DNA of 64,000 bases, taken from the NCBI GenBank assembly GCA_963749155.1, contig CAVVLO010000001.1:192001-256000 (forward strand), in the 5' to 3' direction. Every line of letters begins with the position of its first letter. Position 1 is the first letter of the stretch. This DNA is from an uncultured Armatimonadia bacterium. GTDB lineage: Bacteria; Armatimonadota; Zipacnadia; CAVVLO01. Of this stretch, positions 1 through 64,000 are shown piece after piece. Under the pieces are notes generated by a model. That model ran no database searches, was not told the DNA's origin, and saw nothing but the letters and a program-made list of their open reading frames with translations. Both the position numbers and the translations under genes were made by a program.

Positions 1-409
1 TATCGGGGAAGCGCCGGCTTTCTTCAGTGTTCAATCCTATCAGTAAAGTATCGGCGCGCAACTCTTCGGCAAAGGAAGCGGCGATATTTACGAAAACGCC
101 ATTGCGGTTGGGTACCCACAGGTCCTGCGGGCCAGATTCGGCCTTGTCCACTTCGAGTGGGGCGCCTGGCCGGTTTAGCGAGGCAGATGAGATACGCGCA
201 AGCCAGGGGAGTTCGACAACTTCATGCCGAACGCGATAATGGCCTGCGATCTGGGCTGAGCGCTCCAGTTCGCGTCTAGTGGCTCGCTGGCCATAGTCAA
301 AAGTAAGAGCCAGAGCGACCGAACCGCCTCCCGCCAGAAAAGTAGCCAGGGTTACGGTAGAATCCAGTCCAGCCGAAAGTAACGCCACCGCGCGTGACAT
401 CTGGTTCAT
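1..409 (-). CDS. queC: 7-cyano-7-deazaguanine synthase QueC (3' part outside the window)
   Basis: Not in the ORF track. Manual translation gives MNQMSRAVALLSAGLDST...TFDYGQRA..RE...WVPNRNGVFVNIAASFAE...FPD, which are QueC motifs. The ATG overlaps the queD stop (ATGA). Confidence 0.9.
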   Translation of the reverse strand, partial: MNQMSRAVALLSAGLDSTVTLATFLAGGGSVALALTFDYGQRATRRELERSAQIAGHYRVRHEVVELPWLARISSASLNRPGAPLEVDKAESGPQDLWVPNRNGVFVNIAASFAEELRADTLLIGLNTEESRRFPD

Positions 410-780
410 CCCCTGTAGGTAGCGAAGCTGCCGGGATTCTCGGCAACGCTAAGACTGGCCAGTGTGACAGTAGAAGAATCCATTATCCTGGCTAGCGCCT
501 CGTAAAGGATCCGGGCCAGGTTTTCGGCAGTTGGATTCTGAGTCTGGAACTCGGGCAAATCGTTGAGCAGCACATGATCGAAGGGCTCCACGGCTTCGTT
601 CAGCCAGGCTTTGGCCTCGCCAAAGTCAACCAGCATCCCGCGCTCATCGAGCACCTCGCCGGTAAAAAGGGCGGTTACCTCGTAGGAATGGCCATGCAGC
701 CGTTTGCACTTGCCCTCATACCGGCGCAGGAAATGCGCGCCGTTGAACCGGCAGCTAACGGCAAGCTCATAGCTAGCCAT
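406..780 (-). CDS. queD: 6-carboxy-5,6,7,8-tetrahydropterin synthase QueD
   Basis: FNGAHFL...CKRLHGHSY, GMLVDF, FDHVLLN and NPTAENLA motifs; adjacent to queC. Confidence 0.92.
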   Translation of the reverse strand: MASYELAVSCRFNGAHFLRRYEGKCKRLHGHSYEVTALFTGEVLDERGMLVDFGEAKAWLNEAVEPFDHVLLNDLPEFQTQNPTAENLARILYEALARIMDSSTVTLASLSVAENPGSFATYRG

Positions 781-2965
781 CGGTGTCACCTTCTGGCTTG
801 GTGTCTTCCGGCTCAGGTTCGGGCCGCGTTATTACAGGCACGTCAGGTTCTTCATCTCCACCTGGCTCGGTCGTGACTGGAGGTTTGTCGCCACTGGGCT
901 CAGGCTTGACGCCTGGCTCGGTTGGCCTGGGTTTGCCCCCATGTTGGGTGCATTCCTTTGCAGGCGCTTTGCCCGCCGGGAAAAGCTTGGTCATAGTGTG
1001 AGGGCATTGAGGTGTGGCAAGCATCCCGCTGTCACGGCAGATGGTGACCGCCTGCATTCCCTTTTCGCGCAGCACCCCAATGCTGCGTTTTTCTTTCGGT
1101 TCTTCAAAGTCGGGAATGTCCAGCCCGCCAGCTTTACGTTCCTTCTGTATTACGGGTACTGCCTGCTTCATATAATCGACCCATATAGGCCCGCAGCCTG
1201 TGCCACCATAAACGGTGCGCATCTGGCTATAGTCATCGTTGCCCACCCAGACCACACAGACGAGATCCTGGGTGAACCCCGCAAACCAGGCGTCCCGGTC
1301 ATCCGAGGTGGTGCCTGTCTTGCCATATGCCCTGTAGCCAGCCCCGCTTGCCACCGAACCGGTACCTCTGGTGACGACAGCCCTGAGGCAGCGTTTTATG
1401 TCCTCCATCGTGGACTTGCGCACCACTCGGGTCAGTTTGGGCCGGGCCTCAAAGAGCACCTTGCCCGTACTGTCCTCTACGCGCTGGATGCACTGTGGCT
1501 CCGAGCGCACTCCATCGGTGGCGATAGTGCAATAGGCAGTCGCAAGCTCGAGGGGAGACAGCACCGAAGCCCCGAGAGCGCTTGAGAGGTAAGGTTCGAC
1601 GGGAGTGTTGATGCCCATCCGCTGGGCATATTCGACAAGCTTCTCCACCCCGATATTATTGGCGACTTTTACCGCTACAGTATTTATGGACAGTGCTATG
1701 GCGGTTTCAATGGAAACTGAACCCCGGTACCGGTGGTCATAGTTGCGCGGCGCCCAGGTCTGGGTGCCCGAGCCATAACTGCGTTGAGAATCGATTACCA
1801 CAGTATTCGGAGTAAAGCCGTTGTCAAAAGCCGCGGTATAGACGATGGGCTTGAAGGCCGAACCAGGCTGCCGCCTGGCCTGGGTTGCGCGGTTGAACTG
1901 GCTCTTGGCAAAATCAACCCCACCGACGACAGTCTTTACATAACCGGTGTAAGGGTCGATTGCGACTAGCGCGCCCTGGTTCACATTGCGCCTGGCAACC
2001 CGCGCAACACCGTCGCGCACGGCTTTCTCACCCGCTTCCTGCATCTTGAGACTGAGTGTCGTGTGGACTTTAAGGCCGCCTTTGTAGACCAGGTCAGCGC
2101 CATATTGCTCGATAAGTTCGGCGATGACATAGGTCGTGAAATAGGGCGCCTTGAGTACAGTGACACCGGTATATTCGTTGCCCGCCAGCTTGATTTCTTC
2201 CTCCAGCGCGTCCTTAAGCTGCAGGGGGGTTATCATCTTGATTTCGGCCATCTTGCGTAGTACTACATTGCGCCTTACCGAGGCGATGGTGACATCTTTG
2301 TAAGGCGAATAATCGCTTGGCCGCTGGGGAAGGCCCGCAAGCAACGCGCATTCGGCCAGAGTGAGTTCGTCCAGGTCTTTATCGAAATAGGTGCGCGCGG
2401 CCACTTTTACGCCGTAGGAGCCAGACCCATAGAAGACCTGGTTGAGGTAGAGTTCAAGGATCTCCTGTTTGGAAAGGCGCCGCTCCATCTCGAGGGAGAG
2501 CACCAACTCCTGCGCTTTTCGAGAGAGGGTCTTTTTGGGAGTCAGGAAGATAGACCTGGCAAGTTGCTGGGTGATAGTGCTACCGCCCTGGGAATAACCT
2601 CCGCTGCGCAAATTGGCAGTGATGGCGCGGGCCAGCGCCCGTAAATCCAGTCCATGATGGTTGTAAAACCTTTCGTCCTCGATAGCGACGGTGGCGTTTA
2701 TAAGGTCTGGGGGGATCTCCTGGATCCGGGCCAGCTCCCGGTGCTGATTGAATAACTCGGCGATGAGTTCGCCTTCGCTGGAATAAAGTTTGGTCGTAAG
2801 CTGCGGCCGGTAGCTCTCGACGGCGTTCGCGTCGGGCAGCATTTGGGCAACGCTCCGGTAAGCGCCCAGGGCTATACCGAAGCCAAGCGCAACCATAACC
2901 ATTAACAGCACGGAGCAAGACACGAAAACCGTGCCGAGACTCTTCTTGAGTATTCTCTTCAGCAT
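773..2965 (-). CDS. Class A penicillin-binding protein (PBP1A family)
   Basis: N-terminal TM helix; transglycosylase motifs EDERFYNHHG and QGGSTITQQL; transpeptidase motifs SAFK, SIN and KTGT; Pro/Glu-rich tail. Confidence 0.95.
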   Translation of the reverse strand: MLKRILKKSLGTVFVSCSVLLMVMVALGFGIALGAYRSVAQMLPDANAVESYRPQLTTKLYSSEGELIAELFNQHRELARIQEIPPDLINATVAIEDERFYNHHGLDLRALARAITANLRSGGYSQGGSTITQQLARSIFLTPKKTLSRKAQELVLSLEMERRLSKQEILELYLNQVFYGSGSYGVKVAARTYFDKDLDELTLAECALLAGLPQRPSDYSPYKDVTIASVRRNVVLRKMAEIKMITPLQLKDALEEEIKLAGNEYTGVTVLKAPYFTTYVIAELIEQYGADLVYKGGLKVHTTLSLKMQEAGEKAVRDGVARVARRNVNQGALVAIDPYTGYVKTVVGGVDFAKSQFNRATQARRQPGSAFKPIVYTAAFDNGFTPNTVVIDSQRSYGSGTQTWAPRNYDHRYRGSVSIETAIALSINTVAVKVANNIGVEKLVEYAQRMGINTPVEPYLSSALGASVLSPLELATAYCTIATDGVRSEPQCIQRVEDSTGKVLFEARPKLTRVVRKSTMEDIKRCLRAVVTRGTGSVASGAGYRAYGKTGTTSDDRDAWFAGFTQDLVCVVWVGNDDYSQMRTVYGGTGCGPIWVDYMKQAVPVIQKERKAGGLDIPDFEEPKEKRSIGVLREKGMQAVTICRDSGMLATPQCPHTMTKLFPAGKAPAKECTQHGGKPRPTEPGVKPEPSGDKPPVTTEPGGDEEPDVPVITRPEPEPEDTKPEGDTDG

Positions 2966-3012
2966 AAAAAGTGGGCCGAACCTCCGGCCTCAATTATAGC
3001 GCAGCGACCCTG

Positions 3013-3940
3013 TTAAGGTTGTTCGCTGGCCCGGATATGCGCTACGGTAAGCCTAAGCCCTTCTTCCAGTCCGACCGTCGGTTGCCAGCCCAGTTCGCGT
3101 TGGGCTTTGGCCGAGTTGATGGCGATACGATATACCTCGCCCAGCCTGGCGGGAGCATATTCAGGTTCTCCCTGGTATCCAGTCGCCTTGACGAGGGCTG
3201 CGAATACTTCCTTTACACTGACTTCGATACCCCACCCCAGGTTGTAGACCTGGCCATCGCCTTTTTCAATCGCTAGCAGATTGGCTGCCACGATGTCGCC
3301 GACATAGAGATAGTCGCGAGTGGAAGTGCCATCGCCGAAAATGGTGCATTTGGCCCCGCGCACCATCCTGTCGGTGAAGATGGCGATAACCCCTGCCTCA
3401 CCGTGAGGATCTTGCCGAGGACCGAACACATTGGGAAACCTGATAATAGTGTAGCGCAAGCCGTAGTTCACGCCATACATATGGAGATAGGGCTCGAAGG
3501 CGTGTTTTGAGGCGCCATAAGGGCAGAGTGGCTTGACAGGATGCGCCTCATCGACCGGCAGATACTCGGGATTCCCAAAAACAGCGCCTGCGGTTGAGCC
3601 ATAAAGGAATTTTGTGACTTCTGTCTTGCGCGCGGCCTCAAGTATGTTGAGCGCGCCAAGCACGTTGACATCGGCATCGAAAACAGGATCGCCCACCGAA
3701 TTGCCGGACATCTATCTGGGCGGCCAGGTGAAATACCAGCTCAGGTCGGAACTCCTCGAAGGCGGCCTCGACCCCTTCCCGGTCGCGCACATCCAGCTCG
3801 AAGAGCTTATGACCAGTCAGGTTTTCGCGCCTGCCGGAATAAAAATTATCCAGCACTGCCACCTGATGCCCGGCAGCAGCCAGGGCGTCCGCGAGATTGG
3901 AACCTATAAAGCCAGCTCCGCCTGTTACCAGAGCTCTCAT
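3013..3940 (-). CDS. UDP-glucose 4-epimerase-like NAD-dependent epimerase (one frameshift near 3702)
   Basis: ORF 3638-3940 has TGGAGFIG...HLAAQIDVR. ORF 3013-3711 continues SVGDPVFDADVNVLG...YGASK...NVFGPRQDPHGEAGV. Removing one base joins them. Confidence 0.88.
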
Positions 3941-3955
3941 TGTGGAACCTCCACC

Positions 3956-5349
3956 TTAAAGGTCAAGCGCTTTGCGCCAATAAGCGCTTTGCGCGCGCGC
4001 CTTGGCTAGCGCAAAGCCAGTATAACGCGCCGGGTCCGCGAGCAGGGCGCGTTCAGCCTCACTGAGTTTGGCCAGGTAAGGGGCAAGTTCGGCGTCCTCA
4101 AATAGCAACTCGCTGAAGCTCTTGCCGCTCTTCTCTGCCTCCAGCGTCAGCTTGCGCGAGGCCTCGTGGGCATCGGGATGACCTGCTTTGGCCAGCAATA
4201 TATAGGCCGGCTCGGCGATTATGAAAGGCGCGGCCTTTGCAAAATTGCGCGCCATCCCTTCGGCATCCACCGTAAGCTTGGAGCTGATACGGTTCAGCCG
4301 CAAAGCTGACAGCACGACGGCAGCGATTATCTCCTGCGAGAAACGCGAGGAGGCCGAGTTGGTCAGGTCGCGCTGATGCTCGCAAAGCTGGTCCTGATAT
4401 ACGGTGACCATCCGGGGCGCGAAAGCCTTCCAGAAGCTCTTCACATTTTCGAAGTTCCACGGGTTGCGCTTGTGAGGCATAGTTGAGGAGCCGACCTGGT
4501 CCTTCTCGAATTCTTCCTGTACCTCGCCGAGTTCGGAGCGTTGCAGATGGCGCATATCATCGGAGAAGTCGGCCATCACGCCAAGTGCCATCGTCAGGCA
4601 GTGAAAATAATCGGTGACATATTCAGGTTCGACGATCTGGGTCGAGGTGGGCGAGGCAGCAAGTCCCAGATAGCCGAGGAAGGTCGCTTCCAGCTCCTGG
4701 GCATCTTCGACCAGTAGCGATAGCGCGTTGCCAGCTCCTACCGCACCCGAGAGCTTGCCGCGCAGATTATTTGCGGCGGCGGTTGCGCGCTCGATGACCT
4801 GGCCCATCCGGCTGACATAGCCAGCCACCGCGAAGCCGAAAGTGATTGGCTCGGCGAATTGGCCATGAGTGCGGCCAATCTGGACCTGGCCGGCGTGCTT
4901 CTCGGCCATCACAATCCAGGTGGCCATCAGTCGCTTCAGCACAGGCAGAACGGCTTCGAAATAGGCGGCCTTGTACCGGGCGGCGGTTGCAGTGTCAATG
5001 ATGTTCAAAAGACGTCGCGCCCAGGTGGATATAAGGCTTGGCGTCATCGCTCACCCTGGTCCGCATACAATTGACCAGTGCGCGGATATTATGTTTGATG
5101 CGCGCTTCCTCTTCGGCGACTTCTTCGGCGGTTACAGCTTCGGCGGACTGGGCAATCTCTTCGGCTACTTCCTGGCTGCAAACGCCAACTGAGGCAAAGG
5201 CTTTGGCAAGTGCCGCCTCGGTCCTGGCCTCAAATCGCACCCGGGCCGCCTCGCTAAGCACCGGATGCAGCAGATTCGAGGGCTTCATCGCTGGCGCCGT
5301 AATAGCGGAAGTCCAACGGAGAAATCATATCGAACAGCTGGAGGTCCAT
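3956..5349 (-). CDS. purB: Adenylosuccinate lyase (two frameshifts, near 5281 and 5006)
   Basis: ISPLDFRY at the start, then HLGATS/(D)IIDTA, GRTHGQ and the signature GSSTMPHKRNP, spread over three frames. RBS GGGAG precedes ATG 5349. Confidence 0.92.
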
Positions 5350-5365
5350 ATTTTTCTCCCTTCTT

Positions 5366-8291
5366 TTAGTCTTGCGCCAGCCATTGTAGCAAATCCAGCA
5401 GCAGTTGCTTCTCCCAGCCCTTGACCGGGACCTCTTCGCCCGCCACATAACCAGGCACCAGTCCGCAGAGTACTACTTTCCCCTGGCCAAAAGTTCCAGC
5501 TACCACAACAGGCTGGCCCTTGCTGTCTTGCAGCACAACGCTGGCCCGGTCGGTCGCGCTGAGGGCGATATGGTCCGAATAGGCAGGGACGAACTTCTCC
5601 CCTGGCGCCAGGGCAGTTTTTACAATTGGGGCAGGCCTGGTCGGAACCCAGCAAGAACGTTTCTCCTCTCGGCCAAGGCCGCTGCCGAGTTCAGGGAAGG
5701 GCGTCAGATGCACCCGGAAGCCGACTGCATCGTGGGTCAGCATTACTCGCCCGCCGGTTCGGACCCATTCGCGCAGTCGATTGAGAGCTCTTGGCGAGAG
5801 CAAATCAGGCGCGCTGACCTGCGGGATTATCACAACATCAACTGCGGCGAGGAATTCCGGATCGATGCGCGCCAGATAAACGGGATAAAATCCAGCTACT
5901 TCTTCCAACGTCGCCTTGATGCCACTGCTGCCGACGCCAGGCTCGAGGATGCCGACTTTAGGCAGGTCGGTCTCGATGACAGGCGGGGCAAGCTCTGCCA
6001 GGAGCTTATCCTGCGGCCTCCTCTGAAAGCCCTTGAAACACGGCGCTCCTGCGCGTGAAGGCGCGTTTTATGCCGCCAGCCAGGGCCAACTCGCCGCTGA
6101 TGACAAGCTGACTGGGGCCCTCTGGCACTTCAAAGGCCAGGTCCTGGATACCGTCATAACGCGCCACGGGAGCAAGCTCCTGGGCCTTCTGACTGCCCAG
6201 GTTAATCAAGGAGAAATGTAGTTCGTCGAGGCTGACGCCTTCGTTTTCTGCCAATTTGGCGCCAACTATCAGTTGCGCGCCAGCGTGGTAGCTTGTCGGC
6301 GCCTCGCTCACCAGGCCCTGGGGAAGCAGCCAGGTCACCACGGGTGCGGGCACAGGCACTTCCGCCGGCTGGCTCAAGGGCCCTTTTGCCAGTTGAGCCA
6401 CTCCCTCGGTTGGCAGCCAGCCACTGTAGCTGAACAGCACAAAGCCATCCGCTCCGGCCGATTTCGCCAGGGCAAGCTGATGCAAGGTCTCCTCGGGCGA
6501 ATCGTGCAGATAGGAGCCAATCCCGATTGCAACGGGCACACGGCCTTCGGCTCGTTTCACATCGTCCTGGGCATATCTGGAAAGAGTTGACGAATCCGCT
6601 GTGTAGTCCATCGGGCAGACAAAATCGATATAGCCCTCGCGCGCCCAGGTGGGCCAGTCCTGCTTGATTGTGTAGCGCGAAGTAGCCGAACGCGGGAAGA
6701 CAGCCGCCGAGACCTGCACCCAGGGCTTGATGGCCTTTACCTTACGATAAACCTCGCGCACCAGCGAATTGATATTGCCTTGCTCCCACTGGATGTAGGC
6801 GCTCTGCAAATCTCCTGTAAGCACGTCATCCGGCCAGTTCTCGACCTTCACGCCCAGCGCCTGCTCGAAGTTCCGACGGCAGGTGGCGCAATAACAGAAG
6901 CTGGTGTTGGGATATCTGATGTAATCGAAGTGAACGCCGTCCACATCGTAGTTTTCGGCCATCTCGAGCATCGCGGCGACTTCGACCTGGCGGTTGCGCT
7001 CATTGGAGGGGCAAGCCCAGGTGTAGCCTTGCTCTCCACTTGCATCGCGCACCAGGCGGTCTTCGGCGGCCAGTTGCTCGTAATACCACTTGGGCGCGGT
7101 GCCGAGGTGGAAATTGACGCGCCAGGCATGCAGCTCGAGTCCGTATTTGTGCGCGGCAGCCACCGACTGGGCAAGCTGGTCGCCTTTGCTCTGGGCCCAG
7201 GTATCCATCGGCAATATGGCGCTCTTGTAGATGCAATTGCCGCCCCTGGCCATTCTGGGGATGACCATATTGAAACCATTACGGGCAAGATTGGCACATT
7301 CTTTATCCCAGTTGGTGGAAGAATCTGGCACAAGCCAGACCCCGCGAAATTCTGAGGGGGCGGGTGGATGAGCGCGCGCATAAGCTTCTTGCAAGGCCTT
7401 GCTGGCCTCGGTAAGAGCGAGGTCGGCTTCTACGAAAAGGCCCCGCATCAGGTGACGTTCGGCTTTGGCGAATTTCTCCTCGGCAAGAGTTGCCCAGGAA
7501 AGCGCCTCGGTGATGCGCTGACTGGCAGGTTGAGAGTTGATGTATGCGCGCAACTCTTCGACGGTCTCGAATTCGCCAAGTTTGAGCGCGCGCGCGGCCC
7601 GGCGCTCAAGAGCGCCCTTCCAGGCTTTGGGGGCTACCTGGGCGATAAGCGCGCCGATTAGCCTGGCCTGGGCTTCTCCATCCGCGCCGGTCAGGACATG
7701 CCCTACGTAGAAACCTGCCGGCGACTCGATGAGCGCTGGGATGCCAGTGGGCTTGCCTTTGGAATCGCGCCATTCTCCGACTACGCGAGCCGAGGGTAAG
7801 AGAGTGGGGACGAATACGTTCCAGGAGTTGAAGCGCACAGCGACAGGTGCTCCTGGCACTGGTTCGGCGCTCTGGACAATCTCGGCGAACTGACCGTCAT
7901 AGTCCGGGCTTGTGTAAGTGAGCGACTCGACCCCAACGAGGCGCGCTACAGCGGGAGAAGCTGTATAGAGTACGATGAGCTTGCCACCGCTGGATACAAA
8001 ACTCGAAAGGGATTCTTCCAGCTCGGGCGAGAAGGTGTTAAGGGGAAGCACCGCCGCCTGATAGGGCGCAAGCGCGCTGGCGGTGGCCTGCTCCTGAGTC
8101 AGCGTATCGAAAAGCACTCCGGCTTCGGTCAGCGCCTTCTGCACTTTTTCTATATAAACTCCGGAGGAGCCCGCATCAGCTCGCGAGATGAGCACCAGGT
8201 CGTTTTTCACGGCGCCAGCCTCCTGTCCCCAACCTGCCTGGACCAGGCTGATTCCTCCAAAGAGCAGGAGCAACCCGAATAGCCTTCCCAT
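5366..8291 (-). CDS. Secreted GHL10 (DUF187)-like glycoside hydrolase with flanking GATase/ThuA-like domains (frameshift near 6013)
   Basis: Signal peptide; FRGVW, GLELHAW, YDVDGVHFDYIRYP and QDWPTW...IDFVCPMDY motifs. The shifted frame continues QDKLLAELAPP... directly into ORF 5366-5908. Confidence 0.75.
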
Positions 8292-8373
8292 TGAATATCT
8301 CCCTGACCCCAGTGCTGATACGGCAGCAAGCTGGCAAGATACCATCTGGGCTGCTCGCGCGCAAAGGTAATGT

Positions 8374-11300
8374 CTAGTCCACCACCTCTAGTACAACGCT
8401 GACCGTCGAAATCCCGCCATCCCCATCGTTAGCCTCGAAATTCAGATTCCAGACACCGATTTGCGAGTAAGTGGGCGTCCAGCGGAAGACGCCTCCGGTT
8501 GTCATCTGCGCGCCTGGGGGAAGCGGCATCACACTACAGGTTACAGGATCTCCATCAGGATCAGTCACAGCAAGCTGCAATTCGAAGAGCTGCCCCACCT
8601 CGAGCATCGCGTCGGCTGGATCAGTCAGTCTGGGAGGCGTATTGAGGATAGTTATATCCGCCTGCCCTTCCGGCCCCAAATCCAGCCCATCGGAAGCCTG
8701 GATGACGCAGCGCCAGAGGTCGTGCTTGGTGGTGAGGGTCTTCGAGAGGCTCTTCGTGGTCTGGCCTTCCACAAGCTGGAAAGTTGCGCCTCCATCGGTG
8801 GATTTGTACCACTCGACCAGATAACTGACCGGGTCGCCATCTGCGTCGGTGGCTGCAGCGGAGCAATAGAGATTGCTCCAGGTTGTCGGACTGGTTGGGT
8901 AGATAACTGGCGAGAGGGCAGTGGGAGGGGCGTTGACTACGAGCGCTTCAGCTTCGGCTCTGGCCACTTCCAGCAGGTCATCAAAGGCCGCGCAAACACA
9001 CCGGATAGAGTCTCCTCTTACATAATTACCAGGGTCAAGGGTAGGCTCAGTCTCGCTTGCCAGAGGCAGCCAGTCTCCTGTCGAGGCCGGCTTCAAGAAC
9101 CAGGAATAGTTAAGGTCATATTCCGCTTTACTTTCATCAAGTACTTCTACGACCGCTTCCACTGGATCATTGCGAGTCGGTTCGGTCGGCGCGAGTGCAA
9201 GTCCAAGCACCGGAGCTGCCGCGCTGGTTACGGTGACCAGGATAACGCGACTTCCCTGGGCGCCGTCGTTGTCAGTGACGGTGAAAGTGAGCTGATGCTG
9301 GCCCACCTGGCTCTCGTCAGGCAGCCATTCGAGCTGTCCAGTGGTAGGCGAAAAACTTGAGCCCTCAGGCACAGGGCTTAATCCAAAGGCAAGCGGGTCA
9401 CCATCGGAATCTTTCCCAATCGGGACAAGAGTCAGCACTGCTCCTGCTTCGATACTGGCATCAGCCAGGCCATCCAGCCAGGGCGCCGAGTTGAGGATGG
9501 TCGTATCAGCGCTGGCACGTGGACTCTCGGCCACCCCGTCGCTGGCCCACAGTTCGCAGCGCCACACTTCATGCTTGGTTGTAAGCGTCTTGGAGAGGCT
9601 CTTGGTGGTCTGTCCTGTCACAAGCTGGAAGGTTTGGCCTCCATCGAGCGATTTATACCACTGCGCCATATAGGTCAGGGCATCACCATCCGGGTCACTG
9701 GAGGCTCCGCTGCAATAAAGGTTGCTGTAAGTATTGGGATTGTCCGGTAATATCCGCGGCGAAGGGGCAAGGGGCAAGGCGTTTACCACAGTGACGTTGG
9801 CCTCGACTGGCGCGCCGCTCTGGGCCGAATCGGCAGGAGTGCAAACACAGCGCAAGGTATCGCCCCGAGCGAAGAAAGAACTGGCTAGCGTGTCACTCGA
9901 CTGCCCACCAAGCAGAGTGAAATCGGCCTCTCCCGCAGGCTTCAGATACCACTGCCACTGCAGTGTGACCGCGCCGCCCCCGCCTTCCTGCACTTCGTGG
10001 GCTGTTGCGATGAGCGCCGTGTCGGTAGTCGGCTGAGATGGAGTCAACGTGAGGCTGCCCACGACCGGCGGGCCAGTGCGTTCGACAGTGAGCAGTGTGG
10101 TCAGACGCGCCTCGCCTCCAGCGCCGTCAGTCACGACGAACTCCAGTGGGTATTCGCCCCAGTCCTCTTCCTCAGTAGCCCAGCTCAGCTGCCAGTTTTC
10201 AAAGGTTGCTCCTTCTGGCAGGCCTGTTATCTGCAGGGTCAGGTCGTCCTGGTCGGCATCCGAGGCGGATAAATCAAAAGCTACTGGCTGGCCTGCGTCC
10301 ACCTCGAAGGTGGCCGGGCCAAGCAAGGTCGGTGGGGTGTTGCCAGCTAGTGTTGAAAAGCTCCAGTCGTAATCGAGCAGGTTCGGTGGCGTGGCCAGGT
10401 CAGCCGCCTGCGCGCGCACTGTAAAAGTCGCGCCATGAGGCAGCGCGGTCTCGGGAGTCCAGCGCAATATGGCCTCTTGCTCTTCAAAAGTATACTCAAT
10501 TGCTACCGGCTCGCTCTCGAAAGCCAGGCCAAAAGTTGCCGGATCAAGGCCGGTTGGGTCGAAGAGATGCACTGAAACAAGCGGTTTGCAAAGCAATCCT
10601 GTGGCGCTGGGGGCTGGCGTCACCCCCAGCACCTGGGGGGGTGAGTTGTCCACGATAAAAGAGACCGGCTCGCTGGCAAGTGAAGCGACCAGATCCTGCG
10701 CGACGGCTCTGGCAAAGACTTCTCCCTCCTGATATTCAGGGGGCAGCAAGGCCAAGTCCAGAGTGGTACAGCCACTTATCGGCAGACCTGAGCGAGCGGT
10801 CCACCAGTTGCTGCCTCCATCGGCGCTGAGCTGCAAGCTGACCGAGGGATTCAAACTGGGCGAATCAGCACCCGTCCAGCAGAAGACTTGCTCTCCCGCG
10901 CGGGCTCCGCCATCTGGATCAAGCAGGACCAGTTCCAAAGGCCGGTGGAAAGCGACAGGCGCCTGCAGGATTAACTGATGGGTATCCCAGAGGCGCGCGC
11001 CTGCCTCATCCCACAGGCGCATCTCCAACTCCACCAGGCCGTCGGAAGCCAGAGCCAGCAACTGCCTGTCGAGAGGAAATTCCGTTTGCCCAAGTCCGCC
11101 GGCAATTATGACTTGTTGCTGCCACCAGCTCTGTCCGGTTGTCGGCGAATAGAGTTCGACCTGGCAATTATGGGCGCCCACATCGCTTGAGCCAAGCCAG
11201 ACTTTAACCAGGCAGCTTTCCGCCAGGCCATCGTTAGTGGCGTCCTGAACCTGGGTCACCAGCACGTCAGCCAGATAACAAACGTAAAAGGTGTCAAAAG

Positions 11301-11862
11301 TGCCGATTTCGATGTCGTCCAGGTAGACCCCTTCGTAATAAACAGGGGTGGAATCGGAGGTGAAGTAGAAAATCAGTTCGAGCTTCTGCGGGGGCAGCTT
11401 GTGGGTGATATGCACCCAGCCATTGCTGACCCCCTGCTGGATAAGAAGAGTCTGGTAGATGCTCTGCCCCACAGGGCGATAGGCGACTTTGAGATAATCG
11501 CGCCCCTGGTCATAGGGCACATTCAGCCAGTACCAGTAACTCACCATCCCGCAGCCGGCGCCTGTAAAATCAAACTCTTTGCTGAAGCTGGCCATCTGAT
11601 AAGTCGAGTATCTGTCAGGCAGCGAATCACCAACCGCGGCGCAGTAAAGGCTGGTCTCACCCGACCAGGCGCGCGCCGAAGACAGGCCCCAGTAGTCATA
11701 ACCACTGCGCATGTTGATATCTTCGAGGTACCAGCCGGCAGGCAGGCCGGATTCGAAGTCGACGTGTTCAAGCAACTGGTCGGTTGAAGCAATCGCCGCA
11801 AAGACCAGCAAAACGGCGAGGATAGGCAGCATAAACCCCGCGCGCAAGGTGCCAGAAGCCAT
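8374..11862 (-). CDS. Large secreted/surface protein with an N-terminal jelly-roll-like domain and repeated Ig/cadherin-like domains
   Basis: Signal peptide; DFESG...GVYLDDIEI N-domain; repeated N.PP...D.DGD.L....LP.GA......W.P.....G......V.D.DG modules. Start position uncertain. Confidence 0.8.
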   Translation of the reverse strand: MASGTLRAGFMLPILAVLLVFAAIASTDQLLEHVDFESGLPAGWYLEDINMRSGYDYWGLSSARAWSGETSLYCAAVGDSLPDRYSTYQMASFSKEFDFTGAGCGMVSYWYWLNVPYDQGRDYLKVAYRPVGQSIYQTLLIQQGVSNGWVHITHKLPPQKLELIFYFTSDSTPVYYEGVYLDDIEIGTFDTFYVCYLADVLVTQVQDATNDGLAESCLVKVWLGSSDVGAHNCQVELYSPTTGQSWWQQQVIIAGGLGQTEFPLDRQLLALASDGLVELEMRLWDEAGARLWDTHQLILQAPVAFHRPLELVLLDPDGGARAGEQVFCWTGADSPSLNPSVSLQLSADGGSNWWTARSGLPISGCTTLDLALLPPEYQEGEVFARAVAQDLVASLASEPVSFIVDNSPPQVLGVTPAPSATGLLCKPLVSVHLFDPTGLDPATFGLAFESEPVAIEYTFEEQEAILRWTPETALPHGATFTVRAQAADLATPPNLLDYDWSFSTLAGNTPPTLLGPATFEVDAGQPVAFDLSASDADQDDLTLQITGLPEGATFENWQLSWATEEEDWGEYPLEFVVTDGAGGEARLTTLLTVERTGPPVVGSLTLTPSQPTTDTALIATAHEVQEGGGGAVTLQWQWYLKPAGEADFTLLGGQSSDTLASSFFARGDTLRCVCTPADSAQSGAPVEANVTVVNALPLAPSPRILPDNPNTYSNLYCSGASSDPDGDALTYMAQWYKSLDGGQTFQLVTGQTTKSLSKTLTTKHEVWRCELWASDGVAESPRASADTTILNSAPWLDGLADASIEAGAVLTLVPIGKDSDGDPLAFGLSPVPEGSSFSPTTGQLEWLPDESQVGQHQLTFTVTDNDGAQGSRVILVTVTSAAAPVLGLALAPTEPTRNDPVEAVVEVLDESKAEYDLNYSWFLKPASTGDWLPLASETEPTLDPGNYVRGDSIRCVCAAFDDLLEVARAEAEALVVNAPPTALSPVIYPTSPTTWSNLYCSAAATDADGDPVSYLVEWYKSTDGGATFQLVEGQTTKSLSKTLTTKHDLWRCVIQASDGLDLGPEGQADITILNTPPRLTDPADAMLEVGQLFELQLAVTDPDGDPVTCSVMPLPPGAQMTTGGVFRWTPTYSQIGVWNLNFEANDGDGGISTVSVVLEVVD
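8640..10340 (-). repeat. Intragenic duplication, two copies of an approximately 850-nt (about 283-aa) module; boundaries approximate
   Basis: SNLYCS...WYKS.DGG.TFQLV.GQTTKSLSKTLTTKH..WRC occurs twice (near 8710-8880 and 9560-9730). W.LKPA...RGD..RCVC also occurs twice. Confidence 0.8.
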
Positions 11863-11918
11863 AAGACCACCCCCGAAAAGTTCCGAGGGGGGAGTATGCA
11901 AGACTCGTGCCAGAGGAG

Positions 11919-12272
11919 TTATCTCTCGAGTATCAGCACGGCGCAGGCGTATTCCTCAGTGTGAGAAAGCGACACCTGGGCCGAAGCTGTGCTTGCGAGC
12001 TGGGCGGCTTTACCGTGGAAGCGGAGGCCTGGTTTGCCGACCTGACTGCGGGTCACTTCGATCTCGCGGAAGGGTACGGCACGCCCAAGCGCCTTTATTC
12101 CGGCCTCTTTGGCGGCGAACCTGGCGGCATAATGGAGCGCAGGACGCTTCTGTGATTCGCAATAAGCCTGCTCCGCCTCGGTATAAAGCTTGTCGCGGAA
12201 ACGCTCATGCTTTGCCAGCGCGCGTTCTATGCGCTCTACCGAAACCAGGTCGATCCCAAGGCCAACTACCAT
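11919..12272 (-). CDS. acpS: Holo-[acyl-carrier-protein] synthase
   Basis: GLGIDLV, ARFAAKEA.IKALG, GKP and VSLSHT motifs. Confidence 0.95.
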   Translation of the reverse strand: MVVGLGIDLVSVERIERALAKHERFRDKLYTEAEQAYCESQKRPALHYAARFAAKEAGIKALGRAVPFREIEVTRSQVGKPGLRFHGKAAQLASTASAQVSLSHTEEYACAVLILER

Positions 12273-12674
12273 CTAGCGCACCAGTTTTAGAGAAACGAGA
12301 TAGACATATACTTCACCCGAGTTAGCGATAACGGCCCCGGTTACCACCGCGAACAGGCTGGCTGCCACCAGCGCGAGCCGCAGCCAATAGAGAACGAGCA
12401 ATATGAATTCGGGAAATTCCATAGTCAGCATGCTGACTATGGCAAGCGCTACCAGGACGATAAAGGCCAGGGTCGCCGAGATCGAAAAGTTGAGCGCCTC
12501 GCGCGCATTGTCGTGAACAAAAGGCTTGTCCTTCGAGGTCAGGTAAAAAATTAAGGGTCCAATAAAAAACGTAAACACTGCCGAGGCATGGGCAACGGCA
12601 GCCAGAGTGCGTTCCTGCTGGGGAGGCAACTCGACCTCGGGCGGGGCGTATGGGTCGTCAGGACGTTTGTCCAT
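12273..12674 (-). CDS. DUF4870 (Tic20-like) membrane protein, paralog 3
   Basis: LAAVAH...IGPLIFYL...FVHDNAREALNF...GEVYVY; start taken at MDKRPDD after RBS AAGGGAG. Confidence 0.8.
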   Translation of the reverse strand: MDKRPDDPYAPPEVELPPQQERTLAAVAHASAVFTFFIGPLIFYLTSKDKPFVHDNAREALNFSISATLAFIVLVALAIVSMLTMEFPEFILLVLYWLRLALVAASLFAVVTGAVIANSGEVYVYLVSLKLVR

Positions 12675-12703
12675 TGTGAGGCTCCCTTTCGCAACTGGGC
12701 GGC

Positions 12704-13093
12704 TCAGTGCACAAACCTTATCGTCAGCGGATAGAAATAGAACTCTCCCCGGTTGGCTGCAGCCGCGCCAAGTATGCAGCACACGATATTCATAATCCAC
12801 AGAGCAATCAACAGGGGGATGCCTACCAGTACGAAAATAAGTATCCCGCAAAGGATACCCCAGATAAGCAGACTTAGCTGGAAGTTGAGCGATTCGCGCG
12901 CGTGAGCCTTCGCCCAGGGCTGGTCTTCATGCAGCATCAGATAGACAATTAGCGGCCCAATGAAACCGGGTATCCCCACCGCTATCCAGGCAAGCCCTGT
13001 CAGATGGGCGATCACCGCGATGCTGCGTTCATCCATATTGCCAAAAGCCGACCGCCCCGGCGGTGGAGGACCAGGGCCTGGTCCTTCGTTCAT
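12704..13093 (-). CDS. DUF4870 membrane protein, paralog 2
   Basis: IAHL...IGPLIVYL...HARESLNFQ...AANRGEFYFYPLTIRF. Confidence 0.85.
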   Translation of the reverse strand: MNEGPGPGPPPPGRSAFGNMDERSIAVIAHLTGLAWIAVGIPGFIGPLIVYLMLHEDQPWAKAHARESLNFQLSLLIWGILCGILIFVLVGIPLLIALWIMNIVCCILGAAAANRGEFYFYPLTIRFVH

Positions 13094-13119
13094 ATTCGTC
13101 TCCCGCTAGCTGGCTAGTG

Positions 13120-13569
13120 CTAGTTCTTGATAAGCCGCAGGCTGATGGGGTACTGATAAGCCTGCTCTTTGGAAGCAGCCATAGCTGCGATTATGCAGAA
13201 AGCCAGGTTGCCTACCGCCAGAGCCAGCCAGAGCAGCAGCCCAATTATAAAGCCGATTATCGGTATGAACATCAGCACAATGTACAGTATCATCATCGCG
13301 ATGCAGGCGATGCCGACGGTGATCTGGAAGTTGAGCGCCTCGCGGGCCTGGGAGCGAGCAAAGGGCTTGCCTTCGGACATCAGGTAGATGACCAGAGCGC
13401 CGATAAAGCTCGTCACTATGCCCAGCGCGTGAGCCAGGGCCGCCAGAGATTTTTCGTCCATCTGGCCTCCAGCAGGTGGCTGAGGCGGCTGGGGCGGCTG
13501 GTCACCCGGCGGGGGCGGAGGTGGAGGGGGTGGCGGCGGCGGGACATTGGCATCGGGGGGCTGTTCCAT
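13120..13569 (-). CDS. DUF4870 membrane protein, paralog 1, with poly-Pro N-terminus
   Basis: LAALAH...QAREALNFQ...YQYPISLRLIK; RBS AAGGAG. Confidence 0.85.
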   Translation of the reverse strand: MEQPPDANVPPPPPPPPPPPPGDQPPQPPQPPAGGQMDEKSLAALAHALGIVTSFIGALVIYLMSEGKPFARSQAREALNFQITVGIACIAMMILYIVLMFIPIIGFIIGLLLWLALAVGNLAFCIIAAMAASKEQAYQYPISLRLIKN

Positions 13570-13651
13570 ATGAGGTTCTCCTCCTTGGGATGCAACAAAG
13601 AACGGCTACCTGATTATTAGCCGGCCGGTGGAAAAATCCTGCTTCTCACCT

Positions 13652-14408
13652 CTAGCCTTCTTTATAGCCCTCCGCCTTGGGCAGTCCATCGAGATAACTG
13701 CAATCTTCACTTGAGGGCAGCACCCAGACAGGCACGCCGACTCCGACTTGCGGCCAGAGCCACTTGGCATTATTGGGATGCAGGCGGATGCAGCCATGCG
13801 AGGCAGGAGTGCCCAATCTGCGTATCTGGTCGCTGGCATGGATGGCCATACCTCGATGCACCCACAGACAGTAGTGCATCCAGACATCCCACAGCCGACT
13901 GAAGCTGCTGCGTGTCTTGGAATAGACCTTGAACTTGCCCTTGTAACTGGGATAGCCGGACATTCCAGTTGAACATTTGAATTTGGCCTTCAACTTGCCG
14001 CCTTCTACAAACCAAAGGCGCTGGGCCTTGATGCTCACAACGAGCAGGTTGGCGCGGGATAAGCGCCCACTGGCGACTGGTGAGTTCATGTTCTTTCCCG
14101 AAGAAATCGCGACCGATGGCCTTCGCCCAGAAGCGGTTCGCGCTAGTCTGGGGCATTACAAATTGCGCGCTGGTATGCCAGCCCCATAAATCAAGAGCCA
14201 AAGGCTTGGTGAACTCCTTGCCATCGGTGGAGCCCACCACCCGGATTAGATCGAGGGGGGTATTGGGCAGGTTCCAGTCCAAAGTGACCTGGGAACCTGC
14301 TGTAATTGTCTCAAGCAAGGCGGCAGAGCCAGGTGGGACGAACAGGACTAGTATGAAAAGAGCTACAAGGACGGCTGCGACCAGTGCTACACGAACCACA
14401 GCTTTCAC
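13652..14408 (-). CDS. Secreted L,D-transpeptidase, YkuD family (frameshift near 14052)
   Basis: Signal peptide in ORF 13770-14408; catalytic AIHAS...LGTPASHGCIRL in ORF 13652-14089; removing one C joins them as IPR/NLLVVSI. Confidence 0.85.
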
Positions 14409-14427
14409 CTGCCGACAGCAAAAAATA

Positions 14428-17400
14428 TCAAGGCACTCTGGTGATATTTACCACAAAATCATGGTCAGAGCGCCCACCGAGCTGGATTTGGCCTACTCCA
14501 GAGGAGTTCAAAGTTGTTTCTTCCCCCGAATCCAGGTCCAGCACCCACAGTTGGTATTCGGCAGCAGGCAGGTGAAGCTTTAGGGCAGGCTGGGCTTCTT
14601 CAAGACGCCTGAGCCAGCACTGGCCAGGCTCGGGGCCAACGTCATCAACGCCTGCAAAGTTGCGCAGATAGATCAGTGTCTGGCCAAAATCCGAGTCAGC
14701 CAGGTATTTAAGCTGATAGCCGGCGCCAGGCTCCAGTTTGGGCAGCAGGCCTTGCGGCGCCTCGAAGGACTCGGCATCCACGACTACTGCGCCAGCAGGC
14801 GCCTGCCCCGGTTCGGCAAGACGCCAGGCAAGCCCTGTTGTAAGGCAATACTCGGTCCACTGGTGAAGCGCTTTGCGCTCAGGTTCGCTGGCAGGCAGTT
14901 GCAGCCACAAGTCGGGCTGGGCAGGCTTGAGATTATCGAAATCCATCCGGGCAAGCGCCCTGGCGGCCTTGCCGTATTCGAGCAGAGGCTTCACGAAATA
15001 GTCGGGCCATTTGTAACTGCCGCAGGCGCCCGCAAGCAGGCTGAACCAAAGCTGGTCGCGCAGCCCGCGCACAGCGGCTTTGGACTCATCGCCAACCTTG
15101 GCGGCATCCCAGGAAAGGAAGGGCGCAAAACCTTCGCCCGTCATAAAGGCGCCACTGAAAAGACGGGCCTCTTCGGCGACCGTGGCTTGCACCAGGCCAA
15201 AGTCGAAGCCCAACTCGCCGTTCGTATACGGGTGATATTCAAAACAATCGATGCCGCTTGCCTCTCGCCATTTACCGGGCACAGGATGCCTGAAGAAGAT
15301 GGGATCGCCCACCACAGGCGTCTCGGGGTCGATTGACTTGATTAGAGCGGTCATCTCGGCGACCCAGCCCAGGTCATAATTTACCTGTTCGTTTTCCAGT
15401 TCGTACCGGATGATGCCCTCGGTGGCCGCCAGCACGGGCAGCAGTTGCTCCAGATAATCCCTCTGGCACCTACGCGCGTCGGGGTCGGTGTATTTTGGGT
15501 CGGCAGCAGGGCCATCGGTCGCCTTTTCGCCCACAAGACGCTTCTCGATGAGAAAACGCTTGCGGTAATCTGGCATTGCAGCTAGCTCAGCCTCGCTGAA
15601 ACGCGGCAGCACGAGGTGTTCAAGCACCGCCAGATTTACATAAGGCGGTTTGGTGTAATCCTCAAACAGCACGACGGTGGTCGTCAGGCCAAACTGCCGC
15701 GCAAGTTCTACATATTCGAGCACCGCCGCAAGCTGGACGGGGTCAGGTTCGCCGCAGAGGTCCATATTGCGCAGCATCAGACCGGAGCGAAGTGCAGCCC
15801 GACTCGCGCAGCAGGCCAAACCAGTCCGAAAGCAACTGGCGCAGCTCCGGAGTAAAAGGCACCTGCTGGCTAAAAGGGATATCGTTGCAGGGGAAGAGAT
15901 CAAGCTGAGACTTGAAACGCTCCTCCGATTCCAGTCCCTGGGCTGGCCAGTTGGCATACAACCCACCCAGGGGGAAGTAAAGCTCTCCCGTGTCGCGCCA
16001 GGCCAGATAACCAGTCGGCAACACTTCAAGATTGGTTTTGCGATAGGGGATCCAGACCTTCCGAGCCGGCTCGCTTGCTAGGCCTGTTGAGGAACAAAGG
16101 GCGACTGTGCGACTGCCACTCCAGCGGTTTGCCAGTAAAGGTAAATCGGCCTCTGCCAGCGCCTTCGGTGTTGGTTATCTTCTCCGCCTGCTTGAGTGCC
16201 AGGCCGGAGGAAAGCTGCCACTCAAGCTCAACGTCGGATTGTTCTATACGGTTGCCATATTGATCTACCAATTGGGCGTTGACTGAGAATTCGGCTTGAT
16301 TAAGAGGCATCCCGAGTCGGTCCGGTGATGAGGCAAGCTCGAAATGATCAGGAGCCGCTGGCAAAATTGTGAGCGAGGCCTCGGTGGATTTGCCTGTGGG
16401 GCGGCCTGCGAGAGTAGCAGGACTTGCAATAAGCTGGGTCTGGCCGGCCTTCGTTGGCGCGGCGAGGTCGATTTCCAGCCTGCCTTCGGCATCGGCGCCA
16501 AGAAGGACCTGCTCTGCTCCTGCCGAGCCAAGTCGGAGGAAGGCGCCCCCGGCGGGCTTGCCAGCGGTGTCCCAAGCCTGCAGTTGGACCCTCAGACTAG
16601 CGCCGGCGGTTGCCTGCTCGGGCGCCGAAAGGGTCACCGAAGCGGCCTCGTTAAAGGAAACGAGCGTCTGCCGCTCCAGCAGTGGGCCAATCCAGACCTG
16701 TGCCGAGTCGCGCAGTAACTGGACATAATCAATTTCAACCTCGGCCTGCGCAAGCTCGTTGGTTGGGTCAAGACGAAAAGCGGCCATCTCGCGGCCATCC
16801 CAGAGGTCTGGAAAGGCCTTCGCCAGGTCAAATTCAAAGGTCTGCCAGTCAGGCCCAGTGACTGTGAACTCGCTGGACCGGTAGTTGCCTTTGGTGTCGG
16901 TGACATAGAGAGTCCACCTGGCGGTGGGCACATCCTGCCTGATACGCAGCCGCGCTATGTGGTAGAGCGAAGAGTCGATATGTTCTTGCACAGAAGGGTT
17001 GCTGCCCCACATAACTCCCCAGAGGAAGAACGGATCGATGCCCCCAATATGGCAGCGTAACACGCCCTCCGAGGCTTCGAATTCCAGATAACCTGGCTTG
17101 TCTCCCCAGCCGTCAATCCCTTCGGTATCGGCTTCTTCGAAGTCCCAGGCATCGCCCAGCACTTCGGCTGCATAATCGGGCAAGCCAAGCGTCGCTGGGG
17201 GAACAACCTGCTCGGTGGATTCGCGCACTGCCGCAAGCAGGAAGAGCCCGCCACTTGCGCCGGCGGCAAAAGCGACCTGGTCGGCGGTGCGAAAAACCGG
17301 CACAGGGCTTCCTGACAGGGTGAAGACGTCATAACGCGCTCCGTCTGGCAGAGGGGGCAGCTTTTCGAGGGAAAGCAGCGCCAGGTTGACAGAGTCCGGA

Positions 17401-17546
17401 GCAAGGCTTGCTTCAACCTCGACTGGCACCACAAAGGCTGCAGCGGGAGTGGGCCACTGGGGCGCTGCAGAGCCGCAAGGCATAAGGAAGGACAGCAGCA
17501 AGGCCAGCAAAATCGAAATAAGGAGTGGGCGCACAAGACCTCTCAC
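14428..17546 (-). CDS. Secreted multidomain protein of about 1040 aa: CBM-like, Ig-like and clan GH-A (GH5-like) domains (two frameshifts, near 16110 and 15782)
   Basis: Signal peptide; WDFE...FRLDP...EIDYV jelly-roll; DQYGN Ig-like segment; YELENE, YHPY and FMTGEG match GH-A acid/base and nucleophile positions. Three overlapping ORFs join by single-base removal; the 16110 site is approximate. Confidence 0.65.
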
Positions 17547-17578
17547 CTCTGGGCGCGGCTAGCGCCGCGAGGTTAGCT

Positions 17579-19408
17579 TCAACCCCAGGGGCTTGCTACC
17601 TGCCTCTGGTGACTGGCCTCATCGGCCCAAAGCGCAAGGGAGAGAGCCCCGAAGAGGAACCTGAAGTTCTGCACGCCGATTTGCTTATCGCTGGCCTTGA
17701 GCGCCAGCAGTCGGTTGATTCGGGCAGGAGGTAAAACATCAGCGAGCAGGCCGTTTTTCTGACCGAGGTGGTCGTGAACCAACCGGCGCATTGCAGGTTC
17801 AGCAAGCCAGTCGTCCAGGCTCCAGGTAAGCGACTGCTTGGAGGCCTTGTAATCGGGGAGGCACGATCGAACAAATCTCTGAAGGGGATATTTGTATTCG
17901 CCCTTAAGCTGGGTCAGGCAGTAAGGCACGCGCATTATGGCCCGTGCCACTGGCAGCGACATAAAGGGAGCAATCAGGCGCAGGCCCTGAGGCTCTGCCA
18001 GGAGCGAAGTGCGCGCATTGTAGACGGCCCCCATCCGGTTGAAAAGTAAAGCCAGGCGCATCAGCGAGCGATAACTGTCCTTCCTGTCGCATACTGCGCG
18101 GGTGTGGTGGCGCAATATCTCCTGCACTTCAAACAGCTGGCTCGGTGAGAAGGCCATATAGTCAGCAAGAGGGCCAATGCGCCATCTGGAAAGCCAGAAA
18201 GCGCTGCCGCGCATATTCAGGAACGGTGCAAGAGCATAGGTCGCGGCGGGAAGACCAAAGGTATGCGAGAGCAACGAGTTGGCAGCCCTGATTGGCGCGC
18301 TGGGCCAGCGGTGAACAAGCCAGGCCAGGCGATCTCTGAACTCACGGCGCATCGACCGCTCGCTGAACAAGGCGCCAGCGCCTGTGCCATCAATCAGGTA
18401 GGAACCTGAGGGCAATTCTTCTCTGCAGGCCTCGATTAAAGGCAAGGTATAAGGCAGTGCGCCGTCACAACAAGGCTGATCGGTCAGCCGCAAGGCCTGC
18501 TCGATGAGTTGCGGCAGGCCAGAGGTTGGGGTCATCACCACCTGGTGGGGCAGCCCGAGCTGGGAGGCCAGAGCGGCAGTGGTGGCAACAACTGAGTCCT
18601 CAGCCGATTTGCCGAGAGTATAGGCAGTCCTCGGCTGGCCGGCCCTGGAGAGAGCCACTGCAAGCGCTGTAGAATCTAGTCCTCCACTGAACATCAGCGC
18701 CGAAGGAAGCGAGCCACAAACAGCGCAGGCTTGTTCTAACTGCTCTCCGACTTCATCCACGCGGCGGTAAGCTTCGGTGGCGGTAAACTTGTCCTGGTTC
18801 TCGGTAAGGTTAAAATGATCAGACACTGACAGCTTGCGCGCTCCAGAGGGCCAGGCAATCCTGAGGACTTCTGCCCGGGGCACGCTCTCTACTCCAGAAA
18901 GCAGGCTAAGACCACCTGGCAAGAAGGAATAATTGAGAAAGGCTGCAAGCCCAATTTGGTCGAAATCCAGCGGCCTGACTTTGAGCATATGACGCAGTTC
19001 AGTGGAAAAGAAGATGCCCTCCGCCACCTGGCAGACAAAGAGTCTTGAATGGCCAAGACGCTCACCGGCAAGCTCGAGGGTGACGCCAGAGGGGCCGAAG
19101 CTTATTCTGCAAAGGGCAGTATTGCCGGCCAGTCTGCGCGACAAAGCCTCCCCATCAAGTGCGGCAAGGAGGGGAAGTTTCGCTTCTGAAAGTAAAGCAA
19201 GCTGGCCGCCCTCTTCAACCAGCGGGTCGCCTGAAAGGGCAAGGGCAAGGCCTTGCTCGGCCTCAGCCCAGGCAAAAGCGCTTCCCCCGACGGCTAGCCA
19301 GAAATGGCCTTCCGGGGCGTCCAGCCAGATTTCATCTTTCAGGCCAGACTCTCGGAGCGCCGCTTCGAGTGCAGGTTGTTCGCAGGTTGCCAGATATCCA
19401 CAAAGCAT
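17579..19408 (-). CDS. Asparagine synthetase B-like protein (degenerate), paralog 2
   Basis: Ntn-like N-domain (FFSTELR); PP-loop LMFSGGLDS; DQPCCDGA; APF; KYPL. Confidence 0.75.
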   Translation of the reverse strand: MLCGYLATCEQPALEAALRESGLKDEIWLDAPEGHFWLAVGGSAFAWAEAEQGLALALSGDPLVEEGGQLALLSEAKLPLLAALDGEALSRRLAGNTALCRISFGPSGVTLELAGERLGHSRLFVCQVAEGIFFSTELRHMLKVRPLDFDQIGLAAFLNYSFLPGGLSLLSGVESVPRAEVLRIAWPSGARKLSVSDHFNLTENQDKFTATEAYRRVDEVGEQLEQACAVCGSLPSALMFSGGLDSTALAVALSRAGQPRTAYTLGKSAEDSVVATTAALASQLGLPHQVVMTPTSGLPQLIEQALRLTDQPCCDGALPYTLPLIEACREELPSGSYLIDGTGAGALFSERSMRREFRDRLAWLVHRWPSAPIRAANSLLSHTFGLPAATYALAPFLNMRGSAFWLSRWRIGPLADYMAFSPSQLFEVQEILRHHTRAVCDRKDSYRSLMRLALLFNRMGAVYNARTSLLAEPQGLRLIAPFMSLPVARAIMRVPYCLTQLKGEYKYPLQRFVRSCLPDYKASKQSLTWSLDDWLAEPAMRRLVHDHLGQKNGLLADVLPPARINRLLALKASDKQIGVQNFRFLFGALSLALWADEASHQRQVASPWG

Positions 19409-19461
19409 CTGTAAACAGGGCCAGTTGCGCGCCTCTTTCCCTCTGTAACGTCTGAGATAAC

Positions 19462-21303
19462 CTAACGCCAGCTAGCTTCGATATGCGGGGCGGCAGCCCT
19501 GTCTTCAAGCCAGCGGGCCATCGTATAACAACCGAAAAGGAACCTATGATTCTCGCCGCCGACTTCCACGCCGCGCTTGCTGAGAGCAAGCAACCTTCGC
19601 ATAAGACGCCACGGGAAGATTTCGGCAAGCTGCCCCTCTGGCCTGGCCAGATGCTCCCAGAACACCCCGGCTACCCCCGGTTGGCGAAGCCAGTAATCGA
19701 GATTCCATGGAAAATTGCCTTTGGCCGGCTCATAGTCAGGAAGCGCGCGTTCGATATAGTGCCAGATGGGATACTTGTAAGTCTTTGGGCTGGAAAGCCA
19801 GGGCACAGGTACGCGTCTGACCCAGTGAGCGACCGCTGGATACAGGAAGGGTGAAGTCAGATGCATACCAGCTTCTTGCGCGAGCAAGGTAGTGCGTCTT
19901 TGATAAATCGGACCTGCCCTGTTAGTTACGAAATGGACACGCTGGGTTGAACGTTCAGCTCCGAACCGGTCACAGATTTGACGTATATGAGCTTCTGTCA
20001 GGGCATCTACCTCGGCCAGGGTGCCCTTTGGCAGTTCGAGAAATTCGACCAGCCCGCTATTGCGAGCAGCGCTCTGCCACGAAGAAGGGGCATGGAACTT
20101 GAGCATTCCGCCCAGCACGCGATCGGCAGCTTCAACACCCGCATTGAGGTAGAGCGCGCGATAAAGGAGTTTTATCGGGCTGACAGGCAGCCGGTGCAGT
20201 TTCCAGGCGGCGCGATGGCGGTTGCGCCGGCGGAATCGGCCTTCTCCAAAGTGCCCACCCGCCCCTGAACCGTCGACCAACACCGCCCCTTTGCCAAGTT
20301 CGGCTCTGGCGAAGTCCACCAAAGGTTGGGTCGTAATCATAGCGCCATCGCCACACGGCTGTTCGAGACCTTGGGGTACCCGTTCAAGCAGCGAGGCCAA
20401 CTGTCCGGCTGGCGAAGTCACAATCAGGTGTTGCATCCCAAGCTGGGCTGCTACTTCGGCAGTTTTACGATGGAGTTCGTTGCCTTCTTCTCGGACAAGA
20501 GTCAAGGCAACGGGCTTGTAGTCGCCTCGTGTCAGCGCCACCGCAAGGGCAGTCGAATCCACCCCAGCGCTGAACATCAGGGCGGGGCGTTCAGCGCAGA
20601 GCGCCTGCATCGAAGCCTCAAGACCCAAAGTCGATTCTTCTGCGAGCCGCTTGCTTTCGGCGAAGGAAAATTGGTCGCTTTCCTCAGTGTAAGACCAGGG
20701 CTGGATTGCTTCCTCGCGCGCAGCAAGAGAAGGCCAGCTAAAGGTCCTGACAAGGCCGGGTGGCACTGCGTTGATGCCTTTCGCCAGAGAGAAAGGCGCC
20801 TGGACGAACCCATAGACAAGGAAGCTTGTCAGGCCAGCAAGGTCCAGTTCGAAGCCTCGCGCTGCCAGTAGAGGCCTGAGGTCAGTACTGAAGAGCAGGC
20901 CTTTTTCTCCCTCAATGTAGAAAATGCCGCCATCGCCCAGCCGCTCTGGGGCGAGGGCAAGCTCGAGTCCATCAGGGGTCTGCCTGAGCTGACAGAAGGA
21001 AGTCGAACCGGCAAGCCTGAGTCCTAGTTCTCTCGGAGCCAGTTTGGTGAGGGCTGGCAGGTCTTTTTCGTCCAAATTAGTAGGCAGAGGCCTCTCTGGG
21101 TCCGCCAGTAGCATATCGCCCTGAAGACCAATACAACTTATAACGCCGGGTTCCGGGGCGCTCCAAAGGCGCGAAGGGCCACTCCGGGCAAGCCAGAAGC
21201 AGGCGCCTGGTTGCTCCAGGCGAAGTTCGTCAAAGGCGCCAAAGTCGCGAAGCTGGGCTTCTACTTCGGGCTGTCGTTGATTTGAAAGATAACCACAAAA
21301 CAT
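19462..21303 (-). CDS. Asparagine synthetase B-like protein (degenerate), paralog 1
   Basis: LFSTDLRPL; PP-loop LMFSAGVDS; EQPCGDGA; SPFL; KYPI. Confidence 0.75.
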   Translation of the reverse strand: MFCGYLSNQRQPEVEAQLRDFGAFDELRLEQPGACFWLARSGPSRLWSAPEPGVISCIGLQGDMLLADPERPLPTNLDEKDLPALTKLAPRELGLRLAGSTSFCQLRQTPDGLELALAPERLGDGGIFYIEGEKGLLFSTDLRPLLAARGFELDLAGLTSFLVYGFVQAPFSLAKGINAVPPGLVRTFSWPSLAAREEAIQPWSYTEESDQFSFAESKRLAEESTLGLEASMQALCAERPALMFSAGVDSTALAVALTRGDYKPVALTLVREEGNELHRKTAEVAAQLGMQHLIVTSPAGQLASLLERVPQGLEQPCGDGAMITTQPLVDFARAELGKGAVLVDGSGAGGHFGEGRFRRRNRHRAAWKLHRLPVSPIKLLYRALYLNAGVEAADRVLGGMLKFHAPSSWQSAARNSGLVEFLELPKGTLAEVDALTEAHIRQICDRFGAERSTQRVHFVTNRAGPIYQRRTTLLAQEAGMHLTSPFLYPAVAHWVRRVPVPWLSSPKTYKYPIWHYIERALPDYEPAKGNFPWNLDYWLRQPGVAGVFWEHLARPEGQLAEIFPWRLMRRLLALSKRGVEVGGENHRFLFGCYTMARWLEDRAAAPHIEASWR

Positions 21304-21336
21304 AAGGTTAGGCGAGCAAGCAGCTGGTTTCTTGCT

Positions 21337-22380
21337 CTAGAGTTCTCCTTCCTGTTTGATTAGGTCTAGCGTCAAGCCCAGTTGCCCTGAGCGCTGCCAG
21401 CCAGCGCACACCTTGATGACGTCGAGTGCCTCGCCAAAAGTCAAATCGGGCTTTCGGCGAGTTGCGACAGAATCCACCCAGGACGCCACTGCGCCGAATA
21501 TGACATCATTCTGCATCCGATAGAAGCAGGTTGGTTCGCCATAACCTGACGGCCAGAGGACCGCTTCATAACAGGCTTGATGGGTGCGCAGGATACCTTT
21601 GTCGCCTACCAGTTCGATCTCCCACTGAGGCGCGGCGCAATCAGTGCTGAAGATTATGCTCATCCCGCCAATGCGCCCGTCAGCGTAGCGCACAGTGCCA
21701 TACATCGTGTCCGGCCAGGGGTAGCCTGGCGAATTCAGATTGGCAGCCTCGCACCAGACGCGAGTTGGCGTGGAGTCAATAAACCAGCCCAGCATATCTG
21801 CTGCATAAACCCCCAGAGTGTATTCGGTGCCCCCTGCCCCTTCACCGAATTCGACGCTGTCTTCGAAGGGGCCAAGAGGGGCTTTGCCATGCTGAATGTA
21901 AACCCGGGCAGATAACAGCTTGCCCAGGGCGCCGGCGTCCACTTTGGCCTTTGCAGCGGCGATGGCGCCATCATACCGGCCCGGATCGAGGGTGCCACAA
22001 AGGCGTTCTGGATGAGCTGCTTCGGCTTCTGCAAGCTTGCGCGCCGATGCCACGCCGTTGGTAAGCGGTTTGGAGACATAGACATCCAGTCCGTGATCAA
22101 GCGCCCAAAGCGCCCAGTCGGCTTTGGTGCGGTCCCAGGCGGTGACAAAGGCAAAATCGGGTTGTGTGGCCTCGACCATTGTTTCGGCGTCCTCGAACAG
22201 GGGCGCCTCGAAAGCCTCACAGTATTCCGTGCGAGTCTTGCCCGCATTGGCTTTGAGGGTCTCGTCTCGCTGACCGAGCGGGCAGGCTCCGACCAGGCTG
22301 ACCCCGGGCAGGCGCAGGATTGAACCAGCGAAGACCTGGGAATAGAAAGACCCCATGCCAAGCATTACGCCTTTGAGCAA
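21337..22380 (-). CDS. Gfo/Idh/MocA family oxidoreductase
   Basis: Rossmann-type start LKGVMLGMG; GLDVYVSKPL (EKP variant); start is TTG 22380 or ATG 22389. Confidence 0.8.
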   Translation of the reverse strand: MLKGVMLGMGSFYSQVFAGSILRLPGVSLVGACPLGQRDETLKANAGKTRTEYCEAFEAPLFEDAETMVEATQPDFAFVTAWDRTKADWALWALDHGLDVYVSKPLTNGVASARKLAEAEAAHPERLCGTLDPGRYDGAIAAAKAKVDAGALGKLLSARVYIQHGKAPLGPFEDSVEFGEGAGGTEYTLGVYAADMLGWFIDSTPTRVWCEAANLNSPGYPWPDTMYGTVRYADGRIGGMSIIFSTDCAAPQWEIELVGDKGILRTHQACYEAVLWPSGYGEPTCFYRMQNDVIFGAVASWVDSVATRRKPDLTFGEALDVIKVCAGWQRSGQLGLTLDLIKQEGEL

Positions 22381-22414
22381 GCGAATCATCTCCAGTTGCG
22401 GTGTGGCGCGAAGC

Positions 22415-23206
22415 TCAGGCCAGGGCGCCCGCGAGCAGGCGAGCAGCCAGCGCATCACGCGTCCTTTGTTTCGCCAAAGCGCAGAAACGCTCCTCTAACT
22501 CGACGCCAATCCCTTTGCGTCCAGTTTCAAGGCAGGCGAGCAGGGTAGAGCCACTTCCACAGAAGGGATCAAGGACCGTGTCGCTTTCAAAGGAGAAGAG
22601 CTTGATACACCTTCGAGGCAGTTCGATGGGGAAAGGCGCCGGGTGGCCGATGCGCTTCTTGCTCTCGCCGTTGAATACCCACACCCCGTTGGTCCAGGCG
22701 AGGAACTCGTCTCGGGTAATCCCGCTCGAGCGCCCTTCGGCTGGGCGTTTCCACTCGTCCTTGTAAAGCACCAGCACAACCTCAACTGGCGCAATCACAT
22801 AAGGCGCCGAGGCTGAAAGCCAGGAGCCCCAGGCGGTGCGGCGCGAGATATTGCCTTCATTCCAGATGATGGTCGAGTGGTATTTCCAGCCGACCGCCTT
22901 GGCCAGGCAGGTGAGGTCCGCGCCTACGCTCTGCTGGCCGCCCTTGTTTTTATCGAGAGGCAAATTGAGACAGAGCCGTCCCCCCGACGTAGTCAACTCG
23001 AGTAATTTTGTGAGGTAGGCCTTGGAGAAATCCAGATAACCGTCCCAGGCGCAATCGTCATCATGCTCGCCATAATCGATGGAGACATTGTAAGGAGGCG
23101 AAGTGACGGTCAATTCAATCGAAGCTGCCTCTAGCGCTTCGAGCCTCAGGAAATCGGCGTTGAATACCTGTACTGATCCTGCTGCAAAGTAGGCTGCTTG
23201 TTTCAC
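22415..23206 (-). CDS. Site-specific DNA methyltransferase, N4-C/N6-A, beta class
   Basis: Catalytic TSPPY precedes HPAPFP and the SAM-binding motif VLDPFCGSGST. Confidence 0.92.
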   Translation of the reverse strand: MKQAAYFAAGSVQVFNADFLRLEALEAASIELTVTSPPYNVSIDYGEHDDDCAWDGYLDFSKAYLTKLLELTTSGGRLCLNLPLDKNKGGQQSVGADLTCLAKAVGWKYHSTIIWNEGNISRRTAWGSWLSASAPYVIAPVEVVLVLYKDEWKRPAEGRSSGITRDEFLAWTNGVWVFNGESKKRIGHPAPFPIELPRRCIKLFSFESDTVLDPFCGSGSTLLACLETGRKGIGVELEERFCALAKQRTRDALAARLLAGALA

Positions 23207-23230
23207 GGTGACCCCTTGAGCAGGCGCTTG

Positions 23231-23977
23231 TCAACCCGCCTGCTTCGAGGTCAGTTTACCCTTGCGCAACAAGTTTGGGGTCATTTTCGCAAGGAAGGCT
23301 TCCAGCACTACATCAGCGCAGGCATCTACGCTCATATACTCGGTATTGATGGCCAAATCATAACCGGACAAGTCCGCCGGGTCTTTGAAGAATCTTGCCC
23401 GAATGAAGTTCTCTCGTTCCGCGTCCAGCGAAAGTACCTTGGAGCGGGCCAGTTTGTGAGAGATATGGTTGCGTCTGGCCATACGTTCCATGCGTAGTTC
23501 GAGCGGCGCAAAGACCCTTACGCGCAGAGTCTTCTCGGGCGCCAGAATAAAGTTGGCGCCTCGTCCAAGTATTACGGCGTTGCCGCGTTCTCCAATCAGG
23601 GAGATGACCTCGACCAGATGCCTGAAATAGGAGGATTGACTCATATATTCATGACTTGTCAGGCCCCGGATTAGCTCCTGCAGATTGGCTCTGGTGCGCT
23701 CATCGGTAGACTCGACCACCGACTTGCGGACCTTGGCCCGGTTGGCGATATAGTCGGTCATCTGCCTGTCAAAGAACTCGAAGTCCAGCCGCCGTGCAAC
23801 CTCGACGGCGACCTCCGAACCACCCGAACCCGACTCGCGCGAGAAGGTCACGCAAGCTGCAAACAAGGGATGGGTAATTTCGGCTGCGGCTTGTTTAGCC
23901 TGGCGAGTCTCCAGCCGACTTTTGGTTACATAACGCTCGATGAAGGCTTCCACACTGCGAGGTGTTTTCTGTGTCAT
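23231..23977 (-). CDS. Cytidylate kinase-like family protein
   Basis: TFSRESGSGG..VA..L; VILGRGANFIL; RVFAP; YDLAINT. Confidence 0.85.
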   Translation of the reverse strand: MTQKTPRSVEAFIERYVTKSRLETRQAKQAAAEITHPLFAACVTFSRESGSGGSEVAVEVARRLDFEFFDRQMTDYIANRAKVRKSVVESTDERTRANLQELIRGLTSHEYMSQSSYFRHLVEVISLIGERGNAVILGRGANFILAPEKTLRVRVFAPLELRMERMARRNHISHKLARSKVLSLDAERENFIRARFFKDPADLSGYDLAINTEYMSVDACADVVLEAFLAKMTPNLLRKGKLTSKQAG

Positions 23978-24096
23978 CCTGGGCCTCCGATTGGTTCCTT
24001 ACTTTCAGATTAGAACGGCCTGGCCGCCTTGTCAAACCAGCTTTGTCGAATAAGGGCGCGCGCCAACAAAAAAATGGAAATATTTGCTGCAAGCCC

Positions 24097-24124
24097 TAAA
24101 GCTTCCGGCCCAGGCTGCCGATAC
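24097..24124 (+). promoter_or_regulatory. Sigma28 (FliA/SigD)-type promoter of the che operon
   Basis: TAAA(GCTT)-N16-GCCGATAC, ending 10 nt before ATG 24135. Confidence 0.7.
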
Positions 24125-24134
24125 TCTTTTCCAG

Positions 24135-25274
24135 ATGGAACCTTATACAAGCGCTATAACTGCTGGCAGCCAACTCGCCGCTGCTCTTGAAGAGGCTTTG
24201 CGCAGAGCCCCCCTGCCCGAAGCAGTGCAAGGAGAGCAAGAAGGCGCAGCCTCTGCCTCGTCAAAGGCGCTCGGGATCACTCCCGAGGCAACCTTCCGCT
24301 TCGTCAGCTATTTCGACGAGTTGCTGGATGCTGCCCTCGAGCATCAGGCTCTGATCATCGAACAGGCGATGCAGGATGCGCTTTCTAGTGCCGGAGGCCA
24401 TTGCAGGGCTGCGCGCGGCGCTCTGGCGCTGGGAGGCGCTCTGGCTGACGAACTGGAGCGCTCTGGCAGTCTGCTCTTGGCGCTGGACGCCCAGTTGGTG
24501 CGCTCCGCCACCCTTACCACAGGCGAGAAAGCCGACTGGCGAGAGCTGGTCAGCGACTGGCAAGACTCCACTGAAGAACTGAAGCAAGCCCTCGCAAGCC
24601 TCAAACAGAAGGGCCAGTGTTTCGAGCAGAGTTTCGAACAGTTCAACCAGCTTCCCAGAGTGATGAGCCAGGAGATCTGGCGCCTGGCCAAGCGTCGCCC
24701 CAGAGGCGCTCAACAGGTGCTCAAGCGACTAACTAAACGGGTTGAAGGCCCTCTTGCCCTTGAGCCCGTTTCTCTGTGGCAGGCCTTTGGTGAGTATGCT
24801 GACTCGATTAACTCCCAGCTTGTTGAGTTGACCCAGGCGGCAAGCCGAGAGCTTGGCCAACTCGGGACAGGTCAGGGGCCACAAGCCGAAGTGGCACTCG
24901 ACTGCGCGCAGGGCGTGCTTGCCCAATTTGCCGAAGTTTGTGGCATCACCATCATGTTAATCAGCCGGGTTAGAAGCGGGCTTCAACCGCTCGGAGCTTC
25001 CGGCGCGCTTGCCTCCGGACGCCTCACCGACGGCCTGGAGTGGCTGCTTAAACAACTCGGAGAGCTGACTGAACTGAAGTTGCTTGCCCCTAGAGCTGGA
25101 GAGCCAGCCGATGAACGCCTGCAAGAGTTCAGTCAGACCCAGCTCGGGGCGAATCCAGGTAGTCAGTTGCTAGTTGCCAGATTGCTTACCCCAGGCCTTG
25201 TGCTTGGCGAGACGCTGGTAGTCAAAGCAAGAGTGGCTGTAGCGCCGGCAAGCGCCACAGACTCTGCAAAGTGA
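24135..25274 (+). CDS. Hypothetical alpha-helical protein with a GrpE-like C-terminal domain
   Basis: The C-terminus GLEWLLKQL...GEPADERLQE...VARLLTPGLVLGETLVVKARVAVA parallels the GrpE pattern G.EM..KQL...GEPFDP.LHE...V..V...GY.L..R.LRPA.V.V. No TM segment. Confidence 0.65.
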   Translation: MEPYTSAITAGSQLAAALEEALRRAPLPEAVQGEQEGAASASSKALGITPEATFRFVSYFDELLDAALEHQALIIEQAMQDALSSAGGHCRAARGALALGGALADELERSGSLLLALDAQLVRSATLTTGEKADWRELVSDWQDSTEELKQALASLKQKGQCFEQSFEQFNQLPRVMSQEIWRLAKRRPRGAQQVLKRLTKRVEGPLALEPVSLWQAFGEYADSINSQLVELTQAASRELGQLGTGQGPQAEVALDCAQGVLAQFAEVCGITIMLISRVRSGLQPLGASGALASGRLTDGLEWLLKQLGELTELKLLAPRAGEPADERLQEFSQTQLGANPGSQLLVARLLTPGLVLGETLVVKARVAVAPASATDSAK

Positions 25275-25290
25275 ATTCAGGGAGGGAATC

Positions 25291-25821
25291 ATGGAAGACC
25301 AGATGGAGCTGGAATCAGGGCGTTCCTCTGAAGAACGCCAATATGTCCTCTTCGTCCTCGGGATCGAGAGGTATGGAGTTGAGATAGGCCAGGTACAGGA
25401 GATAGTCGCTCCCCAGGCGCTGACTCATGTGCCGGGCGCCCCTGCCTGGGTCGAAGGCGTTACCAATCTTAGAGGACAGGTAATCCCTGTGCTGGACCTG
25501 GCCTCGCGCCTTTCTGTCACTCCGGGTGAGGAGACAGCTCAACGACGTATCGTGGTGGTCGATGTTGGATTCGGCAAGGTTGGGATGCGCGTCGATGCGG
25601 TTACCGAGGTTGCGCTGATTGCCAATTCAGTTGTAGAACCACCCTCTGCTCTCGCGATGGGCATTAGTGCTCATTATGTCTCTGGCCTCGCCAAGCGCGA
25701 GGCGGATGTCATCGTCCTGCTTGATCTGGAGGCAGTCCTCACTCCTGAGGAAGCCAGAACGGCCTTCAGCGCCGCAGATGATGCGCTCGAACCGGCCACC
25801 GCCGAGGGCCAGGCGGTATAA
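25291..25821 (+). CDS. cheW: Chemotaxis coupling protein CheW
   Basis: YGVEI..VQEI...VPGAP.WVEGVTNLRGQVIPVLDL; VGMRVDAV. Confidence 0.95.
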   Translation: MEDQMELESGRSSEERQYVLFVLGIERYGVEIGQVQEIVAPQALTHVPGAPAWVEGVTNLRGQVIPVLDLASRLSVTPGEETAQRRIVVVDVGFGKVGMRVDAVTEVALIANSVVEPPSALAMGISAHYVSGLAKREADVIVLLDLEAVLTPEEARTAFSAADDALEPATAEGQAV

Positions 25822-25823
25822 AG

Positions 25824-27950
25824 ATGGCCGACCAACAAGGTAAAGGCCTCGACACTTCAGATTATCTGAAACTCTTCCTGGAAGAGGCTGAGGATCAACT
25901 CGACGGGCTCGAGCAAGGGCTGGTCAAACTCGAATCGGGTGAAGGCGACACCGAACTCGTCAGCGAGCTTTTTCGTGCCTCGCACACCCTGAAGGGCGCT
26001 TCCGCGACCATGGGTTTTGAGGAGCTCACCGAACTCACTCACCTGCTTGAGAACGTCTTCCAGCAGGTGCGGGATGAAGGCGCGGTGCTCGATTCGGAGG
26101 GTATTTCGGTCGCCCTGGACTCGGTCGATGTATTGCGCGCGCTCAAAGATGCCGCTGCTGTCGGTGAGGCTGCGCCAAGCGAGTGGCGCTTCACGGGAGA
26201 TGGCCTGCGCCGCCTTGTGACGCGCTTGCAGGAGGTCCCTGCGAGTCCAGTTCAAAGCACTCCTGCCACTAGCTCGACTGATTTTGATAAAGCGCTTTTC
26301 GAAGAAGCCGAATCTCGAGGCGCTGTAGTCTTTGCGCTCCGGGTCACACTTCACGCTGACTGCCAGATAAAATCTGCCAGAGTCGCCTTGGTTTTCCGCG
26401 CGGTAGAGCGGTTCGGCGAGATCCTGGCCGCGAGACCCGACGTCGAAGCTCTTGACGAAGAAGACTTCGATACCCAATTCACCTTGTTTATGGCGACTAC
26501 AAGTGCGCCAGAAGAGGTAGCTGCGGCAGCGGCTCAGGTTTTTGAGGTCGACAACGTGCAGTTTTTGCCCTGGCGAGAAGAGTTGCAGTCTTCTCCTGCT
26601 AGCCAGGATGAACCTCAAGGCGACCGGCGTTCTGACAGTAAACTTGCCCCTGATGGACTGAACCGGCGTGTAATGGACCTCGGCCCCGAGGCAAGAGGGA
26701 AGCCAGGACCTGAACTGCTCACAATGACTGCCCGCAAGGTCTCGGGCAGTGTCCGCGTCGATACCGAGCGACTGGATCGCCTGGCCACCCTGGCTGGCGA
26801 ACTCGTTGTGTTGCGCTCGCAGTTCTCGCGGCTTGGCGCGCAGCCTCAGGCGGCCTTTTCCGATGGGGGCAGAGAGCTGCAACAGGCTTCTCGAGAGCTA
26901 GACCGTATGGTCACCGACCTGCAAACCGAAGTGCTTGCAACCAGGATGCTTCCCATTACGGCTGTCTTCGAGCGCCTGCCTCGGCTTGTGCGCGACCTGG
27001 CTCGCGACTCGAACAAGCTGGTTACCCTGACCTTGCTGGGCAAGGAGACAGAACTCGATCGCAGCATCATCGAGCGACTCGGCGACCCCCTGGTCCACCT
27101 GCTGCGCAACTCCGTAGATCATGGACTGGAGACCGAAGAGATAAGGCGCGCCAGTGGCAAACAACCCGCTGGTCAGATAAGCGTCTCGGCGCGCCACCAT
27201 GAGGGACATGTGGTTATAGAGGTAAAAGATGACGGGGCTGGCATAGATACCACCAGGCTCAAAGCCAAGGCTCTGGAGCGCGGGCTGTTTTCGCCCGAGG
27301 CTGCTGCCAGGCTTACCGATACCGAGGCAGTGTCACTCATCTTCGCCTCAGGACTCAGCATCAAGGACCAGGTTTCTCAGATATCTGGGCGCGGCGTTGG
27401 GATGGACATCGTCAAGCACAATGTCGAGCAGATGAATGGCACTGTCGAGGTCACCACTCGTCAGGGTCAGGGCACAACCTTTGTATTACGCTTTCCCCTT
27501 ACTCTGGCAGTGCTTGATGTGCTGCTTACCCGAGTTGGCGACCTTGTCTGTGGGGTTCCCGTTCACTCGGTGGTTGAGACTTTACGACTGTCTCAGAGCA
27601 GTCAGGTCAGCCTGCAAGGCCGCCCGGCGATGTATCTGCGCGGAGAGGTCATCCCCCTTTATGACTTGCGCCACCTGACTTTGCATTCCAATGAAGGGGA
27701 AGGCTATGTGGCTGTGCTTTCGCACCGCGACCGCAAAGTAGGCTTGCAGGTAGATGAGCTGCTGGGACGCGATGAGATAGTCATCAAGCCACTGCCAGGC
27801 TATTTCCAGCAAGCTGCCTTGTTCTCTGGCAGTTGTATTTTGGGAGATGGTTCTGTCTCACTCGTTGTAGACGCCGAGGAACTTTATCGGCTTGCCTCAA
27901 CAGGAGAACTGGAGGCTTCACTCGCCGAGGAGGCACACCAATTTGCCTGA
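25824..27950 (+). CDS. cheA: Chemotaxis histidine kinase CheA
   Basis: Hpt FRASHTLKG; VRVDTERLD; DPLVHLLRNSVDHG; DDGAG; SGRGVGMDIVK; C-terminal CheW-like domain. Confidence 0.96.
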   Translation: MADQQGKGLDTSDYLKLFLEEAEDQLDGLEQGLVKLESGEGDTELVSELFRASHTLKGASATMGFEELTELTHLLENVFQQVRDEGAVLDSEGISVALDSVDVLRALKDAAAVGEAAPSEWRFTGDGLRRLVTRLQEVPASPVQSTPATSSTDFDKALFEEAESRGAVVFALRVTLHADCQIKSARVALVFRAVERFGEILAARPDVEALDEEDFDTQFTLFMATTSAPEEVAAAAAQVFEVDNVQFLPWREELQSSPASQDEPQGDRRSDSKLAPDGLNRRVMDLGPEARGKPGPELLTMTARKVSGSVRVDTERLDRLATLAGELVVLRSQFSRLGAQPQAAFSDGGRELQQASRELDRMVTDLQTEVLATRMLPITAVFERLPRLVRDLARDSNKLVTLTLLGKETELDRSIIERLGDPLVHLLRNSVDHGLETEEIRRASGKQPAGQISVSARHHEGHVVIEVKDDGAGIDTTRLKAKALERGLFSPEAAARLTDTEAVSLIFASGLSIKDQVSQISGRGVGMDIVKHNVEQMNGTVEVTTRQGQGTTFVLRFPLTLAVLDVLLTRVGDLVCGVPVHSVVETLRLSQSSQVSLQGRPAMYLRGEVIPLYDLRHLTLHSNEGEGYVAVLSHRDRKVGLQVDELLGRDEIVIKPLPGYFQQAALFSGSCILGDGSVSLVVDAEELYRLASTGELEASLAEEAHQFA

Positions 27951-28546
27951 GGCTTTGTCAGCGGGACTGGGAGAGGCACTCTTTGGCGATGATACCGATG
28001 CTTTGCTTTGTGCCGTCGGACTTGGCTCCTGTGTAGCTCTCTGCCTTTACGATTCTGAGCGATGCCGCGCGGCACTTGCCCATGTGGTGCTGCCTAGCAA
28101 TTTGGAAGAACAAACCAACGGGCAACCCTGCACAAGGGGTGTCTGGGGCCAGGTGCACCCCCGACTGTGGCGCGCCGAGGGGCTTGTGCGCTATGCGCAG
28201 CCTGCTCTGGAGGTTCTCCTGTGCAGGCTTGGTGACGGCAAACCTTGTGAGGGGGTAGTCGCCGCGCTGGTTGGGGGGGCTCAGATGCTTCACCTGGGGC
28301 CGGGTTTGAATATCGGCAACCGCAATGTCAAGGCTTTGCGTTCAAGCCCTTGCTGAGCGAGCCATCCCTGTTGGCGTCGAAGAAATCGGGGGTAATGAAG
28401 CCCGTTCCGTTTTCCTGCATACCAAAACCGGTGAGGTTCTGGTACGTAATGCAGGCGCTCCAATACGCTCCCTCGGTTTCCTGGGCAAGTCTTCTCGAGG
28501 CAGGCCATCAAAACTGGCTGAAATACCTGGAATGGAAAGATTCTAG
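27943..28546 (+). CDS. cheD: Chemoreceptor glutamine deamidase CheD (frameshift near 28335)
   Basis: GLGSCVALCLYD, AHVVLP, RYA, GGAQM and NIGNRNV; continues in the next frame as EIGGNEARSVFL..TGEV. TTG start after GAGGAGG. Confidence 0.88.
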
Positions 28547-28566
28547 ATTGGAGACGACGAGTATAT

Positions 28567-29637
28567 ATGCCTGCTGAAGAGGCTCCAATAAGAGTCCTGG
28601 TGGCTGACGATTCCACGCTTATGCGCCGGATGCTTTGCGATTTTCTCGCTAGCCAGCCTGACTTTGAGGTCGTAGGCTCGGCAAGAGACGGGATGGAAGC
28701 TTGCGACCTGGTTCGCTCGCTAAGGCCAGATGTCGTAACGATGGACGTTTATATGCCGCGGAAAGACGGGGTGGCATGCGTCGCCGAATTGATGACAACC
28801 TGTCCCACTCCAATTGTGATGCTCAGCGCGGTAACGCGTGAAAGCGCCAGCGTGACTATGGATGCGCTGGCCGCTGGCGCCGTTGATTTCGTAGCCAAAC
28901 CTCGTAAAGGCGGGCTTGGCGAGATTGCAGACGAACTGCTTGGCAAGCTGCGGAACGCTGCGCGCGCTTCTGTTGTAGCTCCAAAAACAGCTGAGCCGGG
29001 AGCTTTTGTACGCTCTCGAACTGGTTCGCTTGTTGACGCAAAGGCCTCTCCCTCTGCAGTGATGTTGATAGGTGCTTCGACCGGTGGCCCCAATGCTCTG
29101 GACCAGCTAGTGACAACACTGGATGCAAGCCTGCCGGTAACCTGGGTTTTTGTGCAACATATGCCGGCAGGATTCACAGCCAGTCTGGCTGAACGCCTGG
29201 ACAAGCGTAGCGAACTTCGACTGGCCGAGGCCGAAAAGGGGCAAATGCTGGCGCGTGGCCAGGGGGTGCTGGCACCGGGCGGGCTTCATCTGGAGTTTGA
29301 CGCTGAAATGCGGTGCCGCCTTACCGATTCGGTATCTGTAAATGGGGTGCGCCCCTCTGTGGATGTAACAGCCTTCTCACTCGCCAAGAACTACACAAAA
29401 CCAGTTGGGTTCATCCTGATGACAGGAATGGGCCGGGACGGTGCAGACGGCGCTAAAGCTCTGTATACCCGGGGTAAGACTCTGGCCTTGGCTCAAAGCC
29501 CCGATACCTGTGTAGTTGCGGGGATGCCCAGGTCTTTGCTTGGACTCAACTTGCCCCATGTAGATTCAATCCCCCTCGACAGACTCGGTCAAGCTGCAAA
29601 CCGGCTGGCTGGCGCGCTGATAAAGGGCGCGTGGTAA
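28567..29637 (+). CDS. cheB: Chemotaxis methylesterase CheB
   Basis: Receiver domain followed by GASTGGP, VQHMP, RPSVD and MTGMGRDG. Confidence 0.95.
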   Translation: MPAEEAPIRVLVADDSTLMRRMLCDFLASQPDFEVVGSARDGMEACDLVRSLRPDVVTMDVYMPRKDGVACVAELMTTCPTPIVMLSAVTRESASVTMDALAAGAVDFVAKPRKGGLGEIADELLGKLRNAARASVVAPKTAEPGAFVRSRTGSLVDAKASPSAVMLIGASTGGPNALDQLVTTLDASLPVTWVFVQHMPAGFTASLAERLDKRSELRLAEAEKGQMLARGQGVLAPGGLHLEFDAEMRCRLTDSVSVNGVRPSVDVTAFSLAKNYTKPVGFILMTGMGRDGADGAKALYTRGKTLALAQSPDTCVVAGMPRSLLGLNLPHVDSIPLDRLGQAANRLAGALIKGAW

Positions 29638-29640
29638 ACC

Positions 29641-30435
29641 TTGTTGGTAAGGCCCCAGCTAAGCGATCTGGAATATGACAGCCTGATCCGGCGGCTCTCG
29701 AATCTGGCTGGCGTTGACCTCAGGAAATACAAAAGAGACCAACTGCGACGCCGACTTCTCAATGAGATGACCAGGCGCCAGATAACTACTGCTGCCGAGT
29801 TGCTGGCCTTGTTTTCGGGGACTGAGGCTAGTGCCGCATCTCTGGTGTCCTCGCTGACCATCAACGTAACCGAAGCAAACCGCGATCCGGCGCGCTTCAG
29901 AGAATTATACGAACGGGCAATTAAACCACTTGCAAATCTTGGCCATTCTCTAAAAGTCTGGAGCGCCGGATGCAGTTATGGAGCCGAACCTGTCACCCTG
30001 GCGCTTTACCTGGCCCAAACCGCGCCTCTGGAGCGGTTCTCCATACTGGCAACCGACATCGATCCCATGATCCTGGAGCAGGCGTGTTTGTTGCGGTTCG
30101 TCCAGCGCGACCTGAAAAACCTGCCACCCGAGTGGGTTGAAGAGTGGTTCCAGCCAGATGATAAAGGCTGGCATCTGGCTGACAGGCTAGGACGAACCTT
30201 GCGGTTCCGAAAGCATGATTTGATTAGCGACGATTACCCAGCAAGACTGGACCTGATTGTGTTCCGAAATGTGGCTATCTATTTCGAACAGGAAGCAACC
30301 CGAGAAGTACATTGCAAAATGGCCAGCAGCCTTAAGCCTGGTGGTTTCCTGTTTCTTGGCGCTACAGAGCGGGTTATCAGCCCTGAGAATTATGGACTGA
30401 GTGCTGTTGCGCCTTTTCTATACCAAAAGGCCTAA
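29641..30435 (+). CDS. cheR: Chemotaxis methyltransferase CheR
   Basis: LTINVT, VWSAGCSYGAEP, ILATDID, FRNVAIYF and LKPGGFLFLG. Confidence 0.93.
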   Translation: MLVRPQLSDLEYDSLIRRLSNLAGVDLRKYKRDQLRRRLLNEMTRRQITTAAELLALFSGTEASAASLVSSLTINVTEANRDPARFRELYERAIKPLANLGHSLKVWSAGCSYGAEPVTLALYLAQTAPLERFSILATDIDPMILEQACLLRFVQRDLKNLPPEWVEEWFQPDDKGWHLADRLGRTLRFRKHDLISDDYPARLDLIVFRNVAIYFEQEATREVHCKMASSLKPGGFLFLGATERVISPENYGLSAVAPFLYQKA

Positions 30436-30460
30436 GGGCCAGAACCCAGGATGCCGATAA
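30433..30460 (+). promoter_or_regulatory. Internal sigma28-type promoter upstream of cheY
   Basis: TAAG-N16-GCCGATAA with a consensus -10, in the cheR-cheY gap. Confidence 0.75.
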
Positions 30461-30492
30461 CTAGATAGAACTGGGACAAGGAGGTGCTGGTG

Positions 30493-30861
30493 TTGGCTCG
30501 AGTGTTGATTGTGGACGATGCTATGTTCATGCGGGTAGGTCTGAAGAACATCTTGCAGGGCAATGGACTGGAGGTCGTAGACGAGGCTGATAACGGCGAA
30601 GATGCCATAGCCAAATTTCAACAGCATAAGCCCGATTTGGTGACGATGGACATCACAATGCCCAAGATGGATGGCATTGCAGCTACGCGCGAGATCAAGA
30701 AACTTGATCCCGAAGCCAAGGTTATTATGGTGACCGCAATGGGACAGAAACATATGGTCATCCAGGCCATTGAGGCGGGCGCGCGAGATTTCATTGTGAA
30801 ACCTTTCCAGCCGGACCGGGTGATGGACGGGGTGCGCAAGTTGCTGGGACTGGGGGAATAA
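30493..30861 (+). CDS. cheY: Chemotaxis response regulator CheY
   Basis: VLIVDDAMFMR, MDITMPKMDG, TAMGQ and FIVKPFQ (Bacillus/Thermotoga-type CheY); RBS AAGGAGGTG; TTG start. Confidence 0.93.
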   Translation: MARVLIVDDAMFMRVGLKNILQGNGLEVVDEADNGEDAIAKFQQHKPDLVTMDITMPKMDGIAATREIKKLDPEAKVIMVTAMGQKHMVIQAIEAGARDFIVKPFQPDRVMDGVRKLLGLGE

Positions 30862-30865
30862 ACAG

Positions 30866-31336
30866 ATGACGAGACAGATATTGATAGCTTTTGCCACAGC
30901 AATCAAGCGGGTTCTGCTAGGGCTAAACCTGGGTGATGTCGAGTTGCGGGCAGAACCTGCTGATCGACTTGAGACAGGTTGGTGGTATCCCGATGGGCCG
31001 ACCGTGATGGTAGGAGTTGTCGGAAGCTTCCGCACCCAGGCTGTCCTTCACATGAAGCCGGAGGTATCGCTTCAGGTGGCTTCGGCAATGATAGGTATGC
31101 CAGTCACAGAACTGGACGAACTCGCCTCCAGCGCAATTTGTGAACTGGGCAATATGATAATGGGTAATGCGGCAACCGAACTCTCCCAGCTTAACTTGTC
31201 TGTGGACATTACTCCTGCCTCCTTGTTGCTTGGTGACAAGATGCGCGTCCAGTCGTTGCAGCCCCATGTATCGTTGGCTCTGGAGACAAGCGCGGGCAGT
31301 GTCAAGCTGGTGTTGTCAGCTTTCGAATTCGAATAA
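30866..31336 (+). CDS. cheX: CheX-family CheY-P phosphatase
   Basis: VMVGVVG...ASAM.G...DELASSAICELGNMIMGNA...DITP. Confidence 0.9.
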   Translation: MTRQILIAFATAIKRVLLGLNLGDVELRAEPADRLETGWWYPDGPTVMVGVVGSFRTQAVLHMKPEVSLQVASAMIGMPVTELDELASSAICELGNMIMGNAATELSQLNLSVDITPASLLLGDKMRVQSLQPHVSLALETSAGSVKLVLSAFEFE

Positions 31337-31563
31337 CCAGGCCAATGCCAAAATCCGGACCGCTGGATGAGGCTGGTGCTAGCCTGGCTGTGGCATATAA
31401 GCCAGGAGGCTCGAGAAGGGCCATAGCCTTCCTGGCAGGTGCTTCTGGCGTTTGTCTCAGAAGACCTTGCAGGGCCTTTGCTGGGGCCTTTCAGGGCGGC
31501 GAAGGATATGATATACTCCCCCTGCTTTGATAAGACACCCGAACTCGAAGGGCGGTATACGTA

Positions 31564-31701
31564 GTGAAACGGACTTGGCAACCCAAGAAGGTCTCGCGCA
31601 GCCGCAGGCTGGGCTTCCTTAAGCGGATGAGCACCCATAGTGGGCGCTCGGTCATCAAAAGTCGCAGAGCCAAAGGTCGCAAGAGGCTAACCCCAGTCTA
31701 G
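31564..31701 (+). CDS. rpmH: 50S ribosomal protein L34
   Basis: Below the ORF-track cutoff. GTG start; [45 protein letters not shown]. Confidence 0.97.
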
Positions 31702-31713
31702 GGGAGGTTTCCC

Positions 31714-32064
31714 GTGAAGGGGACCCTTAAGTCTCGGGCAAGACTTCAACAGCTCTTCGACACCGGCAAGCGGATCCGCGGACATAACGCACTGCTTCTT
31801 TACAGCAAGTTGGAAGGGCCTTGGGCTTTTGCCTTTATTGCTGGCAAGAGGCTCGGTGGAGCGGTTATGCGCAATCGGGCCAAACGCAGATTACGCGCCG
31901 CAGCAGCGTCTGCCTTGGCCAAGTGGACTCCGTCTGAGGGCGCTCAGCTAGTCTTGCTTGCGAATGCGCGGACGCTGAAGGTTCCTTTCGAAGCGTTGGT
32001 GGAGGACATCTGCCAGCTACTCGCTCAGTCAGGATGCGCAGCCAGAGAGGCGGAGAAAGCTTGA
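31714..32064 (+). CDS. rnpA: Ribonuclease P protein component
   Basis: [18 protein letters not shown] (RNR motif); follows rpmH. Confidence 0.93.
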
Positions 32065-32270
32065 AGCAACTCGCAATAGCGGCAATCCGGTTTTACCAGG
32101 TCTATTTGTCGCGTCTGAAGCCGCCAACATGCAGGTTCCGGCCAACTTGTTCTCATTATGCTATCGAGGCTTTGCAGCGCTACGGTTTTGTGCGTGGGCT
32201 GTATCTTGCACTCAAGCGGATCGCGCGCTGCAATCCTTTTACGCCTGGCGGCTATGACCCACTGCCCTAA
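32061..32270 (+). CDS. yidD: Membrane protein insertion efficiency factor YidD
   Basis: IRFYQ..LS...[12 protein letters not shown]...[13 protein letters not shown]. Confidence 0.95.
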
Positions 32271-32295
32271 GCGCGGACATCAGGAGCTATTTTTT

Positions 32296-33600
32296 GTGAG
32301 ATTAAGTGATAACAAGAGAGCCAGACTCGCTCTGCTACTGCTTTTACTGCTAGCCCTTCCTTTGGTGCTCGCATCTTGTGCGGGAGGCGCCAAGCCGAAG
32401 TCCGATGCTGAATATCAGCAGATAGGCCAGAAGCTAGTCGATGAAATAAAAGCCGCCCAGGCAGAGCCTCAGGCGACCGAACAGATAGAAAAACTGAAGA
32501 AGCAACTCGTACCCGCCGACGGTGTAGTGGATCCCAAGGCAAAACTCACGGAAGAGCAGATCAAGTCACTCTTTAGTGTGGCGCTGCTCTATGATTTTGG
32601 CAGCACGGGCAATGAGACCGAAGCCATCGAATACTACCAGCGTTTCGTTGCAGCTGCCCGGATGAACGAGTCTGCTCCTTATGCAATGGCGCGCTCGGCT
32701 TATCTGCTAGAGCAGAAAGGCGATCTGAAGCAGGCCGAAGCCCTCTACAGCAATGTGCTTATGACATCAGCCAAGGCCGTTATACCCTGGGGGCCAGACC
32801 TGCAGCTCATTCGCATAGAGCTAGGCCCGGGCGAACGTTACGACACACTGGTCAAGAATCAGGGTTTGTACCGACTTGTAGACTTCTTCGTCTCACTCAC
32901 CGGACGCAACCAGAGTTTCAGCTACGGTTTGGCCGTCATCCTGCTCGCCCTGCTATTCCGCTTGCTGCTCTTCCCCTTCACGAAGAAGCAGGTCAAGGCG
33001 ATGGCAGATATGCAGCGGGTAAAGCCTCTTGTAGACGAGGCTAACCGCAAATTTAAGGGCGACAAGGAACGGCTCAACAAAGAGGTAATGGCGATCTACC
33101 AGCGCGAGGGTGTAAATCCCCTCGCCGGGTGCCTGCCTTTGCTTGTACAACTGCCGGTCATCTTCATCCTGTACAAGGCCATCAGGCTTTACAACTTCCA
33201 GTTTACTCACGCTAGCTTCCTTTGGGTCAAGAAGCTCTCCGAGCCGGATATGCCGCTGCTGATCATCTATGTCATCAGTATGGCTATCACGCAGTTCTAC
33301 ACGAGCTTCTCGACTGATTCCGAGCAAAGGAAGCAGAACATGATGATGGCCATCATGATGCCGGCAATGCTGGCTTACTTCTTCTACTGGTTCCCAGCGG
33401 CGTTTATCCTGTTCTGGATAGCGCTCAACCTGGCGATGAGCTACCAACAGATAATGGTAGCCCGCAAGAATAAACTTGCCACAGCTAAGGGAACACCCGA
33501 TGTCGGGCTGGCCGAGAGGCCCAGGAAAGTCGACATGAGCGAGGAATCCTCGCCCGCCAGCGCACGCCGCAAGCGTAGAGAGCGGCGCAAGCAAAGCTGA
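32296..33600 (+). CDS. yidC: Membrane protein insertase YidC with lipoprotein signal and TPR-like extracytoplasmic domain
   Basis: LASC lipobox; YGLAVILL..FR.LLFP; VNPLAGCLPLLVQLP; operon position. GTG start after AGGAG. Confidence 0.92.
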   Translation: MRLSDNKRARLALLLLLLLALPLVLASCAGGAKPKSDAEYQQIGQKLVDEIKAAQAEPQATEQIEKLKKQLVPADGVVDPKAKLTEEQIKSLFSVALLYDFGSTGNETEAIEYYQRFVAAARMNESAPYAMARSAYLLEQKGDLKQAEALYSNVLMTSAKAVIPWGPDLQLIRIELGPGERYDTLVKNQGLYRLVDFFVSLTGRNQSFSYGLAVILLALLFRLLLFPFTKKQVKAMADMQRVKPLVDEANRKFKGDKERLNKEVMAIYQREGVNPLAGCLPLLVQLPVIFILYKAIRLYNFQFTHASFLWVKKLSEPDMPLLIIYVISMAITQFYTSFSTDSEQRKQNMMMAIMMPAMLAYFFYWFPAAFILFWIALNLAMSYQQIMVARKNKLATAKGTPDVGLAERPRKVDMSEESSPASARRKRRERRKQS

Positions 33601-33640
33601 CCCCCCAGATCGTCGCACACTGATGCAGCAGGGGGATTGA

Positions 33641-34489
33641 ATGGAAGCTCAGATTATCGAAGTCTCGGGCAAGAGCCGTGAAGAGGCGCTTGCCGAGGCA
33701 CTCAGACTACTGGATGCAACAGAAGACCAGGTCAAGGTGGAGTCGGTCGATGAGACCGAGTCCAAGGGTTTTCTCGGTTTTGGCACCCAGACAGTTATCA
33801 ACCTCAGAGTACGCAAGCTCCCCGCCTCACTCGATTTGGCCCGAGAGTGTCTCCGTATGGCTTTGGCCAGTATGGATATCGAGGCCGAAGTCATCCTGCG
33901 CGAGCAGGACGCCGACTACCTGTATCTCGATCTCGAAGGCGAGGACCTGGGGCGCGTCATTGGGCGGCATGGCCAGACCCTCGAAGCTTTGCAGCTTGTT
34001 GCCGGCCTGATAACCACCAAAACCAGTTTCGACCGCAAGCGGGTCGTGCTGGATGCCGCTGGTTATCGCGAGCGCCGTCACGAGAAACTGGTTGATGAAG
34101 CCAAACATATCGCCGACAGAGCTTTACGTTCGGGTCAGCAGCAAGTCCTCAGGCCTATGAACAGCGCCGAGCGGCGTGTCATCCACATGGCGATTAGTCA
34201 GATTGAAGGGGTTTCCACCCATAGTGAGGGCGAGGGTGAGGGACGGCACATTCTCCTTGTCCCCGACAAGAAGCAGGGGGGCACTCGTCAGCGTCGTGGT
34301 CGCAAGCCAGCAAGCCCTGCTGCAGCCTCATCAGACAGCTCTGCCGAGGCCAAATCCGCCCGGCCCGCCCGGCCGGCCAGACAGCCAAAAAGCAAGCCCG
34401 CCGCGCCGGATAGCAAGCCTGGCAAGAATGAGCCGTCCGGGCCTGGCCGGATAACTTCCTTCGGTGATGATGACATCGAGTGGGGTTAG
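33641..34489 (+). CDS. jag: Jag/EloR (KhpB) RNA-binding protein, KH and R3H domains
   Basis: KGFLGFG; IGRHGQTLEALQ; PMNSAERRVIH; THSEGEG. Confidence 0.93.
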   Translation: MEAQIIEVSGKSREEALAEALRLLDATEDQVKVESVDETESKGFLGFGTQTVINLRVRKLPASLDLARECLRMALASMDIEAEVILREQDADYLYLDLEGEDLGRVIGRHGQTLEALQLVAGLITTKTSFDRKRVVLDAAGYRERRHEKLVDEAKHIADRALRSGQQQVLRPMNSAERRVIHMAISQIEGVSTHSEGEGEGRHILLVPDKKQGGTRQRRGRKPASPAAASSDSSAEAKSARPARPARQPKSKPAAPDSKPGKNEPSGPGRITSFGDDDIEWG

Positions 34490-34510
34490 GCCTTAAGACC
34501 TTATGACAGC

Positions 34511-34547
34511 AAAACCCCGTCCGGTTATCCGGGCGGGGTTTATTTTT
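34511..34547. terminator. Bidirectional intrinsic terminator
   Basis: AAAACCCCGTCCGG-TTAT-CCGGGCGGGGTTTATTTTT between convergent genes. Confidence 0.85.
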
Positions 34548-34561
34548 ACCCAGCTGATTGG

Positions 34562-35596
34562 CTAATCTTCCGTGGAAACCTGTTCCACCCCGTCCACCCA
34601 GAGCTGCGTACCTTTGCGCGCTATCTTGTACGGCAGCACCTCTGCTCCCGCCTCAGTGAGCGCGGTCTTCACGGCTTCGGCAGAGCCCGGCTTCACGAAA
34701 CTTATCATACAGCCCCCTCCCCCAGCGCCGCAGATCTTGCTTGCGAGGGCTCCTGCGTCTTTGGCAGCGGCCATAATGCGCTCGATCCGCTCATTGCTTA
34801 CTCCCTTGGCAAGGGTACGGCGGTTGTCCCATTCTATGGAAAGCTGCTCTGCAAACTTGTCGAAATCCGCCTCCAGCAGCGCCTCGCGCATTCCAAAGGC
34901 CGTGCCCTTTATGCGTCGAAGGGCCTGGACGGTATCTCCAGTGTTCTCGATGTAATACTTGAGCATATTCCAGTTGCTTGTGCCTGAGAAATGAGATATT
35001 CCCGTGAAGGAGAGGATCAGACGACTCTCCAGTTCGGCAATCGAGGCCTCACTGGGCAGCAGAGGCTCCAGCATATTGTGGTCGACATTGAACCAGATAG
35101 CGTTCACCGAGCCATAACAGGCCGCATAATAGTCCTGTTTGCCGGTAGGCACCCGGATAAGCTGGGCTTCCAGATTGGCTGCGACATCAATCGCTCGTTG
35201 TTTGCTAAGGTTGGTCTTGTTAAGACTGGTGAGCGCGGCGGTCAGCGATATGACAAGTGAGGAAGAAGCGCCCAGTCCGCTGCCTTTGGGCGGGTCGTTT
35301 TTGGTCCACAGGTTGATGCCGCAGTGGGGCTTGTAATGGCGGACCAGCCTGCCAAGCAGGGCCAGGTCACCTTCCAGAGGCACCTCCTCGAGGCTCTTGA
35401 AGGTCTCGGAGGCGCCGATATCTTCGGCTTCGAGGTGGATAGCCGTATCGCTGCGCGTCTCGAGGCGCACATGACTGTAGAGGTCTATCCCGACGTTGAC
35501 GGTAAGGCCGCCCTCCTCAAAAAGATAGAGTGGATAGAGGTCGAGAGTGCCTCCCGCCAGGTCAATGCGCGAAGGAGAACGCGCTTCAATTACCAT
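34562..35596 (-). CDS. GHMP kinase, HddA (heptose-7-phosphate kinase)-like
   Basis: PSRIDLAGGTLD; PKGSGLGASS; GKQD; KICGAGGGG. Confidence 0.88.
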   Translation of the reverse strand: MVIEARSPSRIDLAGGTLDLYPLYLFEEGGLTVNVGIDLYSHVRLETRSDTAIHLEAEDIGASETFKSLEEVPLEGDLALLGRLVRHYKPHCGINLWTKNDPPKGSGLGASSSLVISLTAALTSLNKTNLSKQRAIDVAANLEAQLIRVPTGKQDYYAACYGSVNAIWFNVDHNMLEPLLPSEASIAELESRLILSFTGISHFSGTSNWNMLKYYIENTGDTVQALRRIKGTAFGMREALLEADFDKFAEQLSIEWDNRRTLAKGVSNERIERIMAAAKDAGALASKICGAGGGGCMISFVKPGSAEAVKTALTEAGAEVLPYKIARKGTQLWVDGVEQVSTED

Positions 35597-35662
35597 CAGG
35601 TTCACCTGCCTGCTTAATAGGTCTGCTCAGATTAGACTAGCGCGCCCATCGCTGCAACCGCC

Positions 35663-36745
35663 TTACTCCAGCGGCCTGCCGTTGTAGGTGCCGTATTTCT
35701 CGGCCATCTCGAGCGCGAACTTGTAGTTCTCAAAGGACACCGTCTGAGGCACCGAGTGGTCGGAATGGAAGATGTAGCGCCCGTTTTTGCCCGCGATGCG
35801 TATCTTGCTGCTGATCTCTTCCTCGATGGCGGCTTTGTCGTCCAGGCTGAGGATGCGGACGTCAATATTGCCGAAGAAGGTAATGACATCGCCGTATTCT
35901 TTGCGCAGCTCGCGGATGTCCTGGCCAACCTTGGCCTCCAGCGGTTGCAGCGCGGCCCAGCCTTCTTCAATGATGTCGGGGATTATTTCAAGCACCTTGC
36001 CGCAACTGTGCAAGACGCAGGGTATATCCTTCTGTTTGAAATGGTCTACGATACGACAGTGGGCAGGCTTCAGCAGGTCGCGATAAAGGGCTGGCGAGAA
36101 GAGCAGGCTGTTGCGATAGCCCACATCGCCCCAAAACCAGGCCCCGTCGCAGTAGCCGCCCTGCTCCAGATACAGGTCGAAGGTGCTGATCATCAGGTCA
36201 GCGTAAGTCTCGAAGATGTCACGGACAACTTCGGGATACTCCATCATCCAGGTGAAGATGCCCACCTGCCCCAGGACTGGCCAACACGACTCGTAGGGTT
36301 CGACGCCCGAGAAGCACACGAACTTGTCGCTTGCCTTGACTGCGGCGGAAAGCTCCGGCAGGTTGGCGGGCAGTCTTTCCACGCAGGGCACGAGGCGCTC
36401 CTTGTACTCGAACCAGTCGGCCGGTTCCTTGATGGTGTGCTCCAGCCAGTGAGGGGTGTAACCACACTTGCCCTTGAAGTCTTTGCGCTTGACCCCGTTG
36501 GCGTCCCAGTGGATGATGTACTCGTCGGTCTCCTCGACGATCTTGCCTGGCAAGCGCAGCGAAGTATCAATGCCGATATTGTTGAACTCGTTGTCGAAGT
36601 ACTGCTCGGCGCCCATATCAGCGGGCAGGCCTTCCTGGTGCCAGCGCTCGACAGCCTCGGGCCAGAAATGCTCATGGTGAGGCACGCGGTCAGGCAGGCC
36701 GCCAGCCAGCACGCAGGCGACGCGTTCGCGAGAGGTCATCTCCAT
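35663..36745 (-). CDS. Uroporphyrinogen decarboxylase / MtaA-CmuA methyltransferase family protein
   Basis: MTSRERV...PDRVP; WGDVG....LLFSP; LHSCG; FFGNID; YIFHSDHSVP. Confidence 0.85.
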   Translation of the reverse strand: MEMTSRERVACVLAGGLPDRVPHHEHFWPEAVERWHQEGLPADMGAEQYFDNEFNNIGIDTSLRLPGKIVEETDEYIIHWDANGVKRKDFKGKCGYTPHWLEHTIKEPADWFEYKERLVPCVERLPANLPELSAAVKASDKFVCFSGVEPYESCWPVLGQVGIFTWMMEYPEVVRDIFETYADLMISTFDLYLEQGGYCDGAWFWGDVGYRNSLLFSPALYRDLLKPAHCRIVDHFKQKDIPCVLHSCGKVLEIIPDIIEEGWAALQPLEAKVGQDIRELRKEYGDVITFFGNIDVRILSLDDKAAIEEEISSKIRIAGKNGRYIFHSDHSVPQTVSFENYKFALEMAEKYGTYNGRPLE

Positions 36746-37909
36746 CTAGTCCGTTTCCCCTTGGTCGTAGCGCCCATACTTGAGCGCCGCGTTATACATA
36801 ACCTCATAGTGTTCAACGGGCGTACCGGGGGCGACATTACTACCCTCGCAGCAGATCCACCTGCCGCCTTCCATCACACCGGAGGCGCAGATACGCTTAA
36901 TCTCGGCTTCAATAGCGGCTTTGGGGCCGTTCTGAAGCAGGCCAGGATGCAGATTGCCATTGAGGTAAACGTCCGGTCCCAGCGTCTTGCGGATGCGTCC
37001 GAGGTCCACTGGGAAGCCCAGGTCGAAATGGCCAACCCCCAGGTCGTTGTGCAGCACGGGCAAGAGCCGCTCTACGTTGCCGCAGAGGTGGATGAAGACA
37101 GGATTGATGCCAGCAGTCAGTTCGTCCACCAACCGGCGATGATAAGGGTAGACGTTTTCCATATAGTCTTTCACCGAGAGCAGCTCGATGCTGTCGTCGG
37201 AGAAGCCCCAGACCTCAACAGGTTGTTTCCAGCCTGCGTAAGTCCACATTGCTTTCAGGCGCGCGATGGTTGCCGTGGTGATGAAGTCCATCAGCTCGTG
37301 GTAATACTCCGGGTCGGTATACATATCCAGGCAGACTTCAGTCGCTCCGCGCAGATTGCAGGCATTGGTGAAGGGGCCATCGGTGCCCAGCGAATAGCAC
37401 GACGCATCGCCGACCGGCCGGCCTTCGAACTCCATACCTCTGGCTTTCTCGCGCAGTGTCTCCGTCCACTCGACTACCTCGGGCATCAGAGGGGGAGGCA
37501 GCTCCATATGGGCCAGTTGATGTGGGTCGTCCTGCAGGAAGGAGATGAACCGTGGCACATCCCAGTCGAAGTATTCGATTGGGCACCCGAACCAGGCGGC
37601 CTCGTAGAAGTTCTGCTGATCAAAATAAGGCCCCGCCCATTGGGCGGGAAAGCCCATCTCCCGGTCCTGGAGCACGTTCAGGCGCATCCACCGCTGGTAG
37701 CGAAGCTGGACGTCCAGCATCACATCGGGATTAAGCGAATACTCGGCATAGGTGGGGTGGGGCCAATCGGGATCGGCTTTGGGATCCAGCACATAATGTT
37801 TCGTGTTGGTCAGGAAGGTAACGGGTACTCGATAAGGCTTGCCCGCCCAGAAGGCTTCCCAGACGCGGACAACCTCGGCATTGTGGGCTTCGAAATCAAC
37901 TTTTTGCAT
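36746..37909 (-). CDS. Uroporphyrinogen decarboxylase / MtaA-CmuA family protein
   Basis: GPFTNACNLRG; SDD; IHLCG; LNGNL.P; GSNVAPGTP.E. Confidence 0.82.
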   Translation of the reverse strand: MQKVDFEAHNAEVVRVWEAFWAGKPYRVPVTFLTNTKHYVLDPKADPDWPHPTYAEYSLNPDVMLDVQLRYQRWMRLNVLQDREMGFPAQWAGPYFDQQNFYEAAWFGCPIEYFDWDVPRFISFLQDDPHQLAHMELPPPLMPEVVEWTETLREKARGMEFEGRPVGDASCYSLGTDGPFTNACNLRGATEVCLDMYTDPEYYHELMDFITTATIARLKAMWTYAGWKQPVEVWGFSDDSIELLSVKDYMENVYPYHRRLVDELTAGINPVFIHLCGNVERLLPVLHNDLGVGHFDLGFPVDLGRIRKTLGPDVYLNGNLHPGLLQNGPKAAIEAEIKRICASGVMEGGRWICCEGSNVAPGTPVEHYEVMYNAALKYGRYDQGETD

Positions 37910-39740
37910 TGTCGGCGGCTTTCTCCAGTCGTTTCAGAGTGCGAGACCTATAGCTGGCGAGTAGTTCGCGCCACTGTTTCACGTTGAAACCGGCGATCTT
38001 GGTGAGATGGTCTGAGCTACCGTCCAGCTCCGGCCAGCGAGCGATGGGCAGCTGCAACACGCCGCGCCTGAGGTTGGTCAGCGCGGCATCGAGCTGGCTC
38101 GCGATGCGCTCCTTTCCATCCACGAAGTTCGCCAAACGAGATTCCACATCGCCCAGCCCATACCTGCCAGCCTCATGCGCTGCCGACTCCAGCGCGCGCG
38201 CGTTACGTTCCATCTCGTTGATGCCGCCAAACTGACCGTATAGAGCAAGCAACTCGCCCGACTGCCTCAGCAGCGCCGTGCGCCAGTTGCCCTGGGCGCG
38301 CAGGCCTTTGGTCAGCTCGCGCGCAGCCCGACCGGCCTCCCGGGTAACTCGCAGTCGCTGAGAATACCACGCCTCGCTCGGATTTACCCAGCTTGCCTCG
38401 AATTGGCTTGCATACGCCAGCAGTTGTTCGCCTGAAAGGGGCACCTGATGCCAGCCCGCCCACTCTCCAAGTGCAGCAGCCAGGTCGTCGCGCCCCCAGG
38501 CCAGCGCCAACGCCAGCACGTGGTTGAGTTCGTCATACAGGCCTTCGGTGTAGAGCACCAGCCCACCGCTGCCGCCAGCGCGCGCGCCTTCGACATGATG
38601 GGCCATCGCGCCTGGCATGGGATTTGCGCCCAGAAGGCCCCAGCCGCCGGTCATCGTGGTGTCGAGGAAACTCACTCTCGGCAGCCCTGCAGGATAACCA
38701 ACCTCTGCCCAGACGGAGGTCTGCTCTGCCCGGGCGGTCGCCGCCAGGCCTGAGAGCCAGTCCAGTTTGCCTGCGACTTGGGCGAAGTGGTGTATCTCCT
38801 CGGGCGTAAAATGCCAGTCGGTGATTAGGACTTCAAGCTCCGGCCGCACTTCACGGCAGGCGGCGGCGATCTCCTCGGCCAGTTTGAGGCCAGTCTCCAC
38901 CCAGGGAGCGCATTTCTCGCAGCCACAGCCGCCCCAGTCGTAAAAGAAGAGGCACAGTGTGTCCAACTCGCCTGCTTCTTCTACCAGTTGGCGATGGTTG
39001 GCGATGAGCTGCGCGCGCGCCTCGGGATTGGAGGGACACACGGTCTGCAGCGTCCAGCCAGACTGGGGGTGGACCCCGGCGCGCCACTCGGGATGGGCCC
39101 TGGCCTGGTCGGTGTAGACCAGGTTGAGCGTCGAGACGAGGCCTGTCTTCAGGCCCAGGGCTTTGGCTCGGGAATGCAGCGCCTTGAGCTTGGTCCACTG
39201 TTCCAGCGAGTAGCTCTCCGGGTGCTCGTCAAAGGGGCACTCATACTGGTTCTGGCTGAAGTAAAGCCAGAGTTCCGTTGTCCCGAGCAAGGCGCGATAA
39301 TCCAGCAGGTCGAGGAGAAACTCCGTTGGACGCTTCTCATAGCAATTTTTGAAATGCAGTGGCCAGTACTGGATCAGGCGGCTGAACTGGGTCTGACGGC
39401 GTTGTTCCGAAGCCGCCAGGTTCACTTCGCCAGGGGCATAGGTGGTTTTGCCCAGCACTTCTCCAATTGCCCGGCCAAGCGCGCCGTAGCCAGAGCCAGT
39501 CAGGTTGAGTCGAGTAGCGTCTCGTCCAGTTTTTATAGCGTAAGATTGCCCTGGAGATTTGCCCTGGGAGAGAGCCAGATGGACCTCAACGCGCGACTCG
39601 GAGTGGCCGGGGAAGTCTAGCTGGGCACGAGAGCGCAAGGCGCTTTCCAGCAGCACCCCCCACTGCCCAAGCAGCAGCGGCCTGCCTCGGCCAAGCAACA
39701 CGTCGAGGGATGTCGAAGGATCCAGTCTCACCGTCGTCAT
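37896..39740 (-). CDS. Hypothetical protein, possibly a glycoside-hydrolase-like TIM barrel
   Basis: Long ORF inside the operon; CPSNPEAR and YDWGGCGCEKC motifs; start ATG 39740 after GAAGGGG. Confidence 0.6.
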   Translation of the reverse strand: MTTVRLDPSTSLDVLLGRGRPLLLGQWGVLLESALRSRAQLDFPGHSESRVEVHLALSQGKSPGQSYAIKTGRDATRLNLTGSGYGALGRAIGEVLGKTTYAPGEVNLAASEQRRQTQFSRLIQYWPLHFKNCYEKRPTEFLLDLLDYRALLGTTELWLYFSQNQYECPFDEHPESYSLEQWTKLKALHSRAKALGLKTGLVSTLNLVYTDQARAHPEWRAGVHPQSGWTLQTVCPSNPEARAQLIANHRQLVEEAGELDTLCLFFYDWGGCGCEKCAPWVETGLKLAEEIAAACREVRPELEVLITDWHFTPEEIHHFAQVAGKLDWLSGLAATARAEQTSVWAEVGYPAGLPRVSFLDTTMTGGWGLLGANPMPGAMAHHVEGARAGGSGGLVLYTEGLYDELNHVLALALAWGRDDLAAALGEWAGWHQVPLSGEQLLAYASQFEASWVNPSEAWYSQRLRVTREAGRAARELTKGLRAQGNWRTALLRQSGELLALYGQFGGINEMERNARALESAAHEAGRYGLGDVESRLANFVDGKERIASQLDAALTNLRRGVLQLPIARWPELDGSSDHLTKIAGFNVKQWRELLASYRSRTLKRLEKAADNAKS

Positions 39741-39789
39741 CCCCTTCGAGCAGGGGAGGGGCACGGCGCCCCTCCCTTGGCTCAATTGG

Positions 39790-40857
39790 TTAGATAGGCT
39801 TGATTACTACTTCCTTGCCTTTGGCGGCCGACTCGTAAATGGCATCGAGCATCTTCATAAGCCAGATGCCGTCTTCCTCGGTCGCGACTGGCGTCTTGCC
39901 CTCAAGCAGGCAATCTACGAAAGCGCGCACTTCGGCGGCGATCCAGGAGCCACTCGGCGGGATATGCGGAGTGACATCCTGCTGGACGCCATCTTTTTCG
40001 GTGAAGAGGCGGAAGGGATCGAGCGTGCAGCCGGCTTTCTCGCCGAACAGCTCGAAGACGCCCTGCTCGCGCTCGACGAAGCTGGCCCAGGTGGCCTCGA
40101 GCTGGATGGCCGCGCCATTCGCGAAGCGGATCATCCCGAAGGTGTTGTCATCCACATCGAAGGTGCCACCCGTGACGTGAGTGCCCCAGCCGCCAAGGCC
40201 TTTGCCCTGACCGCCAAATTTGTCGAAGGAGACGCCTACGGCGCTGACCGGGGTCGGCTTGCCCATAAGGTACCAGGTGAGGTCAAGTGCGTGCACGCCG
40301 ATGTCTATCAGCGCGCCGCCGCCTGCGAGGGCTTTGGTCGTGAACCAGCCGCCGTAGCCGGGGATGCCGGTGCGACGCAGCCAGCCGGTGCGGGCGAAGT
40401 AGATATCGCCAAATTCGCCGGAGTCTACCATCTGCTTCACATATTTGGCTTCGTTGCGGAAACGCTGGCACATCGCCATCACGAACAGGGGCGGCTTCTT
40501 CTGAGAGTCGCGCCAGGCCTTGATTTTCAGGGCCTCTTTGGCGGTGACGGACATCGGCTTCTCGCACAGCACGTTCAGACCTGCCTCGAGGCAGTCGAGG
40601 GCGATTGGCACGTGGAAGGCGTTAGGCGTGCCGATGCTTACGCAGTCCAGCTTGGACTTCTTCAGCATCTCTTTGTGATCAGTGTAGATTTCTGGAACGT
40701 TGAAGTCCTTGGCGAACTGCTCGGCCCTGGCCCCGTCCTTGTCGCAGATGGCGACGAGTTCGGCTCGCGGGTCGGCGACGTAGCCTTCGGCGTGCGCGCG
40801 GCCGATGCCGGCGCCGACTATGGCGGCCCTCACTTTGGTTTTCTTACTGGCGGGCAC
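39790..40857 (-). CDS. Gfo/Idh/MocA family oxidoreductase
   Basis: AIVGAGIG; TPNAFH; VLCEKPM; GGGALIDIGVHALD. Confidence 0.93.
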   Translation of the reverse strand: MPASKKTKVRAAIVGAGIGRAHAEGYVADPRAELVAICDKDGARAEQFAKDFNVPEIYTDHKEMLKKSKLDCVSIGTPNAFHVPIALDCLEAGLNVLCEKPMSVTAKEALKIKAWRDSQKKPPLFVMAMCQRFRNEAKYVKQMVDSGEFGDIYFARTGWLRRTGIPGYGGWFTTKALAGGGALIDIGVHALDLTWYLMGKPTPVSAVGVSFDKFGGQGKGLGGWGTHVTGGTFDVDDNTFGMIRFANGAAIQLEATWASFVEREQGVFELFGEKAGCTLDPFRLFTEKDGVQQDVTPHIPPSGSWIAAEVRAFVDCLLEGKTPVATEEDGIWLMKMLDAIYESAAKGKEVVIKPI

Positions 40858-41052
40858 GATGACCCCTCCCTGTTTTTATTATGCCTCATATTGAGCTTTC
40901 TGGCTTCGGGCATTCTACACGACTTGCGCCCCTCCTTCACCCCCTTGCCAGTTTCGGCTTGCAGGGAACCAATTACAGTGCGAGAAGTTCTAGCTAATAA
41001 GCTTGCTTTATGTCCCAGATTACCCGCTAACACTAACAAGGGGTTAAGGACA

Positions 41053-42255
41053 ATGAAAGCACCAAAGCAGCACTTGGCACTCCTCATCATTCTGTTAATA
41101 GGGTTGTCTCTCCTAGTCACGCTGCCCGGTTGTCGGCACTCAGACAGTCGACCACCAAACCACCCCATATTACAGCAGCAAGGGCCGCCGCCCACACTGC
41201 CGCCCTTCGCCGTGAAGGGCAACAGCAGTGACTTCAGGACCGTCCAGTTCGTCCCCACGCTCGATACTCCACTGGAGGGGAGTATAAACGCCATCTGGTG
41301 CGCTTCTTTCGAGCTGGCCTGGCGGCAGTTGATAGATGAAGTACTGAAAGAGCCTGTGAAGCTTGTGCCCGAGAAGCCCATCGTTACGCGCTTGAACGCC
41401 TCGCCCTTCTCCAAGAGCTGGCTGCCGGACGGCAACTGGTTCGCAGTGGCAGGATACGTGGATGAGGGCATCCTCCAACGTATTAAAGACGGGATGAAAG
41501 CGTTTCCTGACGCAACGCCCCCAGATCTCAGTGAGTATGAAAACACACCCTTCCTGGTCACATATGGGTACCTGAGGGGCGATGTGGTGTTCGATAAACC
41601 ATTCCTGAAAGAGGAAGGCAAGCTGAGCTTCACCAGTGCTGGCGGGCAGGCCCAGCCGGTCAAAGCCTTTGGCGTGCTGCGCGACGACTTTGGCCAGGTG
41701 GAGGTGCGCGGCCAGGTGGAGGTGCTGTATAGTTCGACTGCAGGAGACAGCGCGTCTGATGAGTTCGCACTGGACCTGTCCAGAGCTACCGAGCCCTCAC
41801 AGCTTGTTGTGGCGTGTGTGAAGCCCGAGGTTACACTAGGGGCCACTCTGGATGCGCTGGACGCGAAGATCAGCGGCTGGCGGCCGGAGAAGGGACAACG
41901 GGAACTGCGCGACGACGACGACCTGATGGTGCCCACTATGGGACTCTCTCTGCTCCACAGTTACCAGGAGCTACTAGGGCTCAAGCTGGAGAATCCCGTC
42001 AAGATGCAGCACAACCCGGTGCTTCGGGCGGATCAGCTTGTGGACTTCCGCCTAACGAGGTGGGGCGCGCAGTTGTCATCCTACGGTGCAATGGTGGTAG
42101 GTTCAGCAGCCATATCGCATGGCCGCAAGTTCGTCTTCGACCGCCCCTTCCTCGTGTATATGAAGAAGCGCGGGGAGAAGACGCCCTACTTCGCGATGTG
42201 GGTGGCGGACGCAACCTTTATGTATCAGGGGAACAATACTTCTCAGGCACCTTAG
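41053..42255 (+). CDS. Serpin-like lipoprotein, paralog 1
   Basis: Start ATG 41053 after AAGGA; LPGC lipobox; NAIWCASFELAW; C-terminal Q.VDFRL..WGAQLSS...FVFDRPFLVYM...PYF resembles the serpin hinge, reactive loop and signature. Confidence 0.7.
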   Translation: MKAPKQHLALLIILLIGLSLLVTLPGCRHSDSRPPNHPILQQQGPPPTLPPFAVKGNSSDFRTVQFVPTLDTPLEGSINAIWCASFELAWRQLIDEVLKEPVKLVPEKPIVTRLNASPFSKSWLPDGNWFAVAGYVDEGILQRIKDGMKAFPDATPPDLSEYENTPFLVTYGYLRGDVVFDKPFLKEEGKLSFTSAGGQAQPVKAFGVLRDDFGQVEVRGQVEVLYSSTAGDSASDEFALDLSRATEPSQLVVACVKPEVTLGATLDALDAKISGWRPEKGQRELRDDDDLMVPTMGLSLLHSYQELLGLKLENPVKMQHNPVLRADQLVDFRLTRWGAQLSSYGAMVVGSAAISHGRKFVFDRPFLVYMKKRGEKTPYFAMWVADATFMYQGNNTSQAP

Positions 42256-42325
42256 GCAGCATACTCTGCGTTCTGGTATAGGGAGACGATACATAAGGAT
42301 GAAGAAAGCTCTGATCGCTGCTCTT
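42145..42325 (+). repeat. 181-bp direct repeat, copy 1 (gene 3' end, intergenic region and start of next gene)
   Basis: Matches 43460-43640 with 4 mismatches by manual alignment. Confidence 0.95.
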
Positions 42326-43570
42326 ATGTTTTTGGCGATGGTGCTTGTATGTATGGCGGCACTGGCCACCCCACCTGAGCTATTCGACGATGAGGAGGGC
42401 TTAGAAAAGTACCTGGAGGCATGCCAGGCAGCCGAGGATGAGGACGGCTTCGTGGACTTCTTCAAGCTGCCGAGGGAGTACTGGCCGGAAAGGCTGGAGG
42501 GGCTGGTCTTGCCGCCGCTGGCCTTCGATGGCACAACCTGGGGCCTCGAAGATGTGCAGTTCGCGCCCACCTTTGACACAGTCATGGAGTCAGCCAAGAA
42601 TGTTTTATGGTGCGCGACCTTCGAACTGGCGTGGCGCCAGTTGATAGACGAAGTCCTGAAAGAACCTGTGAAGCTCGATCCGCCCAGTCCTGTTGCCGAC
42701 CGGCTGAACGCCTCAAAGACTTCAAGTAAGCAGATACCAGAAGGTCAATGGTTTGCGGCTGCGGGGTTCGAGGACGAAGGCGTACTGGACCGCATCAGTC
42801 AGGGGCTTGCGGCTTTTCCCGGGGCTCAGCAGCCAGACCTCAGCGAGTATGTGAATACTGGTGACCTCATCACCTATTCGTATCTCGCGACAGATGTCAG
42901 GTTCAAGCCGGAGTTCAGCCAGCATGATGATCGCCTGATCTTCACCTCGAGTGATGGCAGCAAGCACAGGGTCAAAGCTTTTGGGCTTACAGAAGAAGAT
43001 TCTTGTTGCGACGACCAGCACGAGTCGGTGCGAGTGCTCTATTGTTCCGAAGAAGGCTCAGGCCAGCCCCGCGAGTTCGCTTTAGACCTGTGCCACTACA
43101 GCAAGCCTAGCCAGGTTGTAATAGCCTGCGTAGAGCCGGCGGGCACACTGGAAGCGACAGTGGCCAGCGTGGAGGAGAAGATCGCCAACTGGCATCCGGA
43201 CGATCTCCTGGCGCGGAAGCTGAGCAACTACGAGCAACTGTTAGTCCCCGATTTGGGCTTCCGCCTCCTTCACAGCTACAAAGAGTTGCTTTTGCATGTG
43301 CTGGCCAATCCAGGAAAGGGTGAGGGATTGTCAATCGTGCGGGCGGAGCAACTGGTCAACTTCCGCCTTACCAAGTATGGCGCGGTGCTATCTTCCTATT
43401 CTATGATGATAGCACTTGGCTACGAGCGGGGCGTAGGCAGGTCCTTTTACTTTGACAAGCCCTTCCTCGTGTATATGAAGAAGCGCGGGGAGAAGACGCC
43501 CTACTTTGCGATGTGGGTGGCGGACGCAACCTTTATGTATCAGGGGAGCAATACTTCTCAGGCACCTTAG
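42299..43570 (+). CDS. Serpin-like secreted protein, paralog 2
   Basis: Sec-type signal (ALA/T); NVLWCATFELAW; FYFDKPFLVYM. Confidence 0.7.
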   Translation: MKKALIAALMFLAMVLVCMAALATPPELFDDEEGLEKYLEACQAAEDEDGFVDFFKLPREYWPERLEGLVLPPLAFDGTTWGLEDVQFAPTFDTVMESAKNVLWCATFELAWRQLIDEVLKEPVKLDPPSPVADRLNASKTSSKQIPEGQWFAAAGFEDEGVLDRISQGLAAFPGAQQPDLSEYVNTGDLITYSYLATDVRFKPEFSQHDDRLIFTSSDGSKHRVKAFGLTEEDSCCDDQHESVRVLYCSEEGSGQPREFALDLCHYSKPSQVVIACVEPAGTLEATVASVEEKIANWHPDDLLARKLSNYEQLLVPDLGFRLLHSYKELLLHVLANPGKGEGLSIVRAEQLVNFRLTKYGAVLSSYSMMIALGYERGVGRSFYFDKPFLVYMKKRGEKTPYFAMWVADATFMYQGSNTSQAP

Positions 43571-43640
43571 GCAGTATACTCTGAGTTCTGGTATAGGGAG
43601 ACGATACATAAGGATGAAGAAAGCTCTGATCGCTGCTCTT
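43460..43640 (+). repeat. 181-bp direct repeat, copy 2
   Basis: Matches 42145-42325 with 4 mismatches. Confidence 0.95.
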
Positions 43641-44990
43641 CTTCTGCTACCAGCGTTGCTCCTGGTACTGCCAGGCTGCCAGCAGTCAACGAGCCGATCG
43701 CCCCAGCAGCCCGTGGCACTAACGCTTCAACAGCCCGAGCTGGGCTCTCCTCTGGGGGGGCATGAGAAGAACAACCTGCGGCTGGTGAGTGGCAGCGAAG
43801 AACGGCGCGTATATAGCATGGAGGCCCTCGATGCTATCGCTGATGCCATGGATGAGTATGGCCATATAGACTGGTCCAGGGTGCCTGCCGAGTATGTGCC
43901 CGAGTCGGTGCGCGAAGCCAAGCTGCCCCCGCCTGCCGTCTCGGGCAACAGCCAGACCTACCCGACGGTGCGGTTCTGCCCGACGTTGTCCAGTTCCTTC
44001 GATCCCAAGAGAAATGCGCTGTGGTGCGCGTCCTTCCAACTCGCCTGGCAGCAGTTGTCAGACGAAGTGCTGAAGGGGCCGGTGAAGGTTGTCCCAGCCA
44101 ACCCAGTCGTTGATGAGTTGAATGCGGCGCCGTTTTCAAAGATGTGGATTCCCGATGGCTGCGCTTTCGCCGCCGCTGGTTATGGAGATAAGGGCATCGT
44201 TAAGCGGATTGAAGAGGGGATGAAAGCTTTCCCAGACGCTAACGTGCCGAATTTCAAAGAGTATAAAGGGAAAAAGTGTCTAGTTTCTTTCGGTTACCTT
44301 ACGAGCGATGTCCTTTTCCGGGCGCCCTTCTTGGACAAGCCGACTGGACTGGATTTCACCGCACTGGATGGCACTGTTTGGCCGGTCAAGGGGTTCGGAG
44401 TGCTGCAGAAGGATTATGGGCGCGTATACGAGCGCGAGCAAGTGACCGTGTTGTACTACGCATCGTCAACGGACAACCAGCCTGCCGAGTTCGCGCTGGA
44501 CCTGTGCAAGTATTCGCAACCGAGCCAGCTTGTGGTGGCTTGCGTGAAACCTGAAGCCACGCTCCAGGCCACTCTCGAGGCCCTCGAAGCGAAGATGAAG
44601 GGCTGGAATCCAGAGGAGGAGAAGGACCGCCATCTGCAGGACGAGGACGACCTGCTTGTGCCGACGCTGGGATTGTCTCTGTTGCACTCGTATGACGAGA
44701 TTCTGGGCGCCATGCTGGCCAATCCGGTCAGGGGGCAAGGGTGGCCCTTTGTGCGCGCCGAGCAGAAGGTAGACTTCCTCCTGACGCGTTGGGGCGCGCA
44801 GCTGTCTTCATATGGTGTAGACGTGGCACTGTGTGCCACGATGCACCAGTACCGACACTTTGTCTTCGACCGCCCCTTCCTCGTGTATATGAAGAAGCGC
44901 GGGGAGAAGACGCCCTACTTCGCGATGTGGGTGGCGGACACAACTTTTATGTATCCGCAGGAGCCGGTCGAGGAGCCGGCCACTCAGTAG
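43614..44990 (+). CDS. Serpin-like lipoprotein, paralog 3
   Basis: Start ATG 43614 in the same context as 42299; LPGC lipobox; NALWCASFQLAW; FVFDRPFLVYM. Confidence 0.7.
   Translation: MKKALIAALLLLPALLLVLPGCQQSTSRSPQQPVALTLQQPELGSPLGGHEKNNLRLVSGSEERRVYSMEALDAIADAMDEYGHIDWSRVPAEYVPESVREAKLPPPAVSGNSQTYPTVRFCPTLSSSFDPKRNALWCASFQLAWQQLSDEVLKGPVKVVPANPVVDELNAAPFSKMWIPDGCAFAAAGYGDKGIVKRIEEGMKAFPDANVPNFKEYKGKKCLVSFGYLTSDVLFRAPFLDKPTGLDFTALDGTVWPVKGFGVLQKDYGRVYEREQVTVLYYASSTDNQPAEFALDLCKYSQPSQLVVACVKPEATLQATLEALEAKMKGWNPEEEKDRHLQDEDDLLVPTLGLSLLHSYDEILGAMLANPVRGQGWPFVRAEQKVDFLLTRWGAQLSSYGVDVALCATMHQYRHFVFDRPFLVYMKKRGEKTPYFAMWVADTTFMYPQEPVEEPATQ
44862..44955 (+). repeat. Partial third copy of the repeat (94 bp)
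   Basis: Matches 42133-42226 with 2 mismatches. Confidence 0.92.
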
Positions 44991-45310
44991 TTGAAGCGCG
45001 ACAAGGTCTGGAAAAACAGCGCCAGCCAGGGCGAGGAGAAGATCATCACCAGGCTGAGGCCAATGCCGTAGCGGTCCCAGATGTCCATATCCTTGCGGAA
45101 ATCAGCGATCGAGGCATGCCGGCCATGACGCCAGGCGATGGCGTCACCACTGCGGGCCAGGATGTAACCGGCCAGGATTGGGCCGATGAAAGGCAAGGCG
45201 CAGAAGAGGACAAGCGCGGCCAGTCCCTCCAGCCAGGCACGGTGGAAGAAAGCCCACATAAAGGAAAGCCCGAAGGCGCCCCAGTTCCAGCTACGCAGCA
45301 CACGAGCCAC
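44984..45310 (-). CDS. Small membrane protein with WNWGAF motif (DUF2628-like)
   Basis: GTG start after AGGAGGAGG; WNWGAF...W...; G..IAWR. Confidence 0.7.
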   Translation of the reverse strand: MARVLRSWNWGAFGLSFMWAFFHRAWLEGLAALVLFCALPFIGPILAGYILARSGDAIAWRHGRHASIADFRKDMDIWDRYGIGLSLVMIFSSPWLALFFQTLSRFNY

Positions 45311-45314
45311 GTGG

Positions 45315-45899
45315 CTAGCCCTCCTCCTGGGCCCGCTCATCGGCCTCGATGAGGAAAGGCAGCAGTTCTTCTGGTTCGGGCAAGGCTTCTCCTTCGAGCG
45401 CGGGGAGCCTCGGTAGCTCCTCCAGAGTGGACAAGCCCAGCGCCTGAAGGAAGAGTTCGGTCGTGCCATAGAGCCGGGGCTTGCCTGGCGCATCTTTGCG
45501 CCCCACTGTGCGGATAAGTCCGCGGCGCTCCAGCCGGTCGACCAGATAGGCCGAATTTACCCCGCGCAGTTCTTCAACTTCGGGCCTGGTAATAGGCTGG
45601 CGATACGCGATGATGGCGAGCGTGACCATAGCGGCGGGGGAAAGACGCGCCGGCGGGCGGGAGAGGAACTTCTCGACCCAGAGGGCTACCTCGGGCCGGG
45701 TTACCAGTCGCCAAAGGCCGTTGAGGGAGACAACCTGCAGCCCTCCCTCGTGCGAGAGGCGTTCTCTAAGAAGGGCCAGGCCCTCGGAGACCTCTTCTTC
45801 GGGCAGCTCGAAAAGCTGGGCGAGCTGTTCGAGGCTTGCGCCCTCTTCCGAAACAAACAGTACGGCCTCAAGAGCCGCCGAGAGCTTCTCAGCTTCCAC
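45315..45899 (-). CDS. scpB: SMC-Scp complex subunit ScpB
   Basis: LEAVLFV; LSPAAMVTLAIIAYRQPITR.EVEELRGV; PGKPRLYGTT..FL..LGL..L.ELP. Confidence 0.95.
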   Translation of the reverse strand: MEAEKLSAALEAVLFVSEEGASLEQLAQLFELPEEEVSEGLALLRERLSHEGGLQVVSLNGLWRLVTRPEVALWVEKFLSRPPARLSPAAMVTLAIIAYRQPITRPEVEELRGVNSAYLVDRLERRGLIRTVGRKDAPGKPRLYGTTELFLQALGLSTLEELPRLPALEGEALPEPEELLPFLIEADERAQEEG

Positions 45900-46671
45900 T
45901 ACGAGCGCCTCCTCGGCGGGGAGTAACCTCAATCGGCGCGAAAGGCGCCTCTTGCTCGGCGCGCGCCTCGCGCATAAATACCATATGGACGAGTGCCAGG
46001 AAATACGCGGCCACTCTGCCAGGGCCTGGCTCGGGACCAAGCAACTCTTCGAAGCGGCGCGCGGCCCGGTGCCCTGCGAAAAGCTGGCGTAGCTCGCTGA
46101 CCGCCCCGGTCAGAGAAAACTCTTCTTCCGGAAGCACGGCCTCACGGGGGACGCGCGACTCCATCAGATCAGCAAAAGCCTCGAGCAAGTGCCTGAGGCT
46201 CAGCCGGTCCAGGTCATATTCGGCCTCTGGCTCGGCTTCGGCCACCTGGCGACGATAGGTGCGCCCGAAAGTCTCAAAGCGCGCGCCAAGGAACTGGCCA
46301 ACTTCCGAATAGCGCTCATATTCGGCTATCTGCAGCAGCAGCGCCTTGCGCGTGCGCTCGTAATCTTCAGCTTCATCCTCGGTCGCTTCGCTTGGCGCCT
46401 GGGGCAGCAGGCCGCGCGACTTGAGGTAGAGCAGCGTAGCAGCCATCACTACGAAGGCTGAAGTTACCTCGACCTCGAAAGCTTCGGCCTCGCGCAGGTA
46501 TTCGAGATACTGATCGCAGATCTCGGCCAACGGTAGTTCGTCGAGGGGTACCTGCTTCTTGCGGACCAGATGAACCAGCAGATCAAGTGGGCCCTCGAAG
46601 GCCGCCAGCCTCACGGGGAAGCCGACATAACCAAGCTCGGAGAAGCTTCTCTGCTCTTCGACGGCCGCCAT
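45889..46671 (-). CDS. scpA: Segregation and condensation protein ScpA
   Basis: FEGPLDLLVHL; FVVMAATLLYLKSR.LLP; FLALV; Q..PFAPI. Confidence 0.95.
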   Translation of the reverse strand: MAAVEEQRSFSELGYVGFPVRLAAFEGPLDLLVHLVRKKQVPLDELPLAEICDQYLEYLREAEAFEVEVTSAFVVMAATLLYLKSRGLLPQAPSEATEDEAEDYERTRKALLLQIAEYERYSEVGQFLGARFETFGRTYRRQVAEAEPEAEYDLDRLSLRHLLEAFADLMESRVPREAVLPEEEFSLTGAVSELRQLFAGHRAARRFEELLGPEPGPGRVAAYFLALVHMVFMREARAEQEAPFAPIEVTPRRGGARSGS

Positions 46672-46678
46672 CGGGGCG

Positions 46679-47677
46679 CTAGCTCGACCTCGCCAGGTTC
46701 AATTTGGACCGGACTTCTTCCAGTGTGGCCTCGGCCACATCGCGACTTTTGGCGCTGCCAGCCTCGAGGATATCCCAGACCTCGCCTGGGCGCTGGGCCC
46801 AGTAGGCCTGTTTTTCCTGGATAGGCGCAAGCCGCTCGGACAGCAGTTGCATAAGCTGCTTCTTGCAAGCAACGCACCCAAGTCCGCCAGCCTGGCATTC
46901 CTTTTTAAGTTCAGCGACTTCCTCGGCGGGGGAGTAGACTTCCCTGAAGGCGAACACCGCGCACCCTTCCGGGTGGCCAGGATCGTCTTTCCGCAGCTTG
47001 GTCGGATCGGTGAACATACTGTTGACTTTCTCCTGCAGCGCCTTGGCGTCATCGGCCAGGTAGATGGCGTTGTCGAGGGACTTGCTCATCTTCTTCTGGC
47101 CATCGAGGCCCACGATGCGCGCGGTCGTCGTAACCAGAGCCTGCGGCTCGGGGAAGGTGTCACCATAAATATAGTTGAATCTCCGCGCAATCTCGCGGGT
47201 GATCTCCAGATGAGGGATCTGGTCCTCTCCAACTGGTACACAGTCAGACTTGTAGACCAGGATGTCCGCTGCCTGCAGCACAGGATAACCGAGCAGGCCA
47301 TAAGAGGCGTTCTCGCGCAGGTCCAGTTCGCGCAGCCACTCCTTATAGGTGGGGCAACGCTCCAGCCAGCCAAGGGGAGTAATCATCGAGAGCAGCAGAT
47401 GAAGCTCGGCGTGCTGCGGTACCCGCGACTGGATCATCAGCGTCGAGACCTCGGGCTCCAGCCCGACGCTCAACCAGTCGATAGTGACGCCGAGGATGTT
47501 CTCCTGCAGGTCTTCGACCTTCTGATAGCCAGTGGTAAGCATATGCCAGTCGGCGATGCCGAATACGCAGTCATACTCGTGCTGCAGCTTCACCCAGTTG
47601 GAGAGAGCCCCTTCGAGATTGCCCAGGTGAAGTCGGCCGGTCGGCCTCATTCCGGAAAAGATACGTCCTTTTGCCAA
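46679..47677 (-). CDS. trpS: Tryptophan--tRNA ligase
   Basis: SGMRPTG.LHLGN; YPVLQAADIL; VPVGEDQ; KMSKS. Confidence 0.97.
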   Translation of the reverse strand: MAKGRIFSGMRPTGRLHLGNLEGALSNWVKLQHEYDCVFGIADWHMLTTGYQKVEDLQENILGVTIDWLSVGLEPEVSTLMIQSRVPQHAELHLLLSMITPLGWLERCPTYKEWLRELDLRENASYGLLGYPVLQAADILVYKSDCVPVGEDQIPHLEITREIARRFNYIYGDTFPEPQALVTTTARIVGLDGQKKMSKSLDNAIYLADDAKALQEKVNSMFTDPTKLRKDDPGHPEGCAVFAFREVYSPAEEVAELKKECQAGGLGCVACKKQLMQLLSERLAPIQEKQAYWAQRPGEVWDILEAGSAKSRDVAEATLEEVRSKLNLARSS

Positions 47678-47712
47678 ATCGAGTCACTCCTGCATCGGAA
47701 AAGATCTCGCCT

Positions 47713-47741
47713 ATTCTATGCCGGCAGGCCCGTTCGCGCAA
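47713..47741 (-). promoter_or_regulatory. Sigma70-type promoter for trpS
   Basis: TTGCGC-N17-TAGAAT in the cca-trpS gap. Confidence 0.55.
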
Positions 47742-47748
47742 ATCCGGG

Positions 47749-50359
47749 TTAGCGTTTGCGGGCGGCTAGCTCGCGCCTGGCCAGTTCCAGTTCCGCGTCT
47801 TTGCCTGCGGCTTCACCATCGAGCCGGGCAGCGCGCAGCCTGTCCAGCAGGTCGCCAACCTCTGGCCCCTCGGGCAGCCCGAGCGCGAGCAGCTCTTCTC
47901 CGGTGACCTCGCCCTTGATATGGCGCCACTCGTAAAGGTAACGCTCGATCTTGTCGACCTTGCGAGAGCCCTGGCGATTCAGGGCATCGAGGTAGAGAAC
48001 TGTCAGCAGGTCGAACCTTTCCAGCAGCAGAGTGATCTCGCTTGGGCGATCGATATTGGAAAGGGTCTCAAGAGTCTCCAGCGCGCGTCCAAGCTGGGCC
48101 AGCACAACCACTGCGCGCTTGGACATCGAGAGCCTGGCCGCCATATGGAGTACGGCAGTCTCCTCGACCCCCTTCACCAGGGGCAGCAGATAAACCAGCC
48201 AGCGATCCTCCAGCGGGGCCTCCATCCGGCGCTCCCAGATTTCGACCACCGTGCTGATAATCCCAAGCTCTGCCAGGCGAGCCTCATCGAAGTGGAGGGC
48301 CGGATCCACGAAACGCAGCACGTCAAGATGGGCCATCCGGTGGATAGCGGGGACAGGATTCATCTCGCTAAGAATGAGAATCAACTCGTCGCGCACTCTG
48401 GGGCCGGAAAGTCGCGCCAGCAGGTCTTCCTCCCGCGCGTGGACGATAAGCTGCTCGGTATGGGGATCCATCCGGAAACCAAGCCTCTGCTCGAACCGGA
48501 TGGCGCGAAGGATGCGGGTTGGGTCTTCAACGAAGCTGAGACTGTGCAACACGCGCACAACCCCGCTGGCCAGGTCTTCGCGCCCCCCATAATAATCTAC
48601 CAGATTGCCAAAAAACTCCTGGTTGAGGCTGACCGCCATCGCGTTGATGGTGAAATCGCGCCTGGAGAGGTCTTCCTTCACAGAGGCCATCTGGACGGTC
48701 GGCAGGGCGCCAGGTTCATCGTAGTATTCGGCCCGCGCGCTCGCTACATCGAGCTTGAAGCCTCCAGGCAGGCTGACGACAGCGGTCATAAACTTGTCGT
48801 GGTGAGCGACCTTGCCCAGGAGACGCTTGCCCAGGCTTCGGGCGAAAGCGATCCCATCCCCCTCGACCAGCAAATCTACATCATAGTTGGGCTCGTAGAG
48901 CAGCAGGTCGCGCACGAAACCCCCGACCAGATAGACGTTGGCCTGCTTCTCGTCAGCAAGCTGGCCTGCCCGCTCGAGGACTTCCATCACATTGCGCGGC
49001 AGATGGCGCCAGCCTCGATCAGGCACCTTCTGCGGCAAGGCGCTGGGCAGGGGATATTCGCCGACATAGGTGGCTCCGTGCAAGGCGCGCAGTAGCTCGC
49101 CTCGCGTAACAACGCCGACTACCTGGGCCTCTTCAAGGACTGGTACCCGGCTAGCGTCGTTGTGCACCATCAAGCCGCTCCAGCGTGCGTAGAGAAGCAT
49201 CGGGGGGCGCGGTAGTGACCTTGCGGTTCGCGAAACTGCGCACGGGCGCCCGCATCAACTTGTGATACCGGGCCTTCTCCACATCGCGCTGGTCGATGGT
49301 GCCCAGCAGTTCTTCTCCATCCATCACAAGTAGCGTGTCGACCCCATGACGCATCAATTCGACCGCGGCGGCGCCCATCGTGATCTCGGGGCCGATGGAA
49401 TAGGCCGGACTGCTCATAATGTCGCGCGCCACCACCAGGGGGCGCACGCGCTCATGGATGGCGGCGATCAGGCGTTCCTCCACTTCATCGAGGGAAGTTG
49501 CCTCGAACCTGGCCGAACCTGCCCGGTGATGCCCGCCTCCGCCCAGAGGTTCCAAAATCGAGTTGATTGCGATGCTGTTGCTCTTGCTGCGACCCACGAT
49601 ATAGCAGGTCTGATCGCTCTGGGTCAGCGTGAAGACGGCATCGACGTTCTCAAGATCGCACAGCTTGTGGGTGAGATAGGCTATCTCGTCAACATAACCT
49701 GGCGCCTCGGCGCGCGCGACGGCCAGGCTAGCTCCGTGGACGGAGAGATAGCGCGTATGCTGCACGAGCTCGTTCAGCAGGCGACGCTGGTCGGGCGTCA
49801 GGGCGCGTTCTATGAAACCTGAGACCACATCCAGGTTGGCTCCTTGTGCAAGCAACCAGGCGGCAGCCTCAAGGTCGTCTGGAGTGGTGCTGCTGAAGGT
49901 GAAACTGCCTGTATCCTCGTAAAGACCTAGTGAGAAAAGGGTCGCCTCGAAGGGAGTCAGCTTGATGCGGCGCCGCTTGAGTTCGCGCGCAAGCAGGGTG
50001 ATAGTGGCCCCGACCGGCTCGATAGTGACGTGAGGCGTATCAATCACATCCACTTCCGCAGGATGGTGGTCGAAGAGGTAGACGGTAACATCCGGATCCA
50101 GCACGCGCTGCCGCAGGTCGGCCAGGCGGTCAGCGTGGTGGGTATCTACGACGATGATCGTGTTGAAACGCTCTGGCTCGTCGAAGGGGCTTGATTCGAG
50201 TTCGGGCAGCTTGCCCTGATGCAGAGTGACGAATTCGCGGACATTGCGCTCCAGCCCACCTGCGATGGAGATAAAGGCTCCCGGCCACAGCTTGGCAGCC
50301 GCCACCGCTGAGGCCAGCGCGTCAAAATCCACCGACTTGTGAGTGATTATGGCCTGCAT
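47749..50359 (-). CDS. cca: DHH-CBS-CCA tRNA nucleotidyltransferase (frameshift near 49172)
   Basis: DFDA, DHH, EDTG and GGGGH; a CBS pair split across two frames; YLVGGFVRDLL, DVD, RRDFTINA and EDPTRILRA.RF. Confidence 0.88.
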
Positions 50360-50375
50360 CCGGCCACCTGGGCGC

Positions 50376-51692
50376 CTAGCCCTTCAGCCGATCGGGCAGC
50401 ACCTCATGACTAATCAGGTCGGCCAGCGTCTCGCGCCGCACGATGACTTCGGCCTTCCCATTTGAGAGCAGCACCATTGCCGGCCGAGGGAACTTGTTAT
50501 AGTTGCTCGACATCGCATAATTGTATGCGCCTGTCGTCATTACACAAAGGATATCGCCTGGCTCGGGCTTTGGCAGCACAACATCGCGGAAAAGCACATC
50601 GGTCTCGCAATGCTTGCCCGAAACGGTAACCTGCTCGGTGGCTTCCTGCTTGGCCTTGTTGGCGAGCAACACTGTGTAGACGGCCTCGTAGAGCGCAGGG
50701 CGCGGGTTGTCGGACAGACCGCCATCTACGGCGATATACTTGCGGACGCCAGGCACTTCCTTCACCGGGCCAACCGTATAAAGGGTAATACAGGCCTCGC
50801 CCACAATACCCCGGCCAGGTTCGATCATAAGCTTGGGATAGGGCCTGGCGAGTTCGTCACATTCCTTGATGATAGGCTTGATGACGGCATCGAGATACTG
50901 CTCCACCGAGGGAGGCGCGTCATCGGCCAGATACCGGATGCCCAGGCCACCGCCGGAGTTGAGCTCTTCGGGCCAGAAACCGGTCTCGTGCAGCACTTCC
51001 TTGAGGAAGGCCATCACGAGCGTGGAGGCCACTTCGAAGCTCTCCAGCCCGAAAATCTGCGAACCTATATGCTGGTGCACGCCCCACAGCTTGAGATTGG
51101 GCAGCTCGAGGGCGCGCTTGATAGCCTTCATAGCCTGGCCAGTCGCGATGCCGAAGCCAAACTTGGTGTCTATCTGGCCAGTCTGGATGTAAGTATGGGT
51201 CTTCGGCTTGATGCCAGGGGTCACGCGCAGCAAGATATCAGCGGTCAGGTCGGCTTCACCGGCCAGGGCGCTGATTATCTCAAGTTCTTCAATCGAATCG
51301 ACGATTATCCGCTTTACGCCTTTACCGAGGGCCATTTGCAGTTCGGCAAGCGACTTGAAGTTGCCGTGCATATAGCAACTGCTGGCGGGGACGCCGGCTT
51401 CGAGGGCGCAGTAGAGTTCGCCCGCCGAGGCGACGTCGAGGGAAAGGCCTTCCTGCCAGACGATTTTGTCTATGGCAAGCGAGGGCAGCGCCTTCGAGGC
51501 ATAGAGCACCTCGGCCTGGCCGGGGTATTTTTCCTCGATGACGACCTTGTAAGTGCGAGCGTTGCTGCGCAGCAACTGCTCGTCGACGACCCAGAGCGGG
51601 GTGCCGAATTGCTCGACTAGCGCGACACAATCGTGCCCGCCGAAGGTCAGATGGCCCTTGTCATTGGTGCCTACCAGGTCAAGCAGCCCCAT
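50376..51692 (-). CDS. lysA: Diaminopimelate decarboxylase
   Basis: YASKA; HGNFK; KFG; HIGSQIF; EPGR; HCETD; GAYNYAMSSNYN. Confidence 0.96.
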   Translation of the reverse strand: MGLLDLVGTNDKGHLTFGGHDCVALVEQFGTPLWVVDEQLLRSNARTYKVVIEEKYPGQAEVLYASKALPSLAIDKIVWQEGLSLDVASAGELYCALEAGVPASSCYMHGNFKSLAELQMALGKGVKRIIVDSIEELEIISALAGEADLTADILLRVTPGIKPKTHTYIQTGQIDTKFGFGIATGQAMKAIKRALELPNLKLWGVHQHIGSQIFGLESFEVASTLVMAFLKEVLHETGFWPEELNSGGGLGIRYLADDAPPSVEQYLDAVIKPIIKECDELARPYPKLMIEPGRGIVGEACITLYTVGPVKEVPGVRKYIAVDGGLSDNPRPALYEAVYTVLLANKAKQEATEQVTVSGKHCETDVLFRDVVLPKPEPGDILCVMTTGAYNYAMSSNYNKFPRPAMVLLSNGKAEVIVRRETLADLISHEVLPDRLKG

Positions 51693-51780
51693 AAGCTGCT
51701 CCTCCCTCGTCCTTAGGCGAAACTTCGGACAATTGAAAATGCGACGCGTCAGGCCAAACTGGCCGCGCGTCGTGGCCGGG

Positions 51781-51809
51781 ATAGTAGCACAGGCCTAAAG
51801 AAGCGTCAA
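51781..51809 (-). promoter_or_regulatory. Sigma70-type promoter for lysA
   Basis: TTGACG-N17-TACTAT with an extended -10 TG. Confidence 0.7.
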
Positions 51810-51846
51810 AAGGGAGCCCGCCAGCTTTGGCGCGGTTAGGCCAGCT

Positions 51847-51876
51847 TTGACAGGGGTCGGAGGCGAAGCATAGAAT
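51847..51876 (+). promoter_or_regulatory. Sigma70-type promoter for the dinG-like operon (probably leaderless)
   Basis: TTGACA-N18-TAGAAT ending 6 nt before GTG 51883; no Shine-Dalgarno sequence. Confidence 0.7.
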
Positions 51877-51882
51877 GACCTC

Positions 51883-53937
51883 GTGGAATCCCTCGAACGG
51901 ATACTGGGCCCGGGTGGCCCCCTGGCGGCCAGGCTTCCGAATTATGAGGTGCGCCCCCAGCAGATAGAGCTTGCCGAAGCGGTGGGGCGCGCCATCACCG
52001 AAGGCCAGGTGCTGCTTGCCGAGGCGGGCACTGGCTGCGGCAAGAGCTTTGCTTATGCCATCCCCTTCCTGCTCTGGGCTAACGAGCTGCGCGGCCAGCG
52101 CAAAGTCGCCTTCTCTACCTATACCAAAGCTTTGCAGCAGCAACTTGCAAGCAAAGACCTGCCTCTCCTGCTCGAAGTGCTCGGACTTGACCTCAAAGTC
52201 GAAGTCGTGATGGGCATCGAGAACTATATCTGTATGCGCAGATTTATCCAGCGGATGGATTTCCTGCGGCAGACGGGGCTTGAATCACTGGACAATGACC
52301 TCAACGAGGCCTTTGGCGCGCCCAGGACCGATGAACTTCGCAAGGTCGAGAAGTGGATTAAGGCCGGTGGCAGCGGCAACCTGGAAGATTGCACTTTCCG
52401 CCTGTCGCCGACTACCCGCGCTGCCATCTCGCATACCCGCTATGCTTGCGCTTATCCCCAGTGCCCTCATCTGCGCGACTGCGTGTGGATGGACCTCAAG
52501 CGCGCTGTGGCGAAAGCCGATGTCATCGTGGCGAACCACCACATATTTTTGCTTGAATCCGAAGGCAGTCAGTTGCTCCCTCGCTGTGACGGGGTGGTCT
52601 TCGACGAAGGGCAGGCGCTGGAGGATGCCGCCAGTGCTGTGCTCGGGGAAAGGCTGTCGCAGCATTTTGTGACCAGCCTGCTCAGGGGCGTTTTGGCCTC
52701 GCAGGGTCCGCTTGGGCTTGCAAGTGACCTCTCGCCGGGCGAGGTGGAGATGACGCGAAATCAAATCCAGTTCGTGCTGGACGAGACGCGCGCTTTCTTC
52801 CAGGCGGTGCGCGGGCATGTCTGGACGCGTTATGGGGGCAGTGAAGAGGTGCGCCTCCAGGAACCGCTTGCGGTGCAGGATACCCTGGCCGGTCCGCTTG
52901 AGGATCTGGCTGCTTCCCTGCAGGACCTGGCGGGTCATACCAGCAGGCAGGAGGCTTCTGTCGAACTGGCGGGGGCAGCCAAGGCGTTGTTGGACGTGCA
53001 GGCGGGGCTTTCGACTATTATCACGGTCTCCCAGCCCGATCACGTCTACTGGCTGGAATCAGAACAGCGCGCCGATGCGGATGTCGCGCTCAATTCTGCC
53101 CCTGTCGAGCCGGGCCAGGCGCTGGCCGAGCGAATCTTCGAGCAGTATGCGCCCGCGGTTGTCACCTCCGCGACCCTCAGGGTGGGAGGCAGCTTCGAGT
53201 TTGTGCGCAGCCGGATCGGCGCCCACGAGGCAGGAGAGCTCTCGGTGAGTTCGCCCTTCGATTATTCGAGTCGCTGCAAACTCTATTTGCCTCCCTCTAT
53301 GCCCGACCCAGGCAGGCAAGCCCACGATTATGAAGCCCGGCTGCTGCCTCTGATAGGCGAGTTACTTGAGGTCAGCAGGGGACGCGCTTTTGTGCTTTTC
53401 ACCAGTTACCGGCAGATGGAAGCCGCGGCTACCTGGCTCGAGGATGAAGGTTTCGATGACAAATATGGCCTGCTGGTGCAAGGCGACCTGCCGCGCCACG
53501 AGTTGCTGGAACGCTTCCGGGGGACGCCAGGTTCGGTGCTGCTTGGCACTCGCACCTTCTGGCAGGGCGTCGATGTGCCGGGCGAGGCGCTGGTCGCAGT
53601 AATTATCGCCAAACTCCCCTTCCAGGTGCCGGACGAGCCGCTAGTGCAGGCTCGGTGTCAGGCAATCGAACGCAGGGGAGGCAATCCTTTTATGGAATAT
53701 TCCGTTCCAACGGCGGCGATGGCGCTGAGACAGGCTTTTGGGCGACTCATCCGCACGCGGGAGGACTATGGGCTGGTCGCTGTGCTCGACCCCCGGTTGC
53801 GCACGAAGCGCTACGGGGAGTTCTTCCTCGAGTCGCTGCCCGACTGTCCTGTGACCTCTGATATGGACGAGTTGCGCGAAGCCTTCGCCTTCTGGGAGAA
53901 TCTCCCGGCCGGCGCGACCGGCCAAGGGGCTGGATGA
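51883..53937 (+). CDS. DinG/YoaA family ATP-dependent helicase
   Basis: RPQQ; EAGTGCGKS; Cys cluster; VANH; FDEG; TSATL; LFTSY; FWQGVDVPG; QAFGRLIR. Confidence 0.93.
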   Translation: MESLERILGPGGPLAARLPNYEVRPQQIELAEAVGRAITEGQVLLAEAGTGCGKSFAYAIPFLLWANELRGQRKVAFSTYTKALQQQLASKDLPLLLEVLGLDLKVEVVMGIENYICMRRFIQRMDFLRQTGLESLDNDLNEAFGAPRTDELRKVEKWIKAGGSGNLEDCTFRLSPTTRAAISHTRYACAYPQCPHLRDCVWMDLKRAVAKADVIVANHHIFLLESEGSQLLPRCDGVVFDEGQALEDAASAVLGERLSQHFVTSLLRGVLASQGPLGLASDLSPGEVEMTRNQIQFVLDETRAFFQAVRGHVWTRYGGSEEVRLQEPLAVQDTLAGPLEDLAASLQDLAGHTSRQEASVELAGAAKALLDVQAGLSTIITVSQPDHVYWLESEQRADADVALNSAPVEPGQALAERIFEQYAPAVVTSATLRVGGSFEFVRSRIGAHEAGELSVSSPFDYSSRCKLYLPPSMPDPGRQAHDYEARLLPLIGELLEVSRGRAFVLFTSYRQMEAAATWLEDEGFDDKYGLLVQGDLPRHELLERFRGTPGSVLLGTRTFWQGVDVPGEALVAVIIAKLPFQVPDEPLVQARCQAIERRGGNPFMEYSVPTAAMALRQAFGRLIRTREDYGLVAVLDPRLRTKRYGEFFLESLPDCPVTSDMDELREAFAFWENLPAGATGQGAG

Positions 53938-54815
53938 TGAGTCTGGGGCTCAAAGCGGCGCTTCAGCATACCTGGAAGTTTTGGGTGGAAGTGGGGGACG
54001 AGTTATTCCTCCACAAGGCGTCCCTTATGGCGGCTGGCATTGCCTATTTTGCGGTGCTGGCGGTCTTCCCCTTGCTGCTGGTCGTGATGGCGGCTGGCGC
54101 GGCAATAATTGGCAGCAGTCAGAAGATGCTCGATCTCATCTACGAAGGCCTCTCCCAGATAATGATCCCGAGCGCCGTGGGCACCATAATAACGGTCATC
54201 AGCGAAGCCATTGACTCGGGCCTGCTGGTCGGAGGACTCAGCATACTGCTGCTGGTCTGGGCCGCTACTCACGTCTTCCGCCTGACCAGCACCGCTCTTG
54301 ATTCCCTCTGGCACGCCAAGCATCGCCCGCGCGCGGTGGTGAATATCCTGAGGTCGCTATTAGTCGTGACGGTGCTCACCGTCTCGGGCCTGCTGGCCTT
54401 TGGCCTTACGGTGATGTTCTCGCTTATTGAGAACTGGAGCGCCGAACATCCAATGGTACTCGGGCTAACCTCGCTCTTCTCGCCGATGCCCTCCTGGACC
54501 TCACCTCTTCTTGGATTTGGGCTTACTTTAATTTTCTACACACTGGTGCACAAGTATCTGCCCACGCGCAAAATTGCCTGGAAATATGCTCTGGTAGCCG
54601 GTATGCTCTCAGGCACAATGTCGGAGGCGGCCAAGCTCCTCTTCACCTTGCTGGTGGTCCGGCCTGGAAGCTACCTGCACATATATGGGCCTATCGCAGG
54701 TATGGTATTGCTGGTTTTGTGGTTCTACTATGCGGCCAACTGCCTGCTGATCGGCGCTGCGGCGGCCCGGCTTTATGAGAAGCAGGAACTTGCCCAGCAG
54801 GGGAAGGAAGTATGA
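53934..54815 (+). CDS. YihY / virulence factor BrkB family membrane protein
   Basis: AAGIAYFAVLAVFP; YLP; IYGPIAG...LWFYY...LIGA. Confidence 0.88.
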   Translation: MMSLGLKAALQHTWKFWVEVGDELFLHKASLMAAGIAYFAVLAVFPLLLVVMAAGAAIIGSSQKMLDLIYEGLSQIMIPSAVGTIITVISEAIDSGLLVGGLSILLLVWAATHVFRLTSTALDSLWHAKHRPRAVVNILRSLLVVTVLTVSGLLAFGLTVMFSLIENWSAEHPMVLGLTSLFSPMPSWTSPLLGFGLTLIFYTLVHKYLPTRKIAWKYALVAGMLSGTMSEAAKLLFTLLVVRPGSYLHIYGPIAGMVLLVLWFYYAANCLLIGAAAARLYEKQELAQQGKEV

Positions 54816-55642
54816 GCGAGCCTCCCGTACAGCAGCAGGAACGCGCGCTGCCCATTTCAATGCCCCGGGCGCTTGGCAGGCCGCTGGTCGCGCTTTTCGA
54901 CCGGCTGGGACTGGTCGTGGCGGCCAACCTCCTCTTCACGGGCGCGCTGCTTGTCCCGCTGTCGATTTCCTATCTCCTTCGCGAGCCAATGAACCTGGGC
55001 GCCGCCTTGACTGTCTTGTCCGCTCTGCTTATAACAGGGCCGGTCTGGTTCGGCCTGGTAGACGTGATGGGCAAGATCGTCGGGCGCGATTCGGCCAGCT
55101 TTCTTGATTTGCTGCTGGCGACGGGCAAGCATTATATTAAGGCTGTAGGCTGGGGACTCTTTGCGCTGGCAGGGCTTGTCATCACCTGGGCAGCGGGCAC
55201 CATCTACCTGGGGCTGCTTGCTCTAGCCCGCTCTGATGGGCTAGGCTCTCCCTCGGACTGGCTGTTGCTTGCCGCTGCCGGGCTGTTTGGCCTGGCCGCA
55301 GCGGCGCTGATTCTGATCCAGCTTTATGTGGCGCCCCTGATAACCTTGAACAACGAACCACTGTTCAAGGCTTTTCGCAAGGCGGCGCTGCTGGCTCTGG
55401 ACAACCTGCCACTTACCTTGCTCGCCTGGCTGGAGCTTGGAGCGGGGATTCTGGTTGTCCTTTTGCCTTCGACGCTGGCTGAACTGCTGCAGGCGGCAGG
55501 GGATTTGAACGCCTTCACGTATCTGTTTACCGCCTGCCTGTACTGGAGTTTCGCGGCACTGGTGGCGACTTCGGTCACCCTGGCGCTGCTCAGGAAGTAT
55601 GGCCTTTCGGCCGACGATTTCTACGATGCTGTAAGGGAGTGA
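54812..55642 (+). CDS. Hypothetical multi-pass membrane protein (possibly DUF624-like)
   Basis: Several hydrophobic segments; ANLL...GP...FRKAALLALDN; overlaps neighbours by 4 nt. Confidence 0.65.
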   Translation: MSEPPVQQQERALPISMPRALGRPLVALFDRLGLVVAANLLFTGALLVPLSISYLLREPMNLGAALTVLSALLITGPVWFGLVDVMGKIVGRDSASFLDLLLATGKHYIKAVGWGLFALAGLVITWAAGTIYLGLLALARSDGLGSPSDWLLLAAAGLFGLAAAALILIQLYVAPLITLNNEPLFKAFRKAALLALDNLPLTLLAWLELGAGILVVLLPSTLAELLQAAGDLNAFTYLFTACLYWSFAALVATSVTLALLRKYGLSADDFYDAVRE

Positions 55643-56589
55643 GTAGTGTGGCACAGGTAGCCTGTCTTGGGATTCTGGTGGCCGATTTGCTCTGTCGTCC
55701 GGTAGACAGATATCCCGGGCGTGGAGAGTTGGTACTGGTAGATGAGATGTCGCTTCACACGGGGGGATGCGCCGCCAACACAGGCGTAGACCTCGTCAAA
55801 ATCGGTATTGAGACCGCAGTGCTGGGCAAAGTGGGCAACGACGGCCTTGGCGATTTCGTGCGTAACAAGCTGGGCACCACCGGGATAGACACGCAGGGCA
55901 TCGTGGTGGACCCGGTCACCAACACTTCGGGCACCAGTGTGCTGGTATTCAGTGATGGCGAGCGCAGCTTCGTCCATTACGTGGGCGCCAACGCCACTTA
56001 CAAGGTTTCCGATGTGCGCTGGGACGTAATCGAGGGCGCCAAAATACTCCACGTCGCCGGCCACTTCCTGATGCCGGGCTTCGATGGCGTGCCTTGTGCC
56101 CAGGTGATGAAAGAAGCCCAGCAGCGGGGGCTTATTACCACTCTTGACACCGCTGGGGCGCCTCGGCCCGACTGGGGAGAGCTTGTCACCCCCGTGCTGC
56201 CGTATGTGGATTACGCCCTGCCAAGCGAAAATGAAGCCCAGGTCATCACTGGCCAGACCGATGTCAGCAAGATAGCCGACTGGTTCCTCGAGCGAGGCGT
56301 GAAATACTGCGGCCTTAAGCGCGGCGGGGAAGGCTCCTATCTCAAGACAGCCGATGGCCAGGAAATCAGCAAGCCAATCTTCAGAGTTAACGCCTTTGAC
56401 ACCACGGGTTCGGGCGACGCCTTCGTGGCGGGCTTCCTGACGGGCCTGGTGATGGGCTGGTCGCTGGAGGACACACTGACTTTCGGCAACGCCACCGGCG
56501 CAATCTGCGCAACCTATGTTGGCGCAACAGCCGGAATGAAGACTCTGGCCGAAATCCAGGACTTCATCAAGACAACTCCGATGGGCTAG
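55639..56589 (+). CDS. PfkB family carbohydrate kinase
   Basis: GGCAANT...GKVGNDGLG; PSENEA; DTTGSGDAFVAG. Confidence 0.93.
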   Translation: MSSVAQVACLGILVADLLCRPVDRYPGRGELVLVDEMSLHTGGCAANTGVDLVKIGIETAVLGKVGNDGLGDFVRNKLGTTGIDTQGIVVDPVTNTSGTSVLVFSDGERSFVHYVGANATYKVSDVRWDVIEGAKILHVAGHFLMPGFDGVPCAQVMKEAQQRGLITTLDTAGAPRPDWGELVTPVLPYVDYALPSENEAQVITGQTDVSKIADWFLERGVKYCGLKRGGEGSYLKTADGQEISKPIFRVNAFDTTGSGDAFVAGFLTGLVMGWSLEDTLTFGNATGAICATYVGATAGMKTLAEIQDFIKTTPMG

Positions 56590-56615
56590 CGCGCAGTCAG
56601 AAAAAGGCCTGAAAT

Positions 56616-56646
56616 AAAAAAGGGCCACCTTTCGGGGTGGCCCTTC
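56616..56646. terminator. Intrinsic terminator between convergent genes
   Basis: AAAAAAGGGCCACC-TTTCGG-GGTGGCCCTT; U-tract on the minus strand. Confidence 0.8.
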
Positions 56647-56670
56647 TGCTTGCGGTTTTTTTAGGAGCCA

Positions 56671-58650
56671 CTAGCCCAGGAAGTGATACACGGGCAGCGT
56701 CCAGATGACCCCGATGATGTTGAAGATAGCCCCGCTTGTGAAGTCTCCCAGGATAAGCCCCAGGAAGAAGGGGATGGCCTGCCTGTAGAGCTTCAGCCCG
56801 CCGTAGCGGATGATGAGACGCTTGGCGAGCCAGGCGATGAAGAGAGGCATCCAGACTTTGTGCATCCCCCAGGAAGTGGAGATGGCATACCCCACCGGGT
56901 GGAAGGGCCAGCCGACGATGCGAAGCCTCATTACCATCAAGATAATTGTGAAGAACAACCCGAAGACAATTGCGACGCCATCCATCGGCTCAGTTTTGGT
57001 GGGAGCCGACATCCAGGACTGCATCCGCTGCCAGGGCTCGTTACCGAAGATAAGCGGCACCTGATTTACCATCTTGGCGCTCGAAGCCCCTACATTGAAG
57101 TAAGTCTGCAGCAGCGCCCAGACGCCCGAGAAGAAGCCCACGACGAAAGCGGCTGTAAGTAGCCACATCATCGCGCGCTGATGGATTTGGGTGCGTTCGG
57201 CAATCCTGAGGCCTTCCATCTGGATGGGCATCGGGTGGCCTCGGTAGGCGCGGTTGAAGGAGAAATACAGGCTGAAGACTGCCATATTCTCCGGCAGGAC
57301 GTTCTGACTGCCCACCACGCGCACCATCATCGCGCCTGGGTCAGCATCGTGAAGGTCGTGGACAGGAGCGCCCAGCTCCGCCCTCAGGCGGTTTACCGTG
57401 ATGGACACCAGCAGGAATATGACGAAGAACAGGATGGCAATATTGGTGGTCATCCCCGCCAATGTGCTGAACCAGACCATACCGATGAAGCCGAATACCG
57501 TCAGGAGGAAGGCCCAGCGATAGGTCATTGCTTCGCCTGTGTCATCCAGCCAGCTCTTGCGCCCGAGCACCTTGTTGAAAACTTCGACCAGGTGAGACCG
57601 CATCGCCCAGATGGCGAAAAGCGCCAGGCCGATATAACCGCCGAAGGCCTGCTCGCCAATATAAGGGGCGCGAGGGTTGTTCTGGCCAAGCTGCAAGGCC
57701 GCTGCCGCGACGCTCTCGCCCTTCCAGAAAAGGAAGAAGAACCAGCACGAGAAAAGCAGGTCGAGTGGCAGGAGGAAGCCTATGCCAATTGCCCAGGGGT
57801 AGAAAGACACTGGCAGCCAGCCGACCGCTGTCCAGGGCCAGGCGGTGATATAGGTGTTGACGTTATAACTGGCTGTCTGGATGAGCGGCACAGCCGGAAA
57901 CAGCATATGAAGGTTGTCTATTGTGTTGATGATACAGGGGATAGCGAAAGCTATCCACATAAGTCTGCTCTTGAAGAACCTGTTGTCGGGCGCGGTCATC
58001 TCGAGAGGCAGTGCCACAAGGGGGAAGCTGAGCTTCTCGCGCTCGGCCCACTGTTTGCGCGTGATGACGTTCATTGCCATCAGGGTGACGTACATCACCA
58101 TAAAGAAGGCGAACCAGGCGAGGATAGGCTTGGCATACGCCATCAGGTGGCGCATGGTCCACATCTCGGACTGGCCCATATAAAGGTCTTTCAAAGTCGC
58201 CATATCGGTGACGATGAGCCAGTCAGGCAACATATAGAGGAAAAGCGAGTCCCACTTGTTTTCGGCGGTAGCAAAATAGTGGGGATGGGAGATTGTAGAG
58301 ACCAGCACTTCAAGCTGGTCGTGACCGCCGATAGCGGTGGCAGTCTCGATAATCAGGTAGATAGTGAGCAACTCGCGCTGTGTCAGCACCAGCTTGGGTG
58401 CGAAGCGCGAGACGATAGCATTTAGTCCAATAAGGATGAGCAACAGGAAAATGCAGTTGAAAAACAACGAGAAAGTACTGGGGTGCCCGGAGTATTTGGT
58501 AAGCTCCATCTGGACAACCCAGTAAGCGTTGAGAGGTGACAGCAAAAAGCCAATCACGACCGACCTGGCAGTTATGCCATATTTGGCCAGCTTGACGGAC
58601 GAAAAACTGTCCTGTTTCTGTTCTTCGAGCTTTACCGGTGCTTCCGCCAT
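56671..58650 (-). CDS. DUF6785/DUF6784-type polytopic membrane protein (putative transporter)
   Basis: Many TM segments; [49 protein letters not shown]. Confidence 0.75.
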
Positions 58651-58810
58651 CACGCCAATCCTTCGGGGTGGGAGTAGAATCTGCCGACTATATCATAATG
58701 TCCCGCGCCGTAAAAGACCGGCTTGCCTCTTCTTCTGCTCTCCGGGCTGTTGTAGCTCCAAGGCCAATTTGCTATCATCTGGCCACACGTCTGCCAGGGA
58801 GATGAGGCGA

Positions 58811-60280
58811 ATGCAAGAAGACAAAATTGTCGGGACTGGGCTATCCTTCGACGACGTGCTTCTAGTTCCTCGCAAGTCTGATGTATTGCCTAACGAAGTT
58901 GACACCTCCACTCAGCTTACACCCAGGATACGCCTGACCCTTCCACTACTGAGCGCCGCTATGGATACCGTCACCGAAGCCAGCCTGGCAATAGCGCTGG
59001 CGCAGGAAGGCGGCCTGGGGGTCATCCACAAGAATCTCTCTATTGAACAACAAGCCGAGGAAGTCGACCTGGTAAAGCGTTCAGAGAGCGGGATGATTGT
59101 AAATCCCATCACCTTGCGCCCCAACGCCAAAGTGAAGGACGCTCTCGAACTTATGGCGCGATTCAAGATATCGGGCGTGCCAATCACGGACGAAACCGAG
59201 AGGCTTGTGGGTATCCTGACCAACCGCGACCTGCGCTTCGAGACCGACACCGAGAAGCCTGTCTCCGCGCTTATGACAAGTGGAGACCTGGTCACGGTGC
59301 ATGAGGGGATAGACCTGAGCGATGCCAAGCAACTCCTTCACAGGCACCGCATCGAGAAGCTGCTTGTAGTGGATGAAGAGGGCAAACTGCGCGGGCTCAT
59401 CACCGTAAAAGACATAAAGAAAGTTATCGAGTATCCTGGCGCAACGAAAGATGAGCTTGGCCGGCTGCGTTGCGCGGCAGCGGTGGGCACTTCGCCCGAG
59501 ACACGCGACCGAGTGGCCGCGCTAATTGCTTCAGGCGTCGATCTTGTCTGCGTGGACACTGCTCACGGCCATTCTGCCCGGGTTATGGATATGGTCGAAT
59601 GGATCAAGTCCGAGTATTCCGGCGTCGAGATTATGGCAGGCAATGTAGCCGGTGCCGCGGCGGTGCGAGACCTGGCCAAGGTCGGCGCCTCTGTCGTTAA
59701 GGTCGGGATGGGGCCAGGCTCCATCTGCACCACGCGCGTTGTGGCCGGGGCTGGCGTGCCTCAGCTTACCGCAATAATGAACTGCTACGAAGCAGCTGAA
59801 GAGGTAGGGGTAACTCTCGTTGCCGATGGAGGCGTCCGGTATTCGGGCGATGTCTCCAAAGCCCTGGCAGCGGGAGCGCATGCCGTGATGATAGGGAGCC
59901 TCTTCGCAGGTTGTGAAGAATCTCCCGGCGAGACGGTGCTCTATGAGGGCCGGACCTACAAGGAATATCGCGCGATGGGCTCGCTGGCCGCTATGAAGCG
60001 CGGCAGCGCCGATCGCTATGGCCAAAGCTCGGATCAGGCGCTTTCCAAGCTCGTGCCCGAAGGGGTAGAAGGCCGCGTCCCCTACAAAGGGCCTCTGGCC
60101 AACCTGGTCTACCAACTGGTCGGAGGCTTGCGCTCGGGGATGGGTTATTGCGGCGTCAGCAGCCTCGAGGCCTTCCGGAGCGAAGCCCAGTTCATCCAGA
60201 TGACCAGTGCCGGTTATAGAGAAAGCCATCCGCACGATATTGTTATCACGCGCGAAGCCCCCAATTATATCGCCAGGTAG
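58811..60280 (+). CDS. guaB: IMP dehydrogenase
   Basis: [22 protein letters not shown] pair; [25 protein letters not shown]. Confidence 0.97.
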
Positions 60281-60290
60281 GGAATAACCT

Positions 60291-61145
60291 ATGAGAGTCT
60301 TGCTGACCGGTGGAAGCGGCAATGTGGGTAGCAACATCCTGCCACTGCTCGGTGCAGAGCACGAGGTCAGGATTTTCGACTGTAAACCTCCTGCGGTAGA
60401 GGGCGTAGAGTATTTCGAAGGGGACTTGCTGGACAGGTCGGCGCTGCTTGCCGCAATGAAAGGTATCGATGCCGTCGTTCACCTGGCGGCCATACCCAAT
60501 CCTAACAACGATCCCGACGACCGGATAATGCTCATAAACCTGCTGGGCAGCGAGTATGTCTTCGGTGCTGCCGCAGAGCAAGGCGTAAAGCGCGTTATAG
60601 CGGCCAGCAGTGATTCGACTTTTGGTTTCGTTTTCGGCAGGCCGCTGTCGGAAGTGGAGTTTCTTCCCCTCAAGGAGACCCATAGCGCCAAGCCTGTGGA
60701 CTCTTATGGAGCAAGCAAGTTGCTGATGGAAGAGCTGGCTGCCCGGTACACGCGCAAAACTGGGATCGAAACTGTAATGCTGCGGTATTGCTGGGTGTTT
60801 ATTCCTCAGACCTATGAAGTTATGGAGGCCATCCAGGCCGATAATACACACGCCCCCAAGACTTTTTTCACTTACATAGATGCCCGGGATGTCGGCCAGG
60901 CGGTGTTGAAATCGCTGGATGTGAAAGCTATACCGGACGGCCATCAGCGCTTTTTGCTGGCGGCCGAGGACAGCTACCGCCCCGAGCCAACTCTCGAACT
61001 GGTCAAGCGTTTCTATCCAGACCTGCCGGCGCTCGAGAAGCCTCAAATCTATCTTGAGAAGCCAAACGCGTCACTCTACGATTGCAGCCTGGCAGAACGT
61101 ATTATCGGATTCAGAGCTCAGCACTCCTGGCGAAATAATTGCTGA
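60291..61145 (+). CDS. NAD-dependent epimerase/dehydratase family protein
   Basis: LLTGGSGNVG; VVHLAA; ASS; YGASK. Confidence 0.88.
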   Translation: MRVLLTGGSGNVGSNILPLLGAEHEVRIFDCKPPAVEGVEYFEGDLLDRSALLAAMKGIDAVVHLAAIPNPNNDPDDRIMLINLLGSEYVFGAAAEQGVKRVIAASSDSTFGFVFGRPLSEVEFLPLKETHSAKPVDSYGASKLLMEELAARYTRKTGIETVMLRYCWVFIPQTYEVMEAIQADNTHAPKTFFTYIDARDVGQAVLKSLDVKAIPDGHQRFLLAAEDSYRPEPTLELVKRFYPDLPALEKPQIYLEKPNASLYDCSLAERIIGFRAQHSWRNNC

Positions 61146-61252
61146 ACTAGTTTTACCGGGCCCTCTGGCGGGAACTTGACTTGAGTTCTTTCTGTATTCC
61201 TTAAGGGCGCCGAAAAGCGCCAGCCTTAACGCCCGGGACGAGGAGAATACTT

Positions 61253-62773
61253 ATGCGCTTTTCTGACCGCACCAGGCGGATGGTCTTAATTGCCATCGCG
61301 CTAGTGCTAATGGTTTCAGTTGTTTTATTCCTGGCGGGATGCAAGGAGCAGGCTGCCGCTCCGCCTGCAGGCAGTGAAGCAACGCCTCCTCCAGGCGTAA
61401 CTGGCCAAACCCCTCCCCCTGTGCCAGAAGGCGGACTGGATCCAATGGCTTCAAAGCCAACCAAAGAAGACGAGGCTTTGATTGCTTCTATCAAGGACAT
61501 CGACCCAGCGCTGGGTCGCGTTACCGAGGAGCAGCAGACCAAGCTGGAGGAGGTTTACAAGCAAGGTGGCCCCGCGACTCACAAAGAAGTTTTAAAGAAA
61601 CTGGGGCAGTTAAAAACTCCTTTGGCGCATAAGTTGATCTTGAAATCCATCGGCGATGAGGCGGCAGATGTCCGGATCGAGGCCTTCAAGGCTAGTGTAG
61701 GCTGGAGGGATCCAGAGATTACTCAGGCCAGACTTCAGGCACTGTCCAGAGCAAGCAATGGTATGGAACTCAGTCGCCTGATCCAGTCAATGGGCAACGA
61801 ATCAACTGATGAGAAAGTATTGCAGTTGATGGTCAAGATACTTGAGGACCCTCGAGCGGTAGACTTGAAGTCTCATGCCCTGGGGCTTATCGAGAGGGCC
61901 CATTATTTGAAGGCGCTGCCAGTTGTACAGAAATATGTGAACGAAGGCACAGGCGTCCTGCCGGAGCTTGCGACCCAGGCCTTGCTTAATCTGCAGGTGC
62001 CGCGTGAGCGAAGCGAGGTGCGTTATACCAGGCTGCTTCAGTTTGCTATTGATCCGGCTCCTACCACAGCAACCCGGGCTCAACTGCAACTGGTTGAAGA
62101 AAAGACCACCTCCGAGCCCTACGTGGCCCAGCAGCTCGTAGCATCGACTAATCCAGCAATCCGGCTTAAGGCCTCCGAAATAATGGCTGTCATAGCCACT
62201 AAGGAATCTCTGCCCAAACTGACGGCAGCCCTTGGCGATCCAGACCCTTTGGTACAAGAGCAAGTGGCCAAAGCGATGTTCCTGGCCAAGCCTGATGCGG
62301 CAGCGGTCAAAGCACTGGGCAAACTGATGAGTTCCAAATTCGATTATGTAAGGTCGGCTTCGGCGCTGGCGCTTTCCCAGTCAGGAGAAACTCTTGCGAT
62401 TCCCTTCCTCGTTCAGGGTTCCAAGGATACGGACGAATGGGTCAGGCGCAATTCAATGGTTGGACTCGCCAAACTCGCCAAAGCAGATCCGGTAGCGTCA
62501 AAACCAGCACTGCTGTCAGCCGCGGGTGATTCGGATGAATACGTTCGGGCTTCGGCAGCCAAGGGACTCGGGACACTGGGCGCCAGCGAGGTAAAGGCCG
62601 ATCTGCTGACGATGCTGAAGGACTCCAACTGGCGCGCGCGCGCAGCCGCGGCTGAAGCGCTTGGTGATATCGGGGCCAAAGATTGCAAGCATGAGTTGCT
62701 TGCCTTGCTCAAGCTGGACGAACCCGAGGTACAACACGCCGCTCGCAAGGCCTTGCGCAAGCTGGTCTTTTAG
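61253..62773 (+). CDS. HEAT-repeat lipoprotein
   Basis: LAGC lipobox; Pro-rich linker; repeated D....VR..AA..LG. Confidence 0.85.
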   Translation: MRFSDRTRRMVLIAIALVLMVSVVLFLAGCKEQAAAPPAGSEATPPPGVTGQTPPPVPEGGLDPMASKPTKEDEALIASIKDIDPALGRVTEEQQTKLEEVYKQGGPATHKEVLKKLGQLKTPLAHKLILKSIGDEAADVRIEAFKASVGWRDPEITQARLQALSRASNGMELSRLIQSMGNESTDEKVLQLMVKILEDPRAVDLKSHALGLIERAHYLKALPVVQKYVNEGTGVLPELATQALLNLQVPRERSEVRYTRLLQFAIDPAPTTATRAQLQLVEEKTTSEPYVAQQLVASTNPAIRLKASEIMAVIATKESLPKLTAALGDPDPLVQEQVAKAMFLAKPDAAAVKALGKLMSSKFDYVRSASALALSQSGETLAIPFLVQGSKDTDEWVRRNSMVGLAKLAKADPVASKPALLSAAGDSDEYVRASAAKGLGTLGASEVKADLLTMLKDSNWRARAAAAEALGDIGAKDCKHELLALLKLDEPEVQHAARKALRKLVF

Positions 62774-63825
62774 GCGCGTTATCCATAAAGCGATAGAAAA
62801 GCCGCCCGAGTCCTGGGCGGCTTTTTTGTTTGCCTGATTTGGCCAACTGGGCTGAGATACCTAGTTCGAGCCTGGCGAGGGCGGCGGCGCCCAATATGCC
62901 TGCATCATCTTCAAGCGCGGCAGCAACGATGCGCGCCTTCTCGATGCAATGGGGCAGGGCATACCGGTGGGCATATTTGCGCGCGCGCTCCAGATAGACT
63001 TTTCCGAAGGCTTCCAGCATCCCGCCCCCGATTACTACTACTTCCGGCCCGATGATATTTATGGCGTTGGCAACAGCAATGCCCAGGTATTTGGAAGAGC
63101 GGTCTATGGCCTTCACCACGGCTTCATCGCCTGCGGCGTAGGCTTTGGCGAGAGCGCGACTTCGGATGCGTTCGCCTTCGGCAAACTGGCTGGCGGCTTT
63201 ACCCAGACTGGGCCGCATCAGACAGATAAGCGTTGATTGCCGTGCGAGAGGAGAAAGCCTCCAGGCACCCCTTGTTGCCGCAACCGCAGCGGGGCCCCTT
63301 GGGGTCAAGCGTGGCATGCCCAAATTCGCCGGCGTTCTTGCTAAAACCGCGGAATATGCGCCCCTCGATAATTATGCCCCCGCCGATGCCAGTGCCCACG
63401 AAGAACCCAACCACTGGATCAGCGCCCTGGGCCGCGCCATACACGTATTCGCCGAAGGTGCCGACATTGACGTCGTTATCTATAAAGACGGGCACACCGA
63501 AGGCGGCCTCGAGCCTGGCCTTTAGGGGAAGGTTCACCCAGCCCGGCAGATTCGGAGGCGCAATTATAATTCCCTCATCAGGATCCAGTGGGCCAGGGCA
63601 ACCCATTCCTATTCCGGCCAGGTCCGTGGGCCCCAGCCCTGCGTCCTGAAGCGCCTGGTTAATAGTAAGGGTCAGGTTTTCCAGCGCGTGTTCTACCCCT
63701 TGTTCGGCTTCAGTGGGATTTTTGGCGCTACCAAGTTTGATGCCTTCGGAGGTTACGACCGCAGCCAGTATCTTGGTGCCGCCCAGATCAACGCCCAGCA
63801 CCGGTTTGGACGAGATGTCACTCAT
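62709..63825 (-). CDS. ROK family sugar kinase, glucokinase-like (frameshift near 63205; true stop probably near 62860)
   Basis: GVDLGGTK; NDVN; GTGIGGG; GEFGH; CGCGNKGCLEA; the second frame has IGGG and AGILGAA. Confidence 0.88.
62797..62827. terminator. Bidirectional intrinsic terminator
   Basis: AAAAGCCGCCC-GAGTCCT-GGGCGGCTTTTTT between convergent genes. Confidence 0.85.
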
Positions 63826-63941
63826 CAGGGCCTCCCGTCGAACATAAAAGTCCTGTTTCTATTGTATCAAGCCTGCCTAATCGGGCAAACCTGCCAGGAA
63901 GGGGCGCTGAAGGGGGCGATGTAGGTTAGAATAGAACCAAG

Positions 63942-64000
63942 ATGACATCGAGGATAAGAGCCAGATTCGATCAGGCTAGCCTGCAACAGCCGGTATTGCT
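63942..64000 (+). CDS. Possible 5' end of a gene running off the window
   Basis: TAGAAT at 63927 followed by ATG; MTSRIRARFDQASLQQPVL is loosely TrpA-like but too short to call. Confidence 0.3.
   Translation, partial: MTSRIRARFDQASLQQPVL

Follow-up and report, generated by a model that had tools for sequence, protein, structure and literature searches.

Variable loop segments beside homogenised 3' tails in three tandem, very distant serpin homologues of an uncultured Armatimonadia bacterium

Does a loop that differs almost completely between three neighbouring genes, directly upstream of DNA that is almost identical, point to a set of protease baits under diversifying selection? The question is raised by a stretch of 64,000 nucleotides from an uncultured Armatimonadia bacterium (contig CAVVLO010000001.1, positions 192,001 to 256,000; here called the window), in which the open reading frames and their translations define three tandem genes, g1 to g3, all on the + strand. 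An earlier note had read the three products as inhibitory serpins with reactive-centre loops of fixed length and hypervariable sequence; if true, the bacterium would have a set of serpin inhibitors, each with its own bait, an idea that the evidence presented here does not support. The genes, their loop-equivalent segments and the repeated tracts downstream are listed below; lipobox and signal-like assignments were judged by eye from the sequence.

41053-42255, + strand: g1, 400 aa; serpin-fold paralogue, putatively exported, with a lipobox-like LPGC at the N-terminus
42064-42129, + strand: loop-equivalent segment of g1, residues 338-359 of the translation
42135-42325, + strand: homogenised tract, copy 1; 3' tail of g1, 43-nt spacer and first 27 nt of g2
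42299-43570, + strand: g2, 423 aa; paralogue with a putative hydrophobic, signal-like N-terminal segment without clear lipobox
43379-43444, + strand: loop-equivalent segment of g2, residues 361-382 of the translation
43450-43640, + strand: homogenised tract, copy 2; 3' tail of g2, spacer and first 27 nt of g3
43614-44990, + strand: g3, 458 aa; paralogue with a lipobox-like LPGC
44793-44858, + strand: loop-equivalent segment of g3, from the translation
44852-44955, + strand: homogenised tract, partial copy 3; 3' tail of g3 only

Serpin homology, hinge and predicted conformation

Neither PF00079 nor any other Pfam family matched g1, g2 or g3 at E ≤ 1, and a PF00079 search across the whole genome gave no match; at E ≤ 0.01, 7 of 40 family members match PF00079, the best with 1.3e-7. 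When a profile of these 40 sequences was compared with the PDB, 45 distinct sequences were found at E ≤ 1 and all are serpins. The best match is PAI-1 (E 3.3e-6, profile positions 276-353, corresponding to the hinge-to-s4B block), in an alignment that places the hinge Gly on the P15 Gly and DRPFL on DRPFL. The AF2 models of g1 and g2 (pLDDT 87.0 and 88.3) are predicted to have the three-sheet serpin fold, in which s5A, the loop, s4B and s5B follow one another. Foldseek returned 122 matches at E ≤ 0.001 (best E 3.6e-9), serpins in all cases shown, with TM-scores to serpins of only 0.29-0.44; among the best 50 VIA matches of each model, all those shown are likewise serpins (g1: Z 12.8-14.1, best rmsd 4.9 with 248 aligned residues; g2: Z 14.5-17.1, best rmsd 4.6 with 277 aligned residues). 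The three proteins are genuine but very distant homologues of the serpin superfamily.

The family contains at least 2179 clusters at 50% identity (E ≤ 1e-30), and its 184 genomic relatives are mostly from Planctomycetota MAGs; a serpin-related clade of this size without Pfam or NCBIfam recognition is an annotation gap. The genome studied here has ten copies in two arrays: in the phylogenetic tree all ten form one clade with g1-g3 as a sub-clade, and g1-g3 are closest to one another (52-61% identity; no other sequence exceeds 38%). Fusions to ankyrin or WD40 interaction domains occur in some relatives. Of 97 neighbouring ORFs of 32 loci only one encodes a protease, an M42 aminopeptidase, and no protease gene was found in the window flanks of g1-g3.

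The loop-equivalent region consists of a conserved hinge and strand part (G-A-x-L-x-S-x-A/G, then alternating hydrophobics), a connector and a conserved anchor (R-x-F-x-F-D-R/K-P-F-L); in g1, the hinge and strand part corresponds to residues 338-349 and the variable connector to 350-359. The connector appears to be under little constraint in sequence or length. To count the hinge Gly as P15 and residue 15 as P1, as done previously, is formally fair: it agrees with the PAI-1 profile alignment and with the cleaved serpins, whose A chains end at P1 and align to residues 67/69..352 of the g1 model (for example 7api_A, 34..358).

The motif of inhibitory hinges, as given in an excerpt of PMC8233489, is ExGTEAAAA for P17-P9, with x being E, K or R. 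The corresponding residues are R-W-G-A-Q-L-S-S-Y in g1 and g3 and K-Y-G-A-V-L-S-S-Y in g2, and do not fit this motif. Of 91 family copies, 77 have R at P17 and 6 have E; 88 have A or V at P14 and one has S; 80 have L or V at P12. The hinge of this clade breaks the rules used for calling serpins inhibitory. Of the 44 loops with 18 residues, 34 have Pro as the formal P1'. Conservation within the loop is limited to P-R, a pair tied to the C-terminal side whose distance to the hinge varies. The residues at even-numbered positions of the hinge (A, L, S, A/G, then hydrophobic) are compatible with a strand that can insert, such as true inhibitors have, and the strong conservation of the hinge could reflect an inhibitory mechanism.

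Both AF2 models place the hinge inside sheet A, with different predicted extents of insertion. In g1, residues 338-349 are modelled as a strand paired after 322-335 (block pLDDT 95-97), followed by a connector of pLDDT 61 (351-360); in g2, the strand covers 361-367 and ends at P9, the pLDDT is below 50 at 367-370 and the next blocks have values of 63 and 57. Among the best 50 VIA matches of g1, 22 are titled cleaved or loop-inserted and none is titled native; in the g2 search, the gap between cleaved and native serpins is small, the native ones scoring about 1-1.6 Z lower. The abundance of cleaved forms among solved serpin structures may bias AF2. The deviating hinge and its predicted insertion in both models do not support the proposal that the three loops are different baits. 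Judged from sequence and models, g1-g3 are most likely non-canonical and probably non-inhibitory, and we infer that they do not act as suicide inhibitors of the canonical type, with P1 at residue 15.

Length and variability of the loop segment

There are exactly 22 residues from the hinge Gly to the signature Phe in the translations of 42064-42129, 43379-43444 and 44793-44858, as the earlier note had stated. The fixed loop length that it had deduced does not apply to the family: the distance is 18-29 in 40 family members (18 in 24 of them, 22 in 6) and 18-28 in 91 copies from genomic ORFs, with a mode of 18 (44 of 91). In the seven other paralogues of the same genome it is 18 in five, 20 in one and 25 in one. 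Length changes repeatedly along the family tree and varies freely among homologues, from 18 to 28 or 29. Because g1-g3 are closest relatives within one clade, their common value is one observation and not three: a single state that is inherited from one ancestor rather than constrained. Moreover, according to the summary of Zhou et al. 2001 in PMC4493575, the length constraint in inhibitory serpins concerns the part between hinge and scissile bond; the Gly-to-Phe span (20 in PAI-1, 22 in g1-g3) is not this constrained part.

The distal halves of the loops are indeed nearly unrelated: nucleotide identity in a 15-codon window is 29-49%, the lowest among all core windows, versus about 45-80% in the other core windows of g1-g3. 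At the protein level, the mean pairwise identity of the loop is 0.17 in 10-residue windows, tied with segments 181-190 and 227-236, and in 13-residue windows the loop is lowest (0.18 versus 0.23). The standard deviation of length is 3.0 at positions 350-365, 3.0 at 230-234 and 3.4 at 276-283. Some extra divergence of the loop is real; the exceptional variability claimed before is not, given the ties with other surface loops in 10-residue windows.

In the distal loop, pN is close to pS or a little above it (g1/g2: pN 0.72, pS 0.68), with both saturated, and after saturation this is also the pattern that positive selection would leave. Two comparably diverged paralogues of the same genome, c1 and c6 (57% overall identity), share 15 of 18 loop residues. 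No loop alleles were found in contigs of four metagenome runs from related strains, a comparison of low power, at 1-2% divergence and with rare variants hidden. Across these four samples the loops are identical apart from four point differences: at 43391 and 43444 in g2, and at 44802 and 44810 in g3, the latter two synonymous by reading. Saturated sites, the absence of loop alleles from the contigs and the similar loops of c1 and c6 leave the earlier claim of diversifying selection unsupported, and we infer that the connector is relaxed, not positively selected.

Homogenised tracts and competing explanations

The DNA downstream of the loops behaves differently. Copies 1 and 2 of the tract are 96% identical over 191 nt, spanning coding sequence, spacer and coding sequence again; over 104 nt, 42123-42226 matches the g2 copy at 88% and the g3 copy (44852-44955) at 94%, and the alignment of partial copy 3 diverges past FMY. 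The identity of about 98% reported previously is right in being high and too uniform; single 45-nt windows reach 93-98%. The dS value is 0.12-0.23 in the tail, versus 1.5-2.3 in the core. Contigs of other samples contain the joints 42132->44862 and 42315->43827, and the 3' edge of the loop is where the conversion tract ends. The contrast between loop and downstream DNA is sharp because gene conversion or unequal crossing-over homogenises the stretch from the 3' tail across the spacer into the next gene.

We consider it reasonably likely, overall, that g1-g3 are old tandem duplicates with drifted loops and converted tails, from a non-canonical branch of serpins. The ancestor would have been a putatively exported protein of a large, unannotated and divergent branch of the superfamily that is common in Planctomycetota-type metagenome genomes. 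The duplication would be old enough for synonymous sites to be saturated, and the distal halves would have drifted to unrelatedness since then, like several other surface loops; exchange within the array would keep tail, spacer and the next gene's start near-identical. A general caution follows: a hypervariable stretch next to an identical one in tandem paralogues can stem from local gene conversion and not from diversifying selection. More tentatively, the clade may be a serpin derivative with its hinge permanently in sheet A. It would then be a natural latent-like, non-inhibitory scaffold on which the former bait loop has become a free, length-variable surface connector, and this genome would have ten exported copies that differ in the connector and whose flanks are homogenised by gene conversion.

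The abrupt end of the conversion tract at the loop edge could alternatively reflect selection for distinctness, if the proteins are not suicide inhibitors and the connector serves as a specificity or binding loop on a loop-inserted scaffold, kept different between copies. The ten-copy expansion in the lineage, the ankyrin and WD40 fusions of some relatives and the AF2 models, with inserted hinge and low-confidence exposed connector, are consistent with this. We nevertheless regard it as rather unlikely: the saturated sites yield no positive evidence for selection, variation is as great in other loops, c1 and c6 have kept their loop, and the tract may simply end at the point where homology no longer suffices for conversion.

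Canonical inhibitory serpins with exposed loops (P1-P1' of A-A, Y-E and A-T), diversified for different proteases, would explain the serpin fold, the alignment of the Gly with P15 and the position of model residue 352 near the P1 end of cleaved chains, as well as a distal loop that is the least conserved core stretch in 13-residue windows and has a pN of at least about pS. Export, with lipobox-like motifs in two of the three proteins, would resemble the surface serpin miropin, and ten copies in two arrays would be expected of an arms-race family. Even so, this reading is unlikely: the hinge fails the motif at P17, P14, P12 and P9 and is inserted in both AF2 models, loop length is free in the family, Pro is the formal P1' in most 18-residue loops, and the conserved P-R keeps its distance to the C-terminal side and not to the hinge. 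In addition, other loops are equally variable, the c1/c6 loops were kept, the contigs contain no loop alleles and, apart from one M42 aminopeptidase among 97 neighbouring ORFs, no protease gene turned up next to the genes. Programmed hypervariation of the loop by a diversity-generating retroelement or by cassette switching between copies would fit a variable stretch that adjoins a highly conserved 3' flank, but is highly improbable, as 40800-45300 contains no extra copy of loop DNA that could be a template repeat, the copies cannot be aligned, with differences at every type of base instead of at adenines only, and the loops in the contigs of four samples are the same bar four point differences.

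Comparison with known serpin systems

With canonical inhibitory serpins such as PAI-1 and alpha-1-antitrypsin, g1-g3 share the fold, the s5A-Gly hinge and the F-x-x-D-R/K-P-F-L block. The position equivalent to His334, a shutter residue of serpins, is an invariant Gln in the family, as in PAI-1 (in one profile alignment). Differences to canonical inhibitory serpins are R/K instead of E at P17, A instead of T/S at P14, L at P12, Y at P9 and a Gly-to-Phe distance of 22 instead of the 20 of PAI-1. Classical serpins have nine helices, whereas the g1 core has only five predicted helices of at least 4 residues.

The serpin clusters of animals (tick, rodent) are also tandem paralogues that differ most in the loop region, but they have kept the hinge consensus and the P-side length, which g1-g3 have not, and their inhibition has been shown. 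Tandemly duplicated serpins have been described in ticks. Miropin of Tannerella forsythia, a bacterial, exported, lipoprotein-type serpin, as proposed for g1-g3, belongs to the recognised PF00079 serpins and is proven to inhibit via several bonds of its loop. In contrast, g1-g3 have a non-consensus hinge. Miropin structures (5nct, 5ncu, 5ncw) are among the structural matches, and an excerpt of PMC8233489 describes miropin as an efficient plasmin inhibitor.

According to the same excerpt, the Streptomyces clade of Group U (Spence et al. 2021; PMC8233489) consists of divergent prokaryotic serpins that are suspected to be non-inhibitory. As far as this account goes, both that clade and the present family comprise serpin homologues of prokaryotes in which conserved regions have diverged strongly. 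In many of those serpins the hinge follows the consensus, and BLAST finds them at E < 1e-10 (excerpt of PMC8233489), whereas the present clade is missed by Pfam and its hinge no longer fits the consensus.

Cleaved and latent serpins (cleaved antichymotrypsin, latent PAI-1) are the conformations that both AF2 models match best. In the models, the hinge forms a strand beside s5A; the chains of g1 and g2 are uncut here, and the predicted insertion would be either constitutive or partial. Should the hinge indeed be inserted as predicted, the family would show how the metastable serpin fold can turn into a stable scaffold.

The tandem genes and their serpin fold

The tandem paralogs g1, g2 and g3 were defined as ORFs and translated; longer upstream ORF extensions overlap an opposite-strand GFO/IDH/MocA gene and were therefore taken as spurious.

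Family genes and neighbouring ORFs in the window
41053-42255, plus strand: g1, 400 amino acids
42299-43570, plus strand: g2, 423 amino acids
43614-44990, plus strand: g3, 458 amino acids
37896-39785, minus strand: flanking ORF, 629 amino acids, no Pfam family at E<=1e-4
44984-45493, minus strand: flanking ORF, 169 amino acids, no Pfam family at E<=1e-4, sharing a few bases with the end of g3
46679-47677, minus strand: class I Trp/Tyr-type tRNA synthetase gene, close to the family genes

Identity to g1 is 52% for g2 and 60% for g3. By sequence reading, g1 and g3 have a hydrophobic N-terminal stretch that closes in the lipobox-like LPGC, and g2 has a hydrophobic N-terminus without a lipobox. The window flanks code for a GFO/IDH/MocA oxidoreductase, ScpA, ScpB, a class I W/Y tRNA synthetase and a poly(A) polymerase/CCA-type enzyme. 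In four of 32 other loci (L023, L031, L035 and L036), too, a tRNA synthetase gene of the class I Trp/Tyr type is close to a family gene, and this vicinity may be inherited synteny.

Single-sequence searches were unproductive, and a family profile was thus needed to find the serpin relation: none of the three proteins matched a Pfam family at E<=1 or, with phmmer, a PDB sequence at E<=10, and a profile search of the whole 4.17-Mb genome found no PF00079. The sole NCBIfam row, pantothenate kinase, was rejected as chance (E 0.043, with a score of 13.5 bits where the cut-off is 288). A homologue search returned 39 proteins, nearly all unnamed, with a best non-self identity of 37-38%; two have a precomputed PF00079 match and one is named 'Serpin domain-containing protein'. 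At E<=1, the profile of 40 sequences matched 45 distinct PDB sequences, every one a serpin, with PAI-1 as the best (3.3e-6): the match spans the block from before s5A to s4B, and aligns the Gly with the P15 Gly of PAI-1 and the two DRPFL strings with each other. Seven of the 40 family members match PF00079 at E<=0.01. The AF2 models of g1 and g2 are confident (pLDDT 87.0 and 88.3). Foldseek gave 122 matches at E<=0.001, with TM-scores of only 0.29-0.44. In VIA structure comparisons, the 50 best rows for g1 range from Z 12.8 to 14.1, with some 250 aligned residues at an rmsd of about 5 Å, and those for g2 from 14.5 to 17.1. In the ESM Atlas, 27 of the 30 nearest clusters are unnamed and three are in a set with PF00079 on 15% of its members, which we treat as a lead only. 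Taken together, the profile matches to serpins, PF00079 in relatives and the structural matches make the assignment of g1-g3 to the serpin fold sound, in a very divergent branch.

This genome has a further tandem array of the family on a second contig (L011), which brings the number of copies to ten; most other genomes have one or two per locus.

Second array on contig L011
2591-11052, minus strand: six intact copies and one split into three ORFs
6315-6725, 6599-7144 and 7056-7415, minus strand: ORFs of the broken copy, same family

Length and variability of the loop segment

The segment equivalent to the reactive-centre loop was counted from the hinge Gly (P15) to the Phe; the 22-residue strings are exact translations of 42064-42129, 43379-43444 and 44793-44858. 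The earlier note had read them as different baits of fixed length and hypervariable sequence, but the length is not fixed. The 40-sequence alignment has spans from 18 to 29: 18 (24 sequences), 22 (six, three of them g1-g3), 24 (three), 25 (two) and 19, 21, 23, 27 and 29 (one each). The fetched loci hold 96 family ORFs, of which three lack the region and two lack the initial Gly; in the 91 that start with Gly the span is 18 (44 ORFs), 19 (9), 20 (3), 21 (1), 22 (7), 23 (8), 24 (6), 25 (5), 26 (2), 27 (5) or 28 (1). The loops of the second array have 18, 18, 18, 18, 18, 20 and 25 residues. In a midpoint-rooted FastTree phylogeny of 90 copies, with clades read from the topology, the copies of this genome, ten in all, group in a single clade with g1-g3 as a sub-clade within it, and length switches many times among near relatives. 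The length variation across the family and the grouping of g1-g3 thus indicate that the 22 residues common to all three are a single inherited state. In inhibitory serpins, the length constraint applies to the part from hinge to scissile bond (Zhou et al. 2001, as summed up in a passage of PMC4493575); the span from Gly to Phe, 20 residues in PAI-1, falls outside this constraint.

The distal loop is indeed the least alike part of the gene cores, with a minimum of 29-49% nucleotide identity in a 15-codon window. The hypervariability stands only to this extent: the distal loop is strongly diverged, but other unconstrained surface loops are comparable. In 10-residue windows, the mean identity of the loop (0.17) is tied with segments 181-190 and 227-236, with segment 209-218 at 0.20; with windows of 13 residues, the loop has the lowest value (0.18 versus 0.23). 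Across the family, the standard deviation of length is 3.0 for the connector (the variable distal part, 350-365), 3.0 for loop 230-234 and 3.4 for loop 276-283, and both of these loops exceed the connector in column entropy. Spence et al. 2021 omitted the loop C-terminal of the hinge for its hypervariability (in a passage of PMC8233489), which makes variability at this place a general property of serpins. Loop divergence is also no rule, even inside this genome: two second-array copies, c1 and c6, share 57% identity overall and 15 of 18 loop residues. Of the connector, only a Pro-Arg pair is conserved (66 of 91 copies have the Pro and 65 the Arg); it precedes the Phe by two to three positions, so that its place is tied to the C-terminal side and its spacing from the hinge varies. 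The genes g1-g3 retain just the Arg (in g1 the residues before F360, 42121-42126). With surface loops elsewhere as variable, we consider a non-canonical 'specificity loop' in g1-g3 unlikely. As a description, the observation in the note is accurate. With free loop length and ordinary variability, the two findings named beforehand as speaking against it, the inference of baits under diversifying selection is not supported.

Flank homogenisation, selection and strain differences

The cores of g1-g3 (pS 0.65-0.72, dS 1.5-2.3, dN 0.36-0.53) are anciently diverged, and codons 360-391 have a dS of just 0.12-0.23.

Near-identical tracts in the array
42135-42325 versus 43450-43640, plus strand: 191 nucleotides, 96% identity
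44852-44955, plus strand: partial tract in g3, coding part only, 94% identity

The tract begins where the loop ends and extends past the stop codon and a 43-nucleotide spacer into the first 27 nucleotides of the next gene, a pattern characteristic of gene conversion or unequal crossing-over between array members. The contrast between loop and flank is real, but tells more of homogenisation of the flank than of selection on the loop. Contigs from other metagenome samples join 42132 to 44862 via 89 shared bases (X3), and 42315 to 43827 and 41068 to 42608 (X2); these joints may represent strains that differ in copy number, or jumps of the assembly via the 89-nucleotide shared tract. The first two agree with conversion or crossing-over, though assembly jumps could give the same picture. 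All three joints would delete or fuse array members via the shared tract.

In the second array, likeness is again higher in the tails (up to 0.89) than in the gene bodies (0.52-0.64), and five copies share the terminus AELMRKR. Despite their 57% overall identity, c1 and c6 (L011 2594-3949 versus 8624-9895) share long stretches of full identity, such as LSLAYLRGGAVF and NPYYLYQQVGFSLTASGALVESTAG, which suggests patchy gene conversion in this array too.

For the distal 14 codons of g1-g3, pN (0.54-0.72) and pS (0.56-0.68) are both saturated and their ratio near 1 is uninformative: with synonymous saturation, also in the cores, and only 14 codons, relaxation and positive selection are inseparable. 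For a population comparison, we used assembled contigs of four metagenome runs with related strains, which leave the region partly uncovered in some runs. There are 25 differences in a 1269-nucleotide contig over g2 and 17 in a 530-nucleotide contig over g3. Only four among those listed are in the loops: by sequence reading, the difference at 43391 turns a hinge Ser into Ala, and those at 43444, 44802 and 44810 are synonymous. The g1 loop is matched exactly by a contig covering 42001-42132. Among the differences listed for the four runs, no loop alleles were seen, at a divergence of 1-3% that gives low power. A DGR or cassette source of the loop variation was rejected from the paralog alignment, strain contigs and tract comparison.

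We propose that g1-g3 are an anciently duplicated, divergent serpin-fold trio with predicted export, in which the surface connector would have drifted and the 3' flank would have been homogenised by gene conversion.

Hinge, mechanism and the wider clade

Gene neighbourhood suggests no partner protease, either in the window flanks or in the 97 ORFs scanned out of 330 candidate neighbours; these 97 come from the 32 loci L012-L043 and include no serine protease and one M42 aminopeptidase.

The clade comprises 4238 clusters of 50% identity at E<=0.001 and 2179 at E<=1e-30; the genomic relatives (n=184) are mostly Sedimentisphaerales, Phycisphaerae and Pirellulales MAGs. Our literature searches found no description of it in open-access papers or bioRxiv. 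Among 12 longer relatives that were scanned, two have fused ankyrin or WD40 repeats in long repeat regions (P0170, 1477 amino acids; P0131, 688 amino acids) and the N-terminal extensions of the other ten (about 110-350 residues) have no Pfam domain; the fused domains give no functional clue.

In the AF2 model of g1, residues 338-349 form a strand right after s5A (pLDDT 95-97) and the variable part has a pLDDT of 61; the titles of its best 50 VIA rows name a cleaved or loop-inserted form in 22 cases and a native form in none, and one row is a covalent complex. The model of g2, built from a 147-sequence alignment, inserts just 361-367, with a short strand at 382-384, and its VIA Z scores (16-17 for cleaved, at most 15.5 for native serpins) differ by a margin near a tie. 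The predictions lean towards a relaxed, hinge-inserted scaffold.

The hinge, the conserved strand part of the loop, was compared with the motif of inhibitory serpins, ExGTEAAAA at P17-P9 (as stated in a passage of PMC8233489). The hinges of g1-g3 are off this motif at P17 (R/K), P14 (A), P12 (L) and P9 (Y). Among the 91 copies, 77 have R and six have E at P17, 88 have A or V at P14, and 80 have L or V at P12. Of the 44 loops of 18 residues, 34 would have Pro as the formal P1'. That g1-g3 present canonical baits, as their common 22 residues and diverged distal loops had suggested, is unlikely with such hinges and with a length that varies freely in the family. The mechanism of g1-g3 is probably non-canonical and possibly non-inhibitory, and the wider interest lies in a large, unannotated clade that is related to serpins and has a non-consensus hinge.
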